Program-made: the position numbers and the translations under genes
From: Dimorphilus gyrociliatus
Lineage: Eukaryota > Animalia > Annelida
Assembly: GCA_904063045.1 (NCBI GenBank)
Contig: CAJFCJ010000001.1
Coordinates: 1,488,001 to 1,552,000 of the forward strand
DNA: 64,000 nt
Reading direction: 5' to 3'
Shown here: piece by piece, positions 1 through 64,000 of the stretch
Position numbering within the stretch: the stretch's first letter is position 1
Layout of the letters: every line of letters starts with the position of its first letter
Notes under the pieces: generated by a model
What the model was told of the DNA's origin: nothing
The model's input: the letters and a program-made list of their open reading frames with translations, nothing else
Databases searched by the model: none

Positions 1-3000
1 ATCCTTCACTGGGGTTCTGCTTTTTCTTTGCAATCTCAATGTGGCTGGTATAGCGCCGTACGTATATTAATCTATTTTCACTCTCATTAACTTAAAATAT
101 TCCCGTGAAAGGGACGTATTGTTTCAGACTATTGTAAATAGTTTTTCAATTAACACAAAAAATGACAATAATATGAAATTTAATACGCAATTATATAAAA
201 AAAAAACACTATTGCATTTTCTTTTTTTTGTACTTGTTTCCTAGGAAATATGTCATCGTTACACCAGAAAAAATTCGACCTGGTCAACCACTTGATATCT
301 ATTTCGAAATTGAAAATGATGGAGAGAATTTCCCGACTTCGGCAGCAATTGTATTCTCACTTGAGGGAACCAACTATATGGGAAGGGAGAGAAAAGAAAC
401 TGTAATCTTGTCCAAAAAGTTTGACATGGATATTACAAAACCTAACATTGTCTTTTTGGACATTCCATTCGATATTGACCAAAGCTTTGCCTATTCACTC
501 AACTTAAAAGCTGATGGGGAAATTCGTTATGGTACTTCGATTGCTAAGTAAGACTAATTCCTTTTCCATAAGAAATTTATTAAATCTTCTTCTTTTCAAG
601 ATTTAAAAACTCAACAAAAATTAATTTTGACAAGAAGAGTATGTCGATATTTATCCAAACCGATAAATCTATGTATAAACCAGGCCAGATGGGTAATACT
701 CTTTAAACTATTTCCTGTCTTTCTTACTAATCATTTGTTCTTGAAAAGTTAATTTCAGAGTTATTTCTGTTTATCCCGATTTGAAGCCTTTTGATAAACT
801 GCTGAATATCGAGATTTTTGTAAGTAACTTAATCATCACTCTATAAAAATCATTTATTTAATACATATTTGATTCTCAAAGGATCCGAGGAATAATAAAA
901 TTGTACAAAAATTCAACGCTACACAAGAATTCAAAGGCGTTGTAAGTGACAATCTACAATTAAGCGATCAACCTATTGAAGGTACTTGGAAAATCACAGC
1001 TCAATATGGTGTAAGTGTAATAGTCTAAGATTTGGATCACTATGAATAAATCTTTTTTATTTAGACTGAAAAAGTCGAAAAAACCTTTATAGTTGAAGAA
1101 TACGTTTTACCCAAATTCGAAGTGAAAATTAAATCGCCAAGTTACATTGTTTATGATGATAAAAAAAATAAGTTGGCACCAATTACGGAAGATATTCATT
1201 TTACAACTGAAGTTTTGTATGTATATCTGTTTTGGAAAAATATTTTTGCTATCTTATCGTTAATCTTAGGTATACTCATGGTAAACCTGTGGAAGGTTCG
1301 GTCGTCGTTGATATTACGATGTACAAATACTGTTCATACAGATGTCCCAAATACAAAACAATCCAGAAATCTGGCCAAGTGAGTTTTAATTTGAAAGAAA
1401 TACAAAAAAAATGATTAGATTTTTATCACTCGTTTCCTGTTTTAGTTAAACAAACTAACTGGTCGTGCTGATTTTACCTTGTCATCTGAGGATATTTTAT
1501 CCATGACGTCAACAAGAGAAAGATGGAGATGGGAGAAACTAGAAATTCAATTCAATGCGAGAGCCACAGAGACTGTTAGTGGTATTACGTTAAATGGTAC
1601 TGGAAAAACTACCGTACGTTTGGAATCTTTTACAACAGAGTTTTTGAGTTCAACGCCTGAAAACTATAAACTCGGCTTGCTCTACACTGGCTTTGTGAGT
1701 TGTTGATTACTTTTAGTAAGCCTGATCATTTAGTTTTGTTATATTTTAGTGGAAAGTTACCCAAATCGATGGTTCCCCAATTACTGAAGAGCAGTTGAAA
1801 AATGAGAAAGGAGATGATGAAGTTTTATCTGTTGAAATTGGATACATCGTAAGAATAGAATTCGTAATTAGAATCATATAATAATTTTTAAAAATTCTTA
1901 GTGGCAGTATAATAAAACCATCAATGGTCGTATCGTTACTCAAAGGTAAATAAATATATGAAGGAAATACGATAATAATGATTGTTTTTAATTCAATATG
2001 TAAAAACAGTGGAACTGAAGAAAAAAGAGTAAAAACTTTCCCAATTCCTAAATCTGGTCTTGTATTTGTTACTTTTACCCCACCCAAAAGTAATATAATC
2101 AGAGATATGTGGTTTGATACGATAAAACTTATGGTAAGTCAAATTAAAACATGTCACTATGATAAATATTCTTTGATAATGATGTTTGCTTTCAAAGGCC
2201 ACATTTAAAACTAAACGAACCTACAAAAGTCTTAGCCAATTTGTTACTAAGAAAACTAAAGTTGGATTGCAAATGACTGTGCAGAACGATGGAGGAATAA
2301 ATGTAAGTGTATTAAATGAATATACCAAACTTTTCAATAACACAAACGCAATACTTTTACACAGCCTGATGAAGAATTGAAAGTACTTATGACTACTACA
2401 GTTGCTATTCCTAGTTTTACATATATCGTTAGTATAATTTTATAATAGAGATTTTGTTAATAAGATTTTTTATCGTGTTTGTTCCCAGCTCATATCTCGC
2501 GGTCGTCTTATTTTCAACGGTGAAGTATCTATGGATGGACTATTAGAAAGAGAATTTTCGATTTTCATTTCGAAGGATATATCGCGAAAAATTGCTCCTT
2601 CGGCTAGATTATTAAGCTTTTATAAGTCAGTGGAGAACGAAATGGTTGCTGATAGTATTGAATTCAACGTTAATGGCTTATTCTCTAATGACGTCAAAAT
2701 ATCCTTCAATAAAGATCAAGTTTCTCCCGGTGAGAACATAGACCTCAATATTCAAGCATCGCCTCATTCATTTTTGGGATTATTGGCTGTCGATACGTCT
2801 GTTCTATTGTTAGGTGGTGGAAATGATTTGGAAAGTAAAGATGTTATGACGGAGGTTAAGAAGTATGACTCAAGCAGTCATAATTACTTTCCATATGAAC
2901 GTAGGTTTAGAAGGAAGAGATCAATCATGCCGTGGCCAATGAGATGGGGAGCCCAAGATACAAGTGCAGTGCTAACTAATGCTGGAGTTCGTATGATGAC

Positions 3001-4482
3001 TGATGCTCTTATCTACAAGAAAATTATTTATCGTGAGTTTTTCTAATTTATTCCTTTATAGTCCATCTTAAGTGAAACTATAAGACAACTGAAGCTTAAC
3101 GATTTCCAATGTTACCAAAATTGCTCTTTCGACATTTTGCGCTTCCAAAGAGTATGAATGAAAGATTAAACATAAGTTATTTAGGTTATCCAGAATACTT
3201 TCCTGGAATGCCCGGCGTTCCTGGAATGGCTGGATCTGGCCCACGTGGGCAAGAAGGACAGCCTGGCCCTCCTACTGATAACGATGGGGTGAAAAGAACT
3301 CCTGAAACTGATGTTGATACAGGCTCAGTCTCTGTGAGAAAACTTTTCCCCGAGACCTGGTTGTACTTCAATAAGGCTGTAGGGTAAACTGTCTTTTTTA
3401 AATATACTTTGCTTTCTTCTCCATTTCTACTGCCATTTCTAGTTACTTCAGCAGTCTGTCTTTTTTTAACACCTCCAATTCTTTATGAAAAAGCAAATTT
3501 TCCGAAACTTCATTCTTTCCTATTCTAAGGTGCGATTTTTTTTGACTAAATCTCACCTTTATCTGAAATATTTAAGGGATATGTTAGCTTGATGAATCCA
3601 ATTGAATGTATTCCTGTGTGTTCTGACTTATGGATCATCATTCTACTAATTTTGATACATGGTTGTCTAAAGTCCCACAAAAATAAAGAAGCTATTTAAA
3701 TTTCCATGTAGATCCCTATCCCGAAGCGATTGATGATATAGCATTTGACTTCGGATCTACTAATAGACATGAAAAATTTCCCGCGAGTACTCCCTCTGAT
3801 AATCCTGTGAGAAAAAATTTCCCAGAAACATGGATGTACTCAAATTTAATGATGGGGTATAGAAAGTATTCTTCGACACTAGTTAGTTTCCTGTAGATAG
3901 TAGTTTATTTGCAATTCCCTAAGGTTGATAATTTTTGCCAGACAATTCATTGTCACTTGTAAATAACAAGCCATTCAAAACACTGATTTTAATGAAGTAG
4001 AAAAACAATTCAACAGATTTTTTCATGATAATCTTTCAGAACTTCAAATAATAATGGCGCAAGAAAGTAGACATTTTAATATTGTAGCCCCAAATTCAAA
4101 CAAGGCACATGATAAAAGTCCCAAAAGACGTATATTTCCAGAAACCTGGCTTTGGGAAAGCTATATTTTACGGTAAAGCTTTTAGGATAGAAATCAAAAT
4201 GATGACATTTTAAAACTAATATGATAAGATAGATAAGTTATTATATATTAGCTTCTTGGCTAATTTACCACTTCTAAACATTATTTTGAAAGAGTTAAAC
4301 TGTTCTTGAAGTAATTTTAGTTAAAATAATGGTCTAACGATATACAGGTGGAAAAATGCAGGCAATGAAATTTTCAAAAAATATTATGAAAAAACAGTCG
4401 CAAACTTTTCTCAGTAAAAAAATTGATAGAACTCATTTTCCTGAAATTTGGTTTTGGATAAACAAACTTATTGGGTAAAATA

Positions 4483-4516
<34 letters not shown>

Positions 4517-7500
4517 TTAAATCGTTTAACCGAATTGTTCATGTATTATTTGTAAAAAGCTTAAAAATAGTAGGGAAAAGAGCTGCATGAGCCGAGCCGT
4601 CTAACGTTGTTTATATTTTGCTTTTACTGGAAAACATTTGTTTTTACAGTATTAAAAGAGTAATTTATGATTATTAGCGAAACTTAAGGTATAAATATTA
4701 AAACAGCGGAAATGTTTGCTTTCTCTAACAATATGGCTAGAGGAGGTGGTGGAATTCAAACAATGGGAATAAAAAAAAACATGAGATCAAAGTCAAAATC
4801 TGCAGAAGGAGAGTCAGATACATCCGAAAGCATCGAGGAACCGTCAAGTGTAAGGAGACTATTTCCTGAGACTTGGCTTTGGTTCGAAAAAAATATAGGG
4901 TAGGAAAATGTCACCTGAAAAGTAGCACTTGTTTTAGAATCAAAAAATCACTTTTACCCCTAGAACTGTCTCTCTGCTTTTTTATGTCTAGTGAACATTC
5001 CAAGGGTCGAAAAATTTTTAAAGTAGATATTAGAGTCTATCCTTTTTTTTAAAACTTGTTACAGATAGGAAACGATTATTGTTCTCGAAAGATGGGAGAG
5101 CGAAATATAAAAATGTACTTCACCAAAAACCACAAGAGAGTAATTCTCTCTCCAAAAAGAAAGTTACTGTCAGAAAAAATTTTCCAGAAACGTGGCTTTG
5201 GAATCAATACATTATTGGGTGAATTTGAAATTTTTATTAGGAATTCCCCTAGACCCTGACGGAATGATTTAATTTATATACTTATTTTATTTGTTTGCAA
5301 ATGGCAAAAATTTCAATTTTTAGGAGATAAATATTTAGCTATTGTGGAATGTTTCCTAGCGCTCATAATTTGTTGTTGTCGTTGTTGTACGGAGACGCAT
5401 GTTAGTAATTTTTTGAACGAAGCATGGTACCAAATTCATCAATCAATCAATTTGTACCATTTTTAATTTTTTTTTTAATTTGTAGCAAAATCAATAATTA
5501 TATGAATCTAAATTATACATTTTCTTAACAAGTAACGCCTAATATCGATTGATGGTTGCTTGAAATGCTTTTAGAGCTTACACTTCATCTATTACCTTGT
5601 TACCTATTAACTCTCTTCATTTGTAGAAATAATATAATATTTATCTGAAATTATTTTACAGCCCCGATGGCAGGATGATTATCAACGCTGTAGTTCCTGA
5701 TACCATTACTTCTTGGGTTGCAACAGCATTCGCTATGAGTGAAACAGATGGTTTAGGAGTTGCAGAAGAGGGAGCAAAAGTAACAGTTTTCAAATCCTTC
5801 TTTATTCAATTGAGTCTTCCATATTCTGTTATCCGTGGTGAAGAATTTAAACTAAAAGTATTAGTCTTTAACTATGAAAGTACGCAAAAGACGGTAAAAA
5901 TTCATTTGAAAATCCCTCCTAATACATTCGTCGCGAGAACTGGTGAAAAGCTTGAGAAGGAAATATCAAACGCTTGGGCCTCCAAGACTGTTACTGTTGA
6001 ACCAAATTCTTCAAAGAGTGTAAACTTTTGGATCGAACCTAAAGCTTTGGGAAATATACCTTTGCTGGTTATGGCAAGAGGCCATCTTGTTGCTGATGCA
6101 ATTGAGAGGAATTTATTAGTTGAAGCTGAAGGTTCCCCAGAAGAATATTCAAAGTCTACATTTCTTCGTCTATCAAAAGACGGTGACAGTTCGACCAGCG
6201 CTAAATTTCATGTCGCCCTTCCGCCTCCATCTGTTCTTGTAAACGATTCTCAATATATATCAGTTACCGTTATTGGAGATATTATGGGTAAATCAATGAA
6301 CTCGCTAGAATCTCTTATAAGAATGCCTTATGGATGTGGAGAACAGAACATGATCAACTTTGTTCCAAACATTGTGGCTATGGACTACATGACTGCTTCT
6401 GGTCAGGTAACTGAATCAATCAAGAAAAAAGCCATTAAATATATGACGGCAGGCTATCAAAGAGAATTAACCTATCAGAGAGACGACGGATCTTTCTCAG
6501 CCTTTGGAAACAGAGACAAGAGTGGCTCACTTTGGCTGACAGATTATGTTACGAAATCTTTCATTGCTGCCTCCAAATACATATTCGTAGATCAGAAGAT
6601 TATTGCTAATTCTATACAATTTATCATGGGGCTTCAAGATAAAGACGGAAAATTTGCTGAACCTAAAGATGGTAGGGTTATACATGCTGGAATGCAAGGT
6701 GGTACATCAAAAGGTATCACTCTAACCGCCTACACTCTTGCTACATTGATTGAAGCTAGTAGAGTAGTTGATAAATCCAAAAATTTGATCGAGGTAATAG
6801 ACACCTCGCTAAAGTATCTTGACAATAATGCGCAGGAATACTACCAAGATCCATATGCTTTAGCTGTTCTCAGCTATACTTATCAACTTGCTGATCTATA
6901 TCATAATTCCTATAAATCAACTAAAGCTGATGACGTTTGGAATAATTTACAAAAACTAGCCAATGAAGAAGAAGGCATGAAATGGTGGAAGACCGTCAAA
7001 AAGGAGGTAAAATGCCCCAGAAGTTGGTGCTCTTCATATAACACTGCTAAAGCTTCCGATGTTGAGTTAGCAGCGTATGCCTTGCTTGTCTACTCTTTGA
7101 AAACTCAATACAAAGATGATATTGATTCTACTCTTCCAGTTTTACGATGGATGCTTTCGCAGACGAATGAAAAGGGAGCTTTCAAGAGTACTCAAGATAC
7201 TGTTGTTGGCTTGTCAGCTTTGGCTAAATATTCCAGTGTAGTTTTGGCTGGAAACGAGAAGAATATGAAAATAAAACTCTCTTACGGAGAAAGTTCTCAC
7301 AACTTCAATCTGATAGCTATGCACAATGCTACAATTTTACAACAAACCGTTGTACCTAAAGACACACAAACAATTTCCGTGGAGGCCACTGGATATGGTA
7401 CTGCTGTTGTCCAAATGAATGTTAACTATAACATTAAAGACACGGAAGGCGAACCACCCAAACTTCACTCAACTCTTAAACAAATGCATTCACCAAAAGG

Positions 7501-8091
7501 CGTTCAATTAAAATCTTGTGTTAAGTTCTCTGCTGAAAATGGAGAAGAAAGTGGCATGGTTGTTACCGAGCTGAATGTTCTTAGCGGTCATTTTGTGGAT
7601 ACCTCAGAATTGTTACAAGAATATGGAACAAGAGGCTTGAAACGAGTAGAAAGTGTTGGAAAGAAAGTCAACATGTATTGGGATGGATTCTCCGATAGAG
7701 AAGAATGCTTCGAGTTGTTCGTTCAAAGAAAAGATCCAGTAGTAAATGTTCAACCTGCTGAAATTGCTCACTACGTATACTATGATGTCGAAGAAAGATC
7801 AAGTCATATGTACTCATCTGACAGAAAAGGCTTTGTTTTAAATTTTCATGAAGCAAGATTAGCTGCCTGTAATGACTGTGGCATTGGTATGTATATCAAC
7901 TTCAATGTTATAGAAATTTAATATATCTTTTTTTACATTTTTAAAATTTTCCAGAATACGTTTCGAATCTTAAAGAATCTAACGATCAGGGTCAGGAAAT
8001 ACCTATTTTCCCAATTGGTAGTTCTTCCTCTTCTTTAAGATTTGGATTGTGGATTGCTATATTATCTCTTTCTACAATATTTCTTCTTTAA
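1..8091 (+). CDS. CD109: Thioester-containing protein (TEP/CD109-like, alpha-2-macroglobulin family), probably GPI-anchored; multi-exon, 5'-partial
   Basis: Signal-peptide-like first exon (SFTGVLLFLCNLNVAGIAP, donor at 58). SIFIQTDKSMYKPGQ and EEYVLPKFEV MG-domain motifs; RRFRRKR furin-type site near 2900; FPETW after the variable region; PYGCGEQNM thioester; GRVIHAGMQGG catalytic His; STQDTVVGL. Long exon 5662-7886. Last exon 7955-8091 ends GSSSSSLRFGLWIAILSLSTIFLL*, a GPI-signal-like tail. Confidence 0.9.
3118..3132 (+). promoter_or_regulatory. Candidate upstream docking site for TEP cassette selection (AAATTGCTCTTTCGA)
   Basis: Hand-derived complementarity to sequences upstream of cassettes A (3147-3154), B (3685-3697), D (4286-4295), E (4655-4666; 12/12 pairs including one G-U) and F (4919-4927). 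Confidence 0.45.
3185..3383 (+). CDS. TEP variable cassette exon A (Gly/Pro-rich, Gly-X-Y-like bait)
   Basis: ttAG|gt..gg|GTaaac, 199 nt; YPEYFPGMPGVPGMAGSGPRGQEGQPGPP...VRKLFPETWLYFNKAVG. Confidence 0.85.
3712..3856 (+). CDS. TEP variable cassette exon B
   Basis: tgtAG|at..gg|GTatag, 145 nt, open; PYPEAIDDIAFDFGSTNRHEKFPASTPSDNPVRKNFPETWMYSNLMMG. Confidence 0.85.
4040..4172 (+). CDS. TEP variable cassette exon C
   Basis: tttcAG|aa..cg|GTaaag, 133 nt; LQIIMAQESRHFNIVAPNSNKAHDKSPKRRIFPETWLWESYILR. An alternative in-frame acceptor near 3970 is possible. Confidence 0.8.
4348..4474 (+). CDS. TEP variable cassette exon D
   Basis: tacAG|gt..gg|GTaaaa, 127 nt; GKMQAMKFSKNIMKKQSQTFLSKKIDRTHFPEIWFWINKLIG. 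Confidence 0.8.
4485..4514. repeat. (AT)15 microsatellite in the intron after cassette D
   Basis: Read directly from the sequence. Confidence 0.95.
4707..4899 (+). CDS. TEP variable cassette exon E
   Basis: aacAG|cg..gg|GTagga, 193 nt; EMFAFSNNMARGGGGIQTMGIKKNMRSKSKSAEGESDTSESIEEPSSVRRLFPETWLWFEKNIG. Confidence 0.85.
5065..5218 (+). CDS. TEP variable cassette exon F
   Basis: ttacAG|at..gg|GTgaat, 154 nt; RKRLLFSKDGRAKYKNVLHQKPQESNSLSKKKVTVRKNFPETWLWNQYIIG. Confidence 0.85.
5345..5359 (+). promoter_or_regulatory. Candidate downstream docking site for TEP cassette selection (TGGAATGTTTCCTAG)
   Basis: Complementary to CTAGTGAACATTCCA (4988-5002, 14/15 pairs including one G-U) after cassette E. 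Weaker matches after B (3860-3872), D (4627-4639) and F (5238-5247). Confidence 0.45.
6332..6346 (+). other. Thioester motif GCGEQ
   Basis: gga tgt gga gaa cag within the large TEP exon. Confidence 0.97.
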
Positions 8092-8767
8092 ACTTTTTTA
8101 AATATATCTACATTTGCTTAAAATCACATGTTTATCAAAGTCTCCTTTGTGTAGAGTATTTAATAAAAAAGTTTGGTATGAATTTGTTCTTATTTTGAAT
8201 TTAGCTAAAAAATTAATATAGTTTCTATATTAACAAACAAGTGAAATTTTTGTTGCCTATGTTTTTTGACTAAATTTAATGGTTCAGTGTTTAAATTTTA
8301 ATTTGAAAATGTATAGTAACAGTACACCGTATATATATATTAGTAATATTAGTATATTATTAAATACTTTCACCAGACAGTGACGTCGTAGAGAACTACG
8401 ATAATTTTTCAACAAGAGCTTTATTATTATAGAAATATAGAATATAATACATTTAAAAATCAGTCTCTATGCGAATACTAGAAAAATGAAATCGGTAGTA
8501 CAAAATCAAATAAGTGAATATAACGTAAAATTTTGAAATCTTCAATTTCTAACTTTTTAAAAAGTTAGTTTATCATAATCATTTTGGAAATATGATTTAT
8601 TTCTAATAAAAAAAGACATTTTTAAGTCTGTCAACAAAAGTTTAATTAATTAAAAAGTATATATTCTATAAAAAGAATTGCCAAACCCACGGATTTTGTA
8701 TTCCAATAAAAACTGGTATATTTGAACTGTTGTGTTTCGTAACTTAACTGCGGAGTCGGCATAAAGA

Positions 8768-11277
8768 ATGGAGGCACGCAAGAAAATATCCGAAATACTT
8801 TCCTCGTTTACACAGGAACAAAATGTGTACGTAAGCATTGTTTTTTCTTGTTATAAACTTTATTTAATAAGGAAAGGTTTAAATTTTTGTCATTATATTT
8901 AAGTATTATACATTACGATTTAAGAATCTTCTTCCATTATCGTTAATAGATCTAAGAAACCGAACGCAATCTCTCAAGAGTTTGTTCAGACGGACTTTAT
9001 TGATTTCAAAAAACGAGTTTTAACTTTTGATGTAAGTATTTAACTATTAAATAAAGATAATGCATCCCAAAAATTTTTTAGCCCTCAGTTTGGTATGGAA
9101 AGCCAATGTGGTTGAATCCATTGCAGCTAGCTCGATTTGGATGGACAATGGTCAGTCATAATTTACTTAAGTGCTCGTTTTGTAGTGCTTATGCCGGTAC
9201 GGATCTACCATTACCAACAAACAAAGCAGTTTGTAAGTTTTTAACAGGTTAAGATTATAGCATTTTAAAACAACTTCACCCGTTAGATGACAATTGCGTG
9301 GAAAGACTGAAAAAATCGTTACTTTTAAATCACAATTCCCTGTGTAGTATAAGAAGCCGTCCCTGTTCTGGTAAGCTATCAAGTTTTATGAGAGTAAACG
9401 AATACATTTAAAGAATTTTAGAATCTTATTTGACATTGGATTGGGAAAGTGTTCAAGAAGCACGAGATTATTTATTAGAAAGAGTAACCGCGACACTAGA
9501 AGTTGGTTATAATCTTCCGAGAGTTAGCGAAGAAATTTTGATGAAATTAGTAAGTATTTGTTTGAGTATGCTTATGACATACTAATATAATCATACATAA
9601 TAGGGTCTTAATGAAGAAAACTTTAAAACAATGAAGAAGATCTTTGAGAAAGATTTACCAAATAATTCTGACATGGATGTTATTAAATGTGCTGTTTCTC
9701 TGTCTCTTTGTGGTTGGGTAATTAGGTAAGTAGATAATATGAGTTTTTTATCTATTTATATTTATTTACATTCCAGAAAAGTTGCCAAGAACATTGAAAT
9801 TTATTGTAATATGTGCAATAGACAAGTTGCACTTCGACAATATTATACACTTCAAGATGAACCTAGACCAATTGGAGAAAATGAAGACTCTGTAATAGGA
9901 AGCTCAGAAATAGCTAGCTTTGAAACTAAACGGTCAGATGTCGCTGTCCAAACAACTACACTTGAATTTGAACATGAAGAAGTTCAAACAGAAGTTGATA
10001 GTAATGGTGAGTGTTTGAATATTGAATAATATTAAAAATAATATTAAATAAATTTTATAAAAATGTTCAATATTTTTAGCTTGGAAGAAAATGCTAGCTA
10101 GGAAGAATTCATATGATTCCGAAGACTCGTCAACTGGCTTATTTAGCTCAAACTGTCGACCTTTTTCACCCCGACATGTACCTACAAAAAATGGTGTCTT
10201 TGGAAATCAAAGTGCTCCCCAATCCAATATTTTCTACTCATCAACCTCTTATAATACCAGCAGATCAAGTTCAGCATTGGAAGTACTCCACGAAGTTGCT
10301 ACTGAAGAAGAGAGCGTTTCGGCTATGAGAGAAGAGAGCGTTTCAACTGTAAGAGATGACAGTAACTCAAATTCTACTGAAGAACAAAGGGAAAAAGAAG
10401 AAAAAAATGATTCTAATACTAAATTTGATCTTCATACTATTCTTGAAGAGAGTCAGGACGAAAATTGTCAAGAGGAATCTGAAAACGAAGACTCACCTGT
10501 CAGCAAATTAGAAAAAAATGTTAATTTTCAAGCAGTATTAGATACTGAAGAAACAGAAGAATATCCCACAATTTGTTTTGAACAAAGTAAGGGTGATGAC
10601 GATAGTGGAAGTGATGAGTATGAAGAATATGTTGGAGAATATGAATCCCTTTCGAATGAAGATGATATCGAGGATATGACTGAAAATGATACAAACTACG
10701 AAGTAATAGCTGTTTCAACTACAAGTGAAAGTGATATGGAAAATGAGAGAAATAGTGCACTGGAAAGTGGCCAGGACGAATTGGATGCCGATTTCTATGA
10801 AGATGACGATTCCAACTCAAGCGAACCGAATATCCCTCAGGTTGATGGCTCAACAGAACTTAACAAAAGAAAGAGAACTTTGAGTAGCGAATCGAACTTT
10901 TCTTTTAAAAGACAAAGAACTCAAATGACAGTAAGTTTTTTAAAAAAAGTTACAATTTTATTTAAACTGCTAAAATCTTTATTTCCAATTTTAGAACAAA
11001 TTACACTTTCATCCAGCAAATGAACATAGAAGATGGTGTCCCTGGATTCACTCTCACGTTGCTAATAGTCAAGAAGGATATAAAGGATTTTTGTTCGCAG
11101 TTCTAGATGAAGTACCTCCTGGAGGCGTTAGAAAATTTCCAATGTTTGCTGAGGTAAATAATTCCTTATAACATTTTTTTCCCAATAAATGCTAATTTCT
11201 GCTTCTTGCAGCCAACTGGAGATAATGTAAAGAAAGTAAAACGCCTCTTAAAAGAATGGGCAGCGCCTATAGAATAA
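8768..11277 (+). CDS. ZC3HC1: NIPA/ZC3HC1-like C3HC zinc-finger protein (Rsm1-like), multi-exon
   Basis: Spliced reading gives WYGKPMWLNPLQLARFGW, LKCSFC...HNSLC (C3HC), SLCGW..YCNMCNRQV, an NLS-like KRKRTLSS, and FHPANEHRRWCPWI, matching the NIPA family layout. Confidence 0.85.
10307..10354 (+). repeat. Imperfect 24-bp coding tandem duplication (EESVSAMR/EESVSTVR)
   Basis: gaagagagcgtttcggctatgaga gaagagagcgtttcaactgtaaga. Confidence 0.9.
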
Positions 11278-11589
11278 TTGACCGAAATAATTATAATATA
11301 ATTATGATTTTATGTATGTTAACGTTATATTCTTACATCGCATTTGCTTATTACAATTAATAGAACTTTATGAATTAAGAACAAATGGTTTTTATTTTAT
11401 AATATTACGAATGGGTTAAATTTCTTTAAGGGTTTCAAACAATAGAAATTTATTAGTCTTTAATCAATCTTCCGCTATACTTTTATTGCGTCAGTATAAA
11501 TACTATCGACTTAGAAAGTAAACGTTTTCGAGACTGAACTACTATTTTTCTGTGAAAACTGGTTACTGAGAGTGTTCTGTTGTCGGTTA

Positions 11590-11597
11590 TTTCGCGC
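11590..11597 (+). promoter_or_regulatory. E2F-type site TTTCGCGC about 75 bp upstream of the MTBP-like ATG
   Basis: Exact match to the TTTSSCGC consensus, in front of a replication-initiation gene. Confidence 0.55.
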
Positions 11598-11670
11598 GTC
11601 AGATTAATGTGTCTTTACAACGCAAAGAATGTAAAATGTTTCCGAATACTAGCTTCTTCTCTAACCGATC

Positions 11671-14600
11671 ATGAAGCGTTATATATTATATTTATCTGAT
11701 AATTGTGGCATAGATTCTGAGATTCCTAAAGGTAGGATAAACTAAATATTCTTAATTTATTTGAGCGATAAGGAATTATTTTCAGATTCGCGCAATCCTT
11801 TCATTTCGACGACTTACTTTCAATTGGCATCAGTCTGTTATAAGGGCTTATCAGCCTTATGGAGCAATATCAGAAGCATAGATATAGAAAAAAATGCTTG
11901 TAATCATGATAGGTAAAATGTTTTAACTGCAATAAGCTTTGAAACTAACAATTATACTTACTTTAGACTTTCTTGGGAAAATTATTGTTTGAAAGTTCAT
12001 ATTGTTTTAGACCAAGTGCCAATCAATAGAAGTAAGAATTATTATTATTTCTTTGTGAACAAGACAATAAACAGCACTTTTTTCAGCTTGTTTACTTTTA
12101 GTCTACATATCCAATGTAGAAATATTAAATGTTTTGTAAGTATATTTCAAAATACTTATCTATGTAAAAACATATAAATAATGAAAAAATTCTTTCTCCT
12201 TAAACGTTTTTAGAGAAGAAAATTGTTTTAAATTATTGTTTCATCGTCTAATTGATGTTTATGGTGCTGTTTTTTTTATTCCAAATGAAACAAAGCAATT
12301 TAACTGTCGTTGGACACCTTTTAATCGAATTTCATCTTTTAACGAAGTTTTAAAGACGGTTTGGTCTAACGATATCATTTTTACACAAAATGTGAGTATA
12401 ATTATTCTAAAAATTAAAGGAATTCTTAATAGAATTGAAGTTTAATATAGATCAAACTACATAATTTATTAATTGTTGACGACAAAACATTCCAAGAAGA
12501 GGTATCACTATCTTTATAAAAGTTAACGAAATAAGTTTCTAATACAAAAACTTTCATTTGTTTCAGATAAGTGATGATCTGATTTTTCACACAATAAAAT
12601 CAGTAGATTTTGTAGAGCAAATTCCTGAAAAGCTATCTTCGGCTTCCCTACGTATACTACAACCAAATAATAGGTAAATAATGTTAATTAAATAATCAAC
12701 TTGAGATAATATTATAAAATATATTAATATAATAAATGTTTTAAAGCGATACGGAATCTAAGCTAAGAAATTTATTTTTCGAAGAATTTAAAAGGTTATC
12801 AGAAAATGTTGGTTGAAGAGATAATATTTTTTCAACAAAAAAATGATCTCTATTATCTTTTTAATTAACAGCATGGATACATTGTTAAACTTAACTTTTG
12901 TCATGACCAAACATCGGGGAAACTTCAAACTTTTGAAGATTATTTGAAAAGATTTCGAAATAGAAAAGTTAAAGGTAAATAATATTAATAATGAATTGAT
13001 TTAGGATTGAATTTATTGAACATCAATTCACAGAAAAAGAAAATGAGCTGAAGGCAAATGGATATTTAAAATTCTTTTTACATAACAAAGGGAACGATAT
13101 CTACTTAACCTTTATCAATGACGAGTTATCGATAGATGAAGACAAAACAATCGGTAACAGCATTTAATATTTTTGTTCTATTGTTCTATATTGTAAATTA
13201 ACAACTGAAACGTTAATTGTATAGGAGATTCTAGCTTAAATGAAAAGGAAAATTCTATCGAATATACTTTCGAAAATCCCTTTTTAGCCGCACTTTCACC
13301 TCCAAGATCAAAGGGTAGGTGTCTTTTTCTTTTTTTTACGAAAAGAAAATTAGAATCCTTTGAAATATTTACCAATAAAATTTTATTCTATGTTTCTAGT
13401 TATTACGCTAACAGCTGCTGAAATGTTGCGGATTTATAACGAGAGGAAAGGAATACTTTTAGGTGGAGGAAGTCTAAAACCTAATAGAAGGTAGTTAAAA
13501 GATATATATTTTTTTATTTCAAGAATATATTGTATATTATGTTATACAGAATTCGACGTTTAAATAACGAATCTTCCAAAGATTGGCCATATCCAAAGGT
13601 TCTTAACGCAAGTTGGCATGGTATCTAGTAAGTTGAATAGCTGCAAAAATTTACATATATTAACTTATATAATTTTTTATCACTCGAGGAAATCTTTAGT
13701 GAATTCATTATCTAAATATTAAAAACATTTTCTATCTCAACCTGTCAGATATTTTCCAATTTTAACTATTTTATTAATGTTCTTTTTAAAATATATAATA
13801 TAGATGTCAGTACTAAAACAATTTTTTCGTTTATATTTATTACTTGATTAATCAAAATTTTACGCTTTAGCTATAATGTGGGTGAAGAAGCGGAAGATTA
13901 TGAAAGAGAGACTTATATTAAAGCAAGAAGTTTATTGGGATTGAAGGATGGCTTATCAACTTGCTGCACATCAAACACAACGGCTTTAACAATTACTTTG
14001 AGCCATCAGTAAGAAATAATAGATAAATCATTGATTTATTATAGTGTACTTAATTTTGTTTTCTATAAAACTTGATCAGAAAATTCGCAAAGTTTACAAG
14101 ATCACCGTCAGATGGTCATTTGAACAAGTTGAACAAACGTTCGTTATGTAAAGCCGTATCTTTTTGCGATAGCACGTTTAGTAGTAGGGAATTACAGAAT
14201 TTAGGTTTAAGTAGAAGATCTGATGAAGGAAAAGAAGGAAATAAGAAAGTTAGAAGGTGTTTACAGTTAAATAAAAAAAGAAGCGCAAACGAAGAGAGAA
14301 TAGAAAGGTTGCTTGGTTATATAAACAAAGATTTCAATTAGACTAATATTTATTATCATTCCTATTAGGAAACCGTCTAAAGTTGATTTATTAAGATCTC
14401 CATTAAAATCAAGCACAGTGAGAAGAATGACAAGAACAATTTCGCATTCTTTTAGCGAAAACTTACAAGATAATAGCAAGTTTGTTCAAAGAACTCCCGA
14501 AAAATGTTCTTTGATAGAAAATATGGAAAAAAACACGGCTGACAGAGCGAAACAAAATTTGGATAGAAATCTGTCCAATTCTCAAGGAACCGTTAGTGCT

Positions 14601-15526
14601 ATTTCTATTTTTATACAGTATTATGTTTTTCCTACAGAAAATGATTTTTTTCAAACTTTATCATTTTCCAGTTTTACCAGTTTTTATCAATTGAGATAAC
14701 GTTAAATAACATATATTCGTATTAATGAAGCTATAATCCTACAAAGAAATATTTTGATTTGTTTAATGACACCTCGCCTTCATATATCATTTTCACATCT
14801 TTGCCATCTTTTCGGTAGGCAAACGCAAACATCTACGATAAATAGAGATAAGCATTTATGCGAACACCTTACCAAGACACTTTTAAATATGCTTACACAC
14901 TGCTAAAAAACCAAAAACATGACGTCATATCTTTTTAAATTGACAGCCAAAAGTTGATTGGAGCCTACATAATAGCATATAAGAGAAATTATATTTTATT
15001 TTTAAAATATTTAGCGTTTGTATTCTACATTTTGACCTTGAAATTCTAAACCTTTAAGACTTATATAGTTCAAAGGTAAAGAGCTTAAGGAAACAATTAT
15101 CAGTACTACTTGAAAGAGAATATTGCATGTCTATGAAAAAGTTTAATATTTTGTTTTATTTTTGTGTCACAGTTGATAAGAAAGTTAGTAAGAGAAACTC
15201 TAAGGAAACGTGGAATGGACTTTAAAGCTGACCTACATAAAAGAGTTTATAAGCGTCTAGTAACTTGCTGTGGATCGTTGTTAAGCGTTTGTAGAAAATT
15301 CCTATTCTCTTTTTAATTTTGACTATATTAAATTAAAAATAGGGCGTTACGGATATGTCTTTCTCAAGAAAAATTACTGACGATGTTTTGGATAATTTAT
15401 TTGATACCGTAAGGCTTTTTTTGATAAGATGCTGAGTGAAAAAAATCTGTTATATTTTGCTTATCTTTTACATAATAGGTTGTTCGTATAGAAGAGAAAG
15501 TGAATTTACCAAGAATCATTAAGTAA
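11671..15526 (+). CDS. MTBP: MDM2-binding protein / Sld7-like replication initiation factor, divergent, many short exons
   Basis: MKRYILYL N-terminus; VITLTAAEMLRIY; DWPYPKVLNASWHGIYYN; C-terminal LIRKLVRETLRKRGM. These resemble the MTBP motifs as I recall them (MDRYLLL, ITLLDAKELLKYF, HYHGIEY, VVTETLKKHS). Internal exon boundaries are only partly resolved. Confidence 0.65.
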
Positions 15527-15616
15527 TGTGATATAGGAAGTTTGATACATCTGCATTTGTAATCTATTTTTAATATATAATATGTAAATTTATTTCAAGT
15601 ACCACTTTTTAATGAC

Positions 15617-15618
<2 letters not shown>

Positions 15619-15668
<50 letters not shown>
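15619..15668. repeat. (TA)25 microsatellite between two convergent 3' ends
   Basis: Read directly from the sequence. Confidence 0.95.
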
Positions 15669-15669
<1 letters not shown>

Positions 15670-15822
15670 TAATATAGATATATATATATACTTTATAATG
15701 TAGCATAAGGCAAAAATATAAATTAAATAATGTCAAAGTTTGTAATCACAAATAAAATAACAGTTTGTTTAATTAACTTTGTATTTTTCTGGAATCACTT
15801 GAAGTTTCAATCATCTTTGTTT

Positions 15823-16747
15823 TTAATCTTTCTTTTCCCCAATTTTCACTGGTACATTCCTTTCTTTTAGAGACTCTTTTGGATTGATTCTGTTGACTGA
15901 TAGGATATTTGATTTCTTCATGTTATCCTTTTAAAAATAAATCATTTGAGATTTCTATTAAACTGTTAGAAATAAAAATGTTGAAGACTCTTACTGGATT
16001 TTCGTTAAAACAACACCCTCCTAGGCAACAGAATGCTTCGTCGTCGCAGCAATAGCTTTTTGATAGGATTCCTCCACAGCATATTGGTGCTCTACCAGGA
16101 CAGCAGTTAGATCCGTCAGCGCAACAGACGACATAATCTTTTGGACAGCAACCACCACCTGATTCATCATCGCAACATTCGCCATCTTCGCAAGATCCAT
16201 TGGTAGAATTGCATGAAGTTTTCTAAAGTAAGAATAGAAGAAAAATAATAGCGAAAGGTTTATTTCTATAAGAAAAATACTTACTAATGATTGTTTCTGT
16301 ACTGTTTGAGAAGCTTTACGTTGTTCAGGCTTTGACTGTAGTTCATTGTTTTTATTAAAATTGAAGTTAAGAGTTATTAACGAAAAATTGTATGATAATT
16401 TATTGATAATTTTCTCTCTATATATTTTGCTTGACTTTAATTTTATTATTAAAGTCATTTTCATTTTCAGTATTTATTGCGATAAATTATAATATTTTAT
16501 CATTTTACACGATATACACCTCATTAATCATTTGAAAATTGATATTTTAACATCTGTCCTCCTCATACAATGCGATAATAATTGTTAAGCATTACGTAAT
16601 TTGTCAAATGATCATGTTAAATAGATAAACGATAAGAAAAGTCTACAGTAACTGCCAATTAAAACAGCATCAACCGTACAAACCTGTTGTATTAGGTCAC
16701 CGGTATCTTTACGTCCAATTGCTTAATACGGAGTGGTATAATAGGAG

Positions 16748-16780
<33 letters not shown>

Positions 16781-16992
16781 GATGAATAAATGTTATATCT
16801 CATAATATACAAATTACAAGATTCTTAATTTCATCGAATTATTTATTTATTTATTTAAAAGATAGAAAAAAAATAATATTTTGTTTTTATTAAAAAACAA
16901 AAAGAAAGATAAAACTTACTTAGACAATTGTTTAAAGTTGTTGCTGCACTTAGAAAAATGATTAATGCCAAAGAGACGCTTCGAACTTCCAT
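15823..16992 (-). CDS. Secreted cysteine-rich protein with an extended granulin-like CC-doublet module
   Basis: Exon 1 encodes signal peptide MEVRSVSLALIIFLSAATTLNNCL followed by a GTAAGT donor. Exon 16222-15995 encodes KTSCNSTNGSCEDGECCDDESGGGCCPKDYVVCCADGSNCCPGRAPICCGGILSKSYCCDDEAFCCLGGCCFNENP. The last exon ends ...VKIGEKKD*. The small linker exons are less certain. The ORF track shows the wrong frame here. Confidence 0.75.
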
Positions 16993-17694
16993 CTTTTTAG
17001 TAGTTTTGAATTGTTTCTCTTCTATTTTTTTGTTTATTAATAATTATTTAGTTAAAAGATTTTTAAAGATGGCGGAATCGAAAAAGGAAAAAACAAGAGA
17101 GAGAAGTTAACTTAGTAAATCTTTTACAATTATTGCAAATTTTAGCGGATATTAAATAAAGTTTGAGCGAATAGTACTACTACCTTTCTGTTACTGGTTA
17201 ACAATTTCGTATTATCAGATATATATATCATCTTATCTAACGTTTTTTTTCGAAATTTGATATACATATAATTAATAGTAATTTTATGCAAATTAGGTAA
17301 TGTTTTTATAGATTTTAGAATACGTCTTGCACTTTATATGTTCAATTGTTCTAGAATATTCCACTGAACTGGTTATACATATAGTGCATATTTATAAGTA
17401 TATTAAAGTAACTGTAGATGGCGTTACATCTTTATTTCGAATGTTCTATTAAGAGAATTGATTTGATTAAAGGGAAGAAATAATAAATCAAGTATTCTAT
17501 GACGATAGGAAAAATTCGGCTGTATTAAAGTTTTTTGGTTGTCTTTTTTATCTTTTAAATTTGTTTGTAAAGTTTATCATAGACTGTACTCATACAAAAA
17601 GAATGTTCGTTTTTAAAGAAAAGTCTTGACGAGGGCCGAACTAGCACCAATTAAAAACTACCGAATAAGGGTCGGGAGGGAACACAATTAGAAC

Positions 17695-20600
17695 CTAACA
17701 GTCAGTATCTTCTGCATAAACACCTTGTGGTGCTTTGGCTTTTAGAGTAACTCTTCTTTGTCTTTGCTCTTGTACGCTTGCGTAATCTGTGTAGGTAGGT
17801 GTTGTTCTTGGCTTCCAAACTGGTGAACCGAGAGTATCGGTAGTCTTTGGCGTTGCTTTCTTTACGGGTCTGTGACTGGAGTACATTAATCGGGCTGAGC
17901 TATCACTATCACTTGCGGCAGATCTTTCTTCCATATCCAACGATCTGGACATATCAAATCTAGCTACTGTCTTTCTCTTTGACGATAATGAGTCTGGACG
18001 TCTAGTTGAAGGTACTGACATCCTTTTGACGCTATCTCGTATAGTATTTCTAATAGTTTTGAGAAATTCGGCTTTCGCATTTAAAGAGCTTGCGAATTCG
18101 TATCGTTTTTCTGGTCGTCCTTCCTGTTCGGATCTGCAATGGACGGCCGTCCATAGACCGTGCCTTTCCGTATCACCCACTCCTGTTGCTCTCACTTGCA
18201 GTTCTTCGACTGGTATGGCTGTACGAAATTTAACAATCTCCATACCTTCGGTCCCCGGACCTGGTGGAGGTTGTTGTCTTGATTTTGGTGAACGCTTCCT
18301 CTGCGTCCTCTCTTGGCACAATAGAACGAGAGCTTGCTTAAAGACGAAAACGATATTTAAAAGATCAGTTCCTTTCTTCACTTTTCTAACGTCCTCCAAT
18401 GCGTTTAGCCAATTAACATTGCCGTACATATGCAAATCAGCAATATTCAAATCCAACTTATATTCCTTAACTAGGGAATCAAATACGCAACCATATTCTT
18501 CGTGAATTTTCTGCATTTCGTTTATATGTTCAGCTACTGCCTGCATGCACCTTAAAGCTTCGTCTAGATGTTGAAATTCTTCCGAATTCGGTCTTGTTAG
18601 CGCACGTAATTCGGATAACAAAAGAGGATATTTCAATATCCTTTGAATTGGCTTTATTAGGAATGATTCCAGTGTAGAGGAGTGCTGCTGTTTAGGATTA
18701 CGAGCACGAAGGAAATCGGCTAGGCGGGGATTCGAATCAGGCTGCAGGATCTTTTGAGCTTTTGAATGGCTAGCGCAGAAACTAGAGTAGAGCTTGAAAT
18801 GGTTGGCATGATATAAAAATGTTCCGGCTAAAGATAGCAAGAGTTTCTGTATAGATAAATAAAGAAGAATATTTTTTTAATCAACTGAAAAAAGGAGAAG
18901 CGAATCTCAAACAAAAAATAAATAGATAAACAAACAAATTAGTCAATAATGCATCCAAAATTCTTGTTTATACAATTAACGGTGAATAAACAATTGAAAC
19001 ATCATAAATCTCTCTTTTAAACGAAATAACGAAAACAAAAAAATAATAGAGGCTTTCTGTGATAATGAAAACAAAACAGGATGGAGTGGAATAGTGGAGT
19101 GGAGAGGAGGGGAAATAATTTAGATAGAGATAGAGAGAGAAAGAGAGAGAGAGAGAGATAGAATGAAAGAATGAGATTAAAGATAAAATAGATAATTAAA
19201 ACATTTATTGGTATACTAATATTAAACTTTTCTCCGAGAAATTGACTCACCTTCAATTGCTCTTCCTGTGATTTACGTGAAATGTTTTGGTGAAATGAAA
19301 CGGGTGAAAGGAAAAGGAAAAATTAGGAAAAATGTTAGGAAAAAGTGTGTAAATTTAATTGAAAAAAACACGATAAAATCGATAAAAATGGATGTTTTAA
19401 AGAAGTTTGGAAAATACAAAAAAAAGTGAAAAATAATTGAATAGAATAAAAAATATTCTTACCTTAAATTGGACGCCATCTTGAAAAATATCAAAATTTT
19501 GCTCTAATCTGACACCCTCTTCTAAAGCATTTAAGAAAATCTTTTGAAAAGATACAATCTCTCTAATATTACCAAATAACTGTTCAACATCTTCACTTGT
19601 TAAGAATGTCTCGTCCTTTAATGGTTCCAAGTATCTCTCAATCAGGCAATTCAAATCTCTGACGTACAATCTCTCAGTCGAAATTAACTCTTTAACAACT
19701 TTACGAAGTCGGTCCCCTTCCGTTAATTGTTTACCGTTCGAATCGTCGGATGGAACACCACCATCGATTTCGACTCTTTCGCCGTGTTTGGAATGCAACA
19801 GTCGACAGAAATGAGTTACTTGTTCGGCTCCTTGAAGAAGTGAATCAACAGACGCACCTTCAGGCGTTTTTTGCACATCTGAGCCCTTTTTTGATTCGGG
19901 GGCTGGTAAGATTAGCTCACCAAGCTCCCTTTCAGAAATGATAGATTGATAGGGTGGGGGAGGTATGACTATTTGTTCGATAAATGCTGCCGATTGTTGT
20001 TGTTGAGCGTTAATTGAAGCAGGAAGGTCAGTTCGGCAAGAACGGATAGTCAAGGAAATTTTACATTCTGCGTTGAGTATGTTCTCGACATAAACCATGT
20101 CGAGTTTAGCAATGATCCTACCATTTAAAACGAGAATTTCGTCACCAACCAACAGCCCTTTACGACCAGCTACACCTGTTCGGGAAATTTCAGAGATGAA
20201 TACGCGCAACTCGTCATCTGTCTCGTCGGCTAATTCTGCTTCAACATTCATTCCGAAGTCACCCTCCTTCTCAGTGTGGAAGAGGTCTATTTGAAAAATG
20301 AGCTTTTGGCAGACTTGCATAGATTCTATAGATTCTAGATCGAGAACGTTTTGCCTATCGAGCGTAACTTCGCTACCGGATATAGTTATAACTTTTACAA
20401 AGTGTTCTGTAGGATCTAGTTGTCTTCTTGAGCAGATAGCATCGAGTAACTCTCCTATGGTTGTTCGTTCACCCACTGTTGCTAGTATATATTGATCACC
20501 CGGAATTCCAACTCTAAGTTCGCTTTTCACCGAGATCTCACTATCTGGACTTTGGGTTTCTTCCTGCATCCTTCTAGACAGATCGACGACGTATTCCTCG

Positions 20601-23600
20601 TCATCCATTTGTCTAGGTGACCTTGGTCGGATTCGAGAGGTGACATCAGATTTAAAAGTCGATAGTAAACCCCCTTTCCTCTGCAAATTAAGTGTGGCAG
20701 CAGTGGCAGGTGCCCTAGCGCACACTAAAGCGTGCAATGTACTGACTGTACATATGCCTAATCGCAGAAGCGCTGTCTTTGTAGGTTTCGATACCGAAGA
20801 CAACAAGTTTTTAGGATTTGGGAGTTCATTTCCGTGAAGTGAAGCAATATAACATTTAAGCCTATATTGTTCCATATACAATTTCTCCAGATCTTCGTCC
20901 CACTGGGCAATTTGTCTTTCTATAGCAGATCTCGTTTTCGTATCAGCTACCGACTCCAATTTCATATCTGCCATTTTTTTCATTTTTATATCAATTTCAA
21001 TAGAACTTTCTAATTTTTGTATCTCGGATTTCAATAGTTTTAGAGTATTTTCTTTCCCATGCTGCCTTGCTAAACAGGAAGCACAGGCTGAGTGTAATGC
21101 ACATATCCAATTTTCTTGTTCTACTTGGGACGTGGCTTGAAAGAGATAAGCATCCCCAAATGCAGTAGTCAAAGCAATGATATTTTCCCTTTTCGGATGC
21201 TCTGGTACTGGTTGAGACATTCCACTTTCAATAATTATAACATATTTCGGGTTAGTTTCGTCAGGATCGTTCATGAATAGTAAGGCTGTTCCTTTAAGGC
21301 AAACCCAATACTTCTTCCAAACTCTTTTTCTTGCTAGTTCAACTCTCCTCTTTTTATGTATTAACCAATTTTTGGCGTGTAGCCAACCCGCTTTTCGGAC
21401 AGCGGCACTCTTTGAGCTCCACATGGCCGCTTGTTCTGCCGGAAGTGTATTTAAACTTCCACTATCTGATGTATTTGTAGCACTACCATCTTCAGATTCG
21501 GATAATTCGGTTGTATCGGAACCGCTACCGAAATGTTTTGAGCTAACTGATGACCTTTGCATCTGTCGACTGCTTCGTCTGGAATTTTCCCTGTAGGGAG
21601 AAAGTGATTTAGATAATAATAAACTTTCGAAAAAGACGATTATGCTTACTTGTGCTTTTCGGGGGCTTTGGGAGGTCTACCATCGCCGTTTTGATTTTCA
21701 TTATTTTCGTCCAAAGTCCTAAGCATTCTTTTCAACGTTGCAGAGTCGAAGCTATCTACTGGTGGTGACGTAAGATGGTCTTCAATAGGTTCTGGAGGTG
21801 GAGGCCATTCTATTTCAGATGAAGAAACACTTTTACTCTTCCTAACAGAGTTAGGAGCTGGTGCAGGTGGCGGTTCCGCTTCAACGTCCAATGCTGAAAA
21901 TTTTCGTTCGGCAGCAGTAGAGTATGGATCTTCCTCTTCTTCAGGTTCGGTTTCCGCAACTCTTTCCCTAGAGCCGTATATCCTTTCAGCTTCGATTGTA
22001 TCCCGATTCTGATAGGCGTCTACAGCTCCGGAAGCGGACGAAAATTGTTTTGGTAGAGTTTGTGCACCCGACGGATGAGGCGATCTTTTAATGGAAGTAG
22101 CGTTTTGATGATTGATTGGAACGTGCTTGTGTTGGACCCTATGCTCAATTTGATCGTAACAGCCGTTAGCGTGATTGGATGATAATTCTTCGGGTGTTGA
22201 TATTGCCCTTCGAGGTTTGGAAACTGGAGAGGCCGGTTCAGAATTGGATTTATTTACCGTATTGGATCCTCTAACCCTCTGTTTAATATCGTATGTCAAC
22301 AATTAACAATACTTAAACTCAAAGAGTCTTACTTTTGGTGGGCTAAGTCGTAATGAGCCAGACGATGAAGCCTTTCGAGAAAGACGATTAGTCGAACTCT
22401 GTAATATTGGTATATATTTCATTTATTAATCATTTAATTAGGTTATGTTAATTAAATATTGAAAATTGTTAAATGAATACAATATACGAAAGGCGTTTCT
22501 TTTTTTTTGTCTGGCATTTACTCTCCTTCCATATCTTGAATTGAGCCTACATAGTAATAGTAGGTCTTAAATAGGAATTGACCTACTTTTTAATCCATCC
22601 TATAAAGACTAATATTTCGGCGGCTCAATAATGGAATTATTGAGTTAAATTCGCCATTGGCAATAACCCATACAAATTTACTTGATAAACGACTAAAAAC
22701 CGGATTTAGCGTACTCCTTCCGTAAGAAAAAAATTATATTACACTAACCGATATAAATAGGCTTAAATCATACAAATTAAATCCAATGCAAAAAAGCGAC
22801 AGAGAAAAAGAGAGAGAGAGAGAGAGAAAAAAAAAAGGAAAAATATTAGGGATAGGTCAAAGAAAGATTATAAGGATATTGTTCCATCTTAATGCTAATC
22901 CTAGTAATTTTACATCAAATTTCATTGAAGAAGAGAGATTGAGAAAAAAGGCGTAAATAAATGGATTTCCTCTATAAATTTCCTTCTAAATTATCTTATA
23001 TTTGTCCCATCGCCTTTCAGTTTATTATAACTAATATAGAAATTAAAGATGAATTTATAACCTTATAAAGGAAATAAATAATCAATATATTTGACAGGAA
23101 TATCCCTATCGGATCGAGGAATAAGCTTAAAGGTAAATCACATTTTCTCCCTCCTGCTCCTAATGCAAACAGAGATGTTTTCATTTTCCGACACCGAATA
23201 CTAAAACATTTACATTTTACTCAATGCGGTTAATAGTATAAACAATAATAACAATAATAAGAATTATTAATATTAAGGGTGAAATAATTGAAGATTTAAA
23301 AGACATTATATTAGAAATAAATAGCGTTCAAGTGTCATTGTATTATATTACGTAAAGTACAAATTTACTATAGTTGAGTAGGTAAAATACTAAATCTACC
23401 GCCTTTATTTACATTATAAAGCAAGTATGTAAAAATACTGTAAATATTATAATAATAGATAAAGAAAAAAAAAATAATCATTACCGCAATCATTTCTGCC
23501 TAAGAGACGCCTATAAATATTTGGTTACCAGAGAAACGAGATAGACCAAGCTGTAGAAACCTTTTAAAAGATGATATATATTTTCCACTCTTTTCCTATG

Positions 23601-26600
23601 TAAAAACTATCAAATTTTGTAAATTTTTTAGCTATTTTAGCGAAACACGTGAAGCTTGAATCAAAAGAAAAGAAAGAAAAAGAAAATTTCCTGCCTAAGC
23701 CTGTTTATAATCTTTTGTTCAACGATTTTATTTATCCATACTAGGCGTTTATTGTTGTTAAGTTACGCACGAATAGCATTGTTGAAAAAGAAACGCAATA
23801 AATTCTTCGATCTAATAAATCTAGTTGAATAGAAAAAATAGTATGAAAAAAGTCACTCACCAGACAACAATCTTTAAAGCGTCGAGCGTCGAGGGTAGTC
23901 GTAAAATTTAAACCCCATTCGTATTCGTGTCGAGCGTCTCTCCAATGTACAAAACATTCGCTGGCCTGCGTTATTCTCGTGCCTATAAATTTAAAAACTT
24001 GTCAGAACAAGTCTGTATTTTTCAAGTTTTTTGTTACTAACGCCATCTAACGCCTACTGCAACAAAGTGAAAGAAAGAAAGAAATACTATATATTCCCAG
24101 GAGAGCTATTCCTGGCTTCGAGCTAATTTAAAGTCTTTTAAACGCCTAACACATACATCCTTGTAATTCTATCTCTTTTATCGTAGTAGCAATCTTGTAG
24201 TTGATTAAACTAGTATGACACATAAAGGAATTGACAAAAATTTCTCTCAAGAACACTTGAGAGAAACGGTGAGAGAAAACGAGAGAAAAATTCAATAATT
24301 TACTTATCATTCAATAGATGTACAATTCAATTATAGGTGAAATTTATATAAATATGTAAATAATAAATACAGTCTAATTTTCAAGGAGAGCTTATAGAAA
24401 TGTTAATTTTCTTTCTTTTGAATGACAAACCAGAATGGTTTGCCTTCGGTAATATAGGATTTTTTTTTGGCCGCTATAACAAGCTTTCGGATACGACAGC
24501 GACGCCTGAAGATTAACTATAAAATATGCCTTGAGGGTAAGATTCACAGCCTAAAGTAGTTTGCCAATAAAAAAAAGGAAAAAAAAACACTATGAAAGCA
24601 TCTTTCAAAATCTGCACAAAAAGAGAAAAGATAGCGATCTCCATGTTAAAATAATGACATCACACTCTAGGTTTCTTTCATTTTCTATTCCTATTCTGAC
24701 TAAATAGAGATTTCGTTCGCTTTTTATAAACAATTTGTCTTTCCCGTACTCTTAGACTCCCCAAACGGTTTCTCTCTTCTACACGGATATAGATAATTTA
24801 ACAATGAACTCTGAACTTGCTGTTTAATCTAATGACTGATAAATTATTCATTTCTAGCTGTAGTAGGCTCTTAACAGTACCAATGTATCTCTATCGATTA
24901 GGCAGAGTTGCATCAAATACGCTTTAACAGTTGTCTCATTTAAGGAAATAATACGACATGTAAAAGACTAAGCGTACTTAGTGAGATAATAAGAAGATAT
25001 TTTTCATCTTCTTCACCTGCTACAGTAATTAATAAGCGATTTCCAACAGTTAGAATTTACGGTCTATGTACAATGTAAATATTGTCATGTATTCGTTTAC
25101 GTATATATGTTTAATGTAAATATAATACTGTACATTGTGCATATATGAACTATAAATACATATAGTATATATTTGTATAAATATTATATTATTATACTGT
25201 TAATATATACTTTTTCTTCATTGGTGAATTACTCTACAGAGAAGAGAAATGTATAACAGAGAGATTCAATCTTGCATGTATATTAGTTCTTGGCAACGAT
25301 AAAAAGGAATTTTTCTTTCTTAAGTATTAATCTTAGTTGTTGGTGAATACTGCTACTGATTTAAAGAAGGAATCATCTCTTAAGATAAACATATACAAGA
25401 GCTTTGTAAGCATATAGAAAACGGAGGCTGATGGAGATATGGGAGGGGGGAGATGAGAGGAAAAGGATTCTTTTTTTTTCTTCTTTTTCTCAAAGTAAAA
25501 CCATCCCACAATTGATAAAACATTTATAAGCACTTTTTTTTATCATTCCCCTACACCGGAAATAATTAAGGGTTGCTTTCCCATCCTTAACCTCTCAATA
25601 CTCATAAAACTATTATTCTAAACGTTTCAACCCTAAACAAAAACGAACAAACAGTCCAAAATCAAAGAGAAAAAAAATATGCTGAAACGAAACAAGAGGA
25701 GAGGGAAAGAGAATGAAAAGTGGGAGGCAGGGAAAAGGGAAAGAGGAAAGAATGCTTATCAAGAGATTGGCGGTCAATTATATAAAAGTTTTTATCGATA
25801 TTTTTTATTTATAGGCAATAGGCCTAAATTGGCGTCAAAAAATACAAGTTCTTTTTTTTTTTTTGTTAACAAAAGTGCCTTTAGCTATCTAGGGAAACTA
25901 CTATTTTTAGCATAATCCAATCCTACTCAGTCATTTTAACACATCCTATATCCTCTTATCGCAGTGTTTCTTTTATGAGCCACCTATATCTATACACCTT
26001 GTATATACATAAAGATATTCTATGAATATACAATAACATACCTATATATATATATATATATATATATGGTATGCACAGAATATTTGCACTGTCTATAATA
26101 TAAAAAAAACCTATATATATATATATATATATAGTCTATGTATGAAAATAAAAAAGGGCCTCTCTTTCGTAATTGTTAAATATACTCAATTGATATAATT
26201 TGAAGTGAATGACATTTAATATATATACAATTTTTCAAGAAACAAATTAACTGAGCCTACTTGATATCTTTAGCTGCCGAGATAGAGATGTAAAAAATCA
26301 ATTATTTAGCAGTCAACGCACGGTCCCCGTGGACGACTTTTGCGTTGCTCTGATATTGAAAAATACACTAGGCTTAATGGTTTTCTTTTTTTTTTAAATG
26401 AAATAAAAAACCTTAACTTCCTTTAAATATTACACGTTAATTGAAATCAATAAAGAATTTAAATGGAGATATAAAGGTAAAGAGACGAAGATAAATACTC
26501 TAGATGTAACTGTATATAAATATAAGAGGAGGGAAAGACAGAGAGAAAGAGAAAAGGAATATGAATTGTAGTATATATTCATAAAGTCATAAAAAGAAAG

Positions 26601-27377
26601 CCCTAATAAGAAATGGAATATGAAGGAGAAAAGTGAATAATTGTACCCAATTTCCTCGTGACATTCGGTTTAGATGACCAAATGTCAACTAGAAGACCAC
26701 AATAGTTTGGAGGGTCTCTTTAAAAAGCTTAAAGAAATCTAATAAGCGAAAAAGCTAAGTAAAAATAAAACAACTGGTCCTTAAATTGGAAAAAAAGTGA
26801 AGATTAACTCAATTTTACTTCTGCTAGTATTAAAGCTACTATGCAGTTTTTTTTATGTACGTTTGTTATTTCAGCTGGTGAACGAGAAGAAAAGATTACG
26901 CGCCAGTTTTTCGTTTTAAGTTGTGACTTCTGCACTAAGAGAATCGGATTTCTAAATGATTTACGTAGAGGTTTGTAACCGATTGTTCCCAAATTTTTGA
27001 CCTATATATATATACACATGTATATACTGTATATTGTATTAGATGAGTTTGAACAAAATTAACCCAGAGGTTGTATATATAGTAAAAGTTGTATATACAA
27101 TTAAAAAAAAGTTATTCTACGCATGCGTATAATTGAAATTGTTATATATATATATACAGTATACATCTTGTATATGCCTTAATATCACAGTCTAATGATG
27201 AAGGATGATGATATAAATTATGGAAATGCTTGAGTACAAACTTCATATTGACATCTTTTAAAAGAATATATTTTTCCCCTATTTTGCGAATAATGGTAGC
27301 AAGTTGCTAAATAATTAATAATTTAAGGGTTAATTTACAATTATATTAGTATATTGTAGGTTTATTGGCTATTCTTC

Positions 27378-27409
<32 letters not shown>

Positions 27410-28300
27410 ATCAACCCTTCTCTCCCCTCCTCTCTCGCCGTCTATCTATATTTCTGCCATCCCTCCTTTCTTCTTATAAATTATTGGAAAATTCTTTTCC
27501 TTTTATTTTTTATTATGAAATTGATATTTTTACTTAAAATGTTATCTATCCAACATTTTCTTTTTTCCCTTTTGTTCTTATAGGCCTTAATGTTTTTTTT
27601 ATGTTTTCATATCATTTCGACCTTATCCTAGGATAAAAATCTTCGCACCATCTTGTCTAGGGAAAGAGTAATAGGACTCCATACACATTATATATCTATA
27701 TCCTTCTAATTACAATTAATACAGCAATTTCCGCATATATACGGAGTGTCTCTAGAACGGATTAAGAGGATGAGAGGCTCAAGGTACTTTAAATAGGCCT
27801 ATGCAAAATACGGTAGTTGAAAAATTCTTTTTATCATTGATGTATCAGTGCTGTTAGTAGCTCTCAGCGTTAAATTTATACTTAGCCAGTAAATTGTTTA
27901 TAATACTTGTATTATAACCTTTAGCAATTTTCTTTTATAAGGTAAGAAAACAGAAGAAAATAGTATGATGGTGAACATGAGCAAACAATCTGAGGCAGAT
28001 ATTTGCTAGAATGTATTTTTTTATGCGCATGCGTAGGTACACTTAGCTTATAGGTAGAGAGTATACACGAAAAGGCGGTTACTTTGTTAAATACTATCTC
28101 CATAAATATTAAATATCTTTTCAGATATCTTTCTTATTTAAATACGATTGACAAACCGACAAAGTAGGTCATATCGAATTAATATAATAATTAATATTAT
28201 TAATATTCACTTTTTTCATTGTTTGTGAAATGAAAAGGTAATTTAAATGTAATAAATTCATTACATTGTTATATACTATATAGAGTATATATATATATAT

Positions 28301-28346
<46 letters not shown>

Positions 28347-28641
28347 ATATTCAATATATAACCCTACCTAAATAAAAATTCCAGCAGCTGCTAGGTGTAC
28401 TATATCAATCGCCGAATTGACGAGATGTGATAACTCATACAGAAAAATTTTTGTCCATTTTTTATTAAGATAATCCTATAATTCCTTGCAGTTGGCAAAT
28501 ACGAAATACCTGCAATATTTTTCACCTTTTTTTCTTTATTTACCAAAATAAACCTTTCTAAGATACTTTTAGTTGAAATGTGGAAAATTAAAAGCATATT
28601 TTCTCTAATCGATACTCTATACTATTAAACTTTGCGCATGC

Positions 28642-28686
<45 letters not shown>

Positions 28687-29517
28687 CCTCCCTCTTTCTT
28701 TCTTTCTTTCCTTTTCTTACCCATAATAAAATACACGAAAACGTAGAAAGTATTTAGAATTTAACTTACCCGGCTGAAAGAGCCGAACGTCGAAAATTTT
28801 CTCAACGTGCCTATTATAGGCCGTTATTTGGAAGACTGTTTCGGGTGAATCCTGAATGCATGTAATGTTGACTGGTACAACGTCGTCCGAAACCCTTTCC
28901 CACGCTAAATCTCCTTCCGCATCCGTTCGAACGACAAAAATTTCCGCCCATAATCTGGGACGATCAAAATAAGGATTTAAAGGGCGTAAAAAAGAAATCC
29001 GGATGCATTGAGGGAAAAATTTTTCAAGTACAGATAGAGGTATTTAAATCGTTCAATTAATTACTTAGAAGGAAAAAGGTGACTAATGATTTCCTTTGAT
29101 TATTCAGATTAGTTGGGGGATGAATATTTAGAATCAGTGATACCTTAGCAGATGAGAATCTTTCTTCGGCGCCCAAGGACGATTGTCCCTGTACGGCTTC
29201 TTCCACGGTGCACAAAAATTGTTTCCCACTGCAATAAAATTAATAAAGTATTCGCTGTCAAATTATACGGATGATTAACGACGTTGTTTATAGAGAACAC
29301 CTGTTCAATTTTCAATACGTTATATTGCGAAATGTCAGAAAGAGGATAAAGAGGATGGCTAGGAAAGGGATGGTTTTGAAAGAGCTCTTCGAAATACCCG
29401 TCAAAATTTGCTCATAGAGAAAGAAACAATAAGAATAAAAACGGGTGCTAGTCGAAAATTATTACCCTGCAAAAGGGTAGAAAGGGGAGAAATATTTACT
29501 GTAGGGAGGAACTTACT
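17695..29517 (-). CDS. TIAM1: TIAM1/2 / Still life (Sif)-type Rac GEF: WH1/EVH1, PH-CC-Ex, RBD, PDZ, DH, PH
   Basis: Exons 29228-29144, 28954-28770 and 23982-23861 encode (M)GNNFCAPW..LLRLWAEIF..VSDDVVPVNITCIQDSPE..DVRLFQPGTRITQASECFVHW..WGLNF, the Sif-type N-terminus. Also RKASSS; PH (RKAGWL..WKKYWVCLKG); PDZ; DH (LRKVVKELISTERLYV..FKLYSSFCASH..LIKPIQRILKYPLLL). Confidence 0.9.
19251..19265 (-). CDS. Candidate 15-nt in-frame microexon (EEQLK) in the TIAM DH domain
   Basis: Long pyrimidine tract then cacAG|gaagagcaattgaag|GTGAGT, inside a phase-0 intron. Confidence 0.6.
28644..28717. repeat. (TC)n and polypyrimidine/polypurine tract in a TIAM intron
   Basis: About 18 TC units followed by TCCC and CTTT runs. 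Confidence 0.9.
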
Positions 29518-31064
29518 TGCCGGAGGTTATTCATAATATGAAGTGCATATAGGAATTTATCCAGAACGCAGAACGGACGGGATGCTAGCAAAAATCAATG
29601 TGATGTACTGCACCGCGTTTTTCTCTTTTCGAGTACGCGCTCAACACTACTGCAACGAAATCAAAATGGCGGGCAACCGCAAATTTTTCTCCACATGTAG
29701 AGTCCTGTTATAAATTGCTGATCGATTCCGTCAGCTGTAGCTCTTAGTATAGATTTTTTTATTGAAACAATGTAGAAAAGCACTAATCTATATATAATTA
29801 CAATTGCAGTAAATTTTAAAAAGTAAGGGACTTTAAAGCAGACGCGCCATCTATTTGCAAAGTGTAAGTAATTTCCAATTGCATTGATTCCGAGAACGCT
29901 CGAAAGTAAATAGAATTTCTCATGCCTATTATCATTCCGTAGCCTAAAGATTATTAAAAATCATATAGAGAGTCAAAATTGAGTGAAAAAAACAAGGGGC
30001 CAAGAAATGAGAAAAGACTAAAAAGGAAGGAGAACATTATCTCAAACATTAGCTATTTGCATTGTAGAAAAAAGATCTCTACCTCAAAACCCACCCAATG
30101 TACACGTACATACAATTTACTTGCAACTTCAAATAAATGATCAAAGTAAAGGAAACTATTATACCGTCTGTACATTATTTCGTTTTGGTCCTTTCCTTCT
30201 TTCTTCATCATCTCCCTTTACCATTTATCCTAATATTGTATTTATATACTTTCTATTTATCTATATAATTTAACTGGAAGAAACTATATTTTAGTAATAT
30301 TTTCTTTTAATTTATTCTAGTTAATAACTATTTCCCTCGACAGAAATTACTTGTCTAATTAATAGCTATTGCATTAATTTGATAGGGCTATTTAAAGAAT
30401 CCTATGCATTCTTTCTCAACAAGATTTTCCACATTAATAACTAACAAAGAAGAGTATTAATCATCCTTTTTTCATGAATATTATTAACTCTGTAGCGTGT
30501 ATATGTATACAGTATATATTTTAGTATATATAGTATATCACTGAGCCTTGAAAAATTTGCAGTCTAGAGCCTTGTCTAATGAAACTAATTACTCCTTAAC
30601 AGTTCGCTAGTTTAAAATTAGATTTGCTTTTAGTAGTAAGAAAAATCTACAACTTTTTTCCTTTCTTTACCTATTTTTCTCATTTAAATAATCAAATATT
30701 GTAAACAAAACGCAATTCATGTTAAGGTATGTAAAGAATAAATATATAAATAAAACGTCTACTTAGACGCGAGTGTAGATGAGGGATTTAAATGTTAATC
30801 TAATCTCTTTTTTCCCCAGTCTTCATCCTTTCTTAGTTCTCTTTCTCTCTATTCCTTCCTCTTCTTCACTGTAAAGAAACGTCTATAATCGATTATTTTT
30901 TCTTCCCTCTTTATTCTTTTAATATAATAACATATACAAAAAAAAATCGAACAAAATGAACATTTTCGTGACGACAAAGTGCTTTTTATTTGTATTCAAA
31001 AAGTAAAGGATTATTGTACTTTCTATCACAACAAATTGAGTTAAATTCTTGCGCCATCTGGCGA

Positions 31065-32045
31065 TTAATCAGCGCATGAAGTCTCCTCTGTTATTACTGG
31101 AGCTATTCTACTTTTAAACAATCGTTTTAGAGAAAGCTTAAATTCTTCGTAGCGAACCATATACACAACTGGATTAATGCAACAATTGAGAAAAACCATT
31201 AAAACTGTGAAATGATAGAAAGAAGAATCCAGACTTAGAGGATAACCTAAATTAAAGATGAAAAAGTAAACTTCATTCCAACTCCAACATAAAACGAAAG
31301 CTACCGCAACAATCATAAATGTCTTAATTGTGTTTTTTCTCACTCTTTCATTTTTCTCCGCCTTGGTTTGAATGGTTGTCCCATTCCTATTGCCATTAGC
31401 CGATACTTTAGTTCTGAAGATATTCCATATCGATATATAAGAGAATGATAAGACGATTAAAGGGAAAAAAAACTGTAAAACCAATGTGAAAATTCCAATA
31501 GCCTGCCTTACTTGGTCATTTGGCCAATTAGCAAACGATCCGCAATGGCCTGAAGGGAATACTTTATTAACCGCCCCGTGATATATAGTCTCATATCCCC
31601 ATCCAAGTATCCATACAGTAATTGCCGCCGTTAGAATAACTCTTTTACCAACGTATCTCTTATGCGTTATTGGATGTCTTACGGAGGCATATCTCTCCAA
31701 AGATAGTACTACTAAGTTATAAGTTGAAGAAGTCATTAGACCCCATAGGGCAATCTCACCGAACCAAAGATGGCAGAATAGCCATTTAGCTACGTCATTC
31801 TTAAGAGCCCTACTCTCGTCAACCTCTTCTTCCACCCATTTCGCTACTATCAAAACGACAGCTGAAACTAAATCCAATAAGCTCTGATTGATGATGAATA
31901 GTGAAGAATTGTACTTTCTAAGATTTCTCGACTTTCGAAACACGAACAATACCAAGGAATTACCGAGAACTCCTAGCAAGCCAATAGTTGTATAAGATGC
32001 CATTAGAAAACCTCTGTTAGACGAGGGTGTTATGGTATTATTCAT
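31065..32045 (-). CDS. Class A (rhodopsin-like) GPCR, single coding exon, peptide-receptor-like orphan
   Basis: Seven hydrophobic segments; GN in TM1, NQSLLDL in TM2, ERY after TM3, FVLCW in TM6, NCCINPVVY in TM7. Confidence 0.92.
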   Translation of the reverse strand: MNNTITPSSNRGFLMASYTTIGLLGVLGNSLVLFVFRKSRNLRKYNSSLFIINQSLLDLVSAVVLIVAKWVEEEVDESRALKNDVAKWLFCHLWFGEIALWGLMTSSTYNLVVLSLERYASVRHPITHKRYVGKRVILTAAITVWILGWGYETIYHGAVNKVFPSGHCGSFANWPNDQVRQAIGIFTLVLQFFFPLIVLSFSYISIWNIFRTKVSANGNRNGTTIQTKAEKNERVRKNTIKTFMIVAVAFVLCWSWNEVYFFIFNLGYPLSLDSSFYHFTVLMVFLNCCINPVVYMVRYEEFKLSLKRLFKSRIAPVITEETSCAD

Positions 32046-34266
32046 GGTTAGACACCGTACTAAGCTCTAAGAACAGAAGAAAATTCTGTTGGCTTTTATT
32101 GACGATCTTATGTTAGCGTCATCAGATAACCAGAAAGGGAAACATTCAGCCAGATATGGTCGATAGATCGAATCTTATTAGTTGATATTTCTGATGTTTA
32201 ACTTTGAAGATGCGATTTTTTACTTATTGGACAAGTAATTATATTAATATAATTATATCTTTTTGATCATTTTACGGAAATTAACTCTATGTACGATACA
32301 TATTCTAACCTATCCTCTCAACCGCCAAATAAATATGACTCTATCGTAATTCATTTGTCTTTATAGCATTAGAAAAATAGTTAATGAATTGTTACATAAA
32401 ACATGTCTAATTGCTTATAATAATCCATCAATGTCAAAAAACTGTCGTAATGAATTGTGGTACAAACGTTGCGAGAGTCGAAAAATGAAAATAGTCTTCA
32501 AATGTGAGACTTCTTTAGACGGAGAACAGTAGCAAGTGATGTGTTCTTTCTCCTTCACCGTTTATTTCTTGTTTCTCTCTTAGAAGAGTGAATTAAAAAC
32601 ACTGTCTTATATAGAATTCTCCATAAATTATTTTCTTATATAATATATTGCTAGTTCGAAGTAATGCACTCAGTTGCTTTACATTTAATTCTTCTGCTGC
32701 TATTAAACTAGAGATTTAAGGCCGTTTTGTTTTAAATTAATTTTTTCAGTCTAAAACCAGGATAAATGTATAAGATAATTCGCCTTCATTATTTGATATA
32801 CATCATATGACAATGAAAAGGTAAGCGAAACATACATAATAAAAAGATAAAATTAGATTTATTACAGTCTTGCCCAAACCATTTTATACCGAAGACGCCC
32901 TTTTAAATAGATTATTATCTTATTGTTTATCCTATAGTCGCGAGGCCTTTGGAGAAAAGTTCAGCTGCTTTGCTAGAGGCTCAGTCTATCCCTTTAAATT
33001 AAAGTATCACATTTTCAAATATAAGAAAAGGTATCAGATAGCTAATATAGCGTATTCCTTATATTGGAGTATATACATACATCATCTATTTTTCAGGTAA
33101 AAAAAAAGCAATATACATATTAAAAAAGAATACGAACAGAATTTTCTTGTAAATAATTCATTTATTTATCAGACTAGAAAACAAAACAAAATATATCTCT
33201 CTAGATATTCTTGTTTCGTTTGATTAGTCTTTTTAAATACTATTTACATTTATGCTTTTTTATCAATAAATGAGAAAATTGCTTCTATTTTAACAATAAA
33301 ATGTAAAATCTGATATAAAAATAATATAAAAAGACAATAAAGCGTATGTTATATAAAAATCACTTGTGAAAATGTTTTCTTTGTCTCATTAAAAACATTA
33401 AAACCATTTATGGATTGTATCCCTGTAAAATATACTTTTTGCGCAGAATAAGGATTATTATAACATTCCTAATCGTTTTTGAGTTGCATTCAAAAATTTA
33501 GTTACGGATTAATTCTATCTTTTAAAATACAAATAGAACATATCTTCTATACATATATTTTTCTTTTGGATGGAAGAAGAAATCGTTAGGATTATTGAAT
33601 ATTCTTTTATTTTGTCTGCAATATTTTACCAATAATCTTTACTCCGAGATTTTTTAAAAAACAGTTCAAAGTAATGCGTAAACTTTAAAAAAATCTTGAA
33701 ATTAATTGATTTGACATGTATTCACTTTTGAAGTGATTAAAATAAAAAACATCAAGACGATATTCCTCAGATTTAATGGAACATTCTATTTCTCGATTGT
33801 AGTAAAAACAAATACTGTTTTTAGGTTAAAATTTTGTTTTTTAAAAAAATATACAAGATATGTAAATAGGTTAAGAAAAACTTTCCCGTTGACTTTTACA
33901 TTTTATATTTACAAAGTATTGTATTAATTTATATTAAATATTTATACTTCCCGGGAATATATAGGATCTAAGCGGATCTTAATAATTATTTTCGTATAAA
34001 TTTTTTTTCTAATTTATAACTTTTATTAAGACTATCTCTTGCCATTCGAAATATAAAATATATATTTACGATAAAAATTCTTAAAATAATTTAAGAAACA
34101 TAGTACGAGAATGTTAGTGTCAAGGTCAGGGTGAAAAAATATCTTCTAGTCGTATAAAATTAATTCGCCTTGTTCGGCCTTAATTTCTGTTCGGATTTGT
34201 TAGTAAAACACAACTTTCATTAGAATATCGTAATTTTATCGAGTATCAAGGAATAATGCATTCCAA

Positions 34267-35981
34267 ATGAACATCGGGTTTCGTCAGAAGTTGCTCCACA
34301 AACTTCTCATTTTCTCTCAGACAAGATCAATTGGAGATGCTAACACAAATGTCTTTCCAAGACAATTGTTTTTGCATGACCGTGGATACGTTCCTACTTT
34401 GGGACCTCCCGAAATCACAAAAATTTTACGTCTACACGAATCGTCCTTGACTTCGAACAAGCGTGGTAGCTCCCCTATAAAGGGATATGATAGCAATCAG
34501 CTAAATGCCAATAACCCTATGGAAGATAGACGGATGCAGGCAAGGTTATTGAACACAGATGGTGTCTTATTTGGAGTTTTAGATGGTCACGCGGGGCCTT
34601 CGTGCGCTGAATCTGTATCTCAAAGGTTGCTCGATTACATAGCACTTGCATTATTACCATCTAGTAAATTGGAAGATTTTATAAAGAGACCCTTCACTCT
34701 GATAAAAGAGCATAAAATGAAATGTGTTCAAGACTGTATAGACGACGTAAGTAAATTTCAAATAATCTCCTAATGGTAAATGATTTAAAGCGAGAGATAA
34801 GCAATCGAGTCAGTCTGGATCTATCAGATTCATCTTGAAAGATCTTTTTAGTTCTCTTTAAAAGTTTCTATATATGTAAATACATATTAACTTATAGCTT
34901 GTTATTGGTCAAACTAATTCTGTTCTCAATGTCTTTTCACAGATCTCATCAAGTCACAGAGCCAATCTTCAAAAGTTTGCAAGTGAAACACTTTCTGCTT
35001 CAGATTGGGACGATGAGGACGAAGATCCTGTTGCTAAGGCCCTAATATCGGCTTATATACGTTTAGATGCTAATATAGGACATGATGGCTTACCAAAGGA
35101 TGGGAAATTAGATGGAGAATCTCTCGCTATAGCAATGAGTGGAAGTTGTGGTTGTGTAGCTCATATTTCAGATTTGGACGTTCACGTTGCTAATGTGGGC
35201 GATACTAGAGGTGTTTTAGGATCTCTAGCCGCCGATGGCAATTGGACAGCCAAAATTCTTACGAAGGTTAGTTATCTTTTATTGCAAGCAAAAAACAGGA
35301 GGTTTTACATTTGTAAATCAGGAACATAATTACGACAATAAATCGGAAGTCGATAGGATACTTTCTGCGCATCCTAAATCTGAAGAAAAGTTCGTTCTTC
35401 GAGACAGAAGGCTTCTCGGCCAGCTAGTTCCACTAAGATCATTTGGTGATATGAGATATAAGTGGCAATCAAATAGACTTCAAGAAGTAGTTAATCTTAT
35501 TAATTCACCAGCCGCCAGCCGCTTGATTCCCCCCTATTATCATACCCCTCCATATCTCATATGTACTCCCGAAGTTGGAAATCACCGTCTTACAGTTCGT
35601 GATCGTTTTTTGGTGCTAGCTTCTGATGGCCTTTGGGATATGCTTTCAGCAGATAAAGTCGTTCAAATTGTTGGCAATTTCTTGATGGGAAAGGAAACAA
35701 ATACAAATTTTGAATTGCCTGCAGACGACAGAAGTCTTCTTAAAATAGTTACCCTTTTAAAAGACAGAAGAGCAAGAATAAAACACCGGACGGAGGATGA
35801 GAATGCATCAACGCATTTGATAAGACATGCATTAGGATACGATCACAAACTCGTGTCAGAAATGTTAGCTCTTCCAGAAGATGTTGCTAGACTTCACCGG
35901 GATGACATTACGGTGACAGTGATTTTCTTTGATTCTGATTATATAGCGCGAAAAGCTGCTGCCGAAGTGAAAAATGCTTGA
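34267..35981 (+). CDS. PDP1: Pyruvate dehydrogenase phosphatase catalytic subunit (PP2C), mitochondrial; 3 exons
   Basis: YDSNQLNANNPMEDRR, FGVLDGHAG, HVANVGDTRGVLG, LGQLVPLRSFGD, YHTPPYL, FLVLASDGLWD, NASTHLIRHALG, RDDITV. Introns 34747-34942 and ~35265-35320. Confidence 0.93.
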
Positions 35982-36682
35982 CTTGATATCTTAAAATGTG
36001 ATCGATTGATAAAATCGATTTTTTCACTACTCAAAAATAAGATTACATAATAAGTTATCTTATCAGTATTATGCATTGAGAAAAATAAGTATATTTCTTA
36101 TATACAGCTATAAATTGTTCGGATATCTGGTTTTCTGACTATCAGAAAAGAAAATGAATGGAGATACACTTATCAGTCTATTGTTGTAACGGCCTTGAAT
36201 AATTTCCTATGAATTTCGCTAATCTCAACGAATTAAGTAAAAGTTGTTTTTCATTCATTAATTCGTTGAGAGGTTTGCTCGAAGCAGCATAGAATATGCT
36301 GTTCTACCCTCTTCGTTTAAATTAATCAACTCTAAATAACAAAAAAACTTATTATTTTCCGAAAAGTATACTAATTTGAAAGCCTGTGAAAAGCAAGAGA
36401 TCTGTTGAAATATCTATCCTATTTTCCATTTTTAATCATTCCTATTGAAATATTATTTGAATGAAAAATATACATATACTTTCTTAATGAATTTCTGATA
36501 GTAAATATACAATTTACAAGTAGATTTATATATACTGTATATTGCTGATGCAAATCTATTAGCTTATACAAAAGCAATTGGAAAATCAGTTTCTGTTGAC
36601 ACATGTTTTCTTTGGAAAGGTTGCAAGTATATATATTAGTATATAGATTTATCCAGTAAAGCAGTCTAATTTTGCAGTTATT

Positions 36683-39600
36683 TCAATTTTTAAATGTTGA
36701 GCGACCTTGCAACAGCCCAGAAAATAGGCTATTAGGCTTATTCAATAAAGTTTGAGGTTTATCAAATTCTTTGACGGTTGCCTTATCCATAACTAAAATT
36801 CGATCAGACTTCATAATTGTGTCTAGTCTGTGAGCAATTGTCAATATGGTACGATTATGAAATTCTTCCCTAAGAGTTGAATGAACAATTAGATCCGTTT
36901 CACTATCAACACTAGCAGTGGCCTCGTCTATACAAATAATTTTGGAATCTGTTAATAAAGCTCTCGCCAAACAAAGCAATTGCTTCTCTCCAACGGAAAG
37001 GTTCTTTCCACCTTCACCAACATCGGCAGACAAACCTCCAAGCCTTTTTACAACAGAACTAAGTTGACAACGCTCCAGAACCTCCCAGAGCGAACTATCA
37101 GTCAAGCGTTCTTCCGCGTCCAGATTATCTCTAACTGATGTACTAAAAAGAAATGGGTCCTGAGGTATAATACTTAGTTGTTTTCGTAGTTTCCGTCTAC
37201 TTATGCTAGTTATATCCACATCGTCAATAGTTACGATACCCCTACGAACTTCTAAAAGTCTGTAAAGAATTAAGAAGAGAGACGACTTTCCAGCTCCTGT
37301 CCTTCCCACTATACCTATTTTCTCTCCACTGTTTATAGAAAATGACACATTCTTGATAGCATCCGGCAAGTTGGTTCTGTAATTAGCATAGACACCATCA
37401 AAGTTCAAAGATCCTTGCGAAGGCCAATCTTGGTGAACATCATCTGTCTCAATTGGATCTTGTTCTGCATCAGCATTATCTATATACTGACAGGCTCTCT
37501 CAACAGCAACTAGTTCCTGTTCCGTTTGAGTGAATGAAGTAACGGCTCCACTTAGTATGTTTGTGACTGCTAAAGCATAGGAAAGAGCTAATCCAATTAA
37601 TCCTGGTTGAGAGGATTTCTCTTGGTGCTGTAGAACAGCACATAATGCTACTGAAGTTAACATTGCAACACCTAATAACTGTAATCTAAATCCAAGCCAC
37701 ACAGAGACGGCTGCCATAGATAATCTTCCTTGTTGATTTTTGTCAAGTTTTTCTCTGTTTTCCTCTTGAAACCTTTAGAAGTATAAAAATTATAGCTTAC
37801 AAATTTGAGCATATAATGAAAACAAAGTAAAACCTTGAAACATGACGCATTGCTCTAATTAAACTCAATCCACGTAAAGTTTCGGAAAAGTGAACGTAAA
37901 TAGGAGATAAAGTTACACTTGTAATACGCTTAACTTCCCTCGAAGTATGTCGGTAGTATTTCTAAAAAAAGATAATCAAATGTTTCTGATACTCACGATT
38001 GAAAAATGTAAATAAAAACAACCTGAATTGTATAGTATATTACAGCAATAGGTAAAATAACAACGGCAAACCAAGGTAATCCGTAGCAAGTTATCACAAG
38101 AGTACCGATTAAAGAGAAAATTTGCGCCAAGAGAATATTCGCAATAAATGGTAAACTATCGTCTATCGAATAGATGTCAGAGGAGAAACGATTTATTATC
38201 CGACCGACGGGAGTTGTGTCGAAAAAGTTTATCGATGCCTGTGTAATAGTTATTTTTAAAAGCTATACATTTAATCAAAATACTATACCGCTAATATACT
38301 CTTTAGTAGACGATTGTGCAATACTCTTGCGGCTTGAATACCACCATATGCGAATAGAAACGCTCTGGCAAGCGTAAATAGAGTATTAAATCCAGCTAAT
38401 ATTCCATATATGGTTAGATAGAATTTTACATTTGCATGCGTTTCGTTTCCATGCTTCTCCAAGTCATTTCTCAAGTAATAAAAGTTACTAGTTCTGGGAC
38501 ATATTTGTTTATATTGATAAAGATTACTTAATTAATAATTATTAAACTTTTTGTAACAACCTATAGACGTCATGAGGCAATCCAGACGCTAAGAGATATA
38601 GAGTACTTTTATCTTCCTTAATTCTATTTTCGTGAAAAGGAGAGATACTATCCGTATCATTGCCTTTAGTATGCGTAACCCAATACGAAAGCCACCAATC
38701 ATTGACATTCTTTGATGCTTCAGAAAAGGAATATACATTAAGCTTTCATGAGAATCTATCTTATCGAAATTATCATGTAGAATACCTTGCATAAGGAATA
38801 GTGATAGCATAACGAAAGATGCTAATATAGTACCAACTGCCTTCCAATATTGAAAATAAACTGAAAGACGAACAGTTCCCTTTTCTTTGACTTCCTCTTT
38901 AACTAGAATGCCATTCTCCTTGTTGTTTTGCATATTTCCGTAGTTTGCATTATGCGTATTCTTGCAAACTGTCGAAGAGGGAATAGCTGTTTGATCTTGT
39001 AGCACATCGCAAGGTCTTCCTAAAAGCGACATGCATGAAATATAATTGGGAGGTTTTTTTTTTAATAAAACAAATTAAAGATAACATTACCAATTTTATC
39101 GATCTTTCCATCTTTCATTACTATAACCACATCAGCATTGCGTAAAAATTTTGTATGATGAGTACTCAAAAATCTTGTTTTGCCAGATAATAATCCCATT
39201 AAACAACTTGAATATATATGTTTAGCAACATGAGAATCGACTGCTGCAAATGGGTCATCCATGAAAATTACGTCTTTATTTTGATAAATAGCTCTGGCAA
39301 GGGATATGCGTGCCTTTTGTCCTCCACTTAACGTTACGCCGTTTTCTCCAATTTCTGTTTCATCGCCAGCTGGTAGTATCTGTATAATATATTCAATTTA
39401 AAAAGACAACTCTTTCATATAGCACCTAAATTTACTTCGAGATCGGGAAGAAGAGCGCAAGAATCGAGAACTCTGTGATAGAATCGATCGTCCAACTCAT
39501 TCCCGAATAAGATGTTTTGTTGTACAGTACCGTGCTGAATCCAAGCTTCCTGAGTTTGCAATGATATCCCATTAATATCGGGTGAAAAAGACAAATGACC

Positions 39601-41886
39601 TTTGATCATTTCCATTTCCCCTAATATAGCTGAGAATAAGGATGATTTACCGCAGCCAACTGGTCCAGTTAAACCAACAAAACTTCCCTGTTAGAATGCA
39701 GAAAGCGCTCAATAAAATTCTATAAAAAAAAGGATAAAGAATAACATACTTTTTTAATGTTTAGTGAAATATCTCTGAGTTTTAATAGGGTCTCTTCTTC
39801 TTCTGTAGGCTTATTCCATATGAATGTTGCATTATCAACTGATATAATATCTGTCGAATCTAATGCAAATATAACAAACAATTACATTAATTAAGATTGG
39901 TATTTATTTAATAATAATACCATTGTGCTTTGAATTGTAGTGATTGTTCCAATTTTTCTCTTCTAAATCATCATACTGTTGAACTCTTTTCAGGGATACC
40001 CAAGCTTCCATTAAACCATTCAACACCCAGGGAAATGCGTTTAATGGACTAATTAACATATTAAACAAAGCTAAGCTTGTAAAAACCTATTTTTAAAATG
40101 TATTTAAATATTTAGATGAAAAGCAAGAATAGAATAATTTAACAAGACTAAATACCCTAGCGGCTGTCAGCTCATGACCGGATATAGCATAAGTTGTAAA
40201 TGTTAGAATAGAAATTAAAACTGGTGTTGTTGCCCAAAAATAAACGCAAAAAGCATCCAAGTATTTCCTCCCCTTTAGGCTCTTTAATTCCTTTGATCGT
40301 AAATTATTAATTTTATCTGAGAAAATATCCTCCCAAGCATAGAATTTAATTATTCGAATACCGTGTAAAATTTCAGACATCAACTAAATAGTTGTAAACA
40401 TAAGAAATAATTATATAATAGTCTATATTATAGAATTTAATACAACCTTTACTCTTGCGTCCTTATGATTCATCATATCGTTACTTAATCTTCCTATGGC
40501 ATTGGCTAAATATCTGTTGATAGGTATCAATAAAATGGCGAAAGCTAAACCTGCCAGAAAGGAAACTCCAACTTGTAGATATAAAAGCCATAGCGAAACA
40601 GCGATTTGGAAGGGTAAACTCCAAAATTGATGAAAACTTATACAAAAGTTGACTATTCTATCCACATCTGTACTCATATAATTAACTATTTGACCAGTGT
40701 TGAATTTGGATAGTGAAACTGTTGAAGTTTTTAAAGATTTTGCATAAATTGAAGATATCAATGAAGCTCTCATTTTTAGTGACACAACGGTAACAAGATA
40801 ATTAAAATGACTTGTTAATAAGGCGGTAAGGAAGGCCGTAATGAACAACCCCGCAGCGTAGATATAGCCATGCCATCTGGGTTCATTTGGTTTTTCCATG
40901 AAAATCACTAACCAGTTTAAAAGAAGAGGACCCAAAAAGCCCAGCGCGTCTGCAAAAAATTTTAATAAACCTAATGGGTAAAACTCTTTGCCAAAAGTAC
41001 GATTTAGGTTGGACAGAAGGGATCTTTTATCGTTATTTCTTCCCCTACTATTTTCCTTAAAGTACTCCTCCACATAAGATGCAGTCATCTTTTCCGGAAG
41101 GTCAAATAAGTTTTCCGAGTTGTCAATTTTCTTTGAAGCCCCTCGAGCCATTAAAGATTGAACCCAGTGAAACGTTAATCTGCTAATTACTGAGCAATTT
41201 TCTTCCGCTCTCCCGAGGGGAGCAAGAGGTCTTTCTAGCACCATAGTACAAATATCATTGTCATTATCGAAATAACTTGTTTCACTGTCATTAAGTATAC
41301 GGACTTGTATTCCAGAGCTAATTGAGGGTCTTTGACACGGTATCAGAGTCAAAATATATATTGCAATTAAGGACGCTTGCACATAAGAAATATACCGTTC
41401 AACGATTGTAAAACTGTCAGTTTCCTTTAATACGCTTCTAAGTTTAATTACGTAAAAGGCACACTTTAAAATAATTCCTATCGTTATTATAAATGGTCCA
41501 CTGATCTTCAATCTATAATATCTTCTTAATTTCCATACAAACAAACTATGAAGACACCAAGTAACACAGCTGATTGTTGAAGAAATCATTGAAATCAATG
41601 GACTATTAATTTTCAAATAAAATTTAAGCAATAGAGTGTTAATTAGAGGACATATAAATAGTCCCATCGATATATAAAAGCGAATGTGAAGAGTTGGACT
41701 GCAGGGTATGATTCCTCTCACTGCTGTTCCATAGTTTTTGCCAAGATGAAATGCAGTTATAATCAAGATGAAGAAGCTTGTTGGCAAATTAAAAGCCATT
41801 TGTTCAAAACATTTTCCAAAATCGTCACCTTTCCAAACAGTAAATTTCGAACTGTTTCCACACAAGGCTTCCCAGTCCCAACTCAT
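36683..41886 (-). CDS. ABCC10: ABCC10/MRP7 ABC transporter, multi-exon
   Basis: TMD0 (MSWDWEALCG), two ABC transmembrane domains, NBD1 (GPVGCGKSS, LSGGQKARI, MDDPFAAVD) and NBD2 (GRTGAGKSS, LSVGEKQLLCLARAL, IDEATASVD). The YYLTIYG and WLGFRLQLLG segments fit ABCC10. Confidence 0.93.
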
Positions 41887-42930
41887 GATTAATAAACATG
41901 TGCTGAGAGTTAATCGAAAAGTAAATATAAATAAAATCAAATCACTGGTATTTAACTCAACCAGTTATCTCTCATTTTTTTTGTATTTTCTTGAATAGAA
42001 TTCAATAAATATAAATAACACATTATTTGCTGTCCACAGTTTCTTTTATATTAGCCCTTTTATTATGACATTAAAAAAGTTGCATTGAGTGAATCTTATG
42101 AACGGAAGTAGATAAATTTTACTAGTATAAACTGGTATTTATTTTTACGCTCTCAAATAAATAATATTTAGGAATATTCATAATTTATTTGCACAACACA
42201 CGTAATCAATAAGTTAAAATCATAAACTTTGTGTTATATAATACAAATAAATCTATGTGTGAAAGTTTTTAATATGAATAAGTTCTTGGAATTTTTCTTA
42301 TTATCGTTCTATTGAAAATTCAAAATCTATTATTTCAATAATTAATTAATGAAAAGACTATTAGCAAAAGAAATACTTTTGTTTATACTGAACTAGAAAT
42401 AAATAGAATTTATTAATACTTTTTTTATGAATTTTACGATCGTTAATGAATTTTGATGAACGACTAGAAAGATGACAAAAGGTGACAACAGAGCTCTCCA
42501 GGACTAGACTTTGGATTACTTTATAAGAGTGAAATATAAATATGCAAATTTGTCTTTCAATACCTGCGGAAATCCTGATAAAAGAATAAATCTGCTTAAT
42601 AAAAGTTGTTTTTATGTTACGAACTCAGGTCGTTCCATGACAATTAACCCATTGAAGTATAATTTATTGAACAATGCAGAGACTTTTCTAGGCTATAGTT
42701 AGTACACTTTTGATAAACCTATCTTCTTTTGTTGCTAACTTACTAGAAATTCTATATAATACCGAAAAATCATTATTCTATGAATGCAGTAATATGGAAT
42801 AAATTGATTTTAGTCAAGATTTTGGGCGTCTTATCTCAAACAGATTAATACAGTTTGCGATTTTGTTCACCTTCATTTTCGTTCAATCGTTGCTAAGCGC
42901 ATATAAAAATTTTAGTTTTATACTTTCAAA

Positions 42931-44222
42931 ATGGCGGGAAGAGGTAGAGGTAGAGGCAGAGGAGCTCCTTTTAACGTCCAATTTGATGATGCTGGTCAGA
43001 AGTCAATTGATCAGTATTGGATGTATACAAGGTTTGTATTTATTCTCGATTATTGTATTCTTTACAATCAAATCTTCGCGGGAGTATCTTGTTTCTTTAA
43101 ATAGAATATGTAATAAAATTTCTTTGAAGAGGGCGTGGAGGGATTGAGTAATTGAATATGAAAGTTAACTTTACTTTTTAGATTGGTTGGCGGTGATATG
43201 TACGATGAAGAAGGACGCGAAAAATTAATGTCAGAAGAAGAATTATGCAAATATATGAAAGAAAAGCTACCACAAAGATTGGAAAATCGTTTATTTGTTA
43301 GTTGGTCGTCATCAACGGGAATGGATTGTAAGGAAGTTGGACCAGAAACGCCTTGCTTTTGTCAACATCGCTTCAAACAACACAAAACAGACTTTGATAA
43401 AATTCCAACAGAAAGGCCAATCCTATTACCCTGTAGGGTAAAAAACTGCAAATGTGCTGCTTACCACTATGTGCCAATGTCTGGTGGACAGACAATTAGA
43501 TGCTCGGCATGTAAGCATCCTGCTGCAGAACATTCTGAAAAAGAACCATATCCCTGTAAAAAGCCAAATTGTCAAAAATGTCCAGGATTTAAGGTTCAAA
43601 TCATTATTTATATTAATTTATAAATTGACTTAGTAACATTCTATTTTAATAGAGTTCATATTCATGCGGTTGTGGCGAACCATATTATAATCATGGTATG
43701 ACCGTCGAGACAAAATCTGAACGATTAGCTAGAGGCCATCCAGTTGGCCAGGATGTTCCATTTGCCGCTATGGGAGGTTTAACTGGATTTTCATCTAATT
43801 TGGAAGGTTACCAAAGAATGGATCCAAGCGGAAGAGGAGCACCAAATAAAGAATTCTTAGATCAGGATATTACGTGCCAAGATGACGCATATTTGAGAGC
43901 TCATGTAAACAGCCTTCAAGCAAAACGAAATGCCAACATGCTGGTTGATGATCTTGGAGGAGAGATCGAAGAACAAGAGTCGGCCATGAAGAGAGAAGGA
44001 GAAACCGATCTGGAATTTTTTGAAAGAAGATACAAAGAAAGAAGAAAGCGAGAACTATGGAACATTGCTCCAGTGGATCCATCATCCCAATCAATAACAA
44101 CGGGAGTTAGACATCAAAGAGCCAGCGAAATCCAGGTTGGAGATATTATGCCTGGCCCTAATCCAACTGGAAGAAACCCGCCAAAGTCAGCAAGAGGAAG
44201 AGGAAGAGGAGTAAAGAAATGA
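42931..44222 (+). CDS. FAM221A: FAM221A-like Cys/His-rich protein
   Basis: RLENRLFVSW..GMDCKEVGPETPCFCQHRFKQHKT, and VETKSERLARGHPVGQDVPFAAMGGLTGFSS. Confidence 0.9.
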
Positions 44223-44588
44223 AAATTACACAAGATCAAAAATTTCAATAAATTTTTCCACATTTATTGTCTCTAAGAAAAATAAACACTTGACAACTGA
44301 AATGAATTCAAAATAAAACTGATCTTTCGTTTAAGATTATCAACACGTTTTAAACTAACTTTAAAAGTTATGATCAGTCTGATATAAAAAACGAAGTTTG
44401 CTTAGCCTTTCTCTATTGCAATAATTTAATTATTTTGTGTTTTTTACAAAGGAATAAGTTAAGAATTTTTAAATACTCTTATTTAAACAATACTTTAGAG
44501 TATTATTCAGTGCGGGGCTTATCTGTCTTTTGCTAAACCAGTTTATTTGTTAATGAAATTTCCAAGATCAAATTTTCTCTAGCTAATT

Positions 44589-44960
44589 ATGTCTATGTTT
44601 GCGAAAGCAGTCTCGATATGTCGCAGCTTTAGCAGTTATATCTTCACGACAAATGTACCACACAGGTTAAAAGCTTTTAACTAACCTCTATTTCGAATCT
44701 GAGCGATAATATAGTATTTTACTTTCAGAACGCACATTACCGGTACACTTTCTGGATTTCTACAACCACAGTCGTGTCAAACTACACAAAGTAGGACAGT
44801 GGTTAGAAAACACTACAAAATAAATATGCGGAAAAGATTGAGCAAGTACAGCATTGAAACTAGACTTCAAACAGTAAATGGAAGAAAAACTTTATTAAGA
44901 CGCCTGATTAAAGGTCGTTGGGTTTTAGCTTTTAATACTGGAAAATACAAACACAACTAA
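44589..44960 (+). CDS. MRPL34: Mitochondrial ribosomal protein bL34m; 2 exons (44589-44665, 44729-44960); absent from the ORF track
   Basis: Presequence-like MSMFAKAVSICRSFSS, then KHYKINMRKRLSKYSIETRLQTVNGRKTLLRRLIKGRWVLA. This fits the L34 pattern KR..RL.T..G...LRR..KGR..L. Splice phases are compatible. Confidence 0.85.
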
Positions 44961-45005
44961 TATCAATTAAATCAATAGTATTTCGTCCTGATGAGAAAGT
45001 AGTTG

Positions 45006-46670
45006 CTATTCATAATAAGTCTTCGCTTCCAGAGAATCCTCGCCACGCAACATTTCAGGAGTTGGTTCAAATAGAAATGCTAGCTTTATTTTAGAGTCCT
45101 CAGTCATCCTAGAAAATAATATTTTCAATCATCATTTATTAATATATTCGCTTACTTTATTATATCATTCTTGCAAGCACGTTTCAAACTCTCAGCAAAA
45201 TCGGAAGCATCATAAATGTCCGGATGGAAGTCATTCATATAGCTTCTGATTTCTTCTTGAACAGCAATGCAAGGTTTATGAGTGGCAACGATAGCATTAA
45301 TTATTTTTCCTTCAAGTGTTTGATCTATAGAATAATCATAATTTGTCAACCGTCAAAGTTTCAATTTTCAACTGACCTTCTTCGGGGCTAAATTCTGAAA
45401 CAGCCAGTTCGTACTTGTTTCCTTTCTTTCGTGCTTTGTCATCTTTGACTAAGCGAGCAAGAGCTTTCTCAATGCTAAGAAAAACAATACATTTTTTCTT
45501 GAAAAAAAATTATTTAAAATACTTACTCTGATTGACTTGTAATTCCATATCGTTTTTTCATGAAATTCACAATATCTAGTAACAAGGCTATTTTTGGTTC
45601 ACTTTGGAAAATTAAAGCTAGAGGTAAAATTTCCTCCATTGACTTGGGTTGTGAATGAATGATTCTACCCTGGTATTCATTGAATTTGACAACTGAAAAA
45701 TATTATTTTTAACCACAATGAAGAATAGCTATTGTTACTTACTGTCAACAGTATCATTAGCACCATCTGATTCTTCTGAAACGCTGGATACATGATTAGT
45801 GGTGTTATTATCATCGGCATTTCCATTGATTTGTTTAATGGGAGACTTAGAAACAATGATTTCATCAGATGATACATCGCTTGGTACTTCTGGCTTCATT
45901 GGCTTTGGTTTTGCCCTTGTAGAAATTCGAGAATTGGATGCTGACTTATTTGACGTTTGTGGTGAAAATTTTCGCCCCTTCTTCTGTTGAACGCTTGATA
46001 AAGTTGAATCTGAATCACTATCTGAAATGACACGCTTTTGAGCACTCTGCCGTCTTGCTTTTGATCTACAGTTTTTAGATATAACTTCAGAGTCTGTCGT
46101 TAAACTCTTAGTTAAATTATTTGAGGATTTTGTAGACACATTAATGGAGTTTTCTTCAAAATCTTCTTCAAGTGTAAGATTCATATTATCAGTTTCTCTA
46201 AATTTAATAAGTTTGAAGTGACCTTTTGTTCCAAATCCTTTACACTATTAAAATTATTCAAATGTTTACAAGCAAATTCACTATTTATTGAAAACTATTG
46301 TTTACCTGCAGAATGAGACGTCGACAAACAGCCTCGGACAAAGCTAACAAAAGTCGTTCTTTTTGGGAATCACTCTTCGATAGATTTAAAAATTCGGAGT
46401 TCTCATCAATAGTTGTTGCAATATCATTAAAAGATGGTGTTTGCTGTACAATATAATAAGTTACGAAACTGAGATATTTAGATTTTTGCAACTTACATTT
46501 CCTTTATTGCGTAAATATTCACAAGCACATAGTACTAAGTCAACCCATGAGAGTAGGTTAACTTCTTTTTGAACGACGACACGAGATAAGCAAATATTGC
46601 TTTTTGAAAGACTGCAAGATTTGTCCTGTATAGAACTTCCATCCATAGTTCCATTCTCAGTCTTGTCCAT
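45006..46670 (-). CDS. HP1BP3: HP1BP3-like protein with three linker-histone H15 globular domains; start codon uncertain (46670, or an upstream exon from 46973)
   Basis: Domain 1 ends LILQCKGFGTKGHFKL (H1 KG.G..G.FKL wing). Domain 2: SMEEILPLALIFQSEPK. Domain 3: TLEGKIINAIVATHKP..EIRSYMNDFHP..SLKRACKN, followed by KLAFLFEPTPEML. Confidence 0.7.
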
Positions 46671-47842
46671 TTTCTGTAGTTGACGAAATGAATTAGCCAC
46701 CACGCTTTTGGCGGGAGAATGTTTTACAATATTGGTATATTACGCAAGCGTTTTATTCAAACTATTTAATTTTTATTACTCAATGCCACTTATTATTAGC
46801 AAGAATTTACATGTAAATTCATATATTATGCATAATATAAGATATTTACTTGGGCTAAATTACCTATTACTGAAGAAGTAGTTGAAAACGAGACCGGATA
46901 TTCGGGTAAAAAATACCTTTTTTTCCAGTACTAGCCTTTGATGAACGTGAAGCTTACAACCGCTTCTCTTCATATAGTTTGATAAATTAATTTTAGCATT
47001 TGGTTCTATTCAGGCTATTTGTATCAGATATTTGAAATTTAAAATTTTACTGGACGATATGTGTTGTAACAATGGCCATGCGGAGTTGTTGATGATTGTT
47101 TTTTTTTATCTCAAACTAATAATATACACTTATAAATATATCTTTTGAAAGATATATTTTATAGAAAAGAGATATTTTAGGTCTTTATGTCTCTAGGCTT
47201 TCATTTTAATAGTAAAAGTTAGGGACATTTTTAGTTTTTCACATATAACAGTAGAAAATTTGAGTGAAGTTGTCGTATAATCATTTGATTCGCTTTCCAC
47301 TACCAAATAAATACTCGTAGGTTATATGGTCACTTGCTTACCTTTTATTAACTTTTAGTAGTTAACAGCTATGCTAAGAGGCCTTTTCTGGGTTCAAAAT
47401 GGGTCTATTCAACGTCTATGATGGTATAAACTGGTTCTAAAATTTTAGAGTGGAACCAGTTTAATTTATATCATGACTTAAATTTGTTACGAAACTAACT
47501 TTAGTACTCTTTAGTATATTGTATAAAAAATATATTCACAATGCATTTCATTTACAAGCAAGAAGCACTTAAAGTTGAACCTAAGACGAATTTTCTCTTA
47601 ATCTTTTAAGTTGTTGAACTTTTAGATGAACTCTTTAAAAACTTCAATAATCTATTAAAGAAACTTTATGGAAAATTTGTTGTTAAAACCTAAAATCTTA
47701 AATGTATTCATTTTCTAAGATGACAAAACATTAGATTAATTCTTTTTAATTGTTTGTTTATTAATATAGTAAAATTTAGTCAGTCATTTATTTTGCAGAA
47801 TTTGAATATTTCTCCATTATTCGCAACTTTTTGTTGAAATGG

Positions 47843-48508
47843 TTAAGCTCTTGAGAATTCTCGAGTAGATATTTTGTCGTTAGATTTCGATACCTACAAA
47901 TATATTATAAATACAATTATATATATATATATATATATAATAAAAACTCACGACAACAAGTTTGTCATCTACAACTTTTATTTCATTTGTCAGTACTTTA
48001 TCATCTTCAGTAACTTCTTTTACAATCAAAGTTCCATCAGTTTGTTCCATGGAACGCTAAATGTTTGTTATTATATGTATATATTTTTTTACTAATAAGA
48101 TAAATAAAAGTGATCTCTTACTGTTATTTGTCTACCATCAAGCGAGTTACATTGCTCGCTTTCCCCCAATTTTCCGCCTACTTTATGCACTTCATTTCCA
48201 TCTTGAGATAAAATGTATTCAACCGAATCTCCCTTTTTTTGTTTGTTTTAAATGATTTATAAAGCTAAGATTTAAAAAATACTGTATTCACCTCAATCTT
48301 ATATTCAAATGTTATATTATCTCCTTTCGTTGTTTCTTTGAGTCTATTGATAGCTTCTTCACTATAACCTATAAAACAAAAATATTATCTTGAAAGGTTC
48401 TTACGAGATTAGAGATGTTCTCCATTTAAAAGTACCTGCTTCAAGCAGTACGGCAACGAAACTCTCATCTATTTGTTGCATAGACCACTTTCCATTTAAA
48501 CTTTCCAT
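47843..48508 (-). CDS. Fatty-acid-binding protein (calycin), ~138 aa, 5 coding exons; absent from the ORF track
   Basis: MESLNGKWSMQQIDESFVAVLLEAG..KLGESEQCNSLDGRQIT..VVDDKLVV..STREFSRA*. All introns are GT-AG, and three of the four sit at typical FABP positions. Confidence 0.8.
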
Positions 48509-49181
48509 TGTTGATTTGATTAGAGAGCAAACAGACTTTTGAAATATGTGAGTGAATACATCGTATTTATACTGATCCGTTGCGTGAAATTGTAGTGTTT
48601 GTATACATAAAATCTGCGTGTTATGTTTATTAAGGCGTATAAGTTCTAAAGCACGTTATATTATCCTTTTATTGTCCGTCCTTAGGGAATGTTTATTTTT
48701 TAGACAGAGAACTTTTTGAACTTTATTAACAAAAAATACGGCATCGATAACTCGTTTTTATTAAGAAATCTAGAAAAATGATGAAATCTTACACTCCAAT
48801 AGTTTAAAGTTTGGCCTAAGCTATAATAGTTTGTAATATGAATTGTAATTTTCCATTGGACAACGAAAAAAAGATGTATTATTACTTTTATTAAATAATT
48901 AATTTTAGTAAGTAATCCTTGTTTATTAATTAGTTAATCAACTAATTGTTTATTGAATTATTCATTTACATAATGTTTATAAGATAAAATACAAATGAAT
49001 ATCTCTTATATAAGATTTTTATTTATATTACAAAATACTATCGGTGGGTTATTTTTTCAAAATGTTCATTTTCCTTTTCAAGATCTATTCAACTAGAAAC
49101 AAAACTTTCAAAATACTTTCATATTTTTCTCCATTTTAACAGATAAATATATAAATAAACAATAAAAACAAAGGGATTTTG

Positions 49182-51498
49182 TTAATTAAACTGCAAAAGT
49201 GAATGCTTTTCTAAAATAGGGAATAAACTGGTTGTATAGTTTGTAATTGTCCTAACGATTGTTTTTCTATCAGCTCTCTCAAAGTTTGATTTTACCATTT
49301 CGTAATATTCGCCATCCGATAAAGTAAATGATTTTATCAACGGACACTTTAATCTGTTATTTTTATTTGTTTTAATTAAAATTCAATTTAATTTAAGAGA
49401 CTATAATCTGTTATTATTTCAATTACCTTAGCTGATCAACGAATTTGCTAGAATTATCACTAAATCTGATCATATCTGGATCCCATTGTAATTCTAATCT
49501 TTCCAATTTAGGCGTGTTCTGAGAGAGACAGATCATTATTTGATCTACGTGAACTCTGGTCGACATTCTTAAGAACCATCCATTTGCTGTTCCACAAACT
49601 AGGATACTGCAAAAAAAAAAAAAAAGTAAAAAATAAGTATAAAAAAGGAAAAGAATACAAAGGTTTTAGTCCTTTTTTAAGGAAAATAAAAAAAAATGAA
49701 AGGTAATTTATAACAATTGAAATTAAAACAAACCGTATGTTCTTCATAAAAGGTATTACATTAAGGAAGAATTGTTCTGTCAGTTTCGGCTTTCCAGCTA
49801 TCATAAGACCTTGTAGTGATTGTCCATGTTTTCGAAGAACCTAGGAACGTTTTAAATTTTCATCTCTATAATCCCGTAATAGTTGGATTATACCTGACTA
49901 ATAACATTTTCGCTTAATCCGATAGTATGACTAACATCCAAAGCTTTTAAATTTGTTAATTTTCCTCTTCTACTCAAATCTTCAAGAATCTAAATTGTAG
50001 GTATTACAAAAGAAGAAGAGGTGGGAGAAGAAAAAATTCAATTGATATATAACATTGATAAGATATTTGACTTATTAAATTCATACTTTATCAGTAAAAA
50101 ATTCGCAGTATCCCAGAGCCAAGTATTTAAAGTTATTGATTCTTAATAGTACATCATGTAGACATTCTGTTGAGAGTTCTGTCGATGATAAATCTATTTC
50201 GCAAACAGCAGATTTCTCCCATTCAACATTTCTCATGTGTTCATCCTCTAATGCACAGTGTTGTAACAATAAGGTTTGTAGTTTCGAACAACGTTGAATT
50301 AGCTGTTTAAGAGTCGATCCTTTAACTCTTAGGCAAAAACATAAACTTAAACTTTCCAAATGAATACAATTTGTAGATAAAAGTTCAACATGTGAATCGT
50401 CAATAAAGTTGATTCCATAGAAGTTAACAACTTTTAAATTGGGCGTGTGAGCTTTGATTTTTCCTATGTTAATAACCTAAAACAAATAGAGATGGAATTA
50501 CTTTAGTACAATTTATATAGAATTATATAAATATAAAATTATACTTCATAAATCTCCTCTTGTTCTTCATCACCCTGTTCAAAGTTTCCTATCAGATGTA
50601 GGACTTGAACAGAACTTAAACTTTGATAAACTTTCCGCATAAAGCCCTCCATGAATATTACTTCACTCAGACAAACCGTAAAATTTATTAGATTGCAGGG
50701 AAAAGCGTTTAAGTCGTTGAAATCGTGTAACTGCATAGCATTCGCAAAATCGAGTGTTAAATATCTGGAAAATTATGGAAGATTTAGAGAAAATGATTAA
50801 TTCGATTAAAGTAGAGAAAGAGTTAGAAAGTGAGTTCTAACTTTAAATTTTGGCACTTGTTAACCAATTCATGAAGGATAGGTGTCGTAACTAATTCGCA
50901 CGGAAGTTCAATATAACGCAGTCTAGAACCAAATCTGTCCAAATAATAAGTTTTTTCTTCAGTTTACTCTTCAATTCATTTACGAACCTTGTTCCAATTA
51001 TGTGTATCAGAGCATCGCTATTAGAGACTTGTAGACCTCCGTATTCTGGACGAAGAGAGACCCTCGACCACAAATGTGAATCGTAGGACAAATTTCTCCA
51101 TTTTTTGCATACTTTAGCAACTGCCCTGCTTAATTCTTTGTGATGAATAAAGGAGAAAATCTGTAATATGATCTTGTCTGGAAGAGTGTTGATATTTTTC
51201 TGTTAGAAAAATAGAGACGGTTGTTCTTCATTATGAATATGTTATGATTATACAAAGTTTCATTAATTAGGCTGGATGATTTTCAAAGGTAAATGCTTCA
51301 ATAAACAAATAGCCTTCAATTTGCTGAAATATATAGAGAATGACTACTTTCTCAGCGAAGGTCACTTACGGATTCAGCTATAGGTGGGTAACCAAATCCT
51401 GGACCGCTATTCCTGAAACTATTACGCCTATCATCATCTTGATGCACTCCCAGATGGGTTGCTTCTCTTGTTATAGAATAAAGAGCATCGTTTGCCAT
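49182..51498 (-). CDS. F-box/LRR protein (invertebrate family resembling C. elegans C02F5.7), multi-exon
   Basis: F-box (INTLPDKIILQIFSFI..VCKKW), LWSRVSLRPEYGGLQV, MQLHDF..VCLSEVIFMEGFMRK, and LRR units such as LSSTELS and LALGYCEF. Confidence 0.85.
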
Positions 51499-52036
51499 GA
51501 TATTAACTTTATAGAATAAAAATTCGAACGAAATTTGAAGTTGCCTCTTTTGGTATTCTTAATTAATTATTTTCGTAAAAATTTCATAATCTTATTTTAA
51601 GTAACCAACCGAAAATGTTCTATCTTAAAATAAGGATAACATTGTAAGTAAAAATACGAAATAATTTTATTCAATGTTTTTATAATGATTTTCGAAAACT
51701 ATGGCCATCTGACGAGTGCAATGATTAATTATATGATTTTACGATCTAATCAAAAAAATTAGCATAATCTTTATAATTTTTAATTGAACATTTTATTTCC
51801 AAGCGAATCGACGAAAATATAAGAGAAAATTATCATGATATCTTAAAATCCTTTAAATACTTAACAAATCGAAACATAGGCGGCGCCACTAACAGGGAAT
51901 GTGCTGTTGTATTACAGTCCTTGAATCTTGATTTAGTTGCCGTTTGTGTATATTTTTAGTAACAGCTATCAACTACTTCGTAGAGTATGAGACACTTTAC
52001 GGAACGACAATAAACGGAACATCAAAACTCTAAATA

Positions 52037-55000
52037 ATGACATCTAGTCGAAAGATTTACTTTTTTCTGATCTTAATGACTCTCATCTTCTGGGTGTCGG
52101 CCGAGATTCACAGGGCTAAGAAATTCAATAGCCGCCATACTAGGCGATTTCAACGCGAACCTATCACGATTCTCGGACACGACATAAATACTTGGTTCTA
52201 TTCTCTGATTGCGGCCGCCTTAGTTGGTCTTAGTGGTATTTTCCCACTCCTAGTAATCCCTTTGGAGATAGGAAAGAACCTTAAGAAAGGAGGTTAGTAG
52301 TAACGTTTGTAAAGTAAAGCAAATTAGACATAATGTTAGAAGAACAATTATTTAGTTGGTTAGTGAAATAGAACGAAAATATAACGTATAGCAAAGATTT
52401 AAAATAATCTATGGTATTAAGCGATTGATTTGTTCGGCCTGTTGTACATACGTTTCCGTAATGTTACATCCAATTTCAATTGACTTACCTTCTCTCCAGA
52501 CATTGTATCTTTTGCGTTAAAGCTTTTCTAGTTGTTTGTATTACTGTCGGTAGGCTGTGGATGAGTGGAGAGTATTTTTATGATTTTAGCAGGTGCATAA
52601 TTTTTGCGGTTCTTATCGTTGATTTAGCCCAACTGCAACACTGCAAAACCAAACTTAATGTTTAGTGTTTATCCTCTATAAAGAATATTTTCTCATAATG
52701 GAAAGATATTTCCCATTCATTTTTTCTTTTATAAAAATAATGAGAAGATAAGGAAATATATAACTTACTTAATATATTGTGTTCTCAATGGTGTAAAAGT
52801 TCCCAAATCTAAAGATAAACTAAGTTCCCTCCTTCTTTCTCTCTCTCTCTCTCTCTATCTCTCTCTCATGCACAACACACACATAGACACGTACAATCTT
52901 TTTTAGCCGAACGTGATAAACTTACATTCTAAATAAAACTCTTTATTATTGTAAAATAAAGAGTAGACTAACTACTATTTTCAGACCAGAATTGTTTTCT
53001 TATGGATAAAATTAATATTTATTTCATCTTCAACCTCTTTTTACAGCGTCAGCGGATAGATTACAACTCCTACTTAGTTTTGCTGTTGGAAGTTTACTTG
53101 GAGATGTTTTCTTCCACCTGTTACCGGAAGCTTGGGCCCATATTCCTCATGGTTAGAATAGTTTTTTGGTTTATTATATCAATATAGGTACATTGTACAA
53201 AAACATTAATTTGTATATTCTATTTTGTAGATGAAAGTGGTAAAATAGCAATAAGAAAAGTTGGATTTTGGGTGCTTTGTGGGTTGTTGGGTTTTTGGTT
53301 GATTGAAAAAATCTTTCCTGATGATGACGAAGAAAAAGAAGACAATTCGTTAAAGGTATGTCAATTATAATAGAGTTAACTGTGAAGAATTTACATGTGT
53401 TTCTTTGTCTAGAATGAACACGTAAAAAACATTCTATTCATATAGAGCTAATTATACTATATTTAGATTAAAATTGCTGTAAACACCACTGAATTGGATT
53501 TATATCGTACAAAGGGGAGTTTTAAACCTCATTCAGAGCCAATCATGGTGACACAAATAGAGGGTATGAAACGAAGAAATGTAGATATACTATACTAGAT
53601 ATTATATATAACTTATCAGATTTATTTTCTATTTGGTTAATAAAAGTTTTAATTTATTCATCGAAAAGACAAAAAAACTTGCACATTTTTTAATAAGGCA
53701 ATGCGGTGGCAGAAATTCCAATTATGGCTTCTTTATCATATTTGCTTCCTTTGCAATTTTATGTTATATGTTTCTTATTTTTTTTATTATTATTACTTTG
53801 ATTGAGAAATAGGATTAATTTCACCTTTTGAGAGAAGAAATTCTTTGATTTTTATATTTTCTATTGTATTGAGTGATTGTTTTATTTTTTTTAGAGTACA
53901 AACTTAAGTCTTAATCGTTGATTATCGTTGATAATCCTCTTAGATAATCGTTATTCAAATGTTAAATTTCTATGATATAAAGAGATAAAGTGCATATATT
54001 ATCTAATGTTAATATTATCTTATCTGTAGAGAGACGTCAATTGTGACAAAAATGATAAAGCATCTTTTGCGGATGATGATCTGAAAACTAAAGCTAATCT
54101 AAAGAAAAGAAAGATAAATGACAGGAAAAACTTGAATGATAAAAGTGAAATTAGAAATGAGAATATTTCAAAAATATTTGTCTGCTTCTCCAACGTTTTT
54201 AATTTTACAAGCAAAGGAAAACGTGTACAGAAGAGACCTGTTTGTAAAACGTCAGCCGCCGAAGATAATACTCATATAAAGGTACATATTCTACATTGAG
54301 CCTATATATTAAATATCTTCCAATGTTGATATTTACCGTTGGCATAATTTCTCACCAAATAAAACTCATATAGATACAAAATTCAGATGTTTAGCATATG
54401 GGCATCTAATTTTTAGATAGTATATTTTATAAGTATTATTTTACTACAGACAACTGGATGGCTAAATCTAATAGCTAACGTTATAGATAATTTTACGCAT
54501 GGTTTAGCTGTTGCTGGAAGTTTTTGCGTTAGCAACAAGGTTAGTTTTTCTATTCTTGAATTATTATTCTTTTACTGTTAGTTTTTTTAGTTTTTTTTAT
54601 TTTTATAGAACTTCGTACCATCTCTCTTTCTATTTTTACTAACCTACTGATCTTTTTTTTTTCTTTAGGTTGGTTTTATAACGACTTTTGCTATTTTACT
54701 CCACGAAATTCCCCACGAAGTTGGTGATTTTGCTATACTTTTAAGATCTGGATTCGATAGGTGGAGAGCTGCAAAAGCTCAAGTAAGATTCGGTTTTTTT
54801 TATAATTAATAGTGAAATTTATAAGTTTTTTATGCGTTTTATTAGATGTTAACAGCCACTGGCGGAATGATTGGAGCAATTGTTGCTTTGTGCTCAGAAT
54901 CAGCGGAAAAGGCTGGCAATAAAACGGCTTGGGTTCTACCATTTACTTCCGGAGGATTTCTATACATTGCTCTTTTATCAATTCTTCCTGATCTACTCAA

Positions 55001-55167
55001 AGAAACAAACATCCGGTTGGTTTACCAAAAATTCTTAAAATTCATAGCCAAATATCTTTACTAACAACATATTTATCTATTTCACGTTTAGGAAATCTTT
55101 TAATCAAATGGTCTGCCTATTTGGTGGGATATTTACAATGGCTGCAGTAACTATATTATGTGATTAG
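52037..55167 (+). CDS. SLC39A13: ZIP13 (LIV-1 family) zinc/iron transporter, multi-exon
   Basis: N-terminal hydrophobic leader; [20 protein letters not shown]; [20 protein letters not shown]; [20 protein letters not shown]; [19 protein letters not shown]; [15 protein letters not shown]. Confidence 0.92.
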
Positions 55168-55744
55168 GATAGTCTTAATGTTGCTTAAGACTTATTTTAT
55201 CGGTTTTTTTTTAATTAAATTTTCTTTTCGTTGAAACAAAGTGCCTCAACTATTCATTGAAAAGCTTAGAAATGTACAATTATACTTTTTCTATTATTAC
55301 TTTTGTATTTATATTTTATTCTATGTGTATACACATTTTTATTTTTCTGTTTCATTCCAATGAATGACCTAAATTCATCTGTAAAAAGAATTATTGAATA
55401 GTGTTAAAGTTTGTTATGAGAATTAATGAAAATTCTTTCCTTTTGGAAGACTAAATACACAAATATTTTGTTTTTTATGATATACATTAGTTTAGACTGC
55501 ATATTGCATATTTAAGTGATATTATTTAATAGGTTATAAGTTACTGACCTCTAGTAGTTTACAATGTTTAATATAGATGACAGCACTTGATCAAATACCT
55601 AAAGTAATATTTACCATATTTAAAGTTATTTTTTCTTATTAGTTAAAAATAATTTCATAATTTATTCCACAATAGTATAACCTAATATATAAAACCAGTG
55701 AAAATACTCTATTATATCCTATTTTTAAGCTATAAATTTATATT

Positions 55745-57693
55745 ATGAGCGACAATGAAGGTATTTAACATTTTAAGAAAATCATTTCAATACGACTATG
55801 TAGTTGATTTAAATCAAATTAATCGAAAATATACAGAACTAGCATCTTTTTATATTCATGTAAGTAAGTTTTATCTCTTCTTATAAGTTAAAAGTCGATA
55901 TTTCTAAATATTTATTCCATGACATTTTTAGTGGCCATTTTGTGAAAGAAGATGCTCTTATTGCAATTTCAATAAATATATAAGGTACTTCTAAATGAAT
56001 AAATGTAATAAATGACCTCTAAACAATATAATTTAGGAAGAACGAAAATGAGAATAGGTTACTAAATTGCTATAAGAACGAGATAAAAAGTATCCTTGAA
56101 AATGTTCGAATAAAAGCAGTTCGTTCAGTATTTTTTGGGGGAGGTTTGTTTTCTTTATCCTCAAATAAATCCATAGTTTATTCTACCTTCATATTGATAT
56201 TTATAGGTACACCTAGCTTAGCCGAACCAAAGACTATAAAGGGAATAATTACAGAAATAGTTCAAAATGTTGAAATTCTTAAAGATCATGAATTTACATT
56301 AGAAATAAATCCAACAAATGTTGAATCAAACAAGTTGAATGAATTTAAAAACTCGGGAATAAATAGATTATCAATTGGCGTTCAGGTAAAATAATAATAG
56401 ATATATAAACAATAAATAAACGAATTTCTTCTTCAGAGTTTAAATGCTGAAGATCTATTTATTCTAAATCGAAACCATAGTAGAAAAGATGCTCTCAGGT
56501 TTTTATGAATATGCGTACAATTATCGTTTTATACAGACACACCTTTCTTTTTTTCAATTATTTAAAGATGCATTGAATTAGCGCAAAAAATTTTTAATAA
56601 TAGAATATCTGTTGATTTAATGTTTGGCCTTCCCAATCAGAATATAAAAGAATGGGAAAATCAATTAAAATTGGTAAGAAATTATAAATGAACATATTCA
56701 ATTAATTAAGTGTTTTTTTTATCTTTTTCTTTTATTTTCACTTTAGATATTAGAAATGGGAGTTAATCATATTTCTTTATATCAATTAACGTTAGAAAGA
56801 GGAACGGCACTCTTTAAATTATGGGAAAATGATAAATTAGTAAATATACTTAAATATTATCTTATATAATATATACTATTCAGTTGACATTTTAATTTAG
56901 AATATTCCAAAGACTGATGAAATAATTGATATGTATGAAATTTCTGTTGAAACTTGTAAAAGCTATGGATTATCTAGATATGAAGTATCTAATTTTAGTT
57001 TGAAAGTAATTCTTATTATCCTTAATAATTTACATATGAATTATTCAATGTAAATAATCCTTCTAGGAATATGAAAGTATTCATAATAAATCTTACTGGC
57101 AGGGATTGCAGTATGCTGGTATAGGGCCAGGTACAATATGTAGAGAGACTGAAACGTTATCTGATCATTTAAAAAACTATTAAACAGGTGCACATAGTAG
57201 ACTAATGAAAGATTGCGTAAGACATTCTCATATTCAAACGTTAGAGCCGGAACCTTGGATGAGAGAGGTGGAAAAATACGGTCATGGTACTAGAAAGATT
57301 GTTAAAATGAAACTCGTCGATGTGTTTGTTGATTGTTACTTTATTTATTTTTTCTCCCATTATTTTATCAGTGGCCCCACTAACCTTTTTACCTTTTCAG
57401 TCTTATTGAGTTACTTGTATTAGGCCTAAGAACTGAAATTGGTTTGAACTCTCAAGTTTGGGATCTATTTTCATCAATTAAACTAACAGAAATGTTTGAT
57501 AATGAAGATATTAAATTACTGGTCGACAATAACTTTTTAATCTTGGACGAAATGTAAAGAATCAATAAATATATTAATCCATTTAAATAAACTGCCTATT
57601 TACAGAAACATTAGACCTACAGCAAAAGGTCTCAACGTCATAGACAGTATAACACCAGATTTGATCAATACCATAAAAAGTAAATGTATATAA
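55745..57693 (+). CDS. RSAD1: Radical SAM heme chaperone RSAD1 (HemN/HemW-like), many short exons
   Basis: WPFCERRCSYCNFNKY (CxxxCxxC), SVFFGGGTPSL, FTLEINP, GINRLSIGVQSL, NHISLYQLTLERGT, RYEVSNF, YAGIGPGAHSR. Confidence 0.92.
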
Positions 57694-58402
57694 AAGCACA
57701 TAGATTCAGCTGACGTGACAAACAGACACATTGTAAAAGTATGGAATAAGACAAGAGATAAAAACTGCTCATTCAGCTATCCTTTCGTGTATACTGTATA
57801 TATACTTAATAATATTATAATCGACTTTTTTAAAAGTCTCTTGTTCATTAGTTTCGATTTCTATTTATTGTTAATGATTTATTCAAGTTGTCAAGTACAC
57901 TTTTCATGATCGATTACTTCGAATAAATCTTGCTCTAAATGTATTAATGACGTAACTTGAGCCAATCATTTTTCAACTTGTTCTCTACTTGTTGAGTAAT
58001 TGATTAAAAGATAAATGAAATTAGTTTCTTCCTTCTCCTGAAAGTTTGTTAAGGGAAAGATATTGAAGATACTTATATATGCCAAACAATAACAAACAAA
58101 TGTAGACATTATTACAATAATGTAATCATTTTTATCTAAAATTCTCTTGGTGGAGGAGAGAGAATACAGAAACATTTCATCTTATACGGCGTTAATGATG
58201 AGTAAAGAATTAAAGGGTTAAGAAGAGAAGAGGAACAAACAACATCTGGTTGTTTAAAGGAGACTTTTAATATATAAGCCTATGAAGAAAACATCATAAG
58301 ATAAGGTTTATTTTAAGGCGGGTTTGTTACAATAAAACAATACAAAACTTGAAATGAAGGAAAACTATCCTATCAGTCAGCAACCTCTTCCATAGGCCTG
58401 AA

Positions 58403-58412
58403 ATCACGTGAT
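58403..58412. promoter_or_regulatory. Palindromic E-box ATCACGTGAT (CLEAR/MiT-TFE/USF-like), 100 bp upstream of the CRT-like ATG
   Basis: Perfect 10-bp palindrome with a TCACGTGA core. Confidence 0.45.
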
Positions 58413-58512
58413 AGATTAAATTCGTATCATACTTTATTTCTCTATCTAATCGTTAATATAGTTAATACAGAGAGTTACCTTCCTTAAAATAAATATATGT
58501 ATTAAAGTACAC

Positions 58513-60230
58513 ATGGCCACCTCAACTCTCAAATACAAGCGTTTTCCAGCGCATAAGTCCGAAAGTGAGAAGCAGCCTTTGTTAAAGCGTTCTAGGAAGA
58601 GAAGAACAAGTGTTACGGCTAGTTTTAGTGCAACTCTGGAAGCAATCCCTGAAAACCGTGCCAAGTCATTTACAACTGAAATTAAAGAGGAGGACCTTCC
58701 GGGAAAAAGAAGAAAAAAGATAATTTTGAGCATATTCTTAACATTATTAACTGTTTTATCAACTGTAACATTCGGCATCTCTGTTCCTTTGTATGTGGCT
58801 TCCTTCAAAGATGGATTTATAGCCATTCTATTAGTCGCTTTTTGGTTCCCTCCACTATTTTTTTTTCAAGTTTTACTCTTTAAACTTTTCATTGATCCAA
58901 GTATAGTCTTAAAATCATCGGCGCCGTGGAGTAACGTATTCATGGTTGGTTTTGCAATTGCTCTCAATGGAATAATGTTGGCCTATACTAGTGATCCGAA
59001 CAGAACTCCACCATATTTACAGGCTAGTGGCGAAATAACGAATTAAATATCTAAATATAATTATTAAGTAGTATATTTTAAATGATCTAATCAGGGATTT
59101 TTCATCCAATTAGGATGAAAGATTTGTCATTTTTTTCTCCAATGATGATTCATGAAGATATGATCAAAGGAGAAAAAACACAGTTTGTCTACGTTTGAAG
59201 ATATTGTTACTTATTTCGCCACTATATTTTTACTAAACAGGCGATATTACAAACTCTTGTTATTCCTTACACAGTATTTATTAGGTATTTAATGCTTGGA
59301 AAAGGGATTAATGTCAAGCAGGCCTTATGTTTGTTAACATTGTTTGCCGGTATACTTATATCGCTATTACCGCAATTCACCATACCACAAACAGCAGCTG
59401 CAACAAACGTGACAAACGACGTTACAAGACCCGCTAAAGAATGGTACTTTCCTTTTACCTATGCCTTATCCTACCTTCCTCTTGCCTTTGGTCTTACTTT
59501 AATGGAAAAAAACACCATGGTTCATAAAGTAAATTTTTACAAATTAAAAAACAAACGATTTCCTTCGTTAAGAAGTATGTTTTCTTATTATTATAAATAG
59601 GCCAACACTGTTGTTTATATAGCCTGGGCTCAAGTATTCCTCTACGGTACATATATATTATTATTTTGGACGGACTTCTTACCAAAATTTGGTTATGTGA
59701 GTAGTGAAAGAATATGAATTTATATACAGTTTTTCCCTTAAATTTTTCATCCTTAAAATTAGGCAAATGGTACTCAAGATTTTGCAAATAGTGTGAAAAA
59801 AGGTTTAGCCTGTTTGTATACAAATTCAAGCGACTGTAAATCTGTACTACCAACTGCAATTGTATTTATGATATCCTATTGCATATCGAATATGTGCAAT
59901 ATCCTATTGATAAAGCATGCGCAGGGAGCGATATATGTGGCAGTATCAACGGCTTTAGTTATGCCGTTAGGAACAATATTTTGGACACTCTTTACACCCG
60001 ATCTGAAATGGCAACCGCAATTCTCATCATCAATGTGGTTTGTTGTTCTCGCCTTGATTATTATGGTTCCATCAACCTTCTTATATTCCATTTTTGGTAA
60101 TTTGTCATCACCCAAATCCGCATATAAATCCTATCAGCATTCGCAAGTGAGACTTAGGAGAAGCTCAAGAGGTTATAGGACCATTCCTAGGAGTAATAGC
60201 TCTCCGAACCTATATAAAGTTTTATTATAA
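58513..60230 (+). CDS. CRT-like (chloroquine-resistance-transporter family, DMT superfamily) transporter; 4 exons
   Basis: About 10 hydrophobic segments; YTSDPNRTPPYLQ|AILQTLVIPYT; WTDFLPKFG; LLIKHAQGAIYVAVSTALVMPLGTIFWTLF. Confidence 0.8.
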
Positions 60231-60886
60231 AGTAGTATGCCTAATCCTAAATTCCAGATCATTTTTTAAAAAAAAAAAGAAACGAAAACTTGAAAAGTAT
60301 TGAAAGAACATAGAAGAACTTTGACTATCTTGATATTAAAAATATGTATATATAATATATGTATATATATATACTATATATATATATATATACTGTATAT
60401 ATATATATATATATAATAAGAATCTATTAATAAGCTTTAAAAAGTGATAAAAGTCAATTTTTTAAGATATGCTATTTGGATAGGAAAGAATAAGCCTTAT
60501 TGATCCAATTTTTTTTCTTTTTTTTCCAAATATTGCAATGTATATAATACTTTATATAGGCCTGATTCAAAAATAGTACAAAAGACTTTTTATTGACAAT
60601 AAGAGTTAGGTCTAAATGATATATTGGTTTAGCTAATCTTCAAGTTAGGGCTATAAGTGTTGAAAAAAAAAGAGGCTCTTTTTGAGGCAAATAAGCTTTT
60701 AGTGTGTCTGTTTGGATATTAAAAATTAATATTTACTAATTAGCCCTTAGAATCGTATATCGAGTATTAGCTAAACTAAACATCACTTACAATTCAAAGA
60801 AAGCAAAGTGGCACTATATCTGTTGACAAACTGTTCTAACAGTTTGGTATTAAGTCTCTTTTCAACTGAATAAACAATTAAGTCAT

Positions 60887-62171
60887 TCACCTTCCCGAAC
60901 AAGAGCAAGAACTGCATGACGAGCAATCGTCATCTAGATTCCTTGGTGGACTAGCTATGAACAAGAGCGGGGGAGATCCTTGAGACATATACAACATTGG
61001 AGACGGCTCCTGCATTCTATTATTGATGGGTGTGAAGGCACTCGGTCTTAGGCCGTTTTGTTGATGTAGTCTTTGTGGAGGCATTGAAGGATAGGGACGA
61101 GGAGGCGGTAGTTGCACTGGAGCAGGATGATGCATTGGGTTGGGATTGCCCGCTATCCAGTTCGGGGCGCGATATCTTGTAGCATGGGGAAGAGGTGGAG
61201 GTTGATTCCATATTGGAGGAGGTCCAGCACTCCTATTTAAAAGTTCTAACCTTCTCTTTGTATAAACATCCATATGTTCTTCTGGTTCCGAAATAGATCT
61301 GCTACTTCTACTCTGTTTTTTCCTCCGAGATTCCTTTTGTACATTTGGTTCTATTTCGTGCATTTGAGATTTCAAATCTCGAATTTGTGACAGCATTAGT
61401 TTCATTAAATGCTTTTTTGATTGATCTGAATTTCTCGCACCATTTCCCATCCCTTCAATTGGTATATCTTTCCTCTTATCTTTTCGCTCTTGATGATGAT
61501 TTTGTAAGATTGGAGGTTTATATTCCTGTTGTAATCAAAATACTTTGTATTATTTATTTGTTTTATGAATATATATAAAATTTATTTACTTTAATTAACG
61601 AAAATTCAGAAGTTTGCGTTTGAACATTTGAATAATTTACTTTCTGTAACTGTCCAAATGTTTGAGTGGAGAAATCTCTTTGTCTGAGAATATCTCCAAC
61701 ATTCTGAACGTAATTATTTTTCTTATCAATTTTAAATTGAGGAGAATTGTTCTCGATTCTGCGACTATGATTGGTTAAATCCAAATCGTCCCAGCTCGGT
61801 TTTCTGGGTTTAAAACTGGTAAATGTTCCAGCACTAAATGGAGATCCGGGATATTTAGGACTCTGTCTCCAAGGTGCTTCATTATCGAGGGTTGGCGAAG
61901 TTAAAGACGACTTTCTAGTTCTCCCATCAAGGATTGGTGAACTTTGAAGAGGAGATTTCCGTTTAATATGTATCTGTTTAGTATGCGTAACATCCTTTTT
62001 GACTAGTTCAACTCTCTGATGTCTAAGAGGGTCGAAAGATTCGTCTAAATTGATTAAAGGTATTTCCTCAGATTCAATTTGAACTGGAATAGGTTCCGAA
62101 GCATTTTTCAGCCAACATTCAAGATCATTACCACTACTACGTTCCAAATGGGAATCGACTAAACTTGTCAT
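60887..62171 (-). CDS. Uncharacterised ~406-aa, mostly disordered protein; 2 coding exons (62171-61590, 61525-60887)
   Basis: Two long ORFs joined in frame by a 64-nt GT-AG intron. Ser/Pro/Arg-rich, with a short helical segment KKHLMKLMLSQIRDLKSQMHE and C-terminus DDDCSSCSSCSCSGR. Confidence 0.75.
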
Positions 62172-63171
62172 GGAGCTTACCGTCTATTTTATATTAATAG
62201 AAAAATTAATTAATATAAATAAATAAACAAATAAATACTGTATATAGAACAGCTTTAACTTTTTATCTAAACGTATTCTTTACTAAGAAAAGAGCCAATG
62301 ACGTGTAAAGTCAAGTATTCTCACTAATAATATAAATATTTACATAAAAGAGAGATCATTGAATAAATTAATTCACTTTCTCTTAGTTCTCTTTCTATCT
62401 TTTCAAGAAGAACGAAGAATATACAGTACATTAACAATAAAATATCACTTTCATCATCATCATTTGTCATCATCATTAATTCTATTGTTGTCTCTCGTTT
62501 TGTTTAAATATTATATTAAATTCCTCTTATAAATATTTCCAGTTAATCCAATTCAATAATCATTTTAATAGGCCTATTCAATCCGAAATTATCTTTTTTG
62601 AGAAAAAAGAAAATAAAATCCGTTTTTGTACAGAAAGTCTTTCTAGATACGAAGAAGGTGACTAGCTTAATATACTGTATATATACTATATATATATATA
62701 TATATATATATTTTAATAAATTCCTTAGATTATTATTTATTTATATAAATAATGACAATCAGCTATGCATCCTTATAATTACTTACCTATTATACTATAA
62801 CTAAAGAGTAGATACCGGTAGAAACAACAAACGTTATGAACAATCGATCCAAGTAGAATGAACGAACTACCTATCGATTATATCTTGCCAGAGCGGTAAA
62901 CTTGTTTGAGCAAGTATATAAACAGCGACATATATATATATATATATTACTATATATTCATATTTTTCTATTCTATTAGGCCAAAATGTTAATCTTAAAA
63001 AAAACTTTTGCAGTTTAGAAAAAAAACCTTAATAGGCCTATTAACTATTATATACACTGTATTATTTATTATTTATTCTGTTGTATTTGCATACAAGATA
63101 GGAGATGAACTAGTTGTATTATAAGGTGATAGCGTCTTTCATTAGTATTTTCTTGAAAAGATGCAATTTTA

Positions 63172-64000
63172 TTAATCAACATTTAACTTTCTGAACATTG
63201 TTACTGGCTCATCTTTCGTGTCTTTCTTTTTACTTTTATCAACTCCTATACTGCCGTTGGAAAGTTCTTGGAAGTATTTTATCCATTTTGGTGACTGCAT
63301 TTCCTTCTTATAGTTCTCTGTAATTGAATATTAATTCATATCTTAAGTCTTATCAATAAGGTTAACTGCAATTAATATAGATGAATCTTTGATTATTTAC
63401 CTGCTAACTCTGCGCAAGTTCCAGCTGTTGGTCCGTCATAGTCATCGGGTAGAAATTCGCTAGGAAGATATTTTTTATCAATGGCCCCGTATACAGATTC
63501 CAACGTTTCGTGAATAAAGAATCTTTCCAAGTACTTTTTCTTAAGGATAGGTTTGGCAAGGGCGAAGAAGAATTCTATTACTGCACCGGAATTGTACAGG
63601 TGGAAACCTTTCAATCTACCCGGTAATCTATCTTGAGCCATTTTATTCCATGTTTTAGCTTTATCCCCTCCGACTAGACTCATTTGCTTTAAAGTTACTT
63701 TGGTGTAATCAAAAAAGAGAATAAATCCATTAACTTGAACTTTCTCATCCATTGTAGCGTATTCATGGTTCATTAACCAATATTTCAGCATATCATCTAC
63801 GGATAATAGTTTACCTTCCCCAACATCTTCCAGACGTAGTTTACCTAATTAATTAATGCAAATTTATTGTTATTTGTTCAGAATACCGTTTACTTATTCT
63901 TTATGATTTTCATTAGAGTTTTAAAGTCAGGTGAATGAATATGAATTTAATTATTTTCTACTTCTTATCAATGGAAGGGATTAGCTAAAATTTTTAAGAA
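63172..64000 (-). CDS. CRAL-TRIO (alpha-tocopherol transfer protein / clavesin-like) protein, 5'-partial
   Basis: QVNGFILFFDYTKVTL, RLPGRLKGFHLYN, KPILKKKYLERFFIH, LPSEFLPDDYDG. Last exon ends TMFRKLNVD*. Confidence 0.88.

Follow-up and report, generated by a model that had tools for sequence, protein, structure and literature searches.

A tandem array of six candidate bait-region exons in a CD109-like thioester protein gene of the annelid Dimorphilus gyrociliatus

The window analysed here, a 64-kb stretch of the Dimorphilus gyrociliatus genome, contains a locus that is, judged by its predicted translation, one gene for a CD109-like thioester protein of the A2M/TEP family, the family to which the first-pass annotation had assigned it. 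The Pfam domain set of the superfamily is complete (PF07703, 1.2e-19; PF00207, 8.7e-27; PF07678, 6.4e-89; PF07677, 2.4e-14), and the N-terminal macroglobulin exons of the gene match homologues in tblastn searches. The thioester motif GCGEQ is intact (PYGCGEQNM in the translation of the open reading frame 5675-7921). CD109 is the closest subfamily in a ranking of PDB entries by similarity rather than by a tree, with CD109 (8s3o) at 1e-127, A2M at 6e-95, TEP1 at 3e-70 and C3 at about 1e-53. The best named relatives in a database similarity search are annelid proteins called 'CD109 antigen'.

All exons lie on the forward (+) strand. The constitutive exon at 2489..3032 encodes the end of the bait-region domain (Pfam A2M_BRD, 1.2e-19) and aligns with CD109 residues 545-641. 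Its acceptor at 2489 is marked by an RNA contig (run X4, see below), the preceding 1,729 nt of which fall outside the aligned stretch. The exon ends in phase 1 at the donor ATC/GTGAGT, which is common to three RNA-contig junctions, and its correct end is 3032 rather than 3031, as annotated at first. On the far side of a 2.6-kb gap, a single large constitutive exon of 2.2 kb (5662..7886) starts in phase 2, at the acceptor that had been proposed. It carries the remainder of the A2M domain (Pfam match from profile position 18 of 92), the TED with GCGEQ (6e-89) and the receptor-binding domain (A2M_recep). Its end at 7886 is set by the junction 7885>7954 ('cut +1') in runs X1, X3 and X4. The last exon (7955..8091), placed by its translation and by its junction in these three runs, ends in a run of serines followed by a hydrophobic tail, GSSSSSLRFGLWIAILSLSTIFLL, and the stop codon. 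Judged by eye, this resembles a C-terminus of the GPI-attachment type. The encoded protein is probably GPI-anchored via this tail, a weaker statement than the original annotation had made. The gene is compact and intron-poor, with its 3' half in one exon.

Six cassettes, at the positions and of the lengths first described, sit within 2.0 kb of the gap between 3032 and 5662. Cassette A (3185..3383, 199 nt) has an acidic, Gly/Pro-rich variable part with collagen-like G-x-y triplets and the tail RKLFPETWLYFNKAV, and the variable part of cassette B (3712..3856, 145 nt; tail RKNFPETWMYSNLMM) is acidic as well. Cassettes C (4040..4172, 133 nt; tail RRIFPETWLWESYIL, with R and not G encoded at the junction codon) and D (4348..4474, 127 nt; tail RTHFPEIWFWINKLI) have basic variable parts. 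In cassette E (4707..4899, 193 nt; tail RRLFPETWLWFEKNI) a Gly-rich part is followed by a Ser/Glu/Lys-rich one, and cassette F (5065..5218, 154 nt; tail RKNFPETWLWNQYII) is strongly basic, with 11 K/R among 35 residues. All six have an AG acceptor, a GT donor, a length of 3n+1, a start in phase 1, an end in phase 2 and an open frame, as the annotation had stated. At 31.8% GC, the chance of an open frame is 0.005-0.035 per cassette, and about 0.03 each for C and D. Pfam searches with single cassettes returned no match beyond a weak Collagen match for A (E 0.015, below the cut-off) and a Chlam_PMP match for E, which we rejected as spurious.

The cassettes share their ends, R-x-x-FPE[T/I]W-x-[WY], and the codon that spans the junction gives G or R. 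Scanned in six frames for FPE[TIVSA]W, the 64-kb window has exactly six matches, all on the + strand and all within 3185-5218, so that the motif reported for the cassettes occurs nowhere else in the window. A repeat search likewise groups the six as one family, with 52-nt copies that are 62-71% identical to the reference copy. The N-terminal variable parts, in turn, had been called unrelated to each other, and their pairwise identities are indeed at noise level.

The alignments to CD109, A2M and C3 place the cassettes at the bait or hypervariable position, as proposed. The bait-region-domain exon aligns up to CD109 residue 641 and the large exon from residue 732, and the cassettes fall between the two. 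The conserved cassette tail, with that of F as the example, aligns with human A2M 729-745 (ETVRKYFPETWIWDLVV; PDB 6tav), where VRKYFPETWIW stands directly after the bait region, and also with the start of the C3 alpha' chain (RSEFPESWLWN). On these alignments, the tail is predicted to form the strand with which the macroglobulin fold continues beyond the variable bait. In the large exon, the Pfam A2M match begins only after the first 17 profile positions, consistent with their being supplied by the cassette tail. Each cassette would then contribute a variable stretch of 26-50 residues with a chemistry of its own, from the collagen-like, acidic stretch of A and the acidic one of B, through the Gly- and Ser/Glu/Lys-rich one of E, to the basic ones of C, D and F, and a conserved 15-residue tail (RxxFPETWxW...) that would restart the macroglobulin fold. 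Because the tail does so, any cassette could be plugged in without disturbing the scaffold.

Since each cassette is 3n+1 long and the flanking exons have phases 1 and 2, only mRNAs with a single cassette keep the frame. The first annotation had noted that none or two would shift it, and the computed stops agree. With zero or three cassettes, a stop follows after 4 codons of the exon at 5662, and with two cassettes after 12; moreover, every cassette contains stops when read in second position. Transcripts that skip the array or carry several cassettes are expected to be non-productive, and would presumably be subject to nonsense-mediated decay. Overall, it is very probable that the locus holds six tandemly duplicated bait exons of one CD109-like gene, of which one is used per mRNA.

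Cassette arrays had been suggested as something to look for in related genomes. A close relative (L001), with 71% identity over the large exon, carries four cassettes whose order is unchanged and whose lengths are all 3n+1: A' at 8392-8578, B' at 8817-8961 (equal in length to B), E' at 9278-9464 and F' at 9595-9742. Each pairs by reciprocal best match with its counterpart among A, B, E and F, and identity in the variable parts is just about 30%. No orthologue of C or D is present in L001, the one close relative compared, where just 316 nt separate B' from E'. The other annelid and bryozoan CD109-like loci examined have one or two cassettes, and bait arrays may therefore have expanded independently.

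The relative L001, a second species with the same layout, also bears on the question of whether the array is truly one locus, or whether it arose in the assembly as an artefact or by the collapse of alleles or paralogues. The genome is a long-read assembly in which homopolymer errors are possible, and we found no support for an artefact. Genome-wide, the large exon is matched at 100% just once, the next paralogue being 25% identical. Run X4 provides independent contigs that show no difference from the window over 3354-3741, 3712-4474, 4525-4898 and 5189-5598. An artefact is therefore exceedingly improbable.

The junctions between the flanking exons and the cassettes, which the annotation had proposed to check, were sought in assembled contigs of four runs (X1-X4), which can show the presence of a junction, but neither its absence nor exclusivity within a molecule. 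Run X4 is taken as RNA because of its junctions; its contigs lie continuously on exons with exact GT..AG junctions, and 32 of 38 are at least 99% alike to the window. Cassettes A (3032>3185 and 3383>5662) and F (3032>5065 and 5218>5662) are joined on both sides in X4. For cassette B, the acceptor side is seen in X4 (3032>3712), with no donor-side junction among those listed. For cassette E, it is the donor side (4899>5662), the shorter side of the junction extending to as much as 115 nt, in X2, X3 and X4 (three studies, two of them metatranscriptomes), and no acceptor-side junction is listed. Neither a junction between cassettes nor the skip junction 3032>5662 is among the listed contig junctions, by which absence cannot be shown.

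The one-sided junctions of B and E would also be obtained if they belonged to one aberrant transcript with 3712-4899 left unspliced, in which case only A and F would be true single-cassette isoforms. The X4 contigs are in keeping with this to the extent that they continue without a break across the donor of B and the acceptor of E (continuous over 3712-4474 and 4525-4898), and that neither of these sites is used in a listed junction. However, such a transcript would meet stops right after B, where the frame reads MMGYRKYSST... to a stop, and L001 conserves B' and E' as distinct exons, each 3n+1 long and with splice sites of its own. Contigs also cover other introns of the array, which indicates that unspliced RNA or DNA is present in X4 as a general background, and a junction missing from contigs may still exist. 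We consider a joint B-E transcript very unlikely. Use in mRNA is supported by junctions for no fewer than four of the six cassettes, namely A, B, E and F. The annotation had inferred a repertoire of six isoforms; the junctions support four.

Cassettes C and D lack none of the features of a usable cassette, and their use is putative. No junction of either is present in the contigs of the four runs, although contigs drop rare variants, and unspliced contigs cross both, C being crossed in X1 and X4. As contig depths are whole-contig means, they are unsuited to ranking cassette use or to calling C and D silent. A protein search with the peptide of cassette C gave no match, which is a weak blank: frames this short probably go uncalled, and the unspliced X4 contig carrying C is likewise without a database protein. 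Together with the L001 array of exactly A', B', E' and F', with its short distance between B' and E', these data leave some room for a repertoire of four isoforms, with C and D unused, either as young unrecruited duplicates or as decaying pseudo-exons. We regard this as possible, but rather doubtful. The variable parts of C and D are fully diverged from those of all the other cassettes, yet both cassettes have kept an open frame, the 3n+1 length, the AG and GT sites and the 15-residue tail, which points to maintenance by selection. Absence from bulk samples is also what would be expected of conditional exons, as for some of the scallop isoforms described below. As to sequence change in a cassette that is used, X3 differs from the window by 2 synonymous and 3 non-synonymous changes in cassette E and by 19 and 11, respectively, in the listed part of the large exon, sites too few for a selection test.

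With a single cassette per mRNA as the preferred reading, the question arises how one is chosen. The Dscam and 14-3-3zeta clusters resemble the present array in having tandem homologous exons, one of which is chosen, but differ in relying on docking and selector RNA pairing. A docking/selector signal was not detected at the array with a simple pairing test and by comparison with L001. The best mean duplex energy is no better than in dinucleotide shuffles (reached by 16/28 and 12/28), and the inverted repeats at the array are AT-rich only. Marginal pairing was found for a segment at about 3121-3144, with a value on a secondary statistic that was reached by 1/28 shuffles. Comparison of the introns with those of L001 gave no conserved element at E < 0.01, and only the exon tails match.

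Mutually exclusive bait exons have been published for Drosophila Tep2, scallop CfTEP, and Biomphalaria TEP2, CD109 and A2M (PMC7016707). The fly and scallop precedents had been named at the outset, and the snail cases are additional. In Biomphalaria glabrata, BgTEP2 has 12 mutually exclusive exons in an array over 30 kb, and BgCD109 has 8 predicted isoforms, of which 4 were recovered (PMC7016707). CfTEP of Chlamys farreri has, according to its citation in the same paper, six mutually exclusive exons and seven isoforms (Zhang et al. 2009, cited in PMC7016707), and some scallop isoforms are described there as occurring only in one sex or after challenge. The array is thus a new example of a known, recurrent design, and not a new principle. 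The snail TEP2 and CD109 are also lophotrochozoan; their exons, too, have variable N-terminal parts and end in a handful of highly conserved residues, and a transcript uses one of them. Biomphalaria, however, is a mollusc with a BgTEP2 array of 30 kb, whereas the present one belongs to an annelid and packs six cassettes into 2.0 kb of a compact, intron-poor gene. CfTEP has the same number of exclusive exons at the same TEP position, but its isoform use was, as cited, measured by sex and pathogen, whereas here use is known from the presence of junctions in bulk RNA contigs. Drosophila Tep2, an insect-type TEP/CD109 relative, is described as having an alternative hypervariable-region exon as well. 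It is an arthropod secreted protein that is not known to carry a GPI tail. The immune or protease-trap role named in the annotation is a putative one, deduced from the family. On the model of what has been suggested for Tep2 of the fly, CfTEP of the scallop and TEP2/CD109 of the snail, the cassettes may give a single thioester protein a limited set of variants, protease-sensitive ones or ones for target recognition.

We found no report of an annelid bait-exon array in the literature consulted. Tentatively, the data could be read jointly as the first exclusive-exon bait array of an annelid, lineage-specific and still changing (four cassettes in the relative, six here). C and D might then be recent gains used conditionally, depending on sex, stage or infection, and A might be a conserved, collagen-mimicking bait for collagenase-type proteases. 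The locus might also be the most compact natural system for bait-exon choice without detectable docking/selector pairing (2.6 kb of a 78-Mb genome). Together with fly, scallop and snail, the array suggests that duplication of the bait exon with exclusive splicing is a recurrent route by which animals lacking antibodies diversify a single thioester protein. The present case adds another phylum, in a genome where most other introns of the gene have been lost. Retention of the array despite this loss argues for selection on it. The locus is small enough for cloning whole as a minigene, and the difference between four and six cassettes in two relatives offers a handle on how such arrays grow.

Human CD109 and A2M have the same domain order and an intact thioester, and CD109 has a GPI-type C-terminus, as the annelid protein probably does. 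The vertebrate CD109 and A2M genes have one bait exon each and are not known to carry an exclusive-exon array. Human CD109 has a multibasic site near the C-terminus. In the annelid protein, a conserved multibasic sequence, RRFRRKRS, is located before the bait instead, at about 2900-2923 within the exon at 2489-3032.

A six-frame scan of the whole 64-kb window for the FPE[T/I]W motif detects six copies, all on the plus strand and all within 3185-5218, and none elsewhere in the window. The nearest in-phase splice sites on either side of each motif delimit six plus-strand cassettes, namely A (3185-3383, 199 nt), B (3712-3856, 145 nt), C (4040-4172, 133 nt), D (4348-4474, 127 nt), E (4707-4899, 193 nt) and F (5065-5218, 154 nt), with array introns of 152-443 nt. 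All six are preceded by AG and followed by GT, have a length of 3n+1, and contain no stop in the frame that the upstream exon dictates. The first-pass annotation had described exactly these cassettes, with the same lengths, splice sites and open frames, and its only coordinate in need of correction is the end of the upstream exon, which lies at 3032 and not at 3031. In an independent repeat search, the six cassette 3' ends, or tails, fall into a single family with copies of 52 nt. The variable parts that precede them show no resemblance to one another, as had also been claimed.

The gene that carries the array in its middle extends on the plus strand from approximately 173 to 8091. Its exons were searched against databases singly. 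Exon 2489-3032 (the BRD exon) encodes the final part of the A2M bait-region domain, and the uninterrupted exon 5662-7886 encodes the A2M, thioester and receptor-binding domains according to Pfam, with an intact GCGEQ motif. The closest solved structure is human CD109 (1e-127), followed by A2M, mosquito TEP1 and C3, and the best named database relatives are annelid 'CD109 antigen' proteins with about 40% identity. A 68-nt intron (borders 7886/7955), spliced in three sequencing runs, precedes the last exon, which ends in a serine run and a hydrophobic tail. Judged by eye, this tail resembles the usual GPI-attachment signal, so that the predicted product is fairly described as a putatively GPI-anchored thioester-containing protein (TEP), as proposed earlier.

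Two features of the gene structure deserve mention. Exon 5662-7886, with 741 codons, alone makes up the entire 3' half of the gene, whereas the Paralvinella and Lamellibrachia homologues span at least 30 kb; introns have been lost from this half while the cassette array was kept. The D. gyrociliatus genome is characterized by intron loss and a median intron of 66 bp (PMC7854359). At the 5' end (173-260), the sole nearby ATG, at 173 (MKFNTQLYKKK...), is shifted by one relative to the frame of the first macroglobulin exon (…HYCIFFFLYLFPRKYVIVTPEKIRPG), and 11 consecutive A lie between the two. One base fewer in this run would yield a normal signal peptide, and the frame break may stem from an error of the long-read assembly in this homopolymer or from a small intron that escaped notice.

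Several alignments place the cassettes at the bait/hypervariable position, as anticipated. The BRD exon aligns with CD109 as far as residue 641 and extends about 50 residues further; the large exon takes up the alignment at CD109 residue 732, so that the predicted cassette peptide fills the gap between them. The cassette F tail aligns with human A2M 'ETVRKYFPETWIWDLVV' and with C3 'RSEFPESWLWN', the start of the alpha' chain; so short a query gives weak E-values, but the alignment falls exactly at the expected place. In the large exon, the Pfam A2M match starts only at profile position 18, in agreement with the cassette tail providing the first 17 positions. In the structures of C3 and A2M, the chain returns to the macroglobulin domain with this strand, once past the bait or anaphylatoxin insertion. 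The conserved motif therefore serves as a structural plug, preceded by the variable bait. The BRD exon also contains, some 36 residues ahead of the cassette, a multibasic RRFRRKRS (2900-2923), with FRKKRS at the matching place in the genomic contig of a related species (L001, within 7767-8294). It resembles a furin-type cleavage site in front of the bait, in a position comparable to the beta/alpha cut in C3 and unlike that of the human CD109 furin site, which is C-terminal.

The reading frame imposes a strict rule on cassette number. The upstream exon leaves one nucleotide over and exon 5662 requires two, so that the frame is restored by one cassette only (formally also by four). With zero or three cassettes a stop follows after 4 codons of exon 5662, and with two after 12 codons; every cassette contains stops when read in second position. 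The computed stops bear out the earlier statement that none or two cassettes shift the frame and one keeps it. Because more than 2 kb separate the stops from the last exon junction downstream, decay of zero- or multi-cassette mRNAs is plausible, the decay step being inferred.

Evidence for cassette use comes from assembled contigs of sequencing runs. Run X4 is very close to the window (32 of 38 contigs at least 99% alike) and, its library type not being recorded, is taken to contain spliced RNA because it carries exact GT..AG junctions. These are 3032>3185, 3032>3712 and 3032>5065 (acceptors of A, B and F), and 3383>5662, 4899>5662 and 5218>5662 (donors of A, E and F). The E donor junction also occurs in X2 and X3, metatranscriptomes of other studies, with at most 115 nt on the shorter side. 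Among the contig junctions listed there were none of C or D, none from cassette to cassette and no skip junction 3032>5662. Since contig-based matching shows presence, not absence, only four cassettes are counted as used, A and F fully, and B (acceptor) and E (donor) on one side each. The junction mapping proposed with the first-pass annotation, here run on contigs, supports the use of these four members of the proposed six-isoform repertoire, with C and D as candidates. Introns are also covered by contigs, indicating unspliced RNA or DNA. X4 contigs run unbroken across the B donor and the E acceptor; the sole explanation we can offer is that contigs may drop weaker branches. That a contig ends at 4474 does not speak for splicing at the D donor, because a (TA)n microsatellite in the intron between D and E (4476-4524), skipped in read matching, breaks contigs. 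The marine metatranscriptome X3 contains a 90-97% identical variant of the gene at 4750-4898 that also splices E to 5662, with 3 non-synonymous and 2 synonymous differences within E, pointing to a sister population or species that shares this cassette.

How a single cassette is chosen was considered as well. No conserved intronic elements are shared with the relative, and the inverted repeats of the array are AT-rich only. For competing RNA pairing, the best first- or last-intron window against the five inter-cassette introns was no better than dinucleotide shuffles; a candidate at about 3121 is marginal, since on a secondary statistic 1 of 28 shuffles does at least as well. Known cases of steric exclusion depend on very short spacing, and the array introns are longer. 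The frame rule is the only enforcing feature shown for single-cassette use.

The best database match of the large exon (P0001, 71% identical) lies on a 51-kb genomic contig of another species, which has four cassettes between its BRD exon and large exon. Each has AG/GT sites and a length of 3n+1, and the four pair with A, B, E and F as reciprocal best matches in conserved order; counterparts of C and D are absent from this locus. The variable parts are about 30% identical between the two species, compared to 71% for the constitutive exon, as would be expected of a hypervariable bait. CD109-like loci of the annelids Helobdella and Paralvinella and of the bryozoan Watersipora have one cassette each, and that of the annelid Lamellibrachia probably has two. 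Because these loci have fewer cassettes, the array looks like a lineage-specific expansion. In the Lamellibrachia satsuma CD109 locus (L008), FPETWLW segments at 17388 and 17540, 152 nt apart, form a candidate two-cassette array. A search of the genome that contains the window with the large exon gives a single match of 100%, and the next paralogues reach 25-28% identity, their matches lying in long uninterrupted frames.

Snail BgTEP2 has 12 mutually exclusive bait exons with conserved C-terminal residues in each, and alternative bait exons also occur in BgCD109 (8 predicted isoforms) and BgA2M (PMC7016707). The same paper cites six variants of shrimp A2M, as well as the precedents named in the first-pass annotation, fly Tep2 (five isoforms) and scallop CfTEP (six exclusive exons). 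The design is thus established in molluscs and arthropods. A full-text literature search found no annelid report of an alternatively spliced thioester-containing protein, and the D. gyrociliatus genome paper does not mention thioester proteins (PMC7854359). The locus adds a further phylum to the exclusive bait-exon design, with partial RNA support.

Elsewhere in the window, a zf-C3HC-like neighbour, seen in the relative's locus, is followed downstream by a 310-aa open frame (10091-11023, plus strand) that is extremely Ser/Glu/Asp-rich, acidic and of low complexity. On the minus strand, 17695-21562 contains two very long open frames of 381 and 721 aa, which by eye we take to resemble a large guanine-exchange-factor-type signalling protein with PH/PDZ-like stretches.
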